Shown in pieces: positions 1 through 64,000 of a stretch of DNA of 64,000 bases. Below the pieces are notes generated by a model. It ran no database searches, was not told where the DNA came from, and saw only the letters and a list, made by a program, of their open reading frames with translations. Origin of the DNA: Spirochaetia bacterium. Lineage in GTDB: Bacteria > Spirochaetota > Spirochaetia > DSM-27196 > Salinispiraceae. The translations under genes and the position numbers were made by a program. Position 1 is the stretch's first letter; every line of letters starts with the position of its first letter. The DNA is taken from contig JBBRCZ010000002.1 in assembly GCA_038204425.1 (NCBI GenBank), forward strand, positions 64,001 to 128,000, written 5' to 3'.

Positions 1-436
1 TAAGTTGGCCGCGCGCGTTTGCCTGGCCAAAGGCCTCCACTAAGGGTTGAGTAAAACAAGCGTAGGCCTTCCACAAGAGAGCTTCACCGCGTTTGCCAAG
101 GCCGCGCGCGTCGGCATTGGCCATGCGCGCCATATCTAAAAGCGGCTGCGAAAAAAGCCACAGTCCGGTGGCGCGCAGTTGGGTGCGTAAGTCGCCTTCT
201 GAGGCCCTAACTGAAGCAAAGATGCCTATTCGGTGGCGCTCCAAGTTACGCTCCATGACTTCCAAGTACAGTTCGTCTTTGCCACCCGGCACATAGTGGT
301 ACAAGGAGGCGTGGTGCAGGCCGAGAGTGGTGGCAATGTCACGTAGCGTCACCGAAGCATGCCCACGCAAAGAAAAAAGCTCTTCTGCCACATCGAGTAG
401 TTTTTCGCGTTTAATACCTTGGGTTCTGGGTGGCAT
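1..436 (-). CDS. TetR/AcrR family transcriptional regulator (3' end runs off the window)
   Basis: Not in the ORF track. Manual translation from ATG at 436 gives MPPRTQGIKREKLLDVAEELFSLRGHASVTLRDIATTLGLHHASLYHYVPGGKDELY, a classic TetR N-terminal HTH. Confidence 0.9.
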   Translation of the reverse strand, partial: MPPRTQGIKREKLLDVAEELFSLRGHASVTLRDIATTLGLHHASLYHYVPGGKDELYLEVMERNLERHRIGIFASVRASEGDLRTQLRATGLWLFSQPLLDMARMANADARGLGKRGEALLWKAYACFTQPLVEAFGQANARGQL

Positions 437-450
437 GCCTTATCCTTTTC

Positions 451-466
451 AACCAACTTGTTGGTT
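451..466. promoter_or_regulatory. Probable TetR autoregulatory operator
   Basis: Perfect inverted repeat AACCAAC-TT-GTTGGTT just downstream of a minus-strand TTGACG-N17-TAACCT promoter for the TetR gene. Confidence 0.65.
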
Positions 467-634
467 AAAGGTTAGAGATTGTTTAGTCTTTCGTCAAGCA
501 AATTTCTTCTTTTTTTGCGCTTTGGGCCACAAAGGCCATGGCAATCGATTTATGGCAAAATATTGGCCTTGCTATTCTATTCTTGAACATAGTCCCTTGC
601 TCATATAATATAGGTGTTTAACTAGGAGTATATT

Positions 635-3600
635 TTGTACAAGAGTGTGGACCCGAAGGTGAATTTCCCGGCCATGGAAGAAGCGATTTTGGCATTTTGG
701 GAAGAAGAAGGCATCTTCAAAAAGTCGCTTGAGCAGCGTCGCGGGCAAAAAGAGTTTGTGTTTTATGACGGACCGCCTTTTGCTACTGGCTTGCCACACT
801 TTGGACACTTTGTGCCTGGTACTATCAAAGATGTAATTCCTCGCTACATGACCATGAAGGGCAAGTTGGTGGAACGACGATTTGGTTGGGACTGTCATGG
901 CTTGCCGGTTGAGTACGAAGTAGAAAAAGCACTCAAAATATCCGGCAAGAGTCAAATTGAGGCCTTTGGGGTGGCTAATTTTAACGAAGAATGCCGTTCC
1001 ATAGTTCTACGCTATACGGGCGAATGGCAAAAAACCATCAATCGCATGGGGCGCTGGGTAGACTTTGACGATGACTACAAGACCATGGACCCAAGTTATA
1101 TGGAAACAATTTGGTGGGTATTTAAACGGTTGTGGGAAAAAGGTTTAATTTACGAGGGTGCCTATATTCTTCCCTATAGCCCGGCTCTGGCAACGCCTTT
1201 GTCCAACTTTGAGGTCAACCTTGGTGGCTACAAGGACGTCAATGATCCAGCCTTAACCGTACGCTTTAAGATTACCCAGACGGACCAAGGTTCAGCAATG
1301 GCGGGGCCCGACTACGATCAAGGTGGCAACGCTTACTTTTTGGCTTGGACAACTACGCCTTGGACTTTGCCCTCAAACCTCGGTTTGGCACTTGGACCTG
1401 AGCTCGACTATGTGGTGCTCAAAGATGGCGTTGATGTCTATATTTTGGCCCAAGAACGAATGCCTGTCTATTACAAAGCCGATGCCGAACATCAGCCAAC
1501 TATCTTGGCAGTTCTCAAAGGTAAGCAACTAAAAGGTTACACGTACCAAGCATTGTTTGGCTACTTTGAAGCACTGGCTGCTGAAGGTGCGTTTAAGGTT
1601 CATAACGCCGACTTTGTAACTACCAGCGATGGCACAGGTATTGTTCACTTGGCGCCAGGTTTTGGTGAAGACGACTACCACACGCTTAAGGCCACCGGTT
1701 TGCCAGCTATCTGTCCAATTGATGCTGAGTGCCGTTTTACCGAAGAAGTCAGTGACTACCAAGGTTTGTTTGTGAAGGACGCCGACAAGGCAATTATTAT
1801 ACGCCTCAAAGAAGAGGGCAAACTTGTCAGAAGAGATACCATCTTGCACTCCTATCCACATTGTTACCGCACTGGCGTGCCGCTCATCTATCGCGCAATC
1901 TCCAGTTGGTTTGTTAATGTAGAAAAGATCAAGCAGTCGATGATTGATGCCAACAAGCAAATCAACTGGGTGCCTGACCACCTCAAAAAAGGGCGCTTTG
2001 GCAAGTGGTTAGAAAACGCCCGTGAATGGGCGATAAGTCGCAACCGTTTTTGGGGCAACCCAATTCCTGTCTGGAAGTGCGATGGATCTGACTATAGCGA
2101 ATGCATTGGCTCCATCCAAGAACTGCAAGAAAAATCAGGCCAAGTTGTCACTGACTTGCACAAACACTTTGTTGATGAGATCACTTGGCCAAGCCCTGAT
2201 GGCAAAGGCACCATGCGCCGCGTTAGCGAGGTCTTGGACTGCTGGTTTGAATCTGGCGCCATGCCGTATGCCCAAAACCACTATCCCTTTGAGAATAAAG
2301 AACGTGTAGAGGCTTATTTGCCAGCTGATTTTATTTGTGAAAGTCTGGATCAAACACGTGGCTGGTTTTACACCTTAACCGTTTTAGCAGCGGCTCTTTT
2401 TGACAAGCCGGCCTTTACCAACGTAGTTTGTAGTGGCTTGGTCTTGGCCGAAGACGGTCGAAAAATGTCCAAGAGTGCCCGCAACTATACCGATCCCAAC
2501 AAAGTTATCGATAGCTTTGGAGCTGATGCCTTGCGTCTGTACTTGATGAATAGTGCCGTTACCCGCGCCGAGGATCTTAAATATTCTGACGACGGCGTCA
2601 AAGAAACACTCAAAAGTGTGCTCATCCCCTTATGGAACGCTTATAGCTTTTTTGTAACTTATGCCAATATCGACAAGTTTCAAAGTAGCGGCAATGCTTT
2701 TGAAGGCAATGCTTTACCCGATCACGCGCTTGATCGCTGGATACTGTCGCTTGGCGAAACCTTGCTGGCCGATGTCACGCGAGCCCTCGATGCAAACGAG
2801 GTCGAAAACGCCTGCAAACCCATCGTCAATTTTATAGATCAGCTCAATAACTGGTACATCAGGCGCAGCCGACGCCGTTTTTGGAAGAGTGAAAATGATA
2901 GTGACAAAACCCAAGCCTACGAGACCCTGCGCGAAGTGCTTTTGCGCCTTTCACTTATTGCAGCACCACTTATTCCCTTCATCAGTGAAGAGATGTACCG
3001 CAATCTCAAACTAGTTGGTATGAAAGAAAGCGTGCATCTTTGCGATTTTCCCCAAGCAATCGCTGGTCGCTTGGATAAGGAACTAGAACGTCGTATGGCC
3101 ATTACTCAGCAGGCGGTTAGCATGGGCCGTGCCCTGCGCAGTTTGCACAATCTCAAAACGCGGCAACCCTTGGCCGCGGTCTATTTGGTCACGCGGAACC
3201 AAAACGAACGAAAAGTTTTGCTAGAAATGGAAGACATAATCCGCGAGGAATTAAACGTCAAAGAAGTCATCTTTAGAGACAACGAAGAAGAACTTGTGGA
3301 ATATAGTGCCAAGCCCAATTTTAAGGTCTTGGGTTCTAAGCTCGGTAAGGATATGAAGGCCGCCGGAGAACTGATAGCCAAACTAAGTGGAGCTCAGATT
3401 CTGAGCTTAATGGAAGGCACAACGCTCAGTCTCGAGATTGGTGAGCGCAGCATAGAGCTTGACCTTGAGGCTATCTTGGTGCAACGCATAGAAAAGAAGG
3501 GTCTCAAGGTTCTCAACGAAGCCAGTCTTACGGTTGGCTTGGATCCGGTAGTGACCGACGAACTGCGACAAGAGGGCTTGGTGCGTGACTGTATCCGCGC

Positions 3601-3823
3601 AGTACAAAATCTGCGCAAAGAAAAAAACCTCGACGTCAGCGATCGCATAAGTTTGATTGTCCACAGTGCAAGCCAAGACATCAACCAAGCGCTCATTAAG
3701 CATCAGGACTACCTGTGCAGTGAGACCCTGTGCGAACGGTTTAGTCTAAGCACGCAATCTCAGGCCGACACCGTCCAACTTGGCGACGACAGTGCAAGTC
3801 TTAGCTTGGCCAAGGTCAAATAA
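635..3823 (+). CDS. ileS: Isoleucine--tRNA ligase (type 2)
   Basis: DGPPFATGLPHFGH (HIGH equivalent), WTTTPWTLPSN, KMSKS; 1062 aa; AGGAG before a TTG start. Confidence 0.98.
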   Translation: MYKSVDPKVNFPAMEEAILAFWEEEGIFKKSLEQRRGQKEFVFYDGPPFATGLPHFGHFVPGTIKDVIPRYMTMKGKLVERRFGWDCHGLPVEYEVEKALKISGKSQIEAFGVANFNEECRSIVLRYTGEWQKTINRMGRWVDFDDDYKTMDPSYMETIWWVFKRLWEKGLIYEGAYILPYSPALATPLSNFEVNLGGYKDVNDPALTVRFKITQTDQGSAMAGPDYDQGGNAYFLAWTTTPWTLPSNLGLALGPELDYVVLKDGVDVYILAQERMPVYYKADAEHQPTILAVLKGKQLKGYTYQALFGYFEALAAEGAFKVHNADFVTTSDGTGIVHLAPGFGEDDYHTLKATGLPAICPIDAECRFTEEVSDYQGLFVKDADKAIIIRLKEEGKLVRRDTILHSYPHCYRTGVPLIYRAISSWFVNVEKIKQSMIDANKQINWVPDHLKKGRFGKWLENAREWAISRNRFWGNPIPVWKCDGSDYSECIGSIQELQEKSGQVVTDLHKHFVDEITWPSPDGKGTMRRVSEVLDCWFESGAMPYAQNHYPFENKERVEAYLPADFICESLDQTRGWFYTLTVLAAALFDKPAFTNVVCSGLVLAEDGRKMSKSARNYTDPNKVIDSFGADALRLYLMNSAVTRAEDLKYSDDGVKETLKSVLIPLWNAYSFFVTYANIDKFQSSGNAFEGNALPDHALDRWILSLGETLLADVTRALDANEVENACKPIVNFIDQLNNWYIRRSRRRFWKSENDSDKTQAYETLREVLLRLSLIAAPLIPFISEEMYRNLKLVGMKESVHLCDFPQAIAGRLDKELERRMAITQQAVSMGRALRSLHNLKTRQPLAAVYLVTRNQNERKVLLEMEDIIREELNVKEVIFRDNEEELVEYSAKPNFKVLGSKLGKDMKAAGELIAKLSGAQILSLMEGTTLSLEIGERSIELDLEAILVQRIEKKGLKVLNEASLTVGLDPVVTDELRQEGLVRDCIRAVQNLRKEKNLDVSDRISLIVHSASQDINQALIKHQDYLCSETLCERFSLSTQSQADTVQLGDDSASLSLAKVK

Positions 3824-3824
3824 G

Positions 3825-5012
3825 GTGAGTTCTAAGCTGGCTTCATTGTTTCTGGCTAGGTGGCCCTTGGCGGTGGCCCTAGTCTTGGCCTTGTCTGGCT
3901 GTGCAAGTGTCAATTTGGCTCCCGATTTAATGCAAAGTTACGTTTTTGCCGATTTTGTGGCCGGCAGCGCAGCCAGTCAATCTAACCCAGACGCGACAAG
4001 TGCCCTAGCCTTGCCGGCGTTTGCTGGCACTGGTGATGCTCGTTTTGCCGACACCTATCTTTTTTTGCAACGCGACCAAGGCCCGGAGGTTTTTGATGGT
4101 TTGGCGGCCTTGTTGCTCGGCAAGCTTAGCCCCGACATCCTTGGGCGCATCAAGCAAGTTTTAGTCTACAGCCCAGCAAAGGCTGCTCAGACTGGCCACA
4201 ACTACCTGCAAGGAATAATAACAGGTGATTTTCCTCAAGGAATACTTTCGTTGGCTCTCAGTTCTCAAGCGTGGACCCAACGTAGCATTGAGGCAAGCGA
4301 TGCAAGCCGTATCAAAATATTTGAACAAAGTACCCAGCCAATAATATTAGCTGCTTTAAAAGACAATCTTATTGCTTTTTTGTATGCACCAAATAGACTT
4401 GCAGCATCAAGCAAGCAGCTGCAAGAGTTTGACACGGCACTAGACCTGCATGCAAAGCAGAGCTATGGATATTTTTCTAAGCCACAAATAGCGCTATTGA
4501 CCCAAGCAACTGCTCTGCCTGCAATTAGACGGGCCGAATCTCAGATTGTCCGAGCCAGCACTGGTTCCACGCCGACCGCAGTGCAGGAAACCTTTTTGTC
4601 CATCGCTGCTGGTGAAGCGCAAAAATCGCGCATGCTCGGCTTTGCTAGTTTTGCTCTTGGGCCAGAAGCTTTGGCGCGCGCCATACGACTAAGTATGGTG
4701 GCCGATGGAGCCAAAGAGAGAGAGCTTTTTACGCTGCGAATACATGCCTTGGCCCAGCAAGCTGGCCCAGATTCTTTGAGAACACTACGTACACGCTTGC
4801 GTTCTGCCTTGTTTGCTATTGCCAATCAGATGCAACTTGCTTCAGAAGTGCTTACGGCACTTCAGTTTAGTGAAGACCGCGGGCAGCTTGTTATAGACGG
4901 TTTACGCCTCAATCAGGCAGAATGTATAGCTTTGCTGGGACAGTTAATTAAGGTTTTGGCTCCGCAAGAAGCGCAGCTATCCCAGCCAAGTCAGTCCTTG
5001 GAGGTCAAGTAA
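3825..5012 (+). CDS. Hypothetical lipoprotein
   Basis: GTG start just after ileS; hydrophobic signal ending in lipobox LSGC; no recognisable domain. Confidence 0.7.
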   Translation: MSSKLASLFLARWPLAVALVLALSGCASVNLAPDLMQSYVFADFVAGSAASQSNPDATSALALPAFAGTGDARFADTYLFLQRDQGPEVFDGLAALLLGKLSPDILGRIKQVLVYSPAKAAQTGHNYLQGIITGDFPQGILSLALSSQAWTQRSIEASDASRIKIFEQSTQPIILAALKDNLIAFLYAPNRLAASSKQLQEFDTALDLHAKQSYGYFSKPQIALLTQATALPAIRRAESQIVRASTGSTPTAVQETFLSIAAGEAQKSRMLGFASFALGPEALARAIRLSMVADGAKERELFTLRIHALAQQAGPDSLRTLRTRLRSALFAIANQMQLASEVLTALQFSEDRGQLVIDGLRLNQAECIALLGQLIKVLAPQEAQLSQPSQSLEVK

Positions 5013-5014
5013 AC

Positions 5015-5635
5015 ATGGCAAAAAACCACACAATCGGTATTGTCGACTATGGGGCAGGCAACCTAAAGAGTGTCGAGCTGGCGCTTGCTCATTTGGGCTA
5101 CTCCTGGCTTACCTCAGGCGAGGCCAGCAAGCTTGCAAGTTGTGACAAACTAATAATCCCCGGTGATGGCCACGCCGGTTCGACCATGGAAGTGCTCAAC
5201 AAATCAGGACTGAGTGATTTTATTAAGTCCTACTACCAGTCAGGGCGCTGGATACTCGGTATCTGCATTGGCTGTCAGATAGTACTCGATGGTTCTGACG
5301 AAGCAGAAGTGGCCTGCCTTGGACTTATCCCCGGACGCTGTCACAAGCTGCCTGGCGGCCCGGGACTAAAAGTTCCTCACATGGGCTGGAATGTCTGTGT
5401 ACCTAAAAATGAGCACTTTGCTTTTAAGGGTGTGCCCAAGGAAGCCTCATTTTACTTTGTCCATTCCTACTACACCAAACCCGTTAGCAGTGATGATGTA
5501 ATCGGCATCAGTGACCACGGTATCGATTTTGCCTCAGCAATTGGGCGCGACAACTTGTTGGCCTTTCAGTTTCACCCCGAAAAATCTGGCCCATGGGGAC
5601 TCAAGCTTTTGGACAACTTTTTGGGGGCACAATAA
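5015..5635 (+). CDS. hisH: Imidazole glycerol phosphate synthase, glutaminase subunit
   Basis: DYGAGNL, GICIG (catalytic Cys), VPHMGWN, YFVHSY, QFHPEKS. Confidence 0.97.
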
Positions 5636-6402
5636 TGTTAGAAAAACGAATAGTAGTCTGCCTCGACGTCAAAGAAGGTAAAACAACCAAGGGCGTTAGG
5701 TTTAAAGACAATATTGAGCTTGGCGACCCGGTTGTCATGGCAAAAAACTACTACGATCAAGGTGTCGATGAGTTGGTTTTTTACGATATAACAGCCAGCG
5801 CCGAAAAACGCGGCATAATGATAGACGTGGTGCGACGCGTAGCCGAACAAATCTTTATTCCCTTTTGTGTGGGAGGCGGGATTGCCACCTTGCAAGATAT
5901 ACGCGCGGTCATTATGGCCGGTGCCGAAAAAGTTAGTCTCAACACCCAGGCTGTCAAAAACCCCCAGCTGATCAGTGAGGGGGCCTGGGCCTTTGGCAGT
6001 CAGGCTATAGTTTTGGGTATGGACGCCATAAAAGACCCAAGCTTCCCATCAGGTTACCGAGTAGTCGTCAATGGGGGGCGCACGCCAACCGAGCTTGACG
6101 CCCTAGCTTGGGCCTTAGAAGCCCAAAGACTTGGGGCAGGGGAGATAGTACTCAATTCCATCGATGCTGACGGAACACGAGAAGGCTATGAACTTACGAT
6201 TACGCGCCGGATATCAGAGGCAGTTAATATACCAGTAGTCGCCTCAGGTGGAGCAGGCCAGCCTAGTCACCTTGAGGAAGTACTCAGCACCGGAAAGGCT
6301 GACGCCGCACTCATCGCCAGTATGGTTCATTTTGGCGACTATACCATCGCTTCTATCAAAAAGGACCTGCATAGGGCGGGCGTCAACGTTAGAATGATTT
6401 AA
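5635..6402 (+). CDS. hisF: Imidazole glycerol phosphate synthase, cyclase subunit
   Basis: [45 protein letters not shown]; start overlaps the hisH stop. Confidence 0.97.
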
Positions 6403-7085
6403 TAAAAAAAGCCTTAGTGGCCAAGAAAAATTCTGTTCGGTTTTGGACCCCATAGATTTTACAAATTGCATGGACTCGACGTTTTACTGCACTAAGGGAG
6501 AGGCCCATTGCAACGGCAACTTCTTTATATTCGTGACCCAAAAGCAAAATCTCTGCCACTTTTCTTTGTGAGACGCTCAGTTTTTTTTGGTCCAGTTCTG
6601 TCAGGTGCAATTTTTCTCTTGACCGTCCATCACCATCACTAGCGACAAAGCCGAGTACCACGGTATTAAAGTAAAAGACGATAGTCTGGGCTATGCTAAG
6701 ATAGAGTGGAACCGCTAAGACGGTACTTGCCACAAGATAGACAGCAAGCAGTGCAAGCAAGGTCAGATAAGTGAAATTTATCAATTCAAAGTTGTCATTG
6801 TACCAGGATTGGCCCAAGCAAAGTGCTGATAGGCTCCACAAGAAAAAGACAACTGGCGCAATCGCGCCGACACCCCAGGCAAGACATTGCCCTTGGCGAG
6901 CACTTCGATGGTGCTACGAAAAAAATGTACGTAGCTAGGCCAAGGGTAAAAAGTGACAAATAAGGTGAGTAACTTGGAAACTGCTCTTGATCGGCTTTCT
7001 TGGTAAAGCGAATATTGTACAACGAGAGCGTGCACAAGCCTACTATCGTGCACACGTCAATTAAAAAGCTTTGGGATTCGTCCAT
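6389..7085 (-). pseudogene. Membrane-anchored LuxR-type regulator split over two reading frames
   Basis: 7085-6795 encodes TM segments; an overlapping different frame (open from ~6913 to 6389) encodes more TM segments plus a LuxR HTH (LSVSQRKVAEILLLGHEYKEVAVAMGLSLSAVKRRVHAICK). Confidence 0.6.
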
Positions 7086-7183
7086 GCCCTACTAATACTC
7101 CAACAATGATTTATAGTTTTTTATGTGGATCGGGCCAAAAGTTATCCTGTGCAGATCGCAATTGAGCTCCTAAGATCATTCCC

Positions 7184-7757
7184 ATGAAGACAAAAAGAAA
7201 TCAAGAAGCAAGATTGCTAATCTACGGTATTGCTTGCATCACCCTGGTGCTGGCCCTTACGGCTTGTGTTTCCGATCAAGGGCAAGCCATACAAGCCGCC
7301 GTGTCAGAAATGGCTACTATTGAGTTTACCTCAGAACTGCTAGGCGAGTCGGAAAAAGCGCAACGAATTATCAGCGTGCTCTTGCCACCCTCTTACTATA
7401 TTGACGAACAAAAGCACTATCCAGTTGTCTACGCTTTGCGCGGATTGGGCTTCTTGTCCTGGCGCCCTTGATCCGCAAGATCTGCAATTGACAATTGATG
7501 ACTGGGACCAAAGCTTTCGCCTAGCTTACGGAGCTGCCTTTTCGCCAGATATGTCGATCGACTACCCTCATGCAAGAATGGTAACTTTTGACGGAAGTCC
7601 AGCAGACAATATTCTGATCCAACTTTGGCAAGACGGCTTTGGCGGAATTGAAAAAAAGATTGCCAACTATCAAGCAAAAAACCACAAGTTAAAAGGAATC
7701 CGTTTTGAATACACAACTGAGGATCCTTACGATTTTATTACCAGAGGCAAAAACTGA
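7184..7757 (+). pseudogene. Decayed lipoprotein esterase (alpha/beta-hydrolase) with frameshift and internal deletion
   Basis: Lipobox LTAC and esterase-type VLLPPSY...YPVVYAL, then a frame switch to C-terminal-type YGAAFSPD...IRFEY; no GxSxG nucleophile elbow in either frame. Confidence 0.6.
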
Positions 7758-7886
7758 GCTTTAGCGTTCAAAAGTGGATTAAAAGCGAAGGTCAGTTTTT
7801 GCCTCTGAGGCTTGCCGCTCAACGGCAATAAAATAGCTTGTGTCAGAAGTTGGCCTGACATTTGGGACACAACTAGCGAAATAAGC

Positions 7887-7940
7887 TTGAATTTGTCTCC
7901 ACCTGTGGGTAAAATTGTATCTGACCAGATCAGATCTGGT
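7887..7940 (+). promoter_or_regulatory. Sigma70 promoter and palindromic operator of the TA operon
   Basis: TTGAAT-N17-TAAAAT (7887-7915), followed by the perfect palindrome ACCAGATC-A-GATCTGGT (7924-7940). Confidence 0.7.
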
Positions 7941-7954
7941 TGGATGGGGTTGCT

Positions 7955-8191
7955 ATGATTGTAGATACTATTACCGAGGCCAAAGCGCATTTTTCTGCAC
8001 TCATAGAAAAAGTGCAACGTGGCGAAGAAATTGTTATCAAAAAAGCCGGGGTTCCGGTTGCGGTCATCCGGCCTTACACGGCACAAAACAGTGTGAGGAT
8101 ACCGGGAGCTCTGACCGGTAAGATAAAAATAGCGGCAGATTTTGATGATCTACCTCTGGAAATTGCAAATGCTTTTGGTATGGAGTCCTGA
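7955..8191 (+). CDS. Phd/YefM family antitoxin
   Basis: TITEAKAHFSALIEKVQRGEEIVIKKAGVPVA; C-terminal DFDDLP; directly upstream of a PIN toxin. Confidence 0.92.
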   Translation: MIVDTITEAKAHFSALIEKVQRGEEIVIKKAGVPVAVIRPYTAQNSVRIPGALTGKIKIAADFDDLPLEIANAFGMES

Positions 8192-8192
8192 G

Positions 8193-8564
8193 GTGAAGTT
8201 GTTGCTGGACACTCATATTCTGTTGTGGTGGTTGGCTGGTGACCCAGCTTTAACGCCAACCCAATGCATGGCAATTGAGGACAAGAGAAACTCCTGTTTT
8301 GTCAGTGCCGCCACAATTTGGGAAATCAGCATCAAGAGTGGTCTTGGTAAACTTTATGTGCCAAGTGAGTACCTTGAAGTACTCACGTCGCAAGGATTCT
8401 TCCAACTTCCCATTTCCTGGGCCCACTCTCAGGCTGTTAGCAAACTGCCAGTAATTCATAAAGATCCCTTTGACCGAATTTTGATTGCACAAGCACAAAT
8501 TGAAGGCATGACCTTGGTTTGTAACGATCCTTTGATTGCAAAGTACGAGGTTTTGGTTATTTAA
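8193..8564 (+). CDS. vapC: VapC/PIN domain toxin
   Basis: LLLDTHILLWW, SAATIWEISIK, HKDPFDRILIAQA; GTG start at 8193. Confidence 0.93.
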   Translation: MKLLLDTHILLWWLAGDPALTPTQCMAIEDKRNSCFVSAATIWEISIKSGLGKLYVPSEYLEVLTSQGFFQLPISWAHSQAVSKLPVIHKDPFDRILIAQAQIEGMTLVCNDPLIAKYEVLVI

Positions 8565-8719
8565 TTTTTTGATTTGGAGAACCTCGCGCAGAATGAATAA
8601 AGATAATTGCATATAGCACACGGGCAAAGTTTTTCTGGACTTGCCACTATAGGCAGATTGTGAGTATAGTAGTGGTGTAAAGTCTATATACAGTATGTCC
8701 TATATAGGAGTGAAAGACG

Positions 8720-8947
8720 ATGCCCTTCTACGATTATCAGTGTAGCCAATGCGGTCATGCTTTTGAGGAATTTCAGTCTATGTCTGATGCCTTGCTTGTA
8801 GACTGCCCGCAGTGCAAAAAAAGCTCACTTAAGCGCCTGATCGGTGGCGCCGGTGTAATCTTTAAAGGTAGCGGTTTTTATGTCAACGACAGCAAGCCCA
8901 GCCCAAGTAAAGAAAAGGCAACACCAAGCAAGAAGGAAAGCGCCTAA
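8720..8947 (+). CDS. FmdB family zinc-ribbon protein
   Basis: MPFYDYQCSQCGH...CPQC...IFKGSGFYVND. Confidence 0.9.
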   Translation: MPFYDYQCSQCGHAFEEFQSMSDALLVDCPQCKKSSLKRLIGGAGVIFKGSGFYVNDSKPSPSKEKATPSKKESA

Positions 8948-8966
8948 TGACTGCGCGGGGGCTAGC

Positions 8967-9284
8967 ATGGTAACTGAGGTGCTTGGCCACAGTTCAGCAG
9001 ATCTAGATAAGGATGTCTTGCTTGATGACGCAGCTCGCAAACTCAAAGTATGTGGGCACCCTGTCCGTCTTAAGTTGCTTTGCCTCATCAGTCATTCTGC
9101 TGACAGCTGTGTTTCTGAACTATGGGAATGCCTGCGTCAGCCACAACCAGTTATTTCACAGCACTTGGCTGTGCTCAAAGAAAATGCCATAGTTAAGTCG
9201 GAAGTCAAAGGAAACAAGCGCTGTTACTCTATCGTTGATAGTTTCGTGGCGGAGCTGGTGCGAGCCCTCGATCCTTGCAAATAA
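8967..9284 (+). CDS. ArsR/SmtB family transcriptional regulator
   Basis: HPVRLKLL, CVSELWECLRQPQPVISQHLAVLK, KRCYSI. Confidence 0.9.
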   Translation: MVTEVLGHSSADLDKDVLLDDAARKLKVCGHPVRLKLLCLISHSADSCVSELWECLRQPQPVISQHLAVLKENAIVKSEVKGNKRCYSIVDSFVAELVRALDPCK

Positions 9285-9325
9285 TCAAGCTTACGACCAA
9301 AAATCTTACAACAAACGGATAAAGC

Positions 9326-10393
9326 ATGATTCATTCACACGACTCAGTAATGGAAAATTTCAAGTGCAAGCTTGGTGTGTATCAGCCGCGCGAAGCCTTT
9401 GAACTAGACAATCACGATGCGCTTTGGATTAGTGACGAGTCGGTCTGGGCGGCACTAAATTCCAGTGCTGCACCGCAAGAACTGCGCGCTGCCCTGGCAA
9501 AGATTGATCAGCAGAGGCTGATTCTCCTTCCAAGCGGAGAGCAGTTTAAAACGTGGCAACAAGTCGAACGGATCCTCAATAAAGGATTTGAAAATGGTCT
9601 GGCACGAGATTCGGTAATGATAGGACTTGGCGGTGGTGTGGTGACTGATATTGCAGCTTTTGCCGCCTCATTGTACATGCGTGGTTGCAAACTAATCTTG
9701 TTGCCAACAACTGTTTTGGCTATGGTAGACGCTGCCTTTGGCGGCAAAACCGGGGTCAATTTTGGCGGCTACAAGAACATGGTTGGCAGTTTTTTTCCTG
9801 CAAACGAAGTAAGAGTAGTCCCAGAATTTGTGCAAACCCTGAGTGATCTCGAGTTTAAAAGTGGCTTGGCAGAAATCATCAAGGCGGCATTGCTCGACGA
9901 CAAACAACTCTTTGAGTATTTGTTAAACAACCAAGTTGCCATCCAAGCCCGCGATCTAGCCAGTTTAGAGCACATTATCTGGCAAGGTTTGATGGTTAAA
10001 GCGCGTATCGTCGAGTCAGATCTCAAAGAACAGTCAATCCGCGCCCACCTTAACTTAGGACACACTTTTGCCCACGGACTAGAGGCTGTTGCTGGATTTG
10101 GCAGCTGGACCCATGGAGAGGCGGTAGCCTGGGGCATCGTCAAAGCGCTGGAGCTTTCTGTCAGACTTGGTCTGGCCAAGCAAGCCTACCTTGCTCAAGT
10201 CAGAGACTTGATTGTGGCCTATGGCTTTCGCATCAAGGCCGACAACGTGGATGTCAATCAACTCATAAATGCAATGTTAATGGACAAAAAGAAAAAAGAT
10301 GGCCGCGTGCATTTTGTTTTGCAGCGTGGCCTGTGTGATACCTTTTTGTCAGTTGTCCAAAGCGACGATCTTTTAGCAGTTCTGCAAGCTTAA
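9326..10393 (+). CDS. aroB: 3-dehydroquinate synthase
   Basis: GLGGGVVTDIAAFAASLYMRG, PTTVLAMVDAAFGGKTGVN, LNLGHTFAH, HGEAV. Confidence 0.96.
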   Translation: MIHSHDSVMENFKCKLGVYQPREAFELDNHDALWISDESVWAALNSSAAPQELRAALAKIDQQRLILLPSGEQFKTWQQVERILNKGFENGLARDSVMIGLGGGVVTDIAAFAASLYMRGCKLILLPTTVLAMVDAAFGGKTGVNFGGYKNMVGSFFPANEVRVVPEFVQTLSDLEFKSGLAEIIKAALLDDKQLFEYLLNNQVAIQARDLASLEHIIWQGLMVKARIVESDLKEQSIRAHLNLGHTFAHGLEAVAGFGSWTHGEAVAWGIVKALELSVRLGLAKQAYLAQVRDLIVAYGFRIKADNVDVNQLINAMLMDKKKKDGRVHFVLQRGLCDTFLSVVQSDDLLAVLQA

Positions 10394-13113
10394 ACTTGTT
10401 CCAGGATGGTCGATAGCGCTCTATAGAGTCTACCAATTAGAGACGCGGCTTTGTCGTGGACGGCCGGATCAACATTGTCCGCCAAGTACTCAAGACTAGA
10501 AATTGTCTCTGACAAGGCAGTCGAGAAGGCCAGCGTTGGTTTAAACCAAAACAGACCATCTTGATTGGTGTACAGCGTCAAAAATCCTAGTTCGCGGTTC
10601 TTTTTGGTTAGTACAGGTGACAAAACATAGGGCAGTTGATTGCACAGTACGGGCAAGTTTTCCCAGATATTGAGCCGTTCTTTACCCAGAATACGGGTAG
10701 GGAGTATCCTAAACGGGTCTAGCCAGCGGCTAATTGACAGAACGCGGCTTAGGCGTTCACCTAACATCAAAAGGCCATGCGGCCCAGTTCCGCGACTGAG
10801 TTTTCCATCTAGGGGGGCAAAGGCTTGTTGCACGAGTTCGTGCGGTAACCATGTGCCCGTGTAATTGCCATCGAGTTTTACCGTACAACGCAAGTTACTG
10901 TGTTGACCGGGTAGCTCACGTGCACTGGCAGAATGCATCAGCCACGTCACATCGTCCCAGTTGAGCACCAAGTTCTTTTTTTTGCCTTTATAGGGTTCCA
11001 TGGCAAAGATTCGTCCAGCAATGCTGACTTGCATAGAAGTGTCACTGGCGCGTACCACTGCCGGACTAGTGTTCTTTTGGGCTTCGCTGGGACTGGAATT
11101 TGCCTGGCTGGCCTGGCTGGCCCGTTGTTCAGGCCGTTGGGCCCTGCTTTGCTTGGTTTCGCGACGGACTCTTTCATAGTAGTCGTTGGCACTCATATTT
11201 TCGCCTGAAATATGGCGACCCTTGGCCTCTTCGTCGTCCATGCGCTGCAAGTTGCGCGAAAGGTCTGGCGAGATACGAGACAACCATTCTTTGCGCAGCT
11301 CGCCAACCGAGCGCGCAAACATGCGGCTTGTTTTTACAATTTCGCCGGCCACAATAAACCGAGGCGTCTGCCTAAACATAACCGAGCCAGGATGAATTTC
11401 AACCTTTTCGGCAGTTAGGCTGCGATACGAGCTGCGGCCTTGTTTAATACAAATGAACTGAATCAGGCCCTTGGCCACCGCACAAATGTAGTCAGCCAGA
11501 CTACCGCCGCTTGAGAGTGGCACACCCAAGCCGCTTATGATTTGTCCCAACTGTTCTTTAACATTGGCAATCTCGGCCATGGCCGATTCGTCAAAAAAGA
11601 ACTTTTCGCAAAACTTAGTTTTGTTTTCGGCTTCACTGTAGGCTTTAAATATCTTGAGATAACTTACAAAGTCACCGCTTTCGTCTCTAAAATGATGGTG
11701 GGCCCGACGGCTTTCTATTTCTTGTCCTTGCGGCAATAGAAATGGATTGTCGCAGCTCAAAAAAGACGTCCCGGTTAAGGCTTCGTCAATAACATCGGGG
11801 TAATTGAGGATAGCCTCTACCAAGATGCGGCTATGGCGTGGAATCAGCGGAAAGAGTGCCATCATAGTACCAATTTTGGACAGACTGTTGTCCTCGTTGA
11901 GGGCTTCCAATAACAAAAGTGTGTCAACTGCGCCCAAGATCCCTTGACGTCCTGGTGATGAAATAAAGTTGAAGCTCTCAAAGTCGCGGATGCCAAGCTC
12001 AGCCATGCGAAGCACAACTTCTGACAAGTCGGTGCGGTAGATTTCCTCTTGGGTAAACAGTGGGCGCGCCTCAAAGTCCTCTTTGCCATACAGGCGGTAG
12101 CAGGTGCCGGGACGAGTTCGTCCGGCGCGGCCCTTGCGTTGGTTGGCACTAGCGCGCGAAATAGGTCGTTGGATCAACGACGAGGTAAAAGTCTTGGGGT
12201 TGTAGTAGTTGAGTTTGGCTTGGCCTGAGTCAATTACTGAGGTAATGCCATCAATCGTTATGCTGGTTTCGGCAATGTTGGTGGCAATAACTACTTTGAT
12301 CTTGCCCCATGGCGCGCTTACGAAGACTTGGTCTTGTTCTTCCTTGGACAAACGACCATAGAGTGGCACGATATGCAGCTTTCTTCTAAAGCTGCTGCCG
12401 CTTAATCCGGTTATTGCACCTTTAATAGTTTTTTCGCCTGGCAAAAATATAAGTATGTCACCGTCGCGCTTCTCTTCAATAACATGTCCAACTACGCCAA
12501 TGACGGCCGCAACAAGTTCGTCGTCGTTGTCATCCTTTAGCGCCTTGTAAACCGTAGAAACGGGGTAGGTGTCGGTTTCTATGCGTACTACTGGACAGAC
12601 ATTAAAATACTCAGAAAAAACTTGGGTGTTGAGCGTGGCGCTAGAAACAATTACCCTAAATTCTGGCCGCTCTTCAATAACACGTTTGAGCAGGCCGAGC
12701 ACAAAGTCAATATTGAGACTGCGCTCGTGAGCTTCGTCGACCATAATCACCGAGTAGGCACTTAGCAAGGGGTCCAACTTGAGTTCTTGCAACAAAATAC
12801 CGTCAGTCATAATCTTTATGCGAGTCGATGGAGTAGTTTTGTCATCAAAGCGCATTTTGTAGGCAACAATGCCAGGGTCAGTTTTTTCTAGTTGAAATTG
12901 AATATAGGAACTAACACTAACGGCCGCAATGCGGCGCGGTTGAGTGACGCCGATTATTCCTCGCTTGTCATACTCCGCTTCATGTAAAATAACCGGTAGG
13001 CCGGTAGTCTTGCCTGACCCGGTGGGGCTCTCTACAACTATAACTGAATGCTGGGACAGGCTTTCCAAAATTTTGGCTCGGTGCTGATAAACCGGAAGTT
13101 CATGTGGATTCAT
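10390..13113 (-). CDS. hrpA: ATP-dependent DEAH-box RNA helicase, HrpA-like
   Basis: TGSGKTT, TQPRRIAA, DEAH, SAT, TNIAETSITI, QRKGRAGR. Confidence 0.92.
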   Translation of the reverse strand: MNPHELPVYQHRAKILESLSQHSVIVVESPTGSGKTTGLPVILHEAEYDKRGIIGVTQPRRIAAVSVSSYIQFQLEKTDPGIVAYKMRFDDKTTPSTRIKIMTDGILLQELKLDPLLSAYSVIMVDEAHERSLNIDFVLGLLKRVIEERPEFRVIVSSATLNTQVFSEYFNVCPVVRIETDTYPVSTVYKALKDDNDDELVAAVIGVVGHVIEEKRDGDILIFLPGEKTIKGAITGLSGSSFRRKLHIVPLYGRLSKEEQDQVFVSAPWGKIKVVIATNIAETSITIDGITSVIDSGQAKLNYYNPKTFTSSLIQRPISRASANQRKGRAGRTRPGTCYRLYGKEDFEARPLFTQEEIYRTDLSEVVLRMAELGIRDFESFNFISSPGRQGILGAVDTLLLLEALNEDNSLSKIGTMMALFPLIPRHSRILVEAILNYPDVIDEALTGTSFLSCDNPFLLPQGQEIESRRAHHHFRDESGDFVSYLKIFKAYSEAENKTKFCEKFFFDESAMAEIANVKEQLGQIISGLGVPLSSGGSLADYICAVAKGLIQFICIKQGRSSYRSLTAEKVEIHPGSVMFRQTPRFIVAGEIVKTSRMFARSVGELRKEWLSRISPDLSRNLQRMDDEEAKGRHISGENMSANDYYERVRRETKQSRAQRPEQRASQASQANSSPSEAQKNTSPAVVRASDTSMQVSIAGRIFAMEPYKGKKKNLVLNWDDVTWLMHSASARELPGQHSNLRCTVKLDGNYTGTWLPHELVQQAFAPLDGKLSRGTGPHGLLMLGERLSRVLSISRWLDPFRILPTRILGKERLNIWENLPVLCNQLPYVLSPVLTKKNRELGFLTLYTNQDGLFWFKPTLAFSTALSETISSLEYLADNVDPAVHDKAASLIGRLYRALSTILEQV

Positions 13114-13254
13114 GCATAATAGTGTAAACGCTTGCGACTTGGTTGTATACGGGCCGTAGGGAAGGCCATTTTTGCTACTTGGCTTGAAATTTGGTAACCT
13201 TGCTTCTATTCTTACTGTCTATATGTCGTTAAACAAAAGAAATAGAGGAACGTT

Positions 13255-15321
13255 ATGAATACAAAAATCATAAAGACAATAATAACTGTAGTACTTAGTC
13301 TTGGCGTGCTGGTGCCAATTTTTTCTCAACAATTGTCACAAGGTTTGTCAGCTCAGCAAGTCAGCCTAATCAAGGCAAGTGTTTTTGAAGTGGTAATTAA
13401 AAAGCCTTTTGACAATCCTTATACAGCTGATCTTAAAAAAAAGCAGGGCCGAGAGGCTCAGATCCGCCTTGACCCCTTGGTTTACGACCAAGAACTGGCT
13501 TGGGATTTGGTAGACTTTAAGACCAGAACCGATGAATATATTTCAGTCGGGACCGCCTTTGCGAGTGCTCAAAACCGTTACATAACAGCTGCTCACGTGC
13601 TTAATTTGGAGTCTGCCACCCAGTGGAATGACTACGCTATCCGGGACAGCCAAGGCAAAGTTTTTGTGATTGATCAGGTCAGTCGCTATTCAAATCATCG
13701 TGACTTTGTCGAATTTTCGGTTATTGGCCGCAGCGACAAGAATTTTTTGCCTTTTAATACCGAGTTTCAACTCAACAGTACCGTATTCGCAGTCGGCAAC
13801 GCTCTAGGTGAAGGAGTAGTTATCCGGGACGGACTTCTGACTTCCCAAACCAAAGAAGCAGAAAACGGAGAATGGGATTTTTTGCGCTTTTCGGCTGCGG
13901 CCTCGCCGGGCAATAGTGGGGGTCCCTTGCTCAACAACAAGGCAGAAGTAATTGGCATCGTATTGCGAAAAAGCGCCGACGAGAACCTCAACTTTGCCCT
14001 GCCAATTGCTGAGATGGAGGCCATCAAACCCAATATTGCAGCCTATCATCTGTTTACTCGTTACCGCCTCTTAGTAACTGATAGGGTGTTTGGGCCTTAT
14101 CGGGTAAACAAAGATTTTGGCCTGCCGCTCAATTATAGAGAACTTCGGAAGCAAATTTACAGTTACTATCAAGGCGAAAGCCGGGGCATAGTTAAAAAAG
14201 TTCTGGGGCAATATCAAGCTAATCTCTTTCCAAAAGGACGTGGTTCGCGCTCGTTGTTTCATCTCAATTCGAGCTTCTTTTATCCGGCTCTGGCAGGAGA
14301 GAACACCGCTGATGGCAACTGGGATGCCTTTACACCTAAAGATATTAAGTCTTCTTTGCTTGACGACAACGGACAAGTTCGCTACGGTTCTATCAGTAAC
14401 TTGGGCTCCTTTGCGTTTACCAAGCCAAACAAGCAGCCGCTTAAAGAGCTCCTGGATGACTCCGCGCTGTTTATGAAGCAGTTTTTAACCGCCTTTCCAT
14501 TAAACCGCAATTTTGCTGGTACCAATGTGCGCATCACCGACATGGGTGCTCCTCAGACTCGGGTTACCCACAAAGATGCTTTTAAGCGAACCTGGCTGCT
14601 TGAGACGTGGAACCTAGAGTTCCAAGACAACAAGTTATTGATGGCTTCTTTGCCCACGCCATTAGGCCGGGTTGGTATGTTCTTTCTTGGACCAAGTGGT
14701 GCGATGGATGCCGACTACCTGTCCGATCTCAAGATCTACCTTGACTTAGTCTTTTATAGCTACGGTGGCACTTTTGCCCAATGGCGAGAATTTTTGGCCT
14801 TAAAAGAATATCTACCAGCTTGTTTTGAAGGTTTTTCTATAGATTATAAAGCACAAGAGCGGGCGGTGATTGCAAGCCCCGCTTTTTCCGTAAACTACGG
14901 CAGTGATTTGCTCAAGATTTCTGACAACAGCTACTGCGTTGCCAGAGTTAATTACTTCCCCAAAGGCGACGATGTTGTTTGGGATATTCAAGCTCTTACC
15001 GTTTGGTCGGACAAAGACGAATCCAACTTTTTTAACGTGGTCAGACGTTACAGCCCAGAATCGACATTGCCTGATTCTTTTCGAGCCGAATGGAAGAAGT
15101 TGAGCAACGCATCCTATCCCTACAACAAAACTACATTTGTTGACAACGGTAATTCGTATATTACCCAAGTGCACCCCGACAGTAGGGACTTGATGAGCAA
15201 GGTGCGCTCACAAGATGTGATTTTCTATACGGTCATGTACGGAGATGAGGGCCAAGTTGATAGTTTGCGTATGGGAGAGGCTATGTCCAAAGTAGAAGCC
15301 GCCGTAAGCTTTAGACAATAG
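13255..15321 (+). CDS. Secreted trypsin-like (S1) serine protease with long C-terminal region
   Basis: Signal peptide; ITAAHV (His), RDF (Asp), PGNSGGPL (Ser). Confidence 0.85.
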   Translation: MNTKIIKTIITVVLSLGVLVPIFSQQLSQGLSAQQVSLIKASVFEVVIKKPFDNPYTADLKKKQGREAQIRLDPLVYDQELAWDLVDFKTRTDEYISVGTAFASAQNRYITAAHVLNLESATQWNDYAIRDSQGKVFVIDQVSRYSNHRDFVEFSVIGRSDKNFLPFNTEFQLNSTVFAVGNALGEGVVIRDGLLTSQTKEAENGEWDFLRFSAAASPGNSGGPLLNNKAEVIGIVLRKSADENLNFALPIAEMEAIKPNIAAYHLFTRYRLLVTDRVFGPYRVNKDFGLPLNYRELRKQIYSYYQGESRGIVKKVLGQYQANLFPKGRGSRSLFHLNSSFFYPALAGENTADGNWDAFTPKDIKSSLLDDNGQVRYGSISNLGSFAFTKPNKQPLKELLDDSALFMKQFLTAFPLNRNFAGTNVRITDMGAPQTRVTHKDAFKRTWLLETWNLEFQDNKLLMASLPTPLGRVGMFFLGPSGAMDADYLSDLKIYLDLVFYSYGGTFAQWREFLALKEYLPACFEGFSIDYKAQERAVIASPAFSVNYGSDLLKISDNSYCVARVNYFPKGDDVVWDIQALTVWSDKDESNFFNVVRRYSPESTLPDSFRAEWKKLSNASYPYNKTTFVDNGNSYITQVHPDSRDLMSKVRSQDVIFYTVMYGDEGQVDSLRMGEAMSKVEAAVSFRQ

Positions 15322-15376
15322 GTACCTGCGCGCTTAAGCATTGCCCCAGTCAATACGGCCTGCTATAATGCGCGAC

Positions 15377-15979
15377 ATGGAAACTGTACTCAATTATAGA
15401 CGGTCAACTGGCCGCTGGGCGCTGATACTGACCGTTCTTATCGCAGGTACGGCCGTATTGGTTCTGCAATCAGTTATTTTAGCCATTTTAGCACCGGCCG
15501 GTGTGGATCGTTTGCTCGCTTTGCAGCTTAGTTTTGATGGGGCAACCTTTAATGCGATCAAGACAGGCCTTTCTCAAGTGGGAATTGATGCCATAATGGC
15601 GCATTTCCCCTTTGACTTTGTCTTGATCTTCTTCTATGCGGCTGGGGGTTTTGCTCTCATGTCGCTGATTATGACTCCCAAACCGCGCGCTATGGACTCT
15701 TTGTCAGTGTTGCATCGCGTTAGCTTAATTCGCGCATTTAGGGGTTTGCGAAGAGTTCAGGGTTTACGCATTTTGCCCATCTTGGCGGCTCTTTGCGACA
15801 TCGTCGAGAACGTACTTGAGATTGGCCTGCTTAAAAACATTGTACCGGCTATGGATTCTACTGTTTTGCCAGCTACCTTGCTGTCAATTTCTAAATGGTC
15901 GTTTCTTGCGCTGGCTTGCATTGTAGGATTGGCCAGCATCTGGTACCGCATCAAACATCGCCATTTCGTTCGCAAATAA
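15377..15979 (+). CDS. Hypothetical integral membrane protein
   Basis: About 4 hydrophobic segments; D..F..FY and AALCDIVEN motifs. Confidence 0.75.
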   Translation: METVLNYRRSTGRWALILTVLIAGTAVLVLQSVILAILAPAGVDRLLALQLSFDGATFNAIKTGLSQVGIDAIMAHFPFDFVLIFFYAAGGFALMSLIMTPKPRAMDSLSVLHRVSLIRAFRGLRRVQGLRILPILAALCDIVENVLEIGLLKNIVPAMDSTVLPATLLSISKWSFLALACIVGLASIWYRIKHRHFVRK

Positions 15980-16021
15980 TTCGCCTAGCACATTAGTCTA
16001 GGGCCCAACAAGGAGCATCTC

Positions 16022-17713
16022 ATGGCAGCACCCAGCAATGGTGAAGACAAAAAAATCATCTATTCAATGTACAAGGTCAGTAAGCACCACGGTACCAAGC
16101 AGGTTCTCAAAGACATAAGCTTGTCATATTTCTACGGCGCCAAAATAGGCGTGATTGGTTTAAACGGTTCGGGCAAGTCCAGCGTCTTACGTATTCTTGC
16201 CGGCGTCGACCAAGAGTTTATGGGCGAAACAACGCTCAGTCCAGGCTTTACGATTGGCTATTTAGAGCAAGAGCCCGTCTTAGCCGACGGAAAAACCGTC
16301 AGAGAAATTGTACAGGAGGGTGCGCAAGAAACGGTTGACCTTCTGGCAGAATTTGATCGCATCAATGAAAGCTTTGGTGACCCCGATGTGGACATGGACA
16401 AACTTCTTGAGCGACAAGGCAACGTGCAAGAAAAACTCGATGCTCTTGACGCTTGGGACCTCGACAGTCGCCTAGACCTGGCTATGGACGCTTTGCGTTG
16501 TCCACCTGCCGATCAAGTCGTTGATAACCTCTCAGGTGGTGAACGCCGCCGCGTGGCTCTGTGCCGACTTTTACTCAAGAAACCTGACATCTTGCTGCTC
16601 GATGAGCCAACCAACCACTTGGATGCCGAGTCTATCGCTTGGCTTGAGCGCCATTTGCAGCAATATGCCGGTACCATTATTGCCGTTACTCACGATAGAT
16701 ACTTTTTGGATAACGTAGCCGGCTGGATACTTGAGCTTGATAGAGGCGAAGGCATTCCATGGAAGGGCAACTATTCTGGCTGGCTTAAGCAAAAGCAAGA
16801 AAAGCTTCGCTCAGAAGAAAAGACGGAAAGCGAGCGCCAAAAAACTTTGCAAAGAGAGTTGGATTGGATCGGTATGAGTCCCAAGGGGCGCCACGCTAAG
16901 GCCAAGTCTCGTATCAGCAACTACGAAAAACTCTTGTCACAAGGTGGCGCCGATCGGCAAAAAGACCTCAATTTATTTATCCCCGCGGGCCCTCGCCTTG
17001 GCAACATAGTAATTGAGGCCGAAGCACTGCGCAAAGCCTATGGGGACAAACTTTTATACGAAAACCTTAACTTTCAACTACCACCCGGTGGCGTGGTTGG
17101 CATAATTGGCGCCAACGGAGCAGGTAAAACCACCCTGTTTAAGCTGATAACGGGTGCAGAAAGCCCAGACGGCGGTAGCATTCGCATTGGCGAAACCGTC
17201 AAGTTGGCCTATGTCGATCAACTTCGCGGCCAGCTTGATCCCAATAAGTCGGTTTGGGAGATGATTTCAGAAGGCAACGACATCATTAAGCTTGGTGGCC
17301 GTGATATCAACAGTCGCGCCTTTGTAAGTTGGTTTAACTTTAACGGTTCTGACCAGCAAAAAAAAGTCGGCGTGCTCTCAGGTGGCGAACGCAACCGTGT
17401 CAACTTGGCCATGATGGTAAAGTCTGGTGCCAACCTAATTCTACTCGACGAACCAACCAACGATCTTGACGTCAATACCATGCGTGCTTTGGAAGAGGCA
17501 CTTGATGAGTTTGCCGGCTGCGCGGTGGTAATCAGCCACGATAGGTGGTTCTTGGATCGCATCTGCACGCACATATTGGCCTTTGAAGGTGAGTCGCAAG
17601 TGGTATGGTTTGATGGCAACTATTCTGAATACGAAGAAGCGCGTCACAAGCGTCTAGGCTCAGATGCTGACAGGCCACACCGTTTGGTTTATAGAAACTT
17701 AACACGCGACTAG
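16022..17713 (+). CDS. ettA: Energy-dependent translational throttle protein (ABC-F)
   Basis: Two ABC domains, no TM; LKDISLSYFYGAKIGV, GNYSGWLKQK, PAGPRLG; 563 aa. Confidence 0.96.
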   Translation: MAAPSNGEDKKIIYSMYKVSKHHGTKQVLKDISLSYFYGAKIGVIGLNGSGKSSVLRILAGVDQEFMGETTLSPGFTIGYLEQEPVLADGKTVREIVQEGAQETVDLLAEFDRINESFGDPDVDMDKLLERQGNVQEKLDALDAWDLDSRLDLAMDALRCPPADQVVDNLSGGERRRVALCRLLLKKPDILLLDEPTNHLDAESIAWLERHLQQYAGTIIAVTHDRYFLDNVAGWILELDRGEGIPWKGNYSGWLKQKQEKLRSEEKTESERQKTLQRELDWIGMSPKGRHAKAKSRISNYEKLLSQGGADRQKDLNLFIPAGPRLGNIVIEAEALRKAYGDKLLYENLNFQLPPGGVVGIIGANGAGKTTLFKLITGAESPDGGSIRIGETVKLAYVDQLRGQLDPNKSVWEMISEGNDIIKLGGRDINSRAFVSWFNFNGSDQQKKVGVLSGGERNRVNLAMMVKSGANLILLDEPTNDLDVNTMRALEEALDEFAGCAVVISHDRWFLDRICTHILAFEGESQVVWFDGNYSEYEEARHKRLGSDADRPHRLVYRNLTRD

Positions 17714-17760
17714 TTGCGCTTAACTGGAAGCTTATGGTCAAGCGTGCTATACTCGTTAAA

Positions 17761-17973
17761 ATGAACGAAGCTGCACGCTTAGACTATCTAGAATCCCAGT
17801 TTAGCCACCAACAAAAAACCATCGACGACCTCAGTTCGCAGGTCTTTGAGCAGCAGAAGTCGATAGCAAGTTTGGAAACTCAGGTGCGTCAATTGGTGCA
17901 GCGTGTCAAAGACCTTACGCTCGATGACGGTTCTCAAGCCATGAGTGCCAATCAAAGGCCACCGCACTATTAA
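17761..17973 (+). CDS. slyX: SlyX family protein
   Basis: RLDYLESQFSHQQKTIDDLS coiled coil; C-terminal RPPHY. Confidence 0.9.
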   Translation: MNEAARLDYLESQFSHQQKTIDDLSSQVFEQQKSIASLETQVRQLVQRVKDLTLDDGSQAMSANQRPPHY

Positions 17974-17975
17974 AG

Positions 17976-18404
17976 TCAGAGCGCAGCTGCCTGCTCTTTT
18001 TGCAGCAGGTGATTGTTCCATGCTTCAATAATCTCTGGGCACGGACCAGGCCTACCATTGACCAAGGTTGCGGCAATTACCTGAGCCACTATACATGTTT
18101 CTTGCTTTGGCAAGCGCACAATCTCTTGACTAAAGACAAAGCGCAGCCTGCCCATGGCCTGCATACTGGTGCGCACTTCAAAACGATCGCCCGAGCGCAA
18201 ACTGTTTTTGTAGTCTATTTCTATGCGCACCACTACTGGATCAACTCCACGTTGATGGAGCAGGTCAAAGTCGACGCCAATCTCTTTGATGCAGCTGTGG
18301 CGAGCGTGTTCAAGATAGTTCTGATAGACCGAATTGTTGACAATGCCTTGCAAGTCAAGCTCGTAATCGCGGACTTCCATTTCTAGATGATGAATATAGG
18401 ACAT
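17976..18404 (-). CDS. Acyl-CoA thioesterase (4HBT/YbgC family)
   Basis: VRDYELDLQGIVNNSVYQNYLEHAR. Confidence 0.92.
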   Translation of the reverse strand: MSYIHHLEMEVRDYELDLQGIVNNSVYQNYLEHARHSCIKEIGVDFDLLHQRGVDPVVVRIEIDYKNSLRSGDRFEVRTSMQAMGRLRFVFSQEIVRLPKQETCIVAQVIAATLVNGRPGPCPEIIEAWNNHLLQKEQAAAL

Positions 18405-18420
18405 AACCCCATTATGCCTG

Positions 18421-20673
18421 TCAAACCAGCCGACAATCAAGCACCACAATCACAGTCTCCCAGTCACACGTTGCACCCGAAACCGACTCATGCAGAGCCT
18501 TGCCAAAACGTTCAAAGAGCTCCGTCCCCAGCGTTTGTACCATAAAGTTGCCATACGAATTGAGGCGGCTGGTACTGAGCCAGGCTTCCAATTGGGCTGG
18601 CACCATTCGACGCTTGCGCTGCAAAGTCATCTGTTCATGCCAGACCAACTTCCATCCTGATTTTGCCAGCTGATCACTTAAATTTTGCACACTAGCTTGA
18701 CTGGCACGAAAATCCTGCTCAGCACGGACAAGTTGCTCAAGCTCAAGCTCGCGCATGCTTGACCTCGACAATAGACTCACAAGGGAAGTCCCTGCGGCAT
18801 TGAGTGGCTCAGCCAGCACCATCTGACAAGAGCTATCACAGACCGTGGCCAGTCTGGCAACAAGCCCGTTTTCGTTGTGACTTGTTAGCGTTCGCCAGCC
18901 GGCAATGCGCTCTGGTTTGCCGTTGTTGAAGCTTAGCTCGCTTTCAACTGGGCAGCTTTGCCAGCTTGGGGCCTGATCTTTGAGAACCTGCGAAGCCAAA
19001 CGTGCTTGACCAAGTATATTGTCGGCGCGCTCAAGTTTGGCTTCACTGGCGACAAGATACAGAAATCCAGAGCTGACGGTTCGTAGGCCTTCACTGGCTA
19101 CGATCTCAAGATCCTCGCCGCAGACCACGAGTCTCTCATGACCCTGCAGGGCAAGTTTTTGAAAAACCGCGTCTCTGACTTGCAAAATCCAAGACTCCAT
19201 ATCTGCGTTACTACGGCGCAAAAAATAGTCAAGAGAGGCGTCTTTGGGTCCAGCCGAGCGCAGCTGTTCGTCCTGGAGCTCTTCATTGCTGGCCGCCAAG
19301 GCAAGTTGAACTTCGCGCCGCCTTGCAAGCTCAGTTTGTCGTTCGCCCTCCCAGCCAAGTGGCCCACTTTGATAGAAAACACGACCGCGCAAATAGTGGG
19401 GTAGGTACTCTTGGGCTACCCAGTGCTCTTGGTAAGCATGCGGGTAACGATATCCTTTGCCATGGCCGAGCCCGTCACCATCGCGGTTGCCGTCTTTTAG
19501 GGATAGTGGTACTTGGTGGGCTGTTTCTTTTTCCAGAGACTTAAGTGCATCAAAATAGCCCATCGTACTATTGCTTTTGGGGCATAAACACAAGTAAAGC
19601 GTGGCTTGGCTCAAAAAATACTGACCTTCGGGAAGTCCAACTCGGTCAAAGGCAGCAGCCGCCGATTCCACCTGAGCCAGAGCCTGGGGCTGGGCGAGCC
19701 CAACATCTTCTGAGGCGAGTATCATCAAGCGGCGCAGTATAAATCGAGGGCTTTCGCCGCCATTGACCATCCGTGCTAACCAGTAGAGGGCCGCATCTGG
19801 GTCGCTACCTCTGACACTCTTGATAAAGGCCGAGATGCTATCAAAGTGGTAGTCGCCATCTTTGTCATACAGCACTGCCTTGCGTTGGATGCTTTCCTCG
19901 GCGCTGGCCAAATCTACTACAATTGCTTGATCGTTTTTGGGTGGAAAACCGTCTGGGTTGGTTTCTACCGCCAACTCGATTGCGTTGAGCAAACTGCGCG
20001 CATCGCCTGATGCCGTTCTTACCAAATGCTTGAGGGCATCATGCTCGATGCTGACTCGATACTGCCCATAACCACGCCCTTTGTCGGCCAAGGCTTGAGC
20101 TGCAATTTTTTCCAAATCGTCTTCGCTCAAAGCCGTAAGTTGAAAAATACGACTGCGAGACACCAAGGCAGCATTCACCTCAAACCAAGGATTTTCGGTT
20201 GTAGCACCCACCAAAACAAAGGTTCCATTCTCAACCCAAGGCAGCAAGGCATCCTGCTGAGCTTTGTTCCAACGATGTACCTCGTCTACAAAAAGTATCG
20301 TGCGTCGTCCGTAAAGATCCTTCTGCTCACGGGCCTGAGCTATAGCCTCGCGGATCTCTGCCACACCTGCTAAGACGGCGTTGATGCTTAAAAACCCGCT
20401 GGTAGTAGAGTTGGCGATTACCCGCGCAAGGGTCGTTTTTCCGGTTCCAGGCGGACCCGACAAGATGATGCTGGTCAGTTGGTCGGCAGCAATTGCTCGG
20501 CGCAAGAGCCGCCCAGGTCCAAGAATATGGTCTTGACCAACATACTCGTCGATGGTTCGTGGACGCATGCGAGCGGCTAATGGTTGGTCATGTGCGGGGC
20601 TGGACTCAAAAAGTCCCTTGTCTGTGGATTTCATGCTGCTTGCAGTGTATTCTCCAAGGCTTGCCTGAGACAA
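18421..20673 (-). CDS. rarA: Replication-associated recombination protein A (AAA+) with long C-terminal extension
   Basis: PLAARMRP, GPPGTGKTT, DEVHRWNKAQQD, ATTENP, SAFIKSVRGSDPDAA, ASEDVG, GYRYPH. Confidence 0.93.
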   Translation of the reverse strand: MSQASLGEYTASSMKSTDKGLFESSPAHDQPLAARMRPRTIDEYVGQDHILGPGRLLRRAIAADQLTSIILSGPPGTGKTTLARVIANSTTSGFLSINAVLAGVAEIREAIAQAREQKDLYGRRTILFVDEVHRWNKAQQDALLPWVENGTFVLVGATTENPWFEVNAALVSRSRIFQLTALSEDDLEKIAAQALADKGRGYGQYRVSIEHDALKHLVRTASGDARSLLNAIELAVETNPDGFPPKNDQAIVVDLASAEESIQRKAVLYDKDGDYHFDSISAFIKSVRGSDPDAALYWLARMVNGGESPRFILRRLMILASEDVGLAQPQALAQVESAAAAFDRVGLPEGQYFLSQATLYLCLCPKSNSTMGYFDALKSLEKETAHQVPLSLKDGNRDGDGLGHGKGYRYPHAYQEHWVAQEYLPHYLRGRVFYQSGPLGWEGERQTELARRREVQLALAASNEELQDEQLRSAGPKDASLDYFLRRSNADMESWILQVRDAVFQKLALQGHERLVVCGEDLEIVASEGLRTVSSGFLYLVASEAKLERADNILGQARLASQVLKDQAPSWQSCPVESELSFNNGKPERIAGWRTLTSHNENGLVARLATVCDSSCQMVLAEPLNAAGTSLVSLLSRSSMRELELEQLVRAEQDFRASQASVQNLSDQLAKSGWKLVWHEQMTLQRKRRMVPAQLEAWLSTSRLNSYGNFMVQTLGTELFERFGKALHESVSGATCDWETVIVVLDCRLV

Positions 20674-20697
20674 GACTTATGACTAAGCTCTTGTCTT

Positions 20698-21015
20698 ATG
20701 AAAAAAGAAACAATTTATAGCTCTGCAATGGCGCTGCAATGTTTACCCTTGTCAGGTGGCGATCAAGCCCATGCGCATGGATTGGTTGATAAAGCGATAG
20801 AAGTATTGGATCAGTCAGGTTTGGCATATACTGTTGGGCCATTTGAAACAGTAGTAGAAGGTCCGCTGGAAGAACTCTTTGCCTGCGCGGCCAAGGCGCA
20901 CCAAGCCATAATAGATGCGGGAAGTCCAGTGGCAAGTTACATTAAGATATTTTCTTCACAAGAGCTGGCGTCGAGTCAGCAAAAAACTGCCAAATTTCGC
21001 GCTCAAGGACATTAA
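20698..21015 (+). CDS. Thiamine-binding protein (YkoF/MTH1187-like)
   Basis: ALQCLPL...VDKAIEVLDQSGLAYTVGPFETVVEG. Confidence 0.8.
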   Translation: MKKETIYSSAMALQCLPLSGGDQAHAHGLVDKAIEVLDQSGLAYTVGPFETVVEGPLEELFACAAKAHQAIIDAGSPVASYIKIFSSQELASSQQKTAKFRAQGH

Positions 21016-21028
21016 AAGTCATGCACAG

Positions 21029-21064
21029 TATGTTAGAATTGCATTATGTTAGAATTGTATTATG
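21029..21064 (+). repeat. 16-bp tandem duplication containing an extended -10 element
   Basis: TATGTTAGAATTGCAT / TATGTTAGAATTGTAT / TATG; the final ATG is the start codon at 21062. Confidence 0.85.
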
Positions 21065-22249
21065 ACTGATGCTAATTCCTCGCACGAACGTATACTTTTC
21101 TTGTACTTGCCGACCGGCGGTGGTCATTTGTCGACTGCGCGAGCTTTGGCCCGCGAAGTAGAAAACAACTATTCGCCGGATCAAGTAACGGCCTATGTGC
21201 TAGATGGAATGGAAAACAATTCTCCAGAACTGCGTGCTTTTGTAGAAAAGGGCTACACCTACGTCTCGGTCAAGATACCATTTCTTTGGAAGATCCTGTG
21301 GAAAACCTCAAACTCAAATGCCATCATGCGCTTACAAACTGATTTGATGCGTAGCACAACCACTGGTTTTTTGGCCCAGTTTATAGAAGAGAATAAGATT
21401 ACTCGGATAGTTATTTTGCACTTTCTCTTGTACCGGCCGGTGGTCTCTGCGCTCAAGCGCTTGGGCAAAGTCGATTTGCCGTTGGTAACGGTAGTTACCG
21501 ACCCGTTTAGCTTGCATCCCATTTGGAGTTTTCAACAAGAACACCCGATGCTGGTTTTTAGTGAAAAAGCACGCCTTACCTTGGAAAAACAACTAAACAA
21601 GCCACGAGCTCTTTTTTCTAAAAAAGACAATGATCCTCCTATGCTCAAGATTGTAGAACCCATTATTGATTCTCGATTCTCGACGCCTCTCAGCGAGGCT
21701 CAAAACCAACAAAATCGTAGCGACCAAGGCTTCGCCACAGACAAAAAGTTGGTATTGCTGGCTGGTGGTGGCGATGGCCTACCTAGAGGGCTGCAAGTCC
21801 TGCGTAAACTAGCCGCAAGTGCTGACGATTTTCAGATAGCTATGGTTTGTGGCAAGAACAAAGCCCAGTTTCAAAAAGCCTTGGCGATTAAGGAAAAATA
21901 CCCTCACAAAAACATCAAAATCTACGGCTTTGTTCGCATTATGTACGAACTAATGAACATGGCCGATGTGGTGGTAGCCAAAGGTGGCCCAGCAACCATT
22001 TTTGAAGTCTTGTCGCTGCGTAAGCCACTCTTTATCGCGAGCTACTTCTACGGCCAAGAGCAGGGGAATGTGGACTTTGTGGTTGAGAACGGCCTTGGAT
22101 GGTACGATTCTTCGGCGACAAGACTTGCGCAAAGTATAGTGCACCTGCTCAAACATCCCTTGCTTTTTCAGGAAGTCTCCGAACGCCTTAGCAAACAAGT
22201 GATTGGCAATGGAACAGCTGAAGTTATTAGGCAGGTTCTCAAACTCTAA
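21062..22249 (+). CDS. MGDG synthase / UgtP family glycosyltransferase (GT28)
   Basis: TGGGHLSTARAL, VTVVTD, GGGDG, KGGPATIFE, GQEQGN. Confidence 0.88.
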   Translation: MTDANSSHERILFLYLPTGGGHLSTARALAREVENNYSPDQVTAYVLDGMENNSPELRAFVEKGYTYVSVKIPFLWKILWKTSNSNAIMRLQTDLMRSTTTGFLAQFIEENKITRIVILHFLLYRPVVSALKRLGKVDLPLVTVVTDPFSLHPIWSFQQEHPMLVFSEKARLTLEKQLNKPRALFSKKDNDPPMLKIVEPIIDSRFSTPLSEAQNQQNRSDQGFATDKKLVLLAGGGDGLPRGLQVLRKLAASADDFQIAMVCGKNKAQFQKALAIKEKYPHKNIKIYGFVRIMYELMNMADVVVAKGGPATIFEVLSLRKPLFIASYFYGQEQGNVDFVVENGLGWYDSSATRLAQSIVHLLKHPLLFQEVSERLSKQVIGNGTAEVIRQVLKL

Positions 22250-22250
22250 A

Positions 22251-23471
22251 ATGTCCGAAACTCCAACACTAGCTGTCGTAAGGCTTAGCGCCGGACGTGA
22301 AAAAATGATCCTCAACTATCACCCTTGGGTCTTCTCTGGCGCTTTGGATCAGTCGTCTGGCAAAGCAGCCGCGCCGCCAGCAGGTACGGTGAGGCTTGAG
22401 GATCACCAAGGTTCATTTTTGGCCTGGGCTCAACACAACCCACAATCAAAAATTAGACTCAGAATCTATTCCTTGCTTCAGGATCAGTTTCCCAACCGAG
22501 ACTGGCTCAAATCCCAAGTTGCCACAGCTTGGCGACTGCGGCAGCAGGTTTGCGCCTCCACCAATGCTTATCGCTTGGTTTTTGCCGAATCAGATGGCAT
22601 ACCTGGCTTGGTTATCGATTGTTTTGGCGACTATTTGCTACTTCAAGTTGAAACAGCAGGAGCTCAAACCCTAGTTGAGGAATTGATCGCTTGCCTAGTA
22701 GAGCTGTCGCAAGAGTTTCTGCCAAGCCTCAAGGGAATCATAGAATCTTCTGATTCTGATGGACGAAGCCTTGAGGGCCTTAGTCCCCGCTACCAGCTAC
22801 ACTGGGGTAGGCAAGCTGATGCTGATTTGCAGATTAACGAATATAAGATACCGCTCGGACTTAGACTTGGGCAACAAAAGACGGGCTTTTACACCGACCA
22901 AAGAGAAAATCGCCACTTCGTAGCAAGTTTTGCCAGGGGCAAAAGCGTCCTCGATGCTTGTTGTTACTCTGGGGGATTTGCGGCTCATGCTTTGGGCGCC
23001 GGCGCAAGCCAGCTTACCTTGCTCGATTCCAGTCTTGCCGCCATTGAGCTCGCAAAGACCAATCTCGCCTTGCAGACCAGTCTCGATCACGTCAAGCGTG
23101 ACTTTATAGTGAGTGATGTCTTTAGCGGCTTACGAAGTCTTGTGACCCAAGGAAGCAGTTTTGGTCTGGTCGTGCTCGATCCACCCAAGTTGGCACCCAA
23201 CAAAGATAGTTTGCCGCGCGCTTTGCGTGCCTACAAAGATCTCAATCTACACGCCATCAAACTCGTTGAACCTGGCGGATATCTGGCAACTTTTTCTTGC
23301 AGCGGAGCAGTCAAAGACGACGACCTGCGACAAGTCATAGCCTTTGCGGCCAAAGACGCTGGCCGCCGGACCCAAGTACTTGCAAAATTGCAGCAAGGAC
23401 CTGATCATCCGAGCCCACTTGGCTTTGCCGAAAGCAGCTATCTCAAAGGATTTTTAGTGCGGATTCTCTAG
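22251..23471 (+). CDS. rlmI: RlmI-like class I SAM-dependent rRNA methyltransferase
   Basis: HPWVFSG, RLVFAESDGIPGLVID, QKTGFYTDQRENR, LDPPK, DHP. Confidence 0.85.
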   Translation: MSETPTLAVVRLSAGREKMILNYHPWVFSGALDQSSGKAAAPPAGTVRLEDHQGSFLAWAQHNPQSKIRLRIYSLLQDQFPNRDWLKSQVATAWRLRQQVCASTNAYRLVFAESDGIPGLVIDCFGDYLLLQVETAGAQTLVEELIACLVELSQEFLPSLKGIIESSDSDGRSLEGLSPRYQLHWGRQADADLQINEYKIPLGLRLGQQKTGFYTDQRENRHFVASFARGKSVLDACCYSGGFAAHALGAGASQLTLLDSSLAAIELAKTNLALQTSLDHVKRDFIVSDVFSGLRSLVTQGSSFGLVVLDPPKLAPNKDSLPRALRAYKDLNLHAIKLVEPGGYLATFSCSGAVKDDDLRQVIAFAAKDAGRRTQVLAKLQQGPDHPSPLGFAESSYLKGFLVRIL

Positions 23472-23533
23472 TTTTTTTGACTTATTCGAGTCAAAATTTT
23501 ACAAATTGTATGGTCTTGTTTTAGAATTACAAG

Positions 23534-25447
23534 ATGCACGAATCTGGTCTCATGAGCCAAACACGTCAAAGCGAAGAAGAACTACGCAAAGAAATTAGCC
23601 TGCTCAAGTCGCAGTTGGCGCATCGAGATAGAGATCTACGACGCGCCATGAGCAAGTTAGACAAGATAGTTGAGTTTGGCATTGCAATTTCTGCCGAACA
23701 GGATATCAACCGTTTGGTTGAGACTATTTTGCAAGGTGCCAAAGACTTGGCACACGCCGACGGTGGCAGTCTCTATTTGCTCAATCAAAAAAATCAACTT
23801 GAATTTCAGATAGTGCTCAATGACAGTTTGAGCATCCGACAAGGTGGCTGCAGCCAAAAGCCCATCACTCTGCCACCGGTCGACTTGTTTGATGCCGCGG
23901 GCAAGCCCAATAATAGTAACGTGGTTAGTCATGCCTACTTTAGTGGTCAAACCATCAACATTGCCGATGCCTACGAAGTTGAACACTTTGATTTTTCTGG
24001 TACACGACGTTTTGACTTGCAAAACGGCTATCGTTCACAGTCGTTTTTGACCATTCCTCTTCGTCCACGCGGCGGCGGTATAATTGGAGCCTTGCAACTT
24101 ATAAATGCTCACGACAGTGAGCTGGAAATGCTGGATCAAGACACCATCAGAGTTTTTACGCCCGAGATGCAACGATTTGTTGAAGCCCTAGCTGCCGAAG
24201 CAGCGACAGCCCTCTACAATAGAGACTTGCTGGAAACTCAAAAAAAGCTCTTTGAGAATCAAAAGCAATTGTTTGATGCCATGATCAATTTTATCGCCGA
24301 TGCAATTGATGCTAAGAGCCACTATACTGGCTCACACTGCAAACGCGTGCCCGAACTTGCCCTTATGATAGTTGAGGCCGCTTGCCAGGTCAAAGAAGGC
24401 CCGTTAGCTGATTTTGACTTTAAGACCGAAGATGAGTGGTATGAGTTTAAGGTAGCGGCACTTCTCCACGATTGTGGTAAGGTCACAACGCCAGAGTTTG
24501 TAGTGGATAAAGCGTCCAAGTTGGAGACAATTAGCAACCGTATTCATGAGATTAGGACTCGTTTTGAAGTTTTACATCGCGATGCGCGCGTCAGCTATTT
24601 AGAAAAACTCCTAGTAGGCCAGGATGCGGCCGATTGTGCGCAGCAACTGAAAGTCGAGTATCAGAAGCTCTACGATGACTTTGAATTTGTTGCCTCATGC
24701 AATTTGGGCGAGGACTTTATGAGTCCAGCGCGCATTAAGCGTTTACAAGAAATATCTCAAAAAAATTGGGTCCGCCACTTTGATGACCGTTTGGGTCTCA
24801 GCTGGGAAGAACAACGCCGCTTTGACGAAGTTCCGCAAGAAAGTCTGCCCTATAGTGAGCTGCTTATTGCCGACAAGCCCGAACACATAATCAGACGCAA
24901 AGAAGAATTTTACTCTCGATACGTTGGCCATGACTTTACCTTACCCGTCCCCGAGCATTTATATAACAATGGCGAACTCTACAATCTAAGTATCGCCTGG
25001 GGCACGCTCAATACCGAAGAACGCTTTAAAATTAACGAGCACATTATGCAGACAATTGTTATGTTGGAACGTCTGCCACTGCCCGAAGGACTCAAAAAAG
25101 TGCCCCATTTTGCCGGTACCCATCATGAGAATCTGCTTGGAACCGGTTACCCACGCAACCTAAAAGCTGAGCAACTGTCTATCCCGGCCCGCATTATGAC
25201 CATCGCTGATATATTTGAAGCCCTAACTGCAGCTGATCGTCCCTACAAAAAACCAAAGGCACTTTCTAACTGCTTGACCATACTCTACAATTTTAAAAAA
25301 GAAGGACTGATAGACCCTGTCATTTTTGACCTGTTTTTGACCTCGGGAATCTACCGCCGCTATGCTGAGGAATATCTCAAACCCGACCAAGTTGATGAGG
25401 TGGATATACAACAATTTCTCGACAGGCAAGGATCGCTTCTGCTATAG
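23534..25447 (+). CDS. GAF + HD-GYP cyclic-dinucleotide phosphodiesterase
   Basis: GAF region (ADGGSLYL, GYRSQSFLTIPL), HCKRV, LHDCGK, HHE, GYP, ADIFEALTAADRPYK. Confidence 0.92.
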   Translation: MHESGLMSQTRQSEEELRKEISLLKSQLAHRDRDLRRAMSKLDKIVEFGIAISAEQDINRLVETILQGAKDLAHADGGSLYLLNQKNQLEFQIVLNDSLSIRQGGCSQKPITLPPVDLFDAAGKPNNSNVVSHAYFSGQTINIADAYEVEHFDFSGTRRFDLQNGYRSQSFLTIPLRPRGGGIIGALQLINAHDSELEMLDQDTIRVFTPEMQRFVEALAAEAATALYNRDLLETQKKLFENQKQLFDAMINFIADAIDAKSHYTGSHCKRVPELALMIVEAACQVKEGPLADFDFKTEDEWYEFKVAALLHDCGKVTTPEFVVDKASKLETISNRIHEIRTRFEVLHRDARVSYLEKLLVGQDAADCAQQLKVEYQKLYDDFEFVASCNLGEDFMSPARIKRLQEISQKNWVRHFDDRLGLSWEEQRRFDEVPQESLPYSELLIADKPEHIIRRKEEFYSRYVGHDFTLPVPEHLYNNGELYNLSIAWGTLNTEERFKINEHIMQTIVMLERLPLPEGLKKVPHFAGTHHENLLGTGYPRNLKAEQLSIPARIMTIADIFEALTAADRPYKKPKALSNCLTILYNFKKEGLIDPVIFDLFLTSGIYRRYAEEYLKPDQVDEVDIQQFLDRQGSLLL

Positions 25448-25467
25448 TACGACAGCAGGAGTTTTGC

Positions 25468-26538
25468 GTGAAAATAAGCCCATCCACCCTTTTACAGCTG
25501 CCGTCAGGTGCCACTGGTCTGTTTTTGCATGAGGCCCACAGTCACCGTCGGCAGGTAGAAAAACTCAATCAACTTTATGATTCCTGGGCCTATCTGCCTG
25601 TCCATACTCCATTGTTGGATTTTTCGGAAGCCTACACTGGCCTAGTTTCTGAGGCAGATGCCAAACGAGTCTATCAAATGTTTGACCGCGACGGCCACCT
25701 TTTGATGCTGCGCTGGGATATAACCTTGTTTTTGGTCAAACAGATCCGCAGCATGCTCAGTCCAAAGTGCCCGGTGCTGCGCTTGTGTTACGCCGATAGT
25801 ATTATGCGCCATGAAGACGCAGAAGATATCGCACGGAATGAGTTTTTTCAAACGGGCGTCGAACTAATTGGCAAACCTGGCTTGGAAGGCGATTTGGAAG
25901 TGCTTTTGCTCTTGCAACAAGCCTTTGAAGCCTTGCGACTGCGGCCTTCTGTCCACGTTGGAAGCCATTCTCTGATTGATGCGGTCAGTACCGAGCTCAA
26001 TTCTTTGCAAAAAGAAGAACTATCTCACGCTATAAAGTATCGAGACCAAGCCCAGATAGAGGCTCTTTTGGGCCCCAACCTGGCAAGTGACGCCAAGCTT
26101 TTTAGTTTAATTTGTCCAGCCGCACAAGCCCCAGAAGTTTTGGCGCCTCACCTAAAAAGTATAAAGCCAGCCAGTCGAGACGCTGTTGAACAACTATTGA
26201 CTCTCTTGTCCAATCTTCTTGACATAGAACCAAGTTTTGACCTGCACCTAGATTGCTCCGAAATTGGCAGCCAAGGTTACCACTCAGGCATGGTTTTTCA
26301 GGCCTACCTAGACGGAATTTCTGGCCCAGCTGCCGCCGGCGGGCGTTATGATCGGCTGCTTGAACGCTTGGGAAGCCCATCTCCAGCGGCTGGTTTTAGC
26401 ATAATGCTCAGTCGTTTGTTGGCTGTTTTGCCAGAAAGCGCTCAATCAGAATTATATCACGCACAAGGAAGCACCTTCCAAGAGCGTGTCGCCGACGCCA
26501 AACGTGAGCGTCAACAAGGAAGAAGGGTCAGCCTGTGA
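25468..26538 (+). CDS. hisZ: ATP phosphoribosyltransferase regulatory subunit
   Basis: LRWDIT, EFFQTGVELIG, YHSGMVF, GGRYD; directly upstream of a short hisG. Confidence 0.92.
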   Translation: MKISPSTLLQLPSGATGLFLHEAHSHRRQVEKLNQLYDSWAYLPVHTPLLDFSEAYTGLVSEADAKRVYQMFDRDGHLLMLRWDITLFLVKQIRSMLSPKCPVLRLCYADSIMRHEDAEDIARNEFFQTGVELIGKPGLEGDLEVLLLLQQAFEALRLRPSVHVGSHSLIDAVSTELNSLQKEELSHAIKYRDQAQIEALLGPNLASDAKLFSLICPAAQAPEVLAPHLKSIKPASRDAVEQLLTLLSNLLDIEPSFDLHLDCSEIGSQGYHSGMVFQAYLDGISGPAAAGGRYDRLLERLGSPSPAAGFSIMLSRLLAVLPESAQSELYHAQGSTFQERVADAKRERQQGRRVSL

Positions 26539-27200
26539 AAGAGCTAGTCACTACAAAAAACACCAGCCCACTGACTTTTGCCTTGCCTAAGGGGCGTCTC
26601 GAGGACCAGGTTAGAGAGCATTTTGGCGCGCGCGATATCTTGTTTTCATTTTCCGACAGAAAGCTGGTCACTGAAGACTCAAAGGGCTACTTTTCACTAA
26701 TGCTGGTAAAGAACGCGGACTTGCCAACTTATGTTATGCATGGCATTGCTGGGCTTGGTGTTTGCGGTGAAGATGTGCTCTATGAGGCAAGCTCCAAGCT
26801 CATTAAACTAAAACAACTGCCCTTTGGATCCACGCGAATGTGCCTTGCCGCCACTAAAGAGCTGAGTCAACAGATCAAAGCTCTGGGCGACTGGACAAGC
26901 GCTCTACGTCAAGGAAGTCTGCGAGTCGCCAGTAAATTTACGCGCTTTAGTCGAGACTATTTTCATAGCCTTGGAATCCCTGTCGACTTGATAAAGCTCA
27001 ACGGCAGCGTAGAATTGGCACCAGTGCTTGGTTTGGCACCCTTTATTGTCGATCTTGTAGAAACAGGATCCACGCTCAAGGCCAACGATCTGGAGGTTGT
27101 TGCTGTCTTGCAGGAGATAAAGGTATATTTGGTTGCTAATCCAGCCTACTACAAACAACACTATCGTCGCATTGACGAACTTGTAGGTCTCTTGGATTAG
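26535..27200 (+). CDS. hisG: ATP phosphoribosyltransferase (short form)
   Basis: ALPKGRL, GSVELAP, IVDLVETGSTLKANDL. Confidence 0.96.
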   Translation: MKELVTTKNTSPLTFALPKGRLEDQVREHFGARDILFSFSDRKLVTEDSKGYFSLMLVKNADLPTYVMHGIAGLGVCGEDVLYEASSKLIKLKQLPFGSTRMCLAATKELSQQIKALGDWTSALRQGSLRVASKFTRFSRDYFHSLGIPVDLIKLNGSVELAPVLGLAPFIVDLVETGSTLKANDLEVVAVLQEIKVYLVANPAYYKQHYRRIDELVGLLD

Positions 27201-27232
27201 AGCGTGTTAAACATGTAATGAGGGAGAAAACC

Positions 27233-27841
27233 ATGCCACAAGCCAAAGATTCAGGCATCCAGGTCAGCCGAAGCACTAAAGAAACCGCCATAGACTTGAT
27301 ACTCGATTTTGACAAGCCAGCAGAGCTTTCTTTTAGTTTTGGCCTGCCATTTTTTGAACACATGCTGCATGCTATGGCTTTTCACGGGGGCTTTGGGCTC
27401 AAAATCAAAGCCAAGGGCGACCTAGAAGTTGATCCTCACCACTTAGTGGAAGATCTCGGTTTGGTTCTTGGTCAAGCGCTCAGTCAATATCTTGACCAAA
27501 TCGGCGCCGTTGATCGTTACGGATCCAGTATAATTCCGATGGATGACGCGCTGTCCGAGGCAGTGATAGACGTCTGTCGCCGTCCTTACTTGGTATACCA
27601 AGCACAGCTTCCTCAGACCCATGCAGGAACCTTTGATTTAAGTCTACTGCGTGAGTTCTTTTTGGCACTTGCCAACACAGCGCGCATTAACCTACATCTC
27701 AATTGCCGCTATGGCGTCAACTCACATCACATGGTGGAGTCGCTGTTTAAGGCCTTGGGTAGAGCCATCAAGCAAGCATATCTTCCACGGCTTGACGACA
27801 AAAAAGGTACCGCGAGCATGAGCACTAAGGGAGCTATCTGA
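27233..27841 (+). CDS. hisB: Imidazoleglycerol-phosphate dehydratase
   Basis: RSTKET, FFEHML, DPHHLVED, PMDD, NSHHMVESLFKA, STKG. Confidence 0.96.
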   Translation: MPQAKDSGIQVSRSTKETAIDLILDFDKPAELSFSFGLPFFEHMLHAMAFHGGFGLKIKAKGDLEVDPHHLVEDLGLVLGQALSQYLDQIGAVDRYGSSIIPMDDALSEAVIDVCRRPYLVYQAQLPQTHAGTFDLSLLREFFLALANTARINLHLNCRYGVNSHHMVESLFKALGRAIKQAYLPRLDDKKGTASMSTKGAI

Positions 27842-29223
27842 TTGAAATAAAACCTAAAGCGTCATTCCTAGACCTAAGTTTTATTGCATCACTTCTAGTG
27901 CTTTCTGGCCCAATAGTAGCGCAAAACTTGATGGTTGCTGCTCTTGGAGCAACCGACATTTTTATGGTTGGTGCACTTGGCCCGGAGGCAGTTGCTGGAC
28001 TTGGCTTTGCAAACCAACTGGGCTTTCTCTTTACCTTGTTGCTGTTTGCAACTAGCTCTACCGCCTCGGTCTTCTATGCACGTTTTCTGTCCTCGGGTGA
28101 ACTTGAATCTAATAAGCTTATAGAAAGTTTTGCGCTAATAGTTACCTTGATTTTAGCCACTGGTTTTTTTTTGATAGCGAGATTTTTTTCGCAAACGTTT
28201 TTGTCTTTTTACTCAAATGATCTAGAAGCCATTGCTTATGGTAGAGACTACCTATCGATCTTGGCCTTTAGTTATCCGCTTTACGCTTTGAGTTTCCATT
28301 ATACAACGGTCTTGCGAACCAGCCACAAGACGGTTCTGCCAATGATAGTTGGCAGCCTAAGCTTGCTCTTAAACACTTTTGGAAACTGGTTGCTCATTTT
28401 TGGAAAACTTGGCGCTCCCGCCCTCGGTGTCCGCGGTGCCGGCCTAGCCAGTCTCCTGGCACGTTTTTTAGAGTGCATTATTTTGTTGGCCGTAGTTTTC
28501 CGCGGTAGCACACGCCAGGTCCTTGGTGGCCTTGGTTTGCGACGCCCGCTTGGTTCTAGCAAATTGCTGGCCTTGTTTGCAAGGACTGGCCTGCCGGTTT
28601 TAGCCAACGAAAGCCTCTGGTCACTTGCCGTAACTGCCTATCAAGCCATTTATGGACGAGTGGGTACCCTTCAGGCAGCCGCGGCGCAAATCGTCGTATC
28701 TATGGAGCAACTAGTGCTGATGGCTTTCTTTGGTATCTCCAGTGGCGCCGCGATCTTGATTGGTAACTCAATCGGAGCAGGAAAGATAGACCAAGCTCAA
28801 GCACATGGCATACAGGTTATCCGATTTGCCGTTGTGGGTGCGATGCTTGGCAGTTTGGTTTTGGCTATTGTAGGCTTATGGGTATTACCGGCCTTTGGCC
28901 AACCAGAGACGGTACTTGGGTTTGCAAAGCAAATACTTTTGGTATTGTCTATCTTTTTGTGTATGAAGATTGGCAACGCTTTGATGATAGCCGGCGTATT
29001 TCGGGCCGGTGGCGACACAAAGTTTTGCCTCTTTTTGGAAGGCGGTTTATTGTGGGGCTTTGGCATCCCACTGACCGCCCTAGTTGGCTTGGTGCTCAAG
29101 CTAGATGTCTGGGCCATTTGCTTGAGTATTTCTCTAGAAGAGCTGCTAAAATTTGGCTTCGCATGGAAGAGACTAGTTTCTGGCAAGTGGATAAAGGCAT
29201 TAGATACACCACTTAGGACATAA
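27838..29223 (+). CDS. MATE family efflux transporter (start uncertain: 27838/27841 non-canonical, or 27898)
   Basis: About 12 TM; DIFMVGALG, LGVRGAGLAS, FRAGGDTK, SGKW. Confidence 0.9.
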   Translation: MIEIKPKASFLDLSFIASLLVLSGPIVAQNLMVAALGATDIFMVGALGPEAVAGLGFANQLGFLFTLLLFATSSTASVFYARFLSSGELESNKLIESFALIVTLILATGFFLIARFFSQTFLSFYSNDLEAIAYGRDYLSILAFSYPLYALSFHYTTVLRTSHKTVLPMIVGSLSLLLNTFGNWLLIFGKLGAPALGVRGAGLASLLARFLECIILLAVVFRGSTRQVLGGLGLRRPLGSSKLLALFARTGLPVLANESLWSLAVTAYQAIYGRVGTLQAAAAQIVVSMEQLVLMAFFGISSGAAILIGNSIGAGKIDQAQAHGIQVIRFAVVGAMLGSLVLAIVGLWVLPAFGQPETVLGFAKQILLVLSIFLCMKIGNALMIAGVFRAGGDTKFCLFLEGGLLWGFGIPLTALVGLVLKLDVWAICLSISLEELLKFGFAWKRLVSGKWIKALDTPLRT

Positions 29224-29310
29224 AAACAGGAGAATCATTCAAAAATGTAGATTTTTTGTTGATTTTGTTGCATTTAGACGTGGAGTGAATTAAAATTATG
29301 CGGAAATGGT

Positions 29311-29694
29311 ATGGGTGAGTTTAAAAAAGTAGATCGATCACAGCTTTTCATCAAGACGGTAGAAAAAACCCAGCCAAAGCTGACCGGAGAGCAGAGAGCG
29401 CAGCTCATTCGGCGCGGTAACGAGATGCTAAACGCGGGCAATTTAGATGCCGCAGAACGCGTGTTTGTTACCTGTGCCTATGGAGATGGTCTTGTTCGAC
29501 TTGGGGATGTGTTTTACAAACGGGCCGACTATATAAGGGCCATAAATTTGTACCTCAAGGCACCTGATTCTGTCAGGGTGGGCAAGGCTGCCAAACGAAT
29601 GTCGCTAGTGCTGCGGCAGTGGTTGATAGAGTCCGGTGGCGTGGTGCCAGAAGCCAAGCCAGCATCAAAGCGGCCTGATGATCAAACGCTGTAG
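29311..29694 (+). CDS. Hypothetical protein with TPR-like helices
   Basis: LIRRGNEMLNAGNLDAAERVF...LVRLGDVFYKRADY. Confidence 0.75.
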   Translation: MGEFKKVDRSQLFIKTVEKTQPKLTGEQRAQLIRRGNEMLNAGNLDAAERVFVTCAYGDGLVRLGDVFYKRADYIRAINLYLKAPDSVRVGKAAKRMSLVLRQWLIESGGVVPEAKPASKRPDDQTL

Positions 29695-29724
29695 CATTGC
29701 TCTAAGTACGGGAAGGATGAGGCA

Positions 29725-30894
29725 ATGTCAGAATACAAAAAAGAAGCCCCGATTCACCACGGTGATGAGTCAAAACGACCAAGTCTTGATGGCAGCGACC
29801 AACACCAACTAGATCATATCGCCGAAACAAGTCGGCAAGGTTATCATTTTCTTAAAACCAACCAGCTGAGTGAAGCCATAAACTGCTTTCGCACCATACT
29901 AGAAGAAAAGCCTGATAATAATTACGCTTTGGTTGGCATTGGCGATGCTTATCGAAAAAAGAAACGTTATTCAGAAGCCGCTGTCTATTATCAACATTGT
30001 CTATCCCTTTTTCCAAAGAACAACTACGCCCTTTTTGGCTTGGCAGACTGCTATCGCAATCTTAAGCAGTTTCATCGCGCTATAGAGGTTTGGGAGTCCT
30101 ATTTGGCCTTGGATGACCGTAATGTCACGGTACTGACGCGCATCGCTGATGCCTATCGCAAGGTGCGCAATCAAGAGCGTTCTCGAGAGATTTACATGCA
30201 GGTACTCAACATGGAACCAGAAAATGCCTATGCTATTATTGGTTTGGGACACCTCTACTATGACTTTAAAGAATATAGTCAGGCACTCGATTATTGGGAA
30301 CGTATGCATACTATGCATGGCGAAAACGTTGACATTAGGGTTCTGACTTCGCTTGGCAACTGTCACCGAAAGCTAAAAACATTTCACGACGGCATTCCTT
30401 ATTTTGAAACTGCCTTGCATCGAGACCGAAGCAATTTTTACGCTTTGTTTGGATTGGCTGACTGCTACCGTGGTATGAACAAACAGGAGCAAAGTTTAGA
30501 CTACTGGAACCGAATTCTCAATCAAGATCCCCATAACAAAGTGATTCTCACACGGGCCGGAGATGCGTACCGAAAAATAGGCGATGTTTTTAATGCCAAG
30601 GATTACTACCACCGCGCACTTAACATCGACTACGATATCTATGCCGTTTTGGGCTTGGCTTTAATTCACAAGTTTGAAGGGCTCTACGGTCAAGCTGTAG
30701 AAAGCATGGAGACGGTTTTGACGGCCGATCAGAGATTACAACGCCTCTATCCTGACATTTTAGAGTGTTACATAAAACTTGGCGACAGGGCAGGGCAGCA
30801 GGACATAATTTCGCGCTTTAATGGCGTCCGTCAGGTTTCGACCTATGTTCAAGAGAGCTTTGATAGGCTGCGAAGTCTAGCCATGGTTAACTGA
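29725..30894 (+). CDS. Tetratricopeptide repeat protein
   Basis: Repeated 34-aa units (NNYALVGIGDAYR, NYALFGLADCYR, NAYAIIGLGHLY). Confidence 0.92.
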   Translation: MSEYKKEAPIHHGDESKRPSLDGSDQHQLDHIAETSRQGYHFLKTNQLSEAINCFRTILEEKPDNNYALVGIGDAYRKKKRYSEAAVYYQHCLSLFPKNNYALFGLADCYRNLKQFHRAIEVWESYLALDDRNVTVLTRIADAYRKVRNQERSREIYMQVLNMEPENAYAIIGLGHLYYDFKEYSQALDYWERMHTMHGENVDIRVLTSLGNCHRKLKTFHDGIPYFETALHRDRSNFYALFGLADCYRGMNKQEQSLDYWNRILNQDPHNKVILTRAGDAYRKIGDVFNAKDYYHRALNIDYDIYAVLGLALIHKFEGLYGQAVESMETVLTADQRLQRLYPDILECYIKLGDRAGQQDIISRFNGVRQVSTYVQESFDRLRSLAMVN

Positions 30895-30934
30895 GCAGCT
30901 AAGCTGACAAGCAGCTAACTAGCTATCGATCGGC

Positions 30935-31618
30935 TTACTTCTTTATGAAGTTTTGTGAAAAGCCAGTCGTAGGCCGGTCTTGTAGACCCCAGGGCATATC
31001 CAGTATTGAAATTTGCGGATAGCGTGCTGCCAATAGTCGGCGCGTGTCTTTGACTATAGTTGGGTGGCATGCTGGATCTTGGACGTAAATTATGCCCGCA
31101 ATCTGGCACTGTTCGGCTATCAAGCGATCAAGACTCAGGATAGTATGATTGATGCTACCAAGCCGTCCGGAACTTACCAACAAAACCTGACAAGCCCTTT
31201 CCTTAATAAAATCAATAGTATAATAGTCGTCGCTTAGCGGCACCATAATGCCACCTGCACCTTCTATCAACACAATTTCATACTTACTGCTAAAACTATC
31301 AAACCTGGCGTGTACCTGCTCAGGAGAAAACCGTCGCCCTTCTATGTGGGCGGCAAGATGGGGAGACGCCGCAAAGCCAAATACAAACGGACAGGTGCTA
31401 GTATCCTTGTCAATGTCAGTTAAGTCCATGCCCATTATCGAACGATGTGTTTGAATATCCTCTGAGACACCTATCCCACCGGTTTGAACTATCTTACTGG
31501 TCATGCAGGAAATCCCGCGTTCTAAAAGATCGCGAGCCAAGAGCCCACAGGCCCAAGTCTTGCCTATATTGGTGTCGATGCCGGTAACAAAGTATTCTCT
31601 GGCTCGTTGAATCTTCAT
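30935..31618 (-). CDS. bioD: Dethiobiotin synthase
   Basis: FVTGIDTNIGKT, SPHLAA, EGAGGIMVPL, LGSINHT. Confidence 0.95.
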   Translation of the reverse strand: MKIQRAREYFVTGIDTNIGKTWACGLLARDLLERGISCMTSKIVQTGGIGVSEDIQTHRSIMGMDLTDIDKDTSTCPFVFGFAASPHLAAHIEGRRFSPEQVHARFDSFSSKYEIVLIEGAGGIMVPLSDDYYTIDFIKERACQVLLVSSGRLGSINHTILSLDRLIAEQCQIAGIIYVQDPACHPTIVKDTRRLLAARYPQISILDMPWGLQDRPTTGFSQNFIKK

Positions 31619-32403
31619 ATACGTTGTGCCACCAAGTAAAGAGGGCTGTAGCAGAGCGCGTAACGGTCATGTTGGTCTTTCGGATAAGCCGCACACCATT
31701 TTTTAAGTTCTTGGCGGCCCAAGAGACGGCTTTCAATTGCGTTTACACCACAGGCTTTGCAATGCACTAAAACCTCACGAGCTGAGTCAAAGTAAAGAGT
31801 TATTGAGTCTTTTTTATGCGCGAGCAGTCTAAATCCAGCTTGCTCGAGCCACAAGCGATGCTGTTCTAAATCATAGTAGCACAGACTCGGCCCGCCAGCT
31901 ATTCGTACTTGCTCAAAGTTGCCTGGCAAAAAAGTTGAGAATGCAACTAGCCCATTCTTGGAGAAGAGCGGCATTAAAACGCCAAAAAGCCTTGGTAGAT
32001 CTTCAACCCACTGTAGTGCCGCGTTGGCTGTTATCAAGTCCAGGCCCTCTGGCACGGGGTTTGCTTGCCCTCGCAATGTCTGATAGCTTTCGAAATTGCT
32101 AGCGTCGCCTTCTAAAAACTGGCTTATATAGGCTAGTGAATACAGATTTGGTGGAATCAACAAATCGTTTACGGCCAAAAATGCCGGTTGCAAGGCTTGC
32201 TGGACAAGTTGCGTATAAAAACCAGTACCGCAGCCAAGCTCTAAGACCTTGAGCCCATGGGTTTTTAGGGCCAAGCTTGCCATACTTGTCAAAAGTAAGT
32301 CCAACAAGTTTTGTGCCATAGTTTTTTGCACGCTGGCATGCTCGTCATAACTTTGCCAGCTCTTGCCAAAGCGTTGTTTTAATAGTTGTGTGTCAATTGG
32401 CAA
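31615..32403 (-). CDS. bioC: Malonyl-ACP O-methyltransferase
   Basis: SYDEHASVQ, LELGCGTG, NAALQW; GGAGG before TTG at 32403; inside the bio operon. Confidence 0.9.
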   Translation of the reverse strand: MPIDTQLLKQRFGKSWQSYDEHASVQKTMAQNLLDLLLTSMASLALKTHGLKVLELGCGTGFYTQLVQQALQPAFLAVNDLLIPPNLYSLAYISQFLEGDASNFESYQTLRGQANPVPEGLDLITANAALQWVEDLPRLFGVLMPLFSKNGLVAFSTFLPGNFEQVRIAGGPSLCYYDLEQHRLWLEQAGFRLLAHKKDSITLYFDSAREVLVHCKACGVNAIESRLLGRQELKKWCAAYPKDQHDRYALCYSPLYLVAQRI

Positions 32404-33076
32404 CGATGTCCCTCCAACAAGAAAGTACATCAAACAGATAGTGAGCACCCTCCACCTCTTGGATGGTTGTTAACCCCTGCCAGGCCAGTTTCTGGTTGCT
32501 TGGTCGCACAATCTGGTCGCGTGTAGCAACAATGGCCTTGTCAAATAAGCCCCGTCCACGTTCTGGTGACACGTAATCGGCGCTGGATTGGTGTTTAAGA
32601 ATTTGCTCTTGCAAATAGCAAAGCTCTTGGTGCTGCTCAATGCGCACTCGTTGTGGAAAAAGCCAAGGCCGTTCTGCAAATACATTTTGATAGAAGCCCG
32701 CTTGACCTGCGCCGCTTGGATCTGCAAAAGCTGCTACCGTGGCCGCAAAAATGGGCAAGGCAATACCTCTTTGTCTGTCGATTGGAAACAATGTACCATT
32801 GATGGCGACTCGCATGCCGCGTTTGGCCACAAAATGGTGCGCAAGTAGACTATAGACCCAGACACCAAGTGACCAGGCCAGAACATCAATGCTAGGATAG
32901 CTGTTTATTTGCTCTAGCGTTTCTTGATCTAACTGCAATGATCGGTAGTCCTGCAGGATAACTAGGTCGTGCTCAGGTGCGCTTAGGCCCGAGAGCGACA
33001 CCTGATCCATGCCAAAACCGTTAAACACCACAAGTAGTGATCTTGCTCTACCTTTTGCAATCCAAACTGCCTTCAT
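32393..33076 (-). CDS. bioG: Pimeloyl-ACP methyl ester esterase, BioG/DUF452-type
   Basis: FNGFGMD, DYR, AWSLG nucleophile, AINGT, GI...F; lies between bioF and bioC. Confidence 0.8.
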   Translation of the reverse strand: MKAVWIAKGRARSLLVVFNGFGMDQVSLSGLSAPEHDLVILQDYRSLQLDQETLEQINSYPSIDVLAWSLGVWVYSLLAHHFVAKRGMRVAINGTLFPIDRQRGIALPIFAATVAAFADPSGAGQAGFYQNVFAERPWLFPQRVRIEQHQELCYLQEQILKHQSSADYVSPERGRGLFDKAIVATRDQIVRPSNQKLAWQGLTTIQEVEGAHYLFDVLSCWRDIVAN

Positions 33077-34242
33077 CGTGCCAACCAATCCTTGGCCCAG
33101 CCGCACAATAGAGCAAGATCCGCGTCAGTCATGTCTGCCCGCAAAGAAAAGCGCAATCGACAAGTCCCCTCAAGAACCGTTGGTGGACGTACCGGCAAAG
33201 CCAGCATGCCAGCGTTCAGACAGTCCTGCCAGGCGAGTATGACCTGCTGCTCACTGCCGACGATTAAGGGAACAATCGGGCTTTGGCCTTGCTGCCCAAG
33301 GGCGCGTGCAAAACTTTGGGCCAGCTCTCTGACGCGCTGACGCAAGAGGCCAAAACGCCCTCGTTGCGCAAAAATAAAGCTGTTCCAAGCCACAGAAAAA
33401 GGCGGCAGACAAGTGCTGTAAATTAACGGTCTCGATCGATTGATTAGCAGATCTTTGATGCTTTGTTGAGCAATCACAAAAGCACCCATTGAGGCCCAAG
33501 CCTTGCCCCAGGTGCCTATCAGAAGGTCTACCTCTGAGACTAGTCCCAGTTCGCTTGCTAGACCAAGTCCCTCAGGGCCAAGCAATCCACAGGCATGGGC
33601 TTCGTCCAGATAAAGCAAGGCCTGATACTTGTTTTTGAGAGCAATCAAATCTGCTAGAGCGGCACGGTCGCCATCCATGCTAAAGATGCTTTCGGTCAGA
33701 ACAAAAGCGCGCTTAAACTTATGGCGATGTTTGGCTAGCAGTAAGTCAAGGTGGCATAGATCCGCATGATGATAGCGAAAAAATTGTGCGCCGCTCAGTT
33801 TGAGACCGTCAATCATACTAGCATGGATTAGTTTGTCAGCAAAGACAACGTCACCGACAGCACTCAAAGTTGGCAGTATACCAAGGTTGGCATGGTAGCC
33901 AGAATTAAACAGCAGCGCCGGTCGGCCGTAGGCTTGTTCTAGTTGATCTTCTAAGGCCAGCTGAGCTTGATCAGCGCCCGCCATGAGACGGCTGGCGGTA
34001 GAACCGGCCGCAATCTGCTCGATCTTGTCCTGATGTGTTGCCAAAAACTGTCTTTGCAAAGCTTGGTCAGTACCGAGTCCCAAATAGTCGTTGGAGCTGC
34101 AATTGAGGTAGTTCTTACCTTGCCAGCTGAGTTGACTGCCAGTACGCAGTCCAAAGTCTCGCAGTTGACGCTGTTTGCCTTGCTTTGCCAAATCGGCAAC
34201 TTGCATTTGGAATTCGTCCAAGGTTTCCTTAATGGTAATCAT
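33073..34242 (-). CDS. bioF: 8-amino-7-oxononanoate synthase
   Basis: SSNDYLGL, SGYHAN, HASMIDG, ESIFSMDGD, DEAH, GTWGKA, RPPTV. Confidence 0.95.
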   Translation of the reverse strand: MITIKETLDEFQMQVADLAKQGKQRQLRDFGLRTGSQLSWQGKNYLNCSSNDYLGLGTDQALQRQFLATHQDKIEQIAAGSTASRLMAGADQAQLALEDQLEQAYGRPALLFNSGYHANLGILPTLSAVGDVVFADKLIHASMIDGLKLSGAQFFRYHHADLCHLDLLLAKHRHKFKRAFVLTESIFSMDGDRAALADLIALKNKYQALLYLDEAHACGLLGPEGLGLASELGLVSEVDLLIGTWGKAWASMGAFVIAQQSIKDLLINRSRPLIYSTCLPPFSVAWNSFIFAQRGRFGLLRQRVRELAQSFARALGQQGQSPIVPLIVGSEQQVILAWQDCLNAGMLALPVRPPTVLEGTCRLRFSLRADMTDADLALLCGWAKDWLAR

Positions 34243-35606
34243 GCGTACTCGGCGACGGTGTGTCGAATTACATCAAGACTTCGCTTCATAATTTCTTTGA
34301 TTTGTTTTTTGTTGACCGAAAGCGGCAAAAACCAATAGATGCTGTCTCCCAACGGTCGCAAAACCAGGCCGTGTTTAAGTGACTTTCTATAAATTTTTTG
34401 GCCAATATGCACATCAGGCGCAAAACTCTGATTGCGCGACTTGGACTTTACAATATCTACAGCACCAATTAGACCAAGGTGGCGCACATCACCAATATGA
34501 TCTTCCTCGTAAGAGTGGGTAAGCAACTGGGCAAAGATCTTGGCAGGTTCAATCATTTGCTCCAGTGTATGTTCTTTGTCAAAGAGTTTTAGACTGGCAA
34601 GCGCCACGGCACACGAAATTGGATTGGCAGTGTAGCTGTGACCATGAAAAAATGTCTTGGTTGCTGCATCGCCCTCAAAGGCCTGAGCAACGCTTTTGCT
34701 GGTGATGGTTAGTGCCAGCGGCAGCAGGCCACCAGTTATGCCTTTAGAAACACACAAAAAATCTGGAGTCACGCCGCATTGGTTTAAAGCAAACATAGAA
34801 CCAGTGCGACCAAAGCCAGTGGCAACTTCATCAAAGATTACAAATACCTGGTGGGAGCGAGCTAACTGGGCCAGTTCTTGCAACCATGCAGCACAGTAGA
34901 CCTGCATGCCGCCAACACATTGAATCAAGGGTTCGACGATGACCGCACATAGGCTTGAGCCATGGATGAAAAAAAACTGTCTTAGTTTTTCTATTGATTC
35001 AGCGCTCGCGGGGGAGTTAACAACGTTGCCGGTGCTGCCATCAGGCTGACTTGGTGGAGTGGGGAAGTCCATTCTCTGAGCTGAGAATCGCAAAGCGTCG
35101 TAGACCTTATGAAATTGGTCTATGCCGCCAACGCTCATGGCACCCAACGTGTCTCCGTGGTAAGCATTGGTCAAGTAGGCAAAGCCGTGGCGGCCTTCTA
35201 TAGCTTGATTGGTAAAAAATTGAAAAGCCATCTTTAGCGCTACTTCAATTGCAGTCGATCCGTTGTCAGAAAAAAAGAACTTTTGGAGCTGGGGGGGGAG
35301 TTTTTGCATCAGCGCGTCAACAAGCTCGCAAGCTGGTCTATGGGTAAATCCAGAAAAATTGACATGATCTAGGCGGCGAGCTTGGCGCGACACAGCCCGA
35401 GTCAAAGTGGGATGGCCATGTCCGTGGACGTTGGTCCACCAGGAAGCAATAGTGTCGTAGTAGCGCTTGCCGCGCTTGTCGTAGAGAAAGATGCCACGTG
35501 CGCGTTCGATCACTAAGGGTTCTAAGTTTTCAAAGTCTTTATGTTGGGTAAAGGGATGCCAAATATGATTGCTGTCAATTGCTTGGATTTTTTTTGTGGT
35601 CATCAA
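34239..35606 (-). CDS. bioA: Adenosylmethionine--8-amino-7-oxononanoate transaminase
   Basis: IWHPFTQ, SWWTNVHGH, YHGDT, DEVATGFGRTG, SKGITGG, FFHGHSY. Confidence 0.96.
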   Translation of the reverse strand: MMTTKKIQAIDSNHIWHPFTQHKDFENLEPLVIERARGIFLYDKRGKRYYDTIASWWTNVHGHGHPTLTRAVSRQARRLDHVNFSGFTHRPACELVDALMQKLPPQLQKFFFSDNGSTAIEVALKMAFQFFTNQAIEGRHGFAYLTNAYHGDTLGAMSVGGIDQFHKVYDALRFSAQRMDFPTPPSQPDGSTGNVVNSPASAESIEKLRQFFFIHGSSLCAVIVEPLIQCVGGMQVYCAAWLQELAQLARSHQVFVIFDEVATGFGRTGSMFALNQCGVTPDFLCVSKGITGGLLPLALTITSKSVAQAFEGDAATKTFFHGHSYTANPISCAVALASLKLFDKEHTLEQMIEPAKIFAQLLTHSYEEDHIGDVRHLGLIGAVDIVKSKSRNQSFAPDVHIGQKIYRKSLKHGLVLRPLGDSIYWFLPLSVNKKQIKEIMKRSLDVIRHTVAEYA

Positions 35607-35612
35607 GCAGCG

Positions 35613-35641
35613 ATGCTATAGTCCAATTTAGTATTTGTCAA
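35613..35641 (-). promoter_or_regulatory. Sigma70 promoter of the bio operon
   Basis: Minus-strand TTGACA-N17-TAGCAT, 6 nt before the TTG/ATG start of bioA. Confidence 0.6.
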
Positions 35642-35792
35642 CAATCTGCTGGCTTGATTGGTTTGGCTTGAAAAATACTTGAAACAAAAATTGCCGCACA
35701 ACGACTAAAAATGCCCAAAAAAAAGACCCTTCCAAAATTAATTGAAAGGATCTATTTCTAAAAAGATAGAGACCGATGAGGGTCTTTATATT

Positions 35793-36086
35793 CTAGTAGC
35801 GACCACCACCGCCGCCGCCACCGCCACGGTTAAAACCACCACGGTCACTGCGCTCTGCACGAGGACGTGCTTCGTTAACAGTTAATGGACGACCATCAAC
35901 GTTCTTGCCATTGTTTTCATCAATAGCTGCCTGAAGGTTTTCTTCAGGAATCTCAACAAAGGCAAAACCCTTGTCACCGATAACGCGAACTTCGCCGATT
36001 GGGCCGTGTGCTGCAAAAAGTGACCTGATGGTACTTTCGGTTGTGCTATAGGCCATGTTGCCTACGTACATTGATTTATTTGCCAT
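35793..36086 (-). CDS. RRM (RNP-1) RNA-binding protein with Gly-rich tail
   Basis: MYVGNM (RNP2), KGFAFVE (RNP1), VNEARPR, poly-Gly tail. Confidence 0.95.
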   Translation of the reverse strand: MANKSMYVGNMAYSTTESTIRSLFAAHGPIGEVRVIGDKGFAFVEIPEENLQAAIDENNGKNVDGRPLTVNEARPRAERSDRGGFNRGGGGGGGGRY

Positions 36087-36415
36087 GATATATGACTTCC
36101 TTCCGGGACGAGCCCGACTACACTAACAACAGGACCAACATAGCTGCTGGCCTGCGGGGTTCGGTCAATCACTGTAGGAAGTTTTTTCTACGGGACGTAC
36201 GATAACACCGGTACTGAAGCTTGGTAGTACCTGCCACTGTTTAATTTTTGGTTTAGCAGGTGCTTCGAACATACTGCATTGCGTAGACTATGCCTACCGA
36301 TATTTGAAAAATAAACCTGAAAGTGAAGAAAAGTTAGAAAAAGCCCACCAAGTTTGCCATTTTTTGACAAATTGGGGCCCTTTTCGCGTAAAGCACAAGC
36401 TGATAGACTGCCGAC

Positions 36416-36982
36416 ATGGTCAAATTTCTTACGAGCGCTACCCGTCCCGAGCACTATCCAGCCACGGGTTTGCCTGAGATTGCTTTTTATGGCAAGTCAA
36501 ATACGGGCAAATCAACCCTCATTAATCAAGTTGTTAGGCGTAAGGATTTAGTTAAAACTGGTTCACGACCGGGCATGACCCAATTGATCAACTTCTTTCA
36601 AGTGGAAGAAGACTATGTCTTGGCCGACTTGCCAGGCTACGGATATGCCAAGGTACCAGAAGCAATACGCAAGGGTTTTAAACCCATGATAGATGAGTAC
36701 TTTTTGACTCGAGAGACATTAAAGCTCGTTTTGCTTTTGCTCGATGTTCGGCGAACTCCGGGTGACAGTGAGCGTGAGATTGTTGCTATGCTTGCAAGTA
36801 GGCATATAAAAACAGCCCTAGTTATTACCAAAGCCGACAAAGTCTCAGGCAACGAACTTGTCAAACAAGTCAAATTGATTGCTGCTGCCTTTGGCTTGCC
36901 AGCGGGTGACTTCGTTGTGACCTCTTCTTTGGCCAAAAAAGGAATTTCTGAGCTTCACACATTAATCCGCAGTTCTATTTGA
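36416..36982 (+). CDS. engB: Ribosome biogenesis GTPase YihA/YsxC
   Basis: GKSNTGKS, PGMT, DLPGYGYA, TKADK. Confidence 0.95.
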   Translation: MVKFLTSATRPEHYPATGLPEIAFYGKSNTGKSTLINQVVRRKDLVKTGSRPGMTQLINFFQVEEDYVLADLPGYGYAKVPEAIRKGFKPMIDEYFLTRETLKLVLLLLDVRRTPGDSEREIVAMLASRHIKTALVITKADKVSGNELVKQVKLIAAAFGLPAGDFVVTSSLAKKGISELHTLIRSSI

Positions 36983-37006
36983 GCTGCGTACTATAAATCC
37001 TCTCAG

Positions 37007-37801
37007 TTAATCCGCTCTATCCATCAGGTCTATTGTGCGCATGTCGGCCTGACTGAGGTCAAAGTCAAAAATATCAAAGTTGTGCTCCAAGTGTGTCAGA
37101 TCGCTCGCTTTGGGGATGCTCACCAGGCCGCGCTGTATTTGCCAGCGAAGCACAACTTGTGAGGCAAGTTTTTGGTGCTTGTTGGCCACGCTTACGATAG
37201 CTGCTTCGTACAAACATTGGCCTCTTGCCAGCGGCGACCACGCACAAACTTTAATTTGATGGTCTTGACAAAATTTTAGCAACGCTGGTCGCTGCAGATA
37301 GGGGTTAAATTCTATCTGATTTATAAGTGGCATATGCTTGGCACTTGTCATAACTTGTTTAAGATCGTCTTGAGCAAAGTTAGAAACACCAATGCTCTTA
37401 AGTTGACCTGCCTCGTAAGCTTCTTCCAAAGCTCGCCAAGACTGGGTAAAAAGGCCACGTATCGGCCAGTGAATTAGATAAAGGTCTATAGCACCGAGTC
37501 CAAGTGCAGCTTGGCTTTTTTGAATGGCTAGCTTAGCTTGAGGGTAACCTTGCTCGCTATTCCATAGTTTGCTGACTACGAAGATCTCTTGGCGTTTGAC
37601 CAGACCTTGCGCAATTGCCTTGCGGATAGCTGCCCCCAAAATTGCTTCGTTTTGATAGAAGGCTGCCGTGTCAAAGTGTCGATAGCCAAGGGTTATGGCT
37701 CGCAAGACTACCGTCTCCATCTGCTCCGCATTGGTGATCTTATAAGTGCCAAGTCCCAGTTGTGGGATCTTGCTGCCGTTGCCGAGCTCGAGATGCTCCA
37801 T
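37007..37801 (-). CDS. Aldo/keto reductase
   Basis: LGLGTY, GYRHFDTAAFYQNE, DLYLIHWP, IGVSNF, IPK. Confidence 0.95.
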   Translation of the reverse strand: MEHLELGNGSKIPQLGLGTYKITNAEQMETVVLRAITLGYRHFDTAAFYQNEAILGAAIRKAIAQGLVKRQEIFVVSKLWNSEQGYPQAKLAIQKSQAALGLGAIDLYLIHWPIRGLFTQSWRALEEAYEAGQLKSIGVSNFAQDDLKQVMTSAKHMPLINQIEFNPYLQRPALLKFCQDHQIKVCAWSPLARGQCLYEAAIVSVANKHQKLASQVVLRWQIQRGLVSIPKASDLTHLEHNFDIFDFDLSQADMRTIDLMDRAD

Positions 37802-37802
37802 A

Positions 37803-38696
37803 CTATAAATACAGGCTTGAGACTCGGTGGCCGGGGCTGTGTTCTCGCAAGGCGGGATAGTCATCAGCTTGCTTAAGCTGGCTGCTTTGCCAATCGGGGC
37901 CAACTTTTGAGGCTTCGCTGAGCTTAGGAACACTGGCAAACAAATACTGAGTGTAGGGGTGCTGGGGATGCTTCCAGAGCTGCTCGGCGGGGGCTTCTTC
38001 CATCAAAAGACCTGCGTACATGACACCAACCCTGTCACACAGATAGTTGACTACGGCTAGGTCATGAGCAATAAAAATTATAGTCAGCTGCAACTCTTTG
38101 CGCAGCCGCATCAACAAGCTAAGGATTTGGCCTTGAATGCTGACGTCCAAGGCGCTTACAACTTCATCGCAGATCAAAATATCAGGACGGCTCATTATTG
38201 CCCGCGCAATGCTTATGCGCTGACGCTGCCCACCCGAAAAATCCCCGGGCCGTCGAGACAAGTCTTGGGCCCTGAGTCCAACCGCAGATAGCGCTTCCAG
38301 AGCTTGCTCTTTGAGTTCCTTTTTGGATTTGGCATCAGGTTCATAACGGGGACCACTAGTTAGAATGTCCAGAACGCTCATACGCGCATTGAGTGAACGC
38401 GCTGGATCTTGGAAGACATATCTAACCCTGCGGCGCCAGTTTTTAAGTTCTTCACCCTTTAATCGGCATATATCCACTTGGTCAAAAAAAATGCTGCCAG
38501 CGCTCGGTTCGACTAGTCTGACCAACATACGCGCTAAAGTTGTTTTTCCACATCCCGATTCGCCTACCAAGCCGTAGATTTCGCCTTTGTTAACGGTAAG
38601 GTCTATGCCACGCACTGCTTGTACCCATTCGCCAGCCCGTGCAAAAAATCCCGCTTGTAGCGGATACTGCTTCTTCAAGCCCTGCAGTTTAAGCAT
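37803..38696 (-). CDS. oppF: Oligopeptide-type ABC transporter ATPase
   Basis: GESGCGKT, SGGQRQR, DEVVSALDVSIQ, PQHPYT. Confidence 0.9.
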   Translation of the reverse strand: MLKLQGLKKQYPLQAGFFARAGEWVQAVRGIDLTVNKGEIYGLVGESGCGKTTLARMLVRLVEPSAGSIFFDQVDICRLKGEELKNWRRRVRYVFQDPARSLNARMSVLDILTSGPRYEPDAKSKKELKEQALEALSAVGLRAQDLSRRPGDFSGGQRQRISIARAIMSRPDILICDEVVSALDVSIQGQILSLLMRLRKELQLTIIFIAHDLAVVNYLCDRVGVMYAGLLMEEAPAEQLWKHPQHPYTQYLFASVPKLSEASKVGPDWQSSQLKQADDYPALREHSPGHRVSSLYL

Positions 38697-39684
38697 TTTT
38701 AACTCCCCTATCTGACAGACCAAGATCGTTTGAAACAATAGGACAGCGCAGGCCATCGATCATCGCAGGTAGTTTTTGTGTGCAGCTTTCTTGGGCCAGC
38801 TCACAACGCGGCGCAAACGGGCAGCCCGGTTCTGGTCGCAGCGGATCCGGCGTGCGTCCGCTGACTTCGCGCAAAACCTTGTTGCTGGGACGATCACCCG
38901 GCTGGATAAGTGAGTTGAGTAAAAACCTACTATAGGGATGTTGAGGCGTATAAAGCAACTTTTGGGCCGGGGCGGATTCCATGCTAAGGGCAGAGTACAT
39001 AACCGTTATCTTATCGGCAAAGCCAGAAAGTAGCGCCAAATTGTGAGTGATAAAAAGCACCGACAATGAGCGGCTTTTGCGAAGGCTCTGAATCAGCTCA
39101 ACGATTTGAGCTTGGATAGTGACGTCCAAGGCAGTTGTGGGTTCGTCAGCAATAAGCAGACGAGGCTGATTAGCTAAAGCAAGAGCTATCATGATGCGCT
39201 GCAGCATACCGCCGGAAAACTGGTGAGGGTAGTTTTTGATACGACTAGCAGCCTGAGAAATAGCGACTTCGTCCATCAAAGCCAAGCTTTTGCTGCGAAC
39301 CTCTGCGTCAGTCATATGCTTGTCATGGGCGCGAAAAGTCTCCGCAAATGTCTTTTCTATAGTATAGAGTTGGTCAAAGCTGCGTCCGGGTTCTTGAAAA
39401 ATCATAGCTATTTCTTTGCCGCGCAAAGAGCGCATAGCTTCTTGGCCTAGACTGGCAAGATCCTTACCATCATAGACGATAGAACCACTGGCAATCCGTC
39501 CGTTGCTCGGCAATAGACCCATTATAGCCAGACTGGTCACGCTTTTTCCTGAGCCGCTTTCGCCGACTATGCCCAAGCATTCACCCTCTTGCATGGTCAA
39601 GTCAAGATTGCGCACCGCCTTGAGCGTCCCTTGGGAGGTGCTAAAGTCAACACTCAGGTCTTTGATTTCTAGTAGCAAGCTCAT
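38689..39684 (-). CDS. oppD: Oligopeptide-type ABC transporter ATPase
   Basis: GESGSGKS, YPHQFSGGM, DEPTTALDVTIQ, GCPFAPRC. Confidence 0.92.
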   Translation of the reverse strand: MSLLLEIKDLSVDFSTSQGTLKAVRNLDLTMQEGECLGIVGESGSGKSVTSLAIMGLLPSNGRIASGSIVYDGKDLASLGQEAMRSLRGKEIAMIFQEPGRSFDQLYTIEKTFAETFRAHDKHMTDAEVRSKSLALMDEVAISQAASRIKNYPHQFSGGMLQRIMIALALANQPRLLIADEPTTALDVTIQAQIVELIQSLRKSRSLSVLFITHNLALLSGFADKITVMYSALSMESAPAQKLLYTPQHPYSRFLLNSLIQPGDRPSNKVLREVSGRTPDPLRPEPGCPFAPRCELAQESCTQKLPAMIDGLRCPIVSNDLGLSDRGVKNA

Positions 39685-40751
39685 GCGTCTCGCCTCCCAA
39701 TGGCATGAAAAGGATCAAGATAATCGCGCATCCATTCGCCCAAAAAGGTAAAGCTGATGCTGACCAAAATCAAAACCACGCCCGGCCAAATGAGCCATGG
39801 AAAGCTGAGTAGGTTGGCCAAGGTGGTAAAGTCTCGGCTAATCATACTGCCCCAGCTAACTGCAGGGTCGGTTATACCCAATCCGAGGTAGGACAAGACC
39901 GTTTCACCCAGGATAAAGCCCGGGATAGAAAGGGCAAAGCTAACAATCAAAAGACTGCTCATTTGCGGCAAAATATGGCGCCAGAGAATAATGCGCGCCG
40001 GCACTCCCGACAGACGAGCTTCTTCGACAAACTCTTCATTTTTATAGGCATGCACCATACCGCGGATCATGCGGGCCGTGCCTGGCCAACCGACAAGACT
40101 CAGAACCACGGTTATTAAGGCGTAGCTTTGCCCAGGATCCAAGTCGCGGCTAATAATTGAGCGCAAAAATAATATCAAGTACAGCCCAGGAATCAGGATT
40201 ATAAACTCGCTAAAACGCATCATTCCAGCATCAAAAAGGCCACCACGGTAGCCTGCTAAGCCACCCAAAGTTATGGCGATAAACAAGGCAAAAAAGCTGG
40301 CAAAAAAACCAACAGTTAAACTTATCCTCGAGCCAAAAAGTAGTCGCGAAAATATGTCCCGCCCCATACCATCGGCACCCATCAAATAAACAGGCTCAGC
40401 TGAGCTCGAACCAAACAACTTTACAGTTAAAGGGATTATTCCCCATAGTTTGTACTCGTTTACTTTTGGCAACAAAACAACGCGGCTGTGTTGGCCCTTA
40501 ACGCGCACATACCTAAAGCTGACTTTGTCTACCAAACCTTGCCCTTGTACCTGCGGTCCAAAGCCAAGTTTCTCTGAATGCCAACTGAGATTGGGTGGCA
40601 AAAAAGAGCGTTTGGCATCCATACGATCGGGAGCATAAGGTGCGATAAAGTCGGCAAAAATCATTAAAAAGTACAATAGAGCCAGTAGAAAAAATCCAGC
40701 GCACGCCAGCTTTCGTTGCCTAAGGTTGGAGAACCAAGATGAATGCTTCAT
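39681..40751 (-). CDS. oppC: Oligopeptide-type ABC transporter permease
   Basis: GADGMGRDIFSRL, EFVEEAR, LSYLGLG, SWG. Confidence 0.9.
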   Translation of the reverse strand: MKHSSWFSNLRQRKLACAGFFLLALLYFLMIFADFIAPYAPDRMDAKRSFLPPNLSWHSEKLGFGPQVQGQGLVDKVSFRYVRVKGQHSRVVLLPKVNEYKLWGIIPLTVKLFGSSSAEPVYLMGADGMGRDIFSRLLFGSRISLTVGFFASFFALFIAITLGGLAGYRGGLFDAGMMRFSEFIILIPGLYLILFLRSIISRDLDPGQSYALITVVLSLVGWPGTARMIRGMVHAYKNEEFVEEARLSGVPARIILWRHILPQMSSLLIVSFALSIPGFILGETVLSYLGLGITDPAVSWGSMISRDFTTLANLLSFPWLIWPGVVLILVSISFTFLGEWMRDYLDPFHAIGRRDA

Positions 40752-41854
40752 GCTTTGTTTACCTTGCCAAACTTGATGCGTGGGTCAACAATTGCTAAGA
40801 GAATATCAGAAATTAACATGCCAACCAAAACCAAAAAGCTAGTAAAAAATAAGCTGGAAACTACCAAATTGATGTCTTCCTGTTTGACTGCTTCAAACAT
40901 TAGCCTTCCGATGCCAGGATAACCAAATATGATTTCCAACAGTAAGTTGCCACTAAAAAGTGCAGCCAAAAGATTGGCGCTTGAGGTAATGTAAGGATTC
41001 ATTGTATTGCGAAAAGCGTGCGCCCAGGTGATGCGGTTTTCGCTGATGCCTCTTGAACGCAGTGCCGTAATATAAGGTTGGCCGAGTTGGTCGAGCATAG
41101 TTGCTCTGACCGTACGCATAGTTCCGCCAATGCCACCAATAAAGGCGCCCAGCAGGGGCAAAAAAATGTGATGCAAGTAGCTAAATACAAATGGAATTGG
41201 CGCTTGCGAAAAGGGAAAGTCAGGGTAGGCGGTTACCGGAAAGAGTCGCGTAGATGCTGCAAAGAGCTGCAAAAGAATCATCAAGAGCAGACCGGGGAAA
41301 GCATTTAGAAACATGCCAGTTAAACCGGCCGCCACGTCCAACTTGGTACCGGCCTTGGCCGACAACCAGACTGCCAGAGCAAAGCTTGCAACGGTCAAAA
41401 CCAAGAGCGAAATCAGGTTGAGTACAAAGGAGTTGAGCATGCGATCAAGCAGCAAAAAGCTAACGGGAGCTCGACTAATCAGCGTCTTACCCAAGTCTCC
41501 TTGGAAGACTTTGCCAAGCCAGTTTAAGTACTGCTGCCAAAATGGTTTATCCAGTCCGAGTCGTTCCTTAAAGGCTGCCACCGACGCTTCGGTGTACTGA
41601 TTGTCATCCGAAGAAAAGTCTTGGTTGGTAAACATTTGACTTTTGACGTAATTGTCTACAATGTCCCCTGGTGCCAGACTCATCAAGCCAAATGTGGCCA
41701 GCCCCAAGAAAAAGAGCAGTATGCCTATGCCAAATGTTCTAATGACGATAAAACTCGCCAAAGGAAAGCGCTGTTTTAAACCCAAGAGACTCTTTAATAT
41801 GCCAAGCGATGGCCTATCGTTCTTGCTAGGCGGCTTAGGGTTTGAGGAAGACAT
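40748..41854 (-). CDS. oppB: Oligopeptide-type ABC transporter permease
   Basis: GLDKPFWQQY, GDLG, YITALRSRG, EIIFGYPGIGRL, DPRI. Confidence 0.9.
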   Translation of the reverse strand: MSSSNPKPPSKNDRPSLGILKSLLGLKQRFPLASFIVIRTFGIGILLFFLGLATFGLMSLAPGDIVDNYVKSQMFTNQDFSSDDNQYTEASVAAFKERLGLDKPFWQQYLNWLGKVFQGDLGKTLISRAPVSFLLLDRMLNSFVLNLISLLVLTVASFALAVWLSAKAGTKLDVAAGLTGMFLNAFPGLLLMILLQLFAASTRLFPVTAYPDFPFSQAPIPFVFSYLHHIFLPLLGAFIGGIGGTMRTVRATMLDQLGQPYITALRSRGISENRITWAHAFRNTMNPYITSSANLLAALFSGNLLLEIIFGYPGIGRLMFEAVKQEDINLVVSSLFFTSFLVLVGMLISDILLAIVDPRIKFGKVNKA

Positions 41855-43679
41855 TCTTTATATCCAAGCCGTCGAGATTGTCATAAAAAACATTGTCCCA
41901 CTTGTCGCGGACGGCCATAAAACTGAGTGGATGAACGATGTAAGTGATAGGAACCTGCTCCAGAATAAGCTTTTGGAACTCGTCGTAGACTTTCTTGCGC
42001 TTAGCCGTATCAAGCGTAAAACGCCCTTGGTTATAGAGCGTATCGAGTCTGGCCTCCCAGTCTGTGGCTGGTTTTTTTTGCAATGGATACCAGAGGTGGA
42101 AGTTGCCCTTTGATTGCCAGACATTGGATCCGGACTCTGGCCAGTAGTTGACGCCCAAGGACACGGTCGCAATTTCCCAGTCGTAGGTGTTAGTCAACAT
42201 TTCTACCAATTTTTGAAAGTCAATTGATCTAACGCGGGCGTCTATGCCGATTGCCTTGAGCTCATCGGCAAAAATATTCATCATGTCGACGCCAATGTTG
42301 TTCTCAGAACCAACCTGGATGTTGATCACTACGGCATTGCCCTTACGGTCACGCAAAACCCCTTGCTCGTCGCGTGCAAAGCCTTCTTCGGTAAGGAGCG
42401 CAAGTGCTCGCTCAGGATTGTAGGTGTAGGGCAGGCTTATGTCTTTGTCAAACATAGGATTAGCAAGTGCAAAGAAGTGGTGGGCTGGCACCGCCAGTCC
42501 ACGGTAAACCTGCTGCGCAATGCGTTCGCGGTTGAGCAGGCTGCTCAAGGCCTGTCTAAACTTGGTTAGGGAAAGCCAAGAGTAGACGAGTTTATTCATA
42601 TTGCTTGGATTCTGGTTAAAGGCAATCATGCTCGAACCCAAAGACCTGCCGCCGTTGTAGACCGTATAGTCTGTGTTTTTAGCACTTACTAGCTCGCTCA
42701 CGTCCTCGGGGCGCAAAATATAGTTGTCTTTTTTGCCTTCTTTAAAGACCAAAAACTCAGTGTTGCGATCAGGCACTATGCGGTAAATCAATTGGTCGAG
42801 ATAGGGCAGCTTTTGACCACTTTCGTCAAAGCGCCAGTTAAGCGGGTTACGCTGCAAAACTACTCTAACTCCGGGGCTATACTCCACAATATGGAACTGA
42901 CCGATGCTGGGTATGGTTCTTGGATCAGAATCAATAGCAAGTAGGTCGAGCATTGCAACAGCGCCACCCTTTTTCTTCTTGTCACTTGGATACTTGGCGG
43001 CGTGATAAATGTATCGTGGGCCAAACTCGGAATTAGTACTCAAAATTGGGTTGGCGACAATGCGTGGAAAGATAAAGCTAAAGCGACGCTCGTCAATCTT
43101 TTCTATTCGAATTTCTGCTTGGCTACCATCGTCCATCTCAATAAATCTGCCACTGTAGCCTGGCTGTTGAAGACTTTGGTCGCCCTCGACTTCATTATAC
43201 CAAAAAACCACATCGTCACTAGTAACTTTTACCGCTTGTTCCTTGCTTTGTCCTGGCAATGACCAATAGAGCTCGTCCCGCAAGGTGTAAGTCACCTTTA
43301 AAAAATCTTTGGCTTGGTCGCTTTCTATTTCAAAGCTCGCAAGGTTGGGCTCAAACTCTTTGGTATATGGATTGTAGTCAACCAAGTATTCAAAAAGTGC
43401 TCCGACTATAGTACCGGTGTCGCCGTCACGGGCTGTCAAAGTATTAAAACTTTTGGGGTCGTTGTTTATGGACGATGTCCACGTACCGCCAGGTTTACCT
43501 ATCGCAAAGTCACGTTTGCCTATTTTGCGTGTCATTTTGGACAAAAGCTCGTTCTCAGCAAACTGGCTTAGGTCCTCAAGCTCATCAAACGAAACCTCGT
43601 CTTGTTGTGAGCAGGCACTCAAACTCGCAAACAACAAAAAGACAACAAGCGTTGTGGCCAAAAAAAATAGGCGCTTCAT
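41835..43679 (-). CDS. oppA: ABC transporter substrate-binding lipoprotein (family 5)
   Basis: Lipobox LSAC; DPKSFN, TSDDVVF, KLPYLD. Confidence 0.88.
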   Translation of the reverse strand: MKRLFFLATTLVVFLLFASLSACSQQDEVSFDELEDLSQFAENELLSKMTRKIGKRDFAIGKPGGTWTSSINNDPKSFNTLTARDGDTGTIVGALFEYLVDYNPYTKEFEPNLASFEIESDQAKDFLKVTYTLRDELYWSLPGQSKEQAVKVTSDDVVFWYNEVEGDQSLQQPGYSGRFIEMDDGSQAEIRIEKIDERRFSFIFPRIVANPILSTNSEFGPRYIYHAAKYPSDKKKKGGAVAMLDLLAIDSDPRTIPSIGQFHIVEYSPGVRVVLQRNPLNWRFDESGQKLPYLDQLIYRIVPDRNTEFLVFKEGKKDNYILRPEDVSELVSAKNTDYTVYNGGRSLGSSMIAFNQNPSNMNKLVYSWLSLTKFRQALSSLLNRERIAQQVYRGLAVPAHHFFALANPMFDKDISLPYTYNPERALALLTEEGFARDEQGVLRDRKGNAVVINIQVGSENNIGVDMMNIFADELKAIGIDARVRSIDFQKLVEMLTNTYDWEIATVSLGVNYWPESGSNVWQSKGNFHLWYPLQKKPATDWEARLDTLYNQGRFTLDTAKRKKVYDEFQKLILEQVPITYIVHPLSFMAVRDKWDNVFYDNLDGLDIKNVFLKP

Positions 43680-43766
43680 GGAAACCTCCCAGAAAACAAT
43701 CGATTTAAGAATAATACCGACTGGCGCTGTCTTTGTCAGTAGGCAACATTTTTGTTTAAGTAATTC

Positions 43767-43795
43767 TTGACATGGTTTTGCACTAAGGGTAAGGT
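43767..43795 (+). promoter_or_regulatory. Sigma70 promoter of the TPP-regulated operon
   Basis: TTGACA-N17-TAAGGT, 7 nt before the riboswitch. Confidence 0.7.
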
Positions 43796-43802
43796 AGGCA
43801 CT

Positions 43803-43889
43803 GTGTCGTGGGGTGGTTCCTTAAGTGGTGCCTGAGATCATACCCGTTGAACCTGATCCGGATAATGCCGGCGAAGGGAGCAAGACATG
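43803..43889 (+). ncRNA. TPP riboswitch
   Basis: GGGGTG...CTGAGA...TACCC...GAACCTGATCCGGATAATGCCGGCGAAGGGA consensus; P1 GTGTC/GACAT; upstream of a YkoE-type gene. Confidence 0.95.
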
Positions 43890-43974
43890 CTCAAGGTTAA
43901 ACCCTCTCAACACATTAATTTTTTGTAAGCGCTGCGATAGCTTTAAGTTATTGCCGCGGGCGTAGGAGAAGTAT

Positions 43975-44535
43975 ATGGCCAAAAAATCTGGCTGGAGTTT
44001 GCGTGACATTGTGGTCATGGCAGTAGTGGCAGTGTCGCTCGGTGTTTTGTGGTGGGCATGGACCGCCATTTACAGTCTAGCCGAAGGACCGCTCAAAGCA
44101 ATTCACCCCGGACTGAGTTATCTGCTTGTTGGGGTGTGGTTTACTGGCGGAACCATAATTCCATTTTTAATCAGAAGACCGGGGTCTGCCCTGCTAGGCG
44201 AGGTGCTCGCGGCCGGAGTTCAAGGGCTAATTACTCAATGGGGTTGGACCAGCTTGGTCTGGGGACTCGTGCAAGGAGGCGCAGCGGAACTAGCCTTTGC
44301 CAGCGGCTGCTACAAACACTACGGCTGGCCAACCTTTGCTTTTGCCGGGTTTCTTTCCGGCGCCGCAAGCTACACCATAGACTTCTTTTGGTATCGCTAT
44401 GGTGACACCTACAGTCTGGAAACCTGTCTCGTGCAGGCGCTGGCTTGTATGGTCTCGGGAATAGTCTTCGGTGGACTACTGGGTCGAACAGTTGGCCTTT
44501 CTCTATCAAAAACAGGTCTTGCTTCCAAGGCATGA
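43975..44535 (+). CDS. ykoE: ECF transporter S component, YkoE-type (thiamine/HMP)
   Basis: WSLRDIVV, GVWF, IRRPGSALLGE, GLVQGGAAEL; downstream of the TPP riboswitch. Confidence 0.88.
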   Translation: MAKKSGWSLRDIVVMAVVAVSLGVLWWAWTAIYSLAEGPLKAIHPGLSYLLVGVWFTGGTIIPFLIRRPGSALLGEVLAAGVQGLITQWGWTSLVWGLVQGGAAELAFASGCYKHYGWPTFAFAGFLSGAASYTIDFFWYRYGDTYSLETCLVQALACMVSGIVFGGLLGRTVGLSLSKTGLASKA

Positions 44536-46649
44536 CTACCAAGCCCGTACTGCTGCTTACTGACGCGCAACTTAGCCGTTGCACACGGTCGCTGATTAGT
44601 GTCGATAAATTTAGTGTCGCCACTGGGGAGCGCGTGCTTGTGACGGGCCGCTCAGGTTGCGGCAAGTCGAGCTTTTTGCTGGCCTTGGCCGGCATGGTAC
44701 CGGAATATGTTGATGCCCAACTATCAGGTAGCTGGCAGCTTAGTTCGTCAGTTGGGCTAGTTTTTCAGAATCCTTGGTCTCAGATGGTGTGCCCGACAGT
44801 TGAGGACGAAATAGCCTTTGCCCTAGAAAACCGAGGAATGGATGTCAAGACCATACGCTTGCGAGTCGACTCGGTTTTGGAATCCTTGCACATGACCAAG
44901 CTTGCCCACAGGAAGCCTTGGACGCTTTCTGGCGGCGAATGCCAAAAGGTTGCAATTGCAGCCGCCATTGCTCAAGAACCGCAGCTGCTTTTGCTCGATG
45001 AGTGCCTCAGCTATCTAGACAGCCAAGCTGCGGAAGAACTTATAGAATTAGTTGCCAGTCTGCCAGCGCAGATGGCCATAGTGATTGTTGACCACCAACC
45101 TTGGCGCTGGAAGGCGATAGTACGCAAAAGCTATCAAATAGACCAAGACGGCGTCCTAAAAAGTGTCCCTAACTGGCAATCGGCACCGCAACAAGCACCA
45201 CATCACCATTTAGCAAGTCTTGTTCAAGGCCAGACTATGCTCGAGCTGCACGAGGTGGATGCTGTCTACAAGCGTCGTGAGCCAGGACAAGATGAGCAAA
45301 CTGGGCACGTCAACAACTTGGTTCTATCTAAATTCAATTTAAGCCTCAAACAAGGGCAAAGCCTCGCCATAACGGGGCCATCTGGATCGGGCAAAACCAC
45401 CGTACTGCGCCTGCTGACGGGTGTACTAAAACCACAGGCTGGCAACGTCAATGTCCCCAAGGCCATGATTTATGTGCCACAAAACCCCGAGCATTTTTTT
45501 GTTTATCAAAGCGCCGCTGAGGAATGGCAAGGTGCAGAAGATCTTGCTCAGACTTTTGGACTTACTGCACTGGCCAATCGCCACCCCTTTACGCTTAGTG
45601 AGGGCGAAAAAAGGCGACTTACGCTTTGTGCCGCGCTTTCTAGCGCTCGCAAACGGCAACAAGATCTAGTCTTGCTCTTGGACGAACCAAGTTACGGCCT
45701 TGACGCTGCCAGTCTCAATGCCTTTGTACAAGCTATTGAACAGCTGCAAGCAAACGGCTTGAGCATGATTATGGTCAGTCACGACCTATCATTGTGCAGA
45801 CGTTTGGCCGACCAGATTATTGATCTCAAAATTCGCAATCAACCTGCTGTCGACAGTCAAATCTCACTCAAGTCTTCTAGACAGGGCATCTGCAATTTGG
45901 GCGCCAAGATCAATCCCCTAGCGCTGTTTTTGGTAAATTTTTTCTCGCTGATGCCGGTTATGCTTTCACTTGATTACTATGTGCCTGTTTTGATGACCTG
46001 CTTGAGCGTGGTCACTATAGTAGTGTTTCGGCCGCGAGCACTATCGTCTTGGCTGGCGGCCTCGTCTCTGATTGTGCTGGCTAGCTTTTGGGTTTTTCTT
46101 GCCACCGCTGGCTATGGAACTAGCCAAACAGGCCAGATTGTTCAGTTTTTGTGGATTGTTAAACCCAGTAGTGCCTTTGACAAAGCCTTAGTGCTTGCCA
46201 TGCGTAGTGCCGCTATGGCCATGATTTCTTTTTCGTTTGTTTTGATCGTCGACTTAGCTGAGCTTACGCGCTCGCTTATGGTGCAATGGAGATTGTCGCC
46301 GCGTTTTGGCTTTGCGCTTTTTACGGCGCTCAATATTTTGCCGCGTTTGCGCCAAGAACAAAAAACTATCGCCGTTGTGCACCGCATGCGAAGTGGCAGA
46401 CGATTAAATAAGCTTTTGCCTCAAGCCATTGCTTTGTTGGCCGGTGCCATCCGGCATGCCGAGCGCGCAGCTCTTTCTATGGCGCAACGCGGTTTGGAGA
46501 AACAAGCCGACCTTGGACCGCAGCGCAGTTTTTTGTCGGCTAAGGATTGGTCAAGTATCGATACAAGTACAGTGATTGTAGCTCTCTCTTTGATTGCCAG
46601 CAGTGTTTCCATTCTGCTGGCATCGGGATTGTTTAGGTTTGCTTGGTAA
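44532..46649 (+). CDS. ECF transporter double ATPase fused to the transmembrane T component (YkoD-YkoC-like)
   Basis: Two Walker A motifs (GRSGCGKS, GPSGSGKT), LSGGE and LSEGEKRR, followed by an EcfT-like TM domain ending ALSMAQRG. Confidence 0.85.
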   Translation: MTTKPVLLLTDAQLSRCTRSLISVDKFSVATGERVLVTGRSGCGKSSFLLALAGMVPEYVDAQLSGSWQLSSSVGLVFQNPWSQMVCPTVEDEIAFALENRGMDVKTIRLRVDSVLESLHMTKLAHRKPWTLSGGECQKVAIAAAIAQEPQLLLLDECLSYLDSQAAEELIELVASLPAQMAIVIVDHQPWRWKAIVRKSYQIDQDGVLKSVPNWQSAPQQAPHHHLASLVQGQTMLELHEVDAVYKRREPGQDEQTGHVNNLVLSKFNLSLKQGQSLAITGPSGSGKTTVLRLLTGVLKPQAGNVNVPKAMIYVPQNPEHFFVYQSAAEEWQGAEDLAQTFGLTALANRHPFTLSEGEKRRLTLCAALSSARKRQQDLVLLLDEPSYGLDAASLNAFVQAIEQLQANGLSMIMVSHDLSLCRRLADQIIDLKIRNQPAVDSQISLKSSRQGICNLGAKINPLALFLVNFFSLMPVMLSLDYYVPVLMTCLSVVTIVVFRPRALSSWLAASSLIVLASFWVFLATAGYGTSQTGQIVQFLWIVKPSSAFDKALVLAMRSAAMAMISFSFVLIVDLAELTRSLMVQWRLSPRFGFALFTALNILPRLRQEQKTIAVVHRMRSGRRLNKLLPQAIALLAGAIRHAERAALSMAQRGLEKQADLGPQRSFLSAKDWSSIDTSTVIVALSLIASSVSILLASGLFRFAW

Positions 46650-46655
46650 GTGAGC

Positions 46656-47282
46656 CTAGAGATTAGGCTTGGGTGTTTTGACCAAGTAGATCGCTGGCAA
46701 GCTCAGCAAGGTAACGGCAAACTTTACAGCCAAATTGATCAAGAAAATCTGAGCAACTATTTCGAGTGGAAGACCTGGGCTTCCAGGGAGGTCAATTGCA
46801 AAGGCCAAGGTGCAAAAAATTAGATTATCCAGTGGAATTGCTACACTGTTTGAGGCAAGCACTCCTAACCATTGTCGCTTTTCGCCAAAGCGCGCCCTCA
46901 GGCGATGGTAGACCTCAGTGTCCGAGAGTTCAGCTACCAGTTCGGCAATGATGCTGGCAAGCACAATGCGCCAGACTGGTCCCAAAACCTTGTCCCATTC
47001 TGTACCAAGTCCCCACTGAGGATCGGAGCCGACCAAAGTCGTAAATCCTAGGTACAAGGCCATCAATAAATTTACGGCGGCGGCACTAATAATGAGGGTT
47101 TGAGCGGCCTTTTTTCCTAGTGCTTTATGAACCAGATCGCGCAGGGTAAAGGTAATTGGGTACAAAAATGTACCCAAGTCTACCGCCAAACCGGCAAGCA
47201 GGCCAATCTTTAAACTGGCAATATCGGAGACCATCTGAGCGCCCAAGTAGGCACTAATGAGAACAATAGCAGAAACTGACAT
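46656..47282 (-). CDS. yhhQ: Queuosine precursor transporter (VUT/YhhQ family)
   Basis: SDIASLK, GTFLYPITFTLRD, RIVLASIIA, SN...LDN..F; preQ1-like leader. Confidence 0.88.
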   Translation of the reverse strand: MSVSAIVLISAYLGAQMVSDIASLKIGLLAGLAVDLGTFLYPITFTLRDLVHKALGKKAAQTLIISAAAVNLLMALYLGFTTLVGSDPQWGLGTEWDKVLGPVWRIVLASIIAELVAELSDTEVYHRLRARFGEKRQWLGVLASNSVAIPLDNLIFCTLAFAIDLPGSPGLPLEIVAQIFLINLAVKFAVTLLSLPAIYLVKTPKPNL

Positions 47283-47288
47283 AAAGAG

Positions 47289-47355
47289 TCCTTGTTTTGT
47301 TGAGGCGGGTGGCAGCAGGCCAGATGACCGAGCATCAAGCCAAAAAACGACCGCC
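47289..47355 (-). ncRNA. preQ1-I-like riboswitch aptamer 2 (RBS-proximal)
   Basis: RNA GGCGG-UCGUUU-[insert]-CAC-CCGCC-UCAACAAAACAAGGA: P1 GGCGG/CCGCC, with an A-rich tail running into the SD. Confidence 0.7.
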
Positions 47356-47403
47356 GCAGTTTTTTATCCGGGTGGCGACAAGCTGTCGCGCGCTGCTACC
47401 GGT
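47356..47403 (-). ncRNA. preQ1-I-like riboswitch aptamer 1
   Basis: RNA CCGG-UAGCAG-CGC-[GCGACA-GCU-UGUCGC]-CAC-CCGG-AUAAAAAA-CUGC: P1, pseudoknot GCAG/CUGC and an AUAAAAAAC tail. Confidence 0.72.
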
Positions 47404-47530
47404 TGGTGGCTACTATAGCTAAAAGTGGTCAAACAAGACAAGCTCAAACAGCACAAAGCGGATTGTTTGCAAATTTATTCGAGGCTACTACACTTAAAGA
47501 ATCTCTGGTCCGTCGATAGTAGCGAGCATT

Positions 47531-48085
47531 ATGAGTAAACAAGAACAGGCAACAGAAATAAGCCAGCGGCAGCGCCTCAGCGAGGCTTATCAAAGCGAGA
47601 AGCCTCGCTTTTTGGCAAGACTCAAGAAAGCTGGCAAGACCTTAGAAGAGGCAGAAGACATGCTGCATGAGCTGTATGCCGAAACCATTGAGCGATTGCC
47701 GCTTATGACGGGGGTGCGAAACGTGCCAGCTTGGATTAACTCTCTGCTCAGTCGTCGTTTAATCGATGCCTGGCGACACCAGAAAGTGCGCCATGCCTCC
47801 GGCGAAACGGATGTTGCAGAAGACACCCTGCGTGAGATTATTGCCGGCGCCGGCCTTAATCCGCTGGATGCCTTCGTGCAAGAGAGCATACTTGACGCGC
47901 TCAACGACGCCTTGCGGGCCTTGCCGGATGCGCAGCGTCGCGTCATAGAAGCTCAAGTTTTTGGTGGCAAGAGCTTTAAGGATATCGCTCAAGCCAGCGG
48001 AGAAAGCATAGACACAATAAGTGCGCGTAAACGCTACGCGCTTCGCAACCTTTCACACGCTCTACGCGAGTGGATAGAAGATTAA
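47531..48085 (+). CDS. ECF-type RNA polymerase sigma factor
   Basis: EAEDMLHE (region 2), RLIDAWR, ALRALPDAQRRVI...SFKDIA...TISARKRYA (region 4). Confidence 0.92.
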   Translation: MSKQEQATEISQRQRLSEAYQSEKPRFLARLKKAGKTLEEAEDMLHELYAETIERLPLMTGVRNVPAWINSLLSRRLIDAWRHQKVRHASGETDVAEDTLREIIAGAGLNPLDAFVQESILDALNDALRALPDAQRRVIEAQVFGGKSFKDIAQASGESIDTISARKRYALRNLSHALREWIED

Positions 48086-48116
48086 AGTGGGCCACAAGGG
48101 CCATAGGAGCAAGATT

Positions 48117-48500
48117 ATGGGTGACGGAAGAAGCGAAAAAAGAGAAATGGAAGACTGGTGGGAAGACCGGAGCTTGCCACAAAAAATAGCAGCCGGCATA
48201 GCCTTGGGAATATTGGGCATAGCTTTTCTGGCCCTGTGTGGCTGGATGCTTATGTCACTGTGGAACTGGCTAATGCCCGATATCTTTGGTCTCAAGACCA
48301 TCGACTACTGGCAAGCCTGGGGACTGTTTATTCTGTCGATGATCTTTTTTCATGGTGGAAGCAGCTCTGGCTCAAATGGACGCCGCAGTGAGCGTAAACG
48401 CAAACGCCATCTGCGCCAAGCTATGCAGGATCCGGAGTCCATGCCAATCAATCTGCAAGAACCATTGGCGCAAGCACAAAGTGAGCCTAAGCCAGAATAA
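48117..48500 (+). CDS. Small membrane protein co-located with the ECF sigma factor
   Basis: AGGAG before ATG 48117; LMSLWNWLMPDIFGLKTIDYWQAWGLFILSMIFF. Confidence 0.8.
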   Translation: MGDGRSEKREMEDWWEDRSLPQKIAAGIALGILGIAFLALCGWMLMSLWNWLMPDIFGLKTIDYWQAWGLFILSMIFFHGGSSSGSNGRRSERKRKRHLRQAMQDPESMPINLQEPLAQAQSEPKPE

Positions 48501-48551
48501 GTGTGGGGGGGCACCAGCCCCCCAACCTTGCCAGTAAGTAAAGGAAAATTT

Positions 48552-49523
48552 ATGAAAGCGATAGTCTATAGTGCCTACGGGAGCCCCGAAGTACTAAAGC
48601 TCAAAGAACTTGAGAAGCCGGCACCCAATCAAGAGCAGGTATTGGTCAAAATTGCTTACGCCTCAATCAATTCAGCAGACGCCAAACTAATGAGGGGCAA
48701 GCCTTTTTTGGCCCGTATGGCAGTCGGTGGTTTGCGAAAACCAAAAAAACAGATACTTGGTTCTGACATGGCAGGAACCATAGAAGCGCTGGGCGCCAAG
48801 GTGAGCCAGTTTAAACTCGGCGATAAAGTCTTTGGTGATCTAAGCGCAGCTGGATTTGCAACCTTTGCCGAGTATATTTGTATAGATGCAAAGCACTTGT
48901 CGCTAATTCCTGCCGGTGTATCCATGCAAGAGGCTGCAGCGGCGCCCATGGCTGCAGTCTGCGCCCTACAGGCCCTCAAGAAAGCTGGTGTCAAACCCGG
49001 CGATATGGTCTTAATCAACGGTGCCTCTGGTGGCGTGGGCATGTACGCCGTCCAGATTGCCAAAACAATCGGTGCCAAGGTAACGGCCGTCGGCTCCAGC
49101 GCAAAACAGCCTTTCTTGCAAACTATCGGCGCTGACGCAACTATTGATTATCAGAAGCAAGATCTGTTTAGCGCTACTCAATCCTACAACCATATAATCG
49201 ATGCGGCAGCCTATTGGCCGTTCAAAAAGTTTGCACCCTTGTTAAAGCCCAAGGGGCGCTATGTCTTGGTGGGTGGCTCAACTGCACTGCTCTTTGCATG
49301 CATGCTCAAAGGACCTTTTTTCTCAATGTTTTCTGGCAAAAAATACCTGACGCTTATGGCCCAAGCAAAAAAACAAGACCTCAACTATGTAGCTGAGCTT
49401 TTGCAAGCCAAAAAAATCGCCGCCCATATTGATAAAGTTTACCCATTGGCTCAATTGCCACAGGCCATGCACGATTTAGAAGAACGCAAACACCGCGGAA
49501 AACTCTTGATAGAGATGGTTTAA
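48552..49523 (+). CDS. NAD(P)-dependent alcohol dehydrogenase / quinone reductase (MDR family)
   Basis: MKAIVYSAYGSPEVL, LGSDMAG, INGASGGVG, GKL. Confidence 0.92.
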   Translation: MKAIVYSAYGSPEVLKLKELEKPAPNQEQVLVKIAYASINSADAKLMRGKPFLARMAVGGLRKPKKQILGSDMAGTIEALGAKVSQFKLGDKVFGDLSAAGFATFAEYICIDAKHLSLIPAGVSMQEAAAAPMAAVCALQALKKAGVKPGDMVLINGASGGVGMYAVQIAKTIGAKVTAVGSSAKQPFLQTIGADATIDYQKQDLFSATQSYNHIIDAAAYWPFKKFAPLLKPKGRYVLVGGSTALLFACMLKGPFFSMFSGKKYLTLMAQAKKQDLNYVAELLQAKKIAAHIDKVYPLAQLPQAMHDLEERKHRGKLLIEMV

Positions 49524-49556
49524 AAACGCAAGCAATCAAGCACCGTTAGCGCCGGG

Positions 49557-49967
49557 CTAGATTGCTTTGCCACATTGGAAGCATTCACGCCTATAACTAG
49601 AATTTTCTGCGCCGCATGAGGAACATTTTACGGCTGCAATACCGCTGACGGTTGATCTGGAGTTTGGTCTCGGCGCAGCAGGCACATGCGGCGCTCTGAC
49701 TGGTTCTTCTAACTTTATAGCTTCTGTACTATCTATACTGTCCTTAACTGAGTCTGGTTCTTGTTCCTTGTGAACGTTTGCAAGGCCGGTCGTGTCGGTG
49801 CTAACACCGCCTAGACCCACATTGACATTTATAGTTTGACGACCTGCTCGTTCATCTTCAGAAAACGACTGCCGACTCGATTGGGTAGGCTTTGTTCGCA
49901 GAAGTTGCAATTGCACGACAATAATTACGAGAAGTAAGAGGCAAGCGACCTGAAAAAACACATCCAT
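49557..49967 (-). CDS. Membrane-anchored protein with a C-terminal zinc ribbon
   Basis: N-terminal TM; CSSCGAEN...CFQCG. Confidence 0.75.
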   Translation of the reverse strand: MDVFFQVACLLLLVIIVVQLQLLRTKPTQSSRQSFSEDERAGRQTINVNVGLGGVSTDTTGLANVHKEQEPDSVKDSIDSTEAIKLEEPVRAPHVPAAPRPNSRSTVSGIAAVKCSSCGAENSSYRRECFQCGKAI

Positions 49968-50105
49968 AGCAGTCATTATAAGCCGGACATCGGGCTTTGT
50001 CTTAGTCAACTCTCATTTATTGCGCTTGGCAAACCGATAATATTTTTGGTAGACCAACACTTTGCTAGATCTACACTAAAGAGCACTGGAGACTATGTTT
50101 AAACT

Positions 50106-50864
50106 ATGAAGCCAAAGCAGCTCACCGAAATGTCTGATGAGGAAGTGCTCCTTCAAGAAAACATGAATCTTATCGCCACAGGACTCTTTGCCTGCCAAAC
50201 CGAAGAACAAGTAGATCTTGCGGTAAGTTTTGCTCGTTATCTTAGTTCCAACGGACTTACCCGCAGCAACTATTCTTTGTTTTTACGCTTGATTGCTAGC
50301 AACAACCATTGGGTAGTGGACAGTTTAATCGGTGAGCGCCAAGCTCGATTGATGTTTGCCTCTATTCCCCCCAGTACCTCTTTGATCAAAGACGCCTTTT
50401 CGGTGCTCTCCTTCTTTCATTCAGACATAATCTACCAAAAGACCCTTGAGGCGGCTTTGGGTGTCATTCAAATGGCTTACTACGACCCTGACGACGGCTA
50501 CAATATTTACAAACTGCGCATCTCAGATATCAATACCCTTGGAAAATACCTTGAGAAGGACAAAGAACAGGGCCAGCCCATTAACGCTCTAGTCTTGGAA
50601 ATTTTGGATAGATTGAGCGGAATTGGCGACTACAACAAAGTACCTGCTAAAAACGTCTTAGCGCGCCATTCGTTCTATGTTCGTATTGCATATTTTGACC
50701 ACAGAAAAAATCTCGAAGACGTAATTCCACAAGTTTTGCTCTATAATGCAAGTAGGCGTAAGGTAGTGACCAACCCAAGTCAAATCTATCGAGAAGCCCT
50801 CAAGCGCGAGCAAGCAGGTTCCGCCAAGGTTAAGGCAGGCACTGCGGGCACAAAGGAAGATTGA
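50106..50864 (+). CDS. Unknown helical protein, paralogue 1 of 4
   Basis: Aligns by eye end to end with the ORFs at 53021, 53735 and 54519 (NY.lF, N.wV.D, IY.KTL, DGY.IY, N.LGK.L, ILD, R..yFD, IPqVLL). Confidence 0.85.
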   Translation: MKPKQLTEMSDEEVLLQENMNLIATGLFACQTEEQVDLAVSFARYLSSNGLTRSNYSLFLRLIASNNHWVVDSLIGERQARLMFASIPPSTSLIKDAFSVLSFFHSDIIYQKTLEAALGVIQMAYYDPDDGYNIYKLRISDINTLGKYLEKDKEQGQPINALVLEILDRLSGIGDYNKVPAKNVLARHSFYVRIAYFDHRKNLEDVIPQVLLYNASRRKVVTNPSQIYREALKREQAGSAKVKAGTAGTKED

Positions 50865-51784
50865 TGAGCCAAGCAAGTGAGCAAGAACTACGATCCCTTG
50901 AAGCCGTTATAAAAAACATCCAAGACTATCCGTATCGCATCAAAACCAAAGATGGCAAGCCTGGCGGTCTAATTGAGCTGCCAGAAACGATAGTTCCGAT
51001 TGTAGTCGGTGACTTACATACCGCTCTGGACAATTTAAAAGCCATTTTGAAGCACGATGACAATCATGCCAAGGTTCGCTCTGGAGAACGTACGCTTGTT
51101 TTTATTGGTGACATTATCCACAGTGACCAAACCGGCTTTATGAAAGACATGACAAGTTCGGTAGAGATTTTTACCTATATAATTGAAATCATGGCCGAAC
51201 GCCCCAAGGGGTTTATCTATTTAAAAGGTAACCATGACACCTTTGACGATCGACTAGTCAAAAGCGGCATTCTGCAAGGCAAAGAGTTTCGCAAAACACT
51301 AATTGAACAAAAAGGTCAAGCTTACACCGAAGCCGTAGAACAGCTATTTGATACCTTGCCACTTTTTATCAAAGGCAACGGCTTCATAATTACGCACGCT
51401 GGCCCGATTCGTGGTGGCAGTACGCGCGACGAGTTGATCAATATAAGAGACTATCCCGACAAACTGCATCAGTTGCTTTGGAATCGCGCTCATGAATTTC
51501 GCGGAACGCCTAGTCCAAAAGAATATGATGGAAAGGATATTGACGCAACTCTTGCAAAGCTGGGCATGAAGGACGATACTTTGTTTATTGTTGGGCATAA
51601 TCCTTTGTGGGGCACCGGAGAAAAGACGGGCATTTGGATGAATGTGACTGATATTCTCAATCACCACATTATTGTATCTAGTCCGGGCACACTCGCACCG
51701 TATTTCCTAATCCAGGATCAAAAACTGGAAGCCCGTTTTGCTAATGGCATTCAGAAAGAGGAACGGTACCACTATGGTGAATGA
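50861..51784 (+). CDS. Calcineurin-like metallophosphoesterase (PPP Ser/Thr phosphatase-like)
   Basis: VGDLH, IGDIIH, KGNHD, THAG, LLWNR, VGH; start overlaps the upstream stop. Confidence 0.9.
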   Translation: MMSQASEQELRSLEAVIKNIQDYPYRIKTKDGKPGGLIELPETIVPIVVGDLHTALDNLKAILKHDDNHAKVRSGERTLVFIGDIIHSDQTGFMKDMTSSVEIFTYIIEIMAERPKGFIYLKGNHDTFDDRLVKSGILQGKEFRKTLIEQKGQAYTEAVEQLFDTLPLFIKGNGFIITHAGPIRGGSTRDELINIRDYPDKLHQLLWNRAHEFRGTPSPKEYDGKDIDATLAKLGMKDDTLFIVGHNPLWGTGEKTGIWMNVTDILNHHIIVSSPGTLAPYFLIQDQKLEARFANGIQKEERYHYGE

Positions 51785-52697
51785 ACAGAGCAGCCTGATA
51801 TCGATTGTACATGACCAAGATCTGATAGACTATTTTTACTTACAAAAGCCACTCGATGAACTAGTCGACATAATTGAGGGTCTGACCTTTAGCAAGTGTG
51901 GCAACTGTCACGACATTCCTTTTAATGCCTCAGTCAAAGGCTACCTCGGTGCAGTGGACAATAATGACCAAGCCTGGATTGTTAAACCAATCATTGGCGA
52001 AAAAGACACACTTTATCATCGCATAACTCAATTGGTGTACCTGTTGGATTTTCAGATGGCCACCCTTTCAACCCCTACCATGGTGTTAACCATCGATGGA
52101 AAAAAATATCGCGGTGCCAAAGTAGTGCCTAACTGCATCCAAATTTCCAGCTATGATTATTTAAAACAACCTTTTCTAAACATACTTACCAAGGATCTGA
52201 TAAATCGATGGCTTCAGTTTGATGAAGACCGCAATCCCAACAACTACATGGTGCTCAGAAACTCCAAAGACTATCCTTTGGTGGTGGCAATCGATTTTGA
52301 CAAGTCCGACTTAGAAAGTGAAGAAAATAAAATCGTAGGCACCGATGACAAGTTTGGCTGGATTCGGCACGAAAAGAACCGCTATCTTACCATGCTTAAG
52401 ACAGAAAACTTTGATAGGGTACCGCTTTCCGTCTTCGAAAAAAGACTTGAGCTAATGATGGCAATCGACCTTACCAAATTTGGATCCATAGCCACACGAC
52501 TCTTAGAAGGCTATTGTCCAGACCCTAAGGCTAAGGCACAGCAGATTATGGCCAATATCAAAAAGCGTAGAGAGTACATAAATAGCTACTTCCGAAAGTG
52601 GTTTAACGACCAAGACCAAGGCGCCATAAAAAAAGAAGAAGACGCCTACTCAGAAATGGGCGCCACCTTTATGAAAATGTATCGCAACAGCAAATAA
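51774..52697 (+). CDS. Atypical kinase, HipA/PI3-4-kinase-like fold
   Basis: WIVK (beta3 Lys), DEDRNPNNYMV (DRxxxN catalytic loop), VAIDFD (Mg-binding); overlaps the phosphatase stop. Confidence 0.75.
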   Translation: MVNEQSSLISIVHDQDLIDYFYLQKPLDELVDIIEGLTFSKCGNCHDIPFNASVKGYLGAVDNNDQAWIVKPIIGEKDTLYHRITQLVYLLDFQMATLSTPTMVLTIDGKKYRGAKVVPNCIQISSYDYLKQPFLNILTKDLINRWLQFDEDRNPNNYMVLRNSKDYPLVVAIDFDKSDLESEENKIVGTDDKFGWIRHEKNRYLTMLKTENFDRVPLSVFEKRLELMMAIDLTKFGSIATRLLEGYCPDPKAKAQQIMANIKKRREYINSYFRKWFNDQDQGAIKKEEDAYSEMGATFMKMYRNSK

Positions 52698-52896
52698 ACC
52701 TTTAACTCAGTAGACATAGTTATCCTCAAAATTCTGCATAACTGTTGGTCTTTTTTGGCAGCCCGTTGTGAGACCTGGACTTTGGTTTTTTTTTCAATTT
52801 GGTCGTTAACTGATTTATAGGCAATAATTTACAAAATGATTTACTGCGCTAAATATGAGTGTTGTCGTCATGTATTATAACTTAATCAAAAAATAT

Positions 52897-52925
52897 TTGA
52901 CAAGCAGTTTTTGGAGCACTAAGCT
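52897..52925 (+). promoter_or_regulatory. Sigma70 promoter for paralogues 2-4
   Basis: TTGACA-N17-TAAGCT within an AT-rich 323-bp intergenic region. Confidence 0.65.
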
Positions 52926-53020
52926 GGAGATATGCAGTACTTAAGCGAAGATATTGTTAACTCCTAGCTTGGCTAATGGAAAAAATACTTTCGCTCAACT
53001 ATCGTCACAAGGAGGAATAG

Positions 53021-53719
53021 ATGGACAAGCAGACAGAAAAAATTATCGAACTGCAATGGTCCAAAGAGTCGATCATGGAAGTCGAAATCCAAATATTGGA
53101 AAACATGATTGGATGTCGAACGGTCGAAGCAGTTGAGGCCGCGGTTAGTTATGCGCGTTTCTTACACCTTTCCGGTTTGAACAACGACAACTATCCGTTG
53201 TTTCTTAAACTTCTAGAAGTTGAGAACCATTGGGTCATCGATGCCATGCTCGGACAAAAAGACCCATTTTTGTTATTGAGCCCTATCCAGCCCAACAACT
53301 ACCTGATTCAGCAAGACTTTAAGTTGCTGACCAAGTGGCACCCCGGTGGAATATATCCTAAGACTCTTGCTATCGTTTTGGGTATATTGCAGGCTGCATA
53401 CGCCTCGGCTAAAGACGGTAACAAGATCTATAAGGTCAGTATCAATGATGCCAACAATCTAGCCAAACATCTCAACAAGGAAACTGGCCAAGAAGATCCC
53501 AATAATCGTTGTATCCTTGACATTTTGGACCGACTTGGTTCTTTGGCCGGTGCTACTACCGACAACGAGATAGAGCAAATGGCTCGTCAAACCAACAGTA
53601 TTAGAACATTCTTTTTTGATAAGCGAAAGAAAATGGAAGATATTATTCCTCAAGTTCTCTTGGTTAAGTCGGACTACATCGCCAAAGAAACAGTTCCTGA
53701 AAAACTATTTGTGAATTAA
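53021..53719 (+). CDS. Unknown helical protein, paralogue 2 of 4
   Basis: Strong SD AAGGAGGA; shares the family motifs. Confidence 0.88.
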   Translation: MDKQTEKIIELQWSKESIMEVEIQILENMIGCRTVEAVEAAVSYARFLHLSGLNNDNYPLFLKLLEVENHWVIDAMLGQKDPFLLLSPIQPNNYLIQQDFKLLTKWHPGGIYPKTLAIVLGILQAAYASAKDGNKIYKVSINDANNLAKHLNKETGQEDPNNRCILDILDRLGSLAGATTDNEIEQMARQTNSIRTFFFDKRKKMEDIIPQVLLVKSDYIAKETVPEKLFVN

Positions 53720-53734
53720 GAAAGGAGGTACAAA

Positions 53735-54451
53735 ATGGTTGAGCTTTACGAAAAAAAAGAATCGTGGAATAACGAACAGATCTTTCAGATTGAATACAGC
53801 CTGTTAAAAGGCATAATGGGTTGCCGAACTACCGAAGCGGTAGAGGCATCAATGACCTACTCCAGCTTTCTCAACAGTGTAGGTATCACCAATGCCAACT
53901 ACCCTATATTTCTGAAGGTACTCACAACTAGGAACCATCACGTCATAGATTCCCTGCTCGGAACCCGTGACCCGTTCTTGTTTATGAGCTCCATTCAGCC
54001 AAACTACTTTATTGTAGCCACCTGTTTTAGCATACTTGCCAAGTATCTTAAGGGCGAAATATACCCAAAAACGCTTGGAATCATCCTTGGCGTGTTTCAG
54101 GCAACTTTTAATACGCCCCTTGACGGCTACAAAATTTACCCGCCTACTATAGCTGATATTAATAGTCTGGGTAAACACTTGGTAGAAGAAAAGGGTCAAG
54201 ACGACCTACTCAATCGCAGTATTCTGGACATTCTCGACAAAATGAGTGCACTTGAAGGACTTAATGTTGACGAAGATATGGAAGATCTTGCGGTGCATAG
54301 CCACAACATCCGAAACAACTTTTTCGATTCGGCTAAGAGGCTAGTAGAGGTGATACCGGAAGTATTGTTGCGCACCGAGCCCAACATGGAAAAAGATGTT
54401 GAGCCACGACGACAGGTTCCGACAGCTGAAGCTGATAAAGTTGCTGAATAG
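53735..54451 (+). CDS. Unknown helical protein, paralogue 3 of 4
   Basis: Strong SD AAGGAGGT; shares the family motifs. Confidence 0.88.
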   Translation: MVELYEKKESWNNEQIFQIEYSLLKGIMGCRTTEAVEASMTYSSFLNSVGITNANYPIFLKVLTTRNHHVIDSLLGTRDPFLFMSSIQPNYFIVATCFSILAKYLKGEIYPKTLGIILGVFQATFNTPLDGYKIYPPTIADINSLGKHLVEEKGQDDLLNRSILDILDKMSALEGLNVDEDMEDLAVHSHNIRNNFFDSAKRLVEVIPEVLLRTEPNMEKDVEPRRQVPTAEADKVAE

Positions 54452-54472
54452 GCAGTTTTGAGAGCACAGTGA

Positions 54473-54494
54473 CCTGGCGGTCAAAACCGCCAGG
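54473..54494. other. GC-rich intergenic stem-loop without a U-tract
   Basis: CCTGGCGGT-CAAA-ACCGCCAGG, a perfect 9-bp stem. Confidence 0.75.
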
Positions 54495-54518
54495 CGGTAT
54501 CCCTTTCAGGAGATAGAT

Positions 54519-55223
54519 ATGGCTGTACCAAACAAAGAGTTAGACAGAAATGAGCACGGCTGGCCCAAGGAAGAGATTGATGCTCTCGAGCTGACTGTCT
54601 TGAAAGAGATAATTGCTTGCAAAGAAGGTTGGGGCGTTAGTGCTGCTATGCGCTTTGCTTCATATATGAGCAAAAAAGTTGGCTTAAACTCCGACAACTA
54701 CCCAATTTTCTTTGACCTCATTGAGACAGGAAACAAATTTGTAATTGATACGCTCACCAAAGATGCCGCCCCCGAAACCTATTTTAAGGCAATTCAACCA
54801 AACGGCTTTATGATAGGAGAGTGTCTGCGAATGCTAACGTATTGGCAGTCTGGGGCGGTCTATGCCAAGAGCCTTCAGATCATATTTGGAATCCTAAAGC
54901 AGACCTATGAGAGTGCCACTGACGGCTATCGCTTGTACAAAATCGATATTCCTGAGGTCAATAACCTTGGTAAGCATCTGGACAAAGAAAAAGATCAGCG
55001 TGATCCGGTAAACCGCATCATCTTGTATATTTTAGACAAGATTGCTGGTCTTGTTGAGCCAGGTCAAGAAATTAGTGATCAAGCCTTGCTGGATGTTGCT
55101 ACCCAAGCAAATCACATTCGGGGTAAGTTCTTGGATCTTGACAAGACTCTCAACGAAGCTATTCCAGACTTGCTCTTGATTAAGGGTGACCTTACTCGAG
55201 TAGATATTGCTCCCTTAGAATAA
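54519..55223 (+). CDS. Unknown helical protein, paralogue 4 of 4
   Basis: SD CAGGAG; shares the family motifs. Confidence 0.88.
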   Translation: MAVPNKELDRNEHGWPKEEIDALELTVLKEIIACKEGWGVSAAMRFASYMSKKVGLNSDNYPIFFDLIETGNKFVIDTLTKDAAPETYFKAIQPNGFMIGECLRMLTYWQSGAVYAKSLQIIFGILKQTYESATDGYRLYKIDIPEVNNLGKHLDKEKDQRDPVNRIILYILDKIAGLVEPGQEISDQALLDVATQANHIRGKFLDLDKTLNEAIPDLLLIKGDLTRVDIAPLE

Positions 55224-55255
55224 ACATTGCTACGATGGAACTACGCTCATTTATG

Positions 55256-55287
55256 AAAGCTGCTTACCAAGGTAGGCAGCTTTTTTT
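55256..55287 (+). terminator. Rho-independent terminator
   Basis: AAAGCTGCTTACC-AA-GGTAGGCAGC-TTTTTTT. Confidence 0.88.
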
Positions 55288-55320
55288 GTCTGTAGTACTG
55301 GAGGTCTTTTAAAAACAGTT

Positions 55321-56994
55321 TTAGCGACTTATGAAAATATCGCGGCTTGGTTGAATAATATCTGGGCTGCTAAGTACTGGATTGAGAACAATAAGTTTTT
55401 TAATAAATGCCTGCCAGCCATCCGCAACAAGTTCTTGAGAACCGCTAAATTTTAGCTCACCTTTTTTAATTGCTTCAAAAAGCACCCACAGACTCTGGCC
55501 ACTTGCCGCCTGCCAAACTTGCCTGCCTTCTATGGTGGCTATCTTTGCTTGCGTGTCATTATCTGGTGGTACATTTTCTATAGTATCAACTTGGTAGTGT
55601 TGGCTAGTTGCCTTCTCCTGAGTGTGATTGTTAAATATAAGCAGTAAAATGAGCACTACAATTGCTGCGCCGACTATCCCCGTGACTAACCAATGCTTGC
55701 GAGAAAAGCGCTGCAAACCAAGGCTATGCGGCACATTGTTCTCAATTTGCTTGCTGCTCGCTATATTTTGCGGTGATTGTGAACGTGTATGTTCTAGAAC
55801 TTCCAAGAGATGGCTGAGTTCTTTGCTCTTGCGATTAAAACTGATCTGATAGCGCTGACGTGTTTTGTTGTCGCCTGGCACAAGTTCGCTTGCGGACAAA
55901 ATATTTGGCTCATTCGCTTGGCCTGGCTGGGCAGGTTCTACTTTCTCAAGTGATTTGTTCTCGGAATCAGTCGAGTCAGCTAGGGCAGAAGCACTGGCAC
56001 TGTCCTCTGACGTTTTGGGCACGTGCATTGATGGGGGCTCAACTTGCTTATCTGAGTTTACTGATAGCGCTGATTTCTTAGCAAGTGGCTCTTGTTGCTT
56101 AAAAGGGTCGAGCTCTGGTGGCAAAGTTTCTTTGATCTGCCCAAGCGCGGCGATGGCCTTATTGGGCGGGACGTGTTTCTTGTTTGATAAAGCACTCACG
56201 GCTCGCAGCAGAGCTTGTTGGGCCCAAAAGTCCTCTTGAGACTGAGCCTCAGCCTGTGGCAGCATGTTCTTCTCGGGGATTAAAGCTTTTTTTGTGCTCA
56301 CATCTTGGTTCCAATCAAAAGCATCTTTGTCTACTTCTTCGTCAACATGGCTGTCCGCCAAAACAGAGGCTTGACGCTTTTCTACGTCCTTAATAACATC
56401 GCTTAGCTCAAGCATTGCTTCCAAGGCAATTTTTTCTATAATCGGAGGTAGCGGTGCATCAATCCGGCTCAAAAGTAAGTAGATAATTGCTCGATTTTGA
56501 TCGTAGAGATTATTACGGCAAAGTAGCTGGATAAGAAACAAGACAACGTTTTCTTTGTCAAAATTTGACTCAAAGAGATTAATTTGCAAGGCCTGATAAA
56601 TTGCTCGGTGGTAAGTCAAAAAAACTCGATCGGTGATCTCTTGGCTGATTTCATAGGGTATAGGCAATTCACCAGAAAAGAAGTGTTTATCAATAAATGC
56701 TCTGTCCCGTTTGGTTAGTTTGCCCGCCAGATGGCTATAGAATAGTTCGGAAATTTCTAGGGCAGGCAGATTGAGGTTGCGAAGACAGACTAAGGAAATT
56801 AGCTTTTCTTCAAGCGTGTCCACTTTGCCAAGGTGCTCAAGTATAATAGTCCTTAGCTGGGCATTGTCTTCAGGGTGCAGTTTAATTTCCAATAAAATAC
56901 GCGACAGTTCGGCTTCGGTTTGGTCACACCACGAATGCAAGCGAGCAAAACGCAGGCATTGCTCGAGTTTGGTGACAAAGGAAGCTTGTTCCAT
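55321..56994 (-). CDS. Single-pass membrane protein: helical N-domain, low-complexity linker, TM, degenerate LysM-like C-terminus
   Basis: TM WLVTGIVGAAIVVLILLLIF; GQSLW...LNPVLSSPDIIQP. Confidence 0.75.
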   Translation of the reverse strand: MEQASFVTKLEQCLRFARLHSWCDQTEAELSRILLEIKLHPEDNAQLRTIILEHLGKVDTLEEKLISLVCLRNLNLPALEISELFYSHLAGKLTKRDRAFIDKHFFSGELPIPYEISQEITDRVFLTYHRAIYQALQINLFESNFDKENVVLFLIQLLCRNNLYDQNRAIIYLLLSRIDAPLPPIIEKIALEAMLELSDVIKDVEKRQASVLADSHVDEEVDKDAFDWNQDVSTKKALIPEKNMLPQAEAQSQEDFWAQQALLRAVSALSNKKHVPPNKAIAALGQIKETLPPELDPFKQQEPLAKKSALSVNSDKQVEPPSMHVPKTSEDSASASALADSTDSENKSLEKVEPAQPGQANEPNILSASELVPGDNKTRQRYQISFNRKSKELSHLLEVLEHTRSQSPQNIASSKQIENNVPHSLGLQRFSRKHWLVTGIVGAAIVVLILLLIFNNHTQEKATSQHYQVDTIENVPPDNDTQAKIATIEGRQVWQAASGQSLWVLFEAIKKGELKFSGSQELVADGWQAFIKKLIVLNPVLSSPDIIQPSRDIFISR

Positions 56995-57232
56995 CTAGAT
57001 GATTCCCCTTAGTCTATAATCGGCATAACAATCGCCAAAGTAAGCTAAGTCACCTACAATTGCTTATAATTATGGAGCAAGTTAGGACAACGTTGGCGGC
57101 CATAGGCTAGTCAAAATGCGAGAATTGCGACCAAAACCAATTTGTTAAAGAAGACAACCTTGAATTCGCTCGTGGCAAAGGTTTTGATCACGACCAAGAA
57201 CCGAGCATCCAACCTTTAAAACTGCTTGAGGC

Positions 57233-58243
57233 TCAATAAAAACGGGCAAGGTCCCATGTCTTGGTGAGTGCATTTCCTTGCAGCATGTGGTTTGCCAATT
57301 CAAGAGCGCACGCTGGTGCATACATAAATCCACGCGCGCCGAGGCCATTTAAAACATACAAGCCACCGTGCTCCGGCACCTTGCCTATAATTGGATTTCT
57401 ATCATCACAAATGGGTCTAACAGCCGAAATGCTGCCTTGCGTTTGCCACGTGCTCTGGTGCTCGTTACCCAAAAGTTCGTCAAGCAATTGCTCTAGCGCA
57501 AGAGCCAAATCTGCGGTTACCTTGGCATCGTCTTGCAGCGACTGTGGCAGTGCCCACTGGTAGTTGGCCCCAAAGCGCCAATGTATGCCTTGTTCATCTT
57601 CAGGAAGCAAGAAATGCTGCAAAAAGACTCCGCCTGGCAAAGCAGCTAATGGTAAATTTGCATTAGTTATCGCAGGCTTGTGACTCGTAAAACCCTCGGG
57701 TCTGGGCTTGCCTGTTTTAATGAGCAGGTATGTGCCGCTGGCCGCCTTCCAGCGAATACGTGACAACAGTGGATCAAACTTGGCTGAGTAACCAGTACAG
57801 AGCACCAGCAAGGGTGCGCTCAGTCCTGCACATTGCCAGCTGCTGCTGTCGCTCACATAAGTGGCCTGCGCGGCCGTGTGCCAGTAACACAAGCGCTTCA
57901 GCTGAGAACGCAGCACGCGCATATTAACCCTTAGGCCCTCAGATTTGACTGACCAAGACTTGTCTTGTTTTGTAAGAAACTCCTGCGTCCTTATACACTC
58001 AGGACTGTGATGGAGATACCATTCACGCGCTTGCAAAAACAAACGTTGCACGAGGCTTTGGTCGCGAGCTTTGCCAAGCAAATAAGGGTGCATCATGGCC
58101 GATGCCACGTCGCTTGCTCCGAGATCTGGGGCACTATCGATAATTGCCACCCGTAGTCCGCGGGTGTTTAATTCCAATGCCAAGCTGCATGATGCAATGC
58201 CGGCGCCAAGAATTAGACAGTCAAACTGGGTTTCATGATTCAT
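57233..58243 (-). CDS. FAD-dependent oxidoreductase (DAO/MnmC C-terminal-like)
   Basis: ILGAGIAS, GAS, VRP..DRNPIIG, NGLGARG; start overlaps the stop of the HEAT-repeat gene. Confidence 0.85.
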   Translation of the reverse strand: MNHETQFDCLILGAGIASCSLALELNTRGLRVAIIDSAPDLGASDVASAMMHPYLLGKARDQSLVQRLFLQAREWYLHHSPECIRTQEFLTKQDKSWSVKSEGLRVNMRVLRSQLKRLCYWHTAAQATYVSDSSSWQCAGLSAPLLVLCTGYSAKFDPLLSRIRWKAASGTYLLIKTGKPRPEGFTSHKPAITNANLPLAALPGGVFLQHFLLPEDEQGIHWRFGANYQWALPQSLQDDAKVTADLALALEQLLDELLGNEHQSTWQTQGSISAVRPICDDRNPIIGKVPEHGGLYVLNGLGARGFMYAPACALELANHMLQGNALTKTWDLARFY

Positions 58244-60678
58244 TGCGAGCGATAAGCTTCTAGAGTTCGAGCGGCCTTTGCTAGCCAAGCATGGGCGTTG
58301 GAATTGCGATCCTCGTTTTGCCAGCCATCGTAGACAGCAATTAGTCTGGCGCTCATGGTTTTTTGCAGAACAGCAGACGGTGTGGTGCTCAAGAGCTCGG
58401 CACAGTTGTTCAAAAGGTGAGCCGCCCAGGCTCTCACACTTGTTGCTGGCGACTTTGCCAAGCTTTCTAGTGCTGGCACAAAGTCTAGACTCGCTTGTTT
58501 TATCATGCTGCTAATTAGCCAGTTTTGTGTTGCTGGAGCATAGGTCCGCATTCTGAGACTGAGAAACAATAGGCTTTGCAGATCCCATTGGCCATCGAGT
58601 AGGCGCGCGTACTCGATGACCCTGAGTTCAGGAGCAAAAAAGGTTTCGCGGTGTAGCTTGACAAAGTCAGCTATCAAAGATGAAGGGTTGGTTTGCTTGC
58701 GCAGCAGATACCAAGCTGCCAAGTAGCGCAGTTCAGAAAATTCCTCTTTTTGGGTGTTTAAAATCTTTTGAGATAAAACTATAACTAGTTGGTCATCGTA
58801 GTTAAATATCGCGCGCATGGCGGCAAGTTCGTTCTCTTCACTAAATTTGTTGCCAAGCCACAAGTCAAAAGATTTGATAAGCACGGGTAGCAGGGTCGCA
58901 TAGCCTTGCTGGACGTTTAGCCGTGCAAGTGCTTCTAAACAGGCATAGTTGAGACTGTCCTCGCGACTTGGATCAATGTTGGCAATTATGGCAGCTATGG
59001 CTGTTTTATCCGCAAATTGAGCCAGAGCGTTAACCGCAAAGAGACGCAAGCTATAGTCGTCGTTGTTGAGACTACGTGGCGTCAAGAGCAGCTCTTTGAG
59101 ATATTGGGTCATGCGCCGGTCACCTATTTGGCTTAGCGACTCAGCCGCTGCGATTCTCAGTGCGATGGGCTCTCGTGAGTTTTTTAGAATTGTAGCTAAA
59201 GCCAGCAATGCACGGGCGTCGCGAATTGTTCCCAATCCTCGGACTGCCAAGATTCTTATAATAGTGTCCTCGTCAGCAAGACCTTGGTTAAAATTGCTGT
59301 ACATAGTGCCTTGGGCAAATCGAACCAAACCTTCCATCACTAAGCGGCGAACCAAGCCGTTAGGGTGGGTGCTGAGGACAGCAATACTGCCAATACTGGT
59401 CTGCCCGCCAACTACAACCGTGGTCTTTATGCTGGGAATCAAACAGGCAATCTGATTGCTGTTTTGTAGCTCAAGGCAAGCCTGCAAAAATTTTTGCTCA
59501 AAAGCAAGACGGCTTGGATTGTTTTCGCTTGCATCGATTGGCAATGACTGTTGTTTGTTCTGGATTAAGTCTTTGTATGCAAAAAAATAGCGATCTTCAA
59601 GCACAGCCGCTGCAAGGCTCGGTCGCTTACTATCAATTGCTGAGAGAAACTCTTGCTCGCTAAGCTTCTCGCCACGTGCACTAGCGCAATAGTAAATCGA
59701 GTAGGCTTCCCAATCATTTGCTGTTTTCGAAAGCTGACTTAGCGGTGGAAACTGCAAGGATGCTTGTCGATTGTTGCCAGGCAATTTGGCCAAAAAAATT
59801 CGACTTATAGCCTTGAGTCTCAAGTTTGAGGAGACTGCCCAAGAGTGCAGATTGGGCTCAAGTCCTTGCCACAGTTTGTCGTTTACCGGACTAGTTTTGG
59901 TAAACGGATTAAATAGATTTGCTTTATCGCTTGCCAAAAGACCCATCAATAGAGTGCTAAATTCGTCCTCACTTGGATTTGCTTCCAAAAAGTCCTTCCA
60001 ATAGATGTCTTCCAACTTGCGAGATGTCCAAGGCAGCAGATTAAGCAGGGCAATCTCGCTTCCGAGAAACTTTTTTTGCAGAGCCCTCAGGCTGGCACTA
60101 TCGTGGTTCTTGTCTTTGATCCACAGTGGCCAACGCATGAGCTCACTAATTAGAAATGCGCGCCCCTCAAAATCAATAGTTTTGGATAGTTGTTCGCTGA
60201 TGGTAACTAGGACTTGCTCTCTATGGGTATTGAGGCCCAAGGGGTTGGTGCTTGTAAGGTTGAGGTGCCTATGCGGAGCGTTTAAATAATAGACAAGAGC
60301 TGATTCCGGATAGTCGCTGAGGCTGTCCAAGAGGGGGACAAGAGCTATGGTGTTGCTTATTTTTTTTGCCAAAGCTGCAACTAGGCTTTGAGCAAGGTTT
60401 TGCCTGATCCGCGGGTTGTCACGTAGATCTTGTACCCAATAAGGCTTGATAGTTTCGACTATCGGTGCCAGAAAATCTGCTCGGGCAAAGTAGCTCTGAT
60501 ACAAAGTCAGGCGCTCACTTGGCTGGGCCTTTTGCAGCCAGGCCGCAAGCTGGTCTTGCTTGTCAAAGGCAGGCAAAAGTGGCTGAGTTTGAGCGCTCAA
60601 TGGGACTATGATCGCCAAAGAAAGGATAACTATGCATGGGGTCAGGCACCGCTTTGCGATGGGTTTATTATTGTTCAT
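58240..60678 (-). CDS. Exported HEAT-repeat protein
   Basis: Signal peptide; IRILAVRGLG, LRIAAAESLSQIGD, LRLFAVNALA. Confidence 0.8.
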   Translation of the reverse strand: MNNNKPIAKRCLTPCIVILSLAIIVPLSAQTQPLLPAFDKQDQLAAWLQKAQPSERLTLYQSYFARADFLAPIVETIKPYWVQDLRDNPRIRQNLAQSLVAALAKKISNTIALVPLLDSLSDYPESALVYYLNAPHRHLNLTSTNPLGLNTHREQVLVTISEQLSKTIDFEGRAFLISELMRWPLWIKDKNHDSASLRALQKKFLGSEIALLNLLPWTSRKLEDIYWKDFLEANPSEDEFSTLLMGLLASDKANLFNPFTKTSPVNDKLWQGLEPNLHSWAVSSNLRLKAISRIFLAKLPGNNRQASLQFPPLSQLSKTANDWEAYSIYYCASARGEKLSEQEFLSAIDSKRPSLAAAVLEDRYFFAYKDLIQNKQQSLPIDASENNPSRLAFEQKFLQACLELQNSNQIACLIPSIKTTVVVGGQTSIGSIAVLSTHPNGLVRRLVMEGLVRFAQGTMYSNFNQGLADEDTIIRILAVRGLGTIRDARALLALATILKNSREPIALRIAAAESLSQIGDRRMTQYLKELLLTPRSLNNDDYSLRLFAVNALAQFADKTAIAAIIANIDPSREDSLNYACLEALARLNVQQGYATLLPVLIKSFDLWLGNKFSEENELAAMRAIFNYDDQLVIVLSQKILNTQKEEFSELRYLAAWYLLRKQTNPSSLIADFVKLHRETFFAPELRVIEYARLLDGQWDLQSLLFLSLRMRTYAPATQNWLISSMIKQASLDFVPALESLAKSPATSVRAWAAHLLNNCAELLSTTPSAVLQKTMSARLIAVYDGWQNEDRNSNAHAWLAKAARTLEAYRSQ

Positions 60679-60779
60679 AGCAAATGCTCCTGTGAGACCA
60701 TTATAGGGTCATAATTTCATACTGCCAAGGCCATAGAATGTACTTGTCAAAGTCAGCATTGCGGTGTTTACTGCTTACA

Positions 60780-61691
60780 ATGAGCCTCGATGATGAAAAA
60801 ACCATTGTTCAAGTTCCCCAGTCCTTGCAAGCACATGAACTAGAAAAATCTCTACAAAAAATAACGGTAGAACTAATTGCTGCCCACAAGGCGGGCAATA
60901 AGCAAGTTCTCTCATTCTACAGTAACAAAGTAGGCATCGATCAAAACAAACTGGCAGAGCACCCTGGCAAACAGTTTATGGCTTTGGTTCAAGTCTATCA
61001 TCCAGACCGCCTGCAGTCGTTTCTCGACCAAATCGCTGTTTGCAGCAAAAATGCAGACCAACAGGGAGTAGAAAAAATTGCCCGGATGCTCAGTCCACGG
61101 GCAAGTAAGGCATCAATAGAATTTGACCCTGCTGACATGGATTTTGGCCCCGGCTATGTCTTTAGGCCAAGGGACTTTGGTTTTGCCGAAGACAAGTGGG
61201 AAGATTTTGATGATCAAGTTAAAGTGCGTACCGAGGCTGGCTATAGGACCAAAAAGACAGTCAGCTTTGTAGAAGCTATTAGACGGGAGTACTTTGGCAA
61301 CCTCGATTTGCAGTTGACCCGCCAGGATCTGGAAGAAATCGATGGCGAACTTGAGCTCTATGATTTAGGCATCGAGGACTTGGAGGGTATACAAATTTGT
61401 CGAAGACTTGAGGGGCTCAATCTATCTTGCAACCAGATTCATGACATCAATCCGCTGCGCTTTTTACGTCACCTTGTATCACTTGATCTCAGCTCCAACC
61501 AAATAGAAGACGCCGACTGCCTAGAGCGGCTAAGCAGGCTAGAAGAACTGGATCTTTCTGACAACTTTATAGACAATGTTGGCTTCCTCAACGAAATGCC
61601 CAAACTGCGCTGTGTTAATTTATCGGGAAACACTATAAAAGACAGCTCAGTTCTTGAGACTCTCAAACAACGCGGTGTTTTGATACTCTAG
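60780..61691 (+). CDS. Leucine-rich repeat protein with N-terminal YHPD motif
   Basis: LNLSCNQIHDI, LDLSSNQIED, LDLSDNFIDN, VNLSGNTI. Confidence 0.85.
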   Translation: MSLDDEKTIVQVPQSLQAHELEKSLQKITVELIAAHKAGNKQVLSFYSNKVGIDQNKLAEHPGKQFMALVQVYHPDRLQSFLDQIAVCSKNADQQGVEKIARMLSPRASKASIEFDPADMDFGPGYVFRPRDFGFAEDKWEDFDDQVKVRTEAGYRTKKTVSFVEAIRREYFGNLDLQLTRQDLEEIDGELELYDLGIEDLEGIQICRRLEGLNLSCNQIHDINPLRFLRHLVSLDLSSNQIEDADCLERLSRLEELDLSDNFIDNVGFLNEMPKLRCVNLSGNTIKDSSVLETLKQRGVLIL

Positions 61692-61811
61692 ATCTCTGCA
61701 GAGATCTGCAATAGGTGTACCAGCAGCAAGCAAAAACTAGCGCCGCCCAAAAAAGCATATTAAAATTGAACGAGGGGTACAGCTTGAGGTCAGTTTTGCC
61801 AAGGTCAGTCC

Positions 61812-62200
61812 ATGGGGAACGTTTTTTTAGTACTGTGCGGCCTTTGGATGCTCATTTTGTTGTATGCAAACAAAATTGCAGCCCAGATCCAGACTGGACA
61901 AGTTTCACCAGCAACAAGCCAAGAAAGTCCAAACTATGACAAGTTCAGTGGGACGGTAGTCAAGGTGGGTATCTACAACGGACTGCCCTTTGTAGGTTTG
62001 GAAAACCAAGTTCCGACTGGCCTGTTTGAGTGCAAAAATAGACCAGTGGATCCCGCTAGGACTTGTACTCAACCAGCTACTCATTAACAGTTTTAAGCTT
62101 TTAATTGCTGACGACGGGATAGGCGTGCCACAAGAGTTTGAGCCAGAGCAAAGTGCAAAACTTGCCTTATGCCTCAATCTGCTATTGAATTTCCAGTCTC
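61812..62200 (+). pseudogene. Heavily deleted sensor histidine kinase remnant
   Basis: Signal plus PBP-like start (VKVGIYNGLPF...PTGLF) abutting HisKA_2/HATPase-like fragments IPLGLVLNQLLINSFK and IADDGIGVP in another frame. Confidence 0.55.
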
Positions 62201-62262
62201 ATAAACTAAACTTAAGATTAGTTTAGAAGTTCATTTTTTTTCTATTGAGAAGGGGTAAATCC

Positions 62263-64000
62263 ATGAAGATCGGACCAAAACTTATTGCGGGTTTTTGTAT
62301 AGTGGCCATTGTTGCGGCAATTGTTGGTGTGGTGGGTATTTTTAGTATCCGCAGCATCGACGAAGCAGATACTAAGTTGTTTATGGATGTTACCGTGCCA
62401 CTCGGGCAGCTAACAAATATTGCGGTGGCGTTTCAACGTACCCGTGTTGAAGTCAGAGATATGATTGCTGCTAATGATCCTGAGGAAATTGCTAGTTCCG
62501 CGAAACTGATTGATGAGCTCTACAATGAGATCAACGAGCAAGCAATTTTGTATGAAAAAACGCTACTTTCCGACGAAGGTCGCAAACTTTTTGCAAGCTT
62601 TGGCAAAACTCGAGAAGCCTACGGAGTCTTTCGCACCAGGGCCGAGCAAGCTGCGCTTATTAACGACGACACTGCTGCTCTTGAGGTCATAGTCCAAGGT
62701 GGCCAAGCCGCATTAGCTGAACGAGAAGCAATCGATGCCATGTTTCAACAAAAAGTAAAGTTGGGCCGAGAAATAGCTGCGGACAACACGGATCTTGCCA
62801 ATATGTCGACTCTGATTATGATAATCGTAATTTTGATTGGTGTAATAATCTCGGTTGTTTTAGGCTTGGTTTTGTCCAACTCAATCACCAAACCACTTGG
62901 CGTCGCGGTGGGCATCTCGACCGAGATAGCTCAAGGTGACTTGCGCCGTAATGTCGAGGTGGCCTATCTCAGTCGTAAAGACGAAATTGGCCAGTTAGCC
63001 AAAGCACTAGAAGAAATGATTACGCAGTTACGAAACATTACCATCAGCATCCAAACGTCGGCTGACACGGTTTCCAGCGGTTCTGGCGGTATTTCGTCAG
63101 CAGCACAACAACTGTCGCAAGGCAGCGCTGAGCAAGCCTCTGCTGTAGAAGAGGTCTCAGCCTCCATCGAAGAAATGGCCTCGTCAATAAAACAAAATTC
63201 GGAGAACGCCTTTACTACCGAAAAAATGGCTTCCAAATCTTCTGTTGAGGCAAGTGAGGGAGGTCAGGCGGTTAGTGAAACCGTAACAGCGATGAAGAAC
63301 ATAGCTGCCAAGATCACCATCATAGAAGAAATTGCACGCCAAACCAACTTGCTGGCTCTCAATGCTGCTATTGAAGCTGCACGGGCAGGTGAGGCAGGTA
63401 AAGGTTTTGCTGTAGTGGCAAGTGAAGTCAGAAAGCTGGCCGAACGCAGCCAAGTTGCTGCGCAAGAAATTAGTTCTTTGTCGAGTACCAGTGTAGCAAT
63501 TGCCGAAAAGGCAGGAACTTTGCTACTTAATATAGTACCTGCCATTCAGAAGACCTCAGAACTGGTGCAAGAAATTTCTGCAACCAGCAAAGAGCAAAGC
63601 ACCGGCAGTGAACAAATCTCTAAAGCAATTATGCAATTGGACTCGGTGGTGCAGCAAAACGCTTCGGCGGCAGAAGAAATGGCCTCTATGGCCGAGGAAC
63701 TTTCGTCTCAGTCTGAACACCTACAATCTACAATAGAGTTCTTCAAGGTGCCAGAAGACTTACGCCAATCAAGTGCCGGCGAAACAAGCAAGAAGGCACC
63801 CCTTACCAGTAAGAGGCTTGCAATCGCTCACAGTTCGTCTTCGAGTCGCAGTGGTTCTAGTTCTGTAGGTCCTGGTGCACGCTACGAGACCAGCAAACCT
63901 AAGGGCATTAAGCTAGCCTTTGGTCAAAACAATGAGGCTCAAAGTAGCAAGTCAACTGCTGCGCGCGCTGCACCTTCTGCTAACGTTGACGACGTGTTTG
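62263..64000 (+). CDS. Methyl-accepting chemotaxis protein (4HB sensor, HAMP; 3' end runs off the window)
   Basis: Not in the ORF track. Manual translation gives [13 protein letters not shown]1...TM2-SITKPL...RKDEIGQL...[40 protein letters not shown]. Confidence 0.96.

Follow-up and report, generated by a model that had tools for sequence, protein, structure and literature searches.

The locus described here lies in a 64,000-nt stretch of the genome of a Spirochaetia bacterium, which is referred to as the window. It begins with a reverse-strand gene for a transmembrane zinc-ribbon protein, followed by the paralogue gene P1, a phosphatase gene and a kinase gene. After a gap of 323 nt, the paralogue genes P2, P3 and P4 follow, then a hairpin and a convergent gene encoding a 557-aa protein (Table 1). 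The kinase gene overlaps the phosphatase gene.

Table 1. Genes and signals of the locus (window coordinates)
Feature	Position	Strand	Description
Small membrane protein	49557..50009	-	N-terminal TM at residue 14, C-terminal C4 zinc ribbon; Pfam zinc-ribbon matches below cut-off
P1	50106-50864	+	ORF; fast-evolving paralogue; stop overlaps phosphatase start
PPP-like metallophosphatase	50864..51784	+	GDLH, GDxxHxD, GNHD; PF00149 E 2.6e-10
Atypical kinase	51774..52697	+	K71, DEDRNPNNY, IDF/YD; PI4KII/CtkA/Fam20/CotH/HipA-type fold
Predicted sigma70-type promoter of P2-P3-P4	52897..52925	+	TTGACA-17-TAAGCT; below generic promoter scan threshold
Shine-Dalgarno sequence of P2	53010..53015	+	Strong, AGGAGG
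P2	53021-53719	+	ORF; slowly evolving core subunit; ARM/HEAT-like solenoid (model)
P3	53735-54451	+	ORF; slowly evolving core subunit; predicted P2 partner
P4	54519-55223	+	ORF; faster-evolving paralogue; only in spirochaete multi-copy loci
Terminator-like hairpin	55255..55284	+	13-pair stem and T run between convergent P4 and anchor genes; consensus match only
Bitopic membrane protein, 557 aa	55321..56994	-	Conserved N-terminal domain, long and variable linker carrying F.I.FNR, TM at residue 436, C-terminal LysM-like domain

Four diverged paralogues

P1 to P4 had been proposed as four co-linear, anciently diverged paralogues. All four ORFs are present in the same orientation, and the source genome contains exactly four copies. 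Their pairwise identity is 31-46% over 187-226 residues (BLASTP, E 1e-38 to 1e-75), which is far beyond chance, and 42 alignment columns are invariant. At the DNA level, similarity is limited to a single 34-nt match between P1 and P3. Therefore, the duplications are old, and a recent duplication can be dismissed as predicted. In each of the four proteins, nine of the ten motifs listed in the original prediction occur as given, a single time and in the stated sequence. The tenth matches with four spacers (Q....N..[IV]L.ILD) instead of three. Since the 19-residue hydropathy peaks at only 0.92-1.22, none of the paralogues has a TM segment. The absence of a signal peptide, judged from hydropathy and from reading the sequences, and of a Walker A motif also agrees with the prediction, and so does the helical character, as the model of P2 is all-helical (pLDDT 95). 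Lacking Walker A and, in the P2 model, any strand, the paralogues do not belong to the nucleotide-binding cytoskeletal proteins (tubulin/FtsZ, actin/MreB, ParA).

The family has no name so far. Searches with P1-P4 against Pfam, NCBIfam and PADLOC yielded no family match, the only hit being Caf4 for P3 (E 0.066). Two PHROGs families were each matched by one of 150 members, and a PDB sequence search with the family gave E 0.09 and 0.1 at best. No ARM/HEAT profile matched P1-P4; HEAT_PSME4_mid was found below cut-off in one of 36 distant members. In Rfam, the region 49400-57400 had one chance match (E 0.33), and no RNA holder is listed for the family. A profile of the four sequences detected 361 related proteins, and a P2 profile related 1541 of 7993 scored proteins. 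The relatives form 211 clusters at 50% identity, and all source names displayed for them read 'hypothetical' or 'uncharacterized'. Carriers named by their source are Rarispira pelagica and Spirochaeta cellobiosiphila (cultured). Among 7996 proteins of 540-2000 aa, no fusion to another domain was found, which is weak evidence. Unnamed viral clusters in the ESM Atlas were matched at 0.91-0.92 with low recognition, and the P0016 model was poor; neither was used. In the literature covered by our search, which left most subscription papers outside, no description of the P1-P4 family was found.

Two locus types, orthology and distribution

Gene order was compared in the best 80 of 153 confirmed stretches, which yielded 79 loci and, together with the window locus, a set of 80. 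The kinase is encoded in 33 loci of this set, none of which has a gene for a small helical-hairpin protein. Conversely, 34 loci encode the hairpin protein and none of these the kinase, P1 or P4. Thirteen loci, many on short contigs, have neither. Type I (kinase) and type II (hairpin) are mutually exclusive. Type I was found in spirochaetes and consists of two units, P1-phosphatase-kinase and P2-P3-P4, which are oppositely oriented in 11 of 33 loci. Within this best-80 set, the phosphatase gene is located directly downstream of P1 in 28/28 loci, the kinase gene after the phosphatase gene in 32/32, P3 after P2 in 71/73 and P4 directly after P3 in 34/34. Optional extras of type I are a 190-aa fifth paralogue and a Hanks-type protein that, by eye, lacks the catalytic motifs. 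Neither of them nor the small hairpin protein was found in the source genome, which is 95.6% complete. Type II occurs in Acidobacteriota, Myxococcota, Desulfobacterota and some spirochaetes and combines P2-P3 with the hairpin protein. In one form, the neighbours are a receiver and a long charged helical protein with a predicted coiled coil; 19 loci contain this cluster. In the other form, they are ParA (10 loci, with the hairpin-bearing neighbour), an anti-sigma kinase, STAS and SpoIIE. In one locus, a P2 lacking its tail is fused to P3, a single case that could be an assembly artefact. The flanks of the locus vary among carriers.

A FastTree analysis assigned 231 domains to P1 (28), P2 (79), P3 (78), P4 (34) and a short clade (3), leaving 9 unassigned. 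The four orthologous clades for which a check had been proposed were recovered by IQ-TREE from a subset of 36 of the 231 rows taken from 12 loci: type I P1 was supported with 100/100, P2 with 99/100, P3 with 100/99 and P4 with 100/100. Across phyla, P2 and P3 clades received FastTree supports of 92 and 97. IQ-TREE joined P2 only with 62/35 and returned no single P3 clade (two changes), so that orthology of P2 and P3 across phyla is judged by identity and gene order. Type I and type II proteins share 58% identity in the case of P2 and 52% in the case of P3, the latter compared with 48% for the cross pairing. Median identities within type I amount to 76% for P2 and 78% for P3, and within-clade medians to 46% for P1 and 51% for P4. 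That P2 and P3 retain 76-78% identity between spirochaete families, and 52-58% between the two locus types, indicates strong selection on this unnamed system.

Among 301 genomes of the class, 41 carry the family in two to nine copies each. None of the 41 is single-copy, a finding that would have been different if homologues occurred mostly as singletons. Together with the separate P1-P4 clades in four-copy spirochaete loci, it speaks for non-redundant paralogues, as had been proposed. In the phylum sample, 17 of 401 genomes are positive, one of them marginally. A few fragmented assemblies of this sample have a single copy. The kinase is present as a single copy in 37/301 class genomes, 36 of which also hold the family; in the remaining genome, the kinase gene has an internal stop. 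The 557-aa membrane protein was detected in 31/301 class genomes, all 31 being carriers of the family. It was not found in 10 of the 41 carriers, one of which has a weak homologue. Because the carriers are kin, these co-occurrence counts are descriptive and not independent.

The spread of the family is patchy: besides the 41/301 class genomes, 2/201 genomes of the Myxococcota neighbourhood and 1/201 of the Desulfobacterota neighbourhood, each including the central carrier, are positive, and none of four genomes of the same family carries the paralogues. This spread, the variable flanks and the presence of HipA and HipT among the fold matches of the kinase would suit an anti-phage or conflict system, in which the phosphatase restrains a HipA-like toxic kinase and sensing goes through the paralogues. 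Such a role appears very improbable to us. PADLOC 2.0 has no match for P1-P4, the phosphatase or the membrane protein, and for the kinase only one with E 0.006. The 35 other window genes scanned yielded housekeeping matches and no integrase or defence match, a tRNA is absent, and the plasmids and viral contigs searched contain no member of the family. Furthermore, the proteins evolve very slowly and the codons are adapted to the host. A recent horizontal arrival of the locus was also considered and is unsupported, as its GC content is 42-45% compared with 46% for the genome and its codon usage is adapted.

Upstream of P2, expression signals recur in 31 type I loci (two were left out for lack of a clear start). 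All 31 leaders contain GGAGG, 26 have TTGAC (3.8 expected), and in 19 a TAnnnT box stands at the proper spacing from TTGAC (0.2 expected). The four subtypes, the fixed gene order, the tight co-occurrence with kinase and membrane protein and the conserved promoter and Shine-Dalgarno signals can be read from the sequences themselves. In the source genome, codon usage places P2 at the 98th percentile, equal to the median of the ribosomal-type reference (98th), P1 at the 95th and P3 and P4 at the 82nd. Kinase and phosphatase are found at the 44th and the membrane protein at the 30th. Of six further genomes, three have P2 or P3 near the ribosomal level and three do not, each judged against a small background of 6-31 genes. 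This lends modest support to the view that the subunits are abundant and the enzymes present in catalytic amounts.

Phosphatase, kinase and membrane proteins

The phosphatase resembles Ser/Thr PPP enzymes. Its best PDB matches are BSU1, PP5, calcineurin and PP2A (E 3e-8), and GDxH and GNH[DE] are present in 33/33 homologues; with this profile similarity, it can be classified as PPP-like. The canonical PPP motif GDxxDRG is absent and replaced by GDxxHxD in 32/33 homologues. Since its kin act on Ser and Thr, the phosphatase does not favour tyrosines as phosphosites.

The phosphatase gene adjoins a paralogue gene, and PP2A-type holoenzymes consist of a PPP catalytic subunit and helical-repeat subunits. 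Hence, P1-P4 could be regulatory or scaffold subunits of phosphatase and kinase, comparable to the HEAT/helical subunits of PP2A. The invariable position of P1 directly upstream of the PPP-like enzyme and the modelled solenoid fold of P2 argue for this reading. It is rather unlikely for the family as a whole, because 34 loci have P2 and P3 but no nearby kinase of this family, and in 0/5 such type II genomes examined is this kinase encoded elsewhere. In addition, codon usage in the source genome suggests higher expression of the subunits than of the enzymes. For P1 alone, a PP2A-like role as enzyme subunit may apply. The locus also differs from PP2A in being bacterial, in encoding four or five short paralogues and an atypical kinase of its own, and in that P2 and P3 are also found without these enzymes.

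The kinase has no Pfam match, HipA families included. Its model (pLDDT 88) retrieved Foldseek matches with E about 1e-4. Among the closest folds are PI4KIIalpha (Z 14.8, rmsd 4.0, 231 residues aligned), CtkA (Z 14.0) and MavQ (Z 12.7). Fam20, CotH and HipA are similar as well, the matches from PI4KIIalpha to HipA spanning Z 11.8-14.8, and actin-fragmin kinase follows with Z 11.4. In 30 sequences, K71 is kept in at least 90%, and DEDRNPNNY and D174 are invariant. According to sequence and model, fold, lysine, D..N loop and metal-binding aspartate thus place the protein in the PI4KII/CtkA/CotH/HipA group. Both protein and lipid kinases are among the matches, and the top one is a lipid kinase.

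With PI4KIIalpha and MavQ among these matches and GDxxHxD in the phosphatase, the two enzymes might be responsible for the turnover of a lipid or small-molecule messenger to which the paralogues bind. Alternatively, the paralogues themselves might be enzymes with an unusual K149/R195/D200 site, as K149 is kept in 149/150 and D200 in 148/150 sequences. Either variant is improbable. Most near-invariant residues of P1-P4 are L, I, G and P, and a family-wide His/Cys cluster was not found (C32 in 103/150, H70 in 73/150). Furthermore, the best fold matches of P2 are protein-binding solenoids.

Conserved tyrosines and threonines or serines had been put forward as candidate phosphosites. This could not be substantiated, as Y58, Y112, T115 and Y137 of P2 are conserved to 94-100% in kinase-free loci, too. 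In P3, only T113, the threonine of YxKT, is kept specifically in kinase loci, and the T115 column contains S or T in 82/150 family sequences. Ser/Thr positions kept only in kinase loci number 4 in P2 and 7 in P3, compared with 3 and 3 for the background, and the corresponding D/E count is 8 versus 5. Kinase-specific phosphosites in P2 and P3 were dropped, since their number is not clearly above the reverse count or that of other residue classes; S217 of P2 and T77, T113 and S199 of P3 are weak candidates at best. This means, the link between paralogues and phosphorylation rests on co-inheritance and not on sites.

The 557-aa membrane protein is a likely envelope anchor, as far as can be told from its sequence. 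A strong TM segment is present in 11/11 homologues, usually with the more basic side N-terminal, and the linker of 8/11 contains an F.I.FNR-type motif. Its profile matches the LysM chains of SafA (7r1l, E 3.5e-5) and Kbp (E 0.0046). Pfam LysM (PF01476) was found in 2/10 sequences below cut-off (best E 0.082), with an insertion splitting the motif. The idea of a hidden fifth paralogue was discarded (hhalign probability 0.1%). The zinc-ribbon membrane protein has homologues in 10/80 loci of the best-80-of-153 set and is likely an accessory member of the locus.

Predicted P2-P3 dimer and a putative scaffold

The model of P2, built from a 150-sequence alignment, has twelve helices, and its extended tail is placed with confidence. 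The best structural match reached Z 7.9 (rmsd 3.9, 164 residues aligned), a value that helical proteins reach as background in this tool (Z < 8); almost all entries at the head of the list are ARM/HEAT proteins. Foldseek with this model retrieved nothing at E<=0.001 from PDB and viral structures. Complex prediction for P2 and P3 scored 0.84, the best of three controls 0.00. The predicted complex has 115-121 contacts, with contact agreement between runs of at least 89%, and the partner pLDDT is at least 89. The mark used is reached by 116/157 solved and 2/215 mismatched pairs, a calibration that applies roughly to custom alignments; proteins closely related to a true partner may reach the mark as well. 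P2 and P3 are thus predicted to pair head to head, as a pseudo-symmetric heterodimer. In the model, the interface comprises the N-terminal helices, with A40/S43/Y44/F47 facing A38/T41/Y42/F45, and the ends of the C-terminal tails; 32 of its 36-38 columns are equivalent in both chains. Conservation at the interface is not above that of the rest (0.75 vs 0.75; 0.68 vs 0.73). The original prediction considered all four proteins subunits of one structure. Because P1 sits in a separate unit and 34 type II loci have P2 and P3 without P1 and P4, support for this claim is limited to P2 and P3.

The explanation we tentatively prefer, with slightly less than half of our confidence, is a scaffold built from abundant P2 and P3, with minor contributions from P4 and P1. 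The LysM-like protein would tie this scaffold to the envelope, and kinase and phosphatase would control it. The predicted heterodimer of ARM/HEAT-like solenoids would likely be the abundant cytoplasmic scaffold, which P4 and P1, having similar interface residues, may enter as minor subunits. P1 would bring in the co-transcribed phosphatase and kinase. The cytoplasmic domain of the membrane protein or its F.I.FNR motif may bind the solenoids, and its LysM-like end would bind peptidoglycan and thereby tether the scaffold to the envelope. The co-inherited kinase and phosphatase would likely act as its switch, with phosphorylation controlling assembly or position. In favour of a scaffold we also count that loci without the kinase have acquired other partners for signalling or positioning, and that one locus has the P2-P3 fusion mentioned above.

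Alternatively, P2-P3 dimers might polymerise, through the C-terminal halves left free or through tail swapping, and form a new cytoskeletal or organelle-like filament or lattice, with P1 and P4 as caps or nucleators and phosphorylation controlling assembly. Conservation extends over the whole protein and not over the dimer face alone: the dimer is mainly N-terminal, and the conserved K149, Q157, N162, R195 and D200 lie outside of it. In the model, the end of the extended tail reaches the N-terminal interface. The strong P2 promoter, Shine-Dalgarno and codon signals, ParA and the hairpin-bearing neighbour in 10 kinase-free loci, and the fold match of the kinase to actin-fragmin kinase would also be compatible with a polymer. 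We regard it as unlikely, but not negligible: P1-P4 have neither a nucleotide-binding motif nor a coiled coil, and a dimer of pseudo-two-fold symmetry has its own face closed off. To the same limited degree we can envisage a far-reaching version: P2-P3 would be the building block of a new nucleotide-independent, armadillo-like polymer or lattice with P1 and P4 as caps, the LysM-like protein would anchor it to the wall, and its dedicated kinase and phosphatase would drive assembly or dissolution. The two-gene core would have moved between four phyla, each time acquiring a different control module.

The preferred scaffold can be compared with known systems. Like the ARM/HEAT scaffolds CNOT9 (4cru), MEILB2/HSF2BP (7ldg), adaptins and beta-catenin, P2 is modelled as an all-helical, solenoid-like protein, of about 200 residues. 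However, it shares only 12% identity with them, lacks a sequence or Pfam match, and has a fixed length and a tail that folds back. PknB/PstP and PrkC/PrpC are bacterial Ser/Thr kinase-phosphatase operons composed of a Hanks-type kinase and a PP2C phosphatase. They likewise have adjacent kinase and phosphatase genes and an envelope-linked partner. In contrast, the kinase described here is soluble and has a CtkA/PI4KII/CotH/HipA fold, the phosphatase is PPP-like, and the Hanks-type pseudokinase is only an optional extra of related loci that is absent from the window locus. HipBA and HipBST resemble the locus in the kinase fold (Z 9.4-11.8), but no HipB-type DNA-binding antitoxin was recognised in the locus, and the accessory set is large and conserved. 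FimV and HubP are polar landmark proteins. They share with the 557-aa protein the bitopic topology, a LysM-like outer end and a long cytoplasmic part, and ParA is encoded in some related loci. In the 557-aa protein, the order is opposite, as the LysM-like domain is C-terminal; its cytoplasmic domain belongs to no known family, and a family library search gave no FimV match.

The combination of fixed orthologous subunits, predicted to be helical solenoids, with a dedicated kinase, a PPP-like phosphatase and a likely wall anchor has no counterpart in the family libraries examined. Should it prove to be a scaffold or polymer, it would represent a new structural system for bacteria and provide substrates for an orphan atypical kinase. 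The cultured carriers and the residues named by the dimer model make the system testable.

Partners of the kinase-free P2-P3 loci

In the related locus L063 and nine similar loci, the ParA gene adjoins a gene whose product ends in a C-terminal helical hairpin of 50 residues. The same hairpin occurs in the small protein beside P2-P3. This shared hairpin suggests that the ParA neighbour may act as an adaptor linking ParA and the P2-P3 pair. In L062 and related type II loci, i.e. those that lack the kinase, P1 and P4, P2-P3 are adjoined by a receiver domain and a long (450-1500 aa), charged and helical protein. This combination may resemble Myxococcus AglZ/FrzS.

Fusion and repetition of P2-P3

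In one case only (L058), P2 and P3 are joined in a single ORF of 442 aa, which lacks the tail of P2 and the initial residues of P3. The membrane protein gene is located next after the fusion, and P1, P4 and the kinase are absent from this locus. In three genomes (G431 with locus L098, G587 and G317), the P2-P3 block is repeated within the genome, and the copies score identically. The copy total in these genomes amounts to 7-8.

A solitary kinase and a second phosphatase

Genome G457 encodes a homologue of the locus kinase on its own, truncated via a stop. No paralogue, phosphatase or membrane protein was found around it in the 20 kb examined, and it looks like a leftover of a lost locus. Another phosphatase, with a GDGLHSE motif, is encoded in the source genome (G000) away from the P1-P4 locus and close to a membrane Hanks-type Ser/Thr kinase.

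Neighbouring genes in the window

The HEAT-repeat and LRR proteins did not cluster with related-locus genes. In the ECF-type transporter, a single ORF appears to encode a pair of ATPase domains along with a membrane part.

Coordinates of the features discussed
Feature	Location	Strand	Remark
ParA and hairpin-ended neighbour	L063:7320-8660		
Receiver domain and charged helical protein at P2-P3	L062:7690-9771		
P2-P3 fusion	L058:9959-11287		
Solitary kinase homologue	L094:9394-10242		G457
GDGLHSE phosphatase and nearby Hanks-type kinase	G000:C3:99829-105222		
HEAT-repeat protein, 812 aa	window 58240-60678	-	N-terminus hydrophobic; near P1-P4 locus
LRR protein, 317 aa	window 60738-61691	+	near P1-P4 locus
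Queuosine-precursor transporter	window 46656-47403		
ECF-type transporter, 734-aa ORF	window 44445-46649	+
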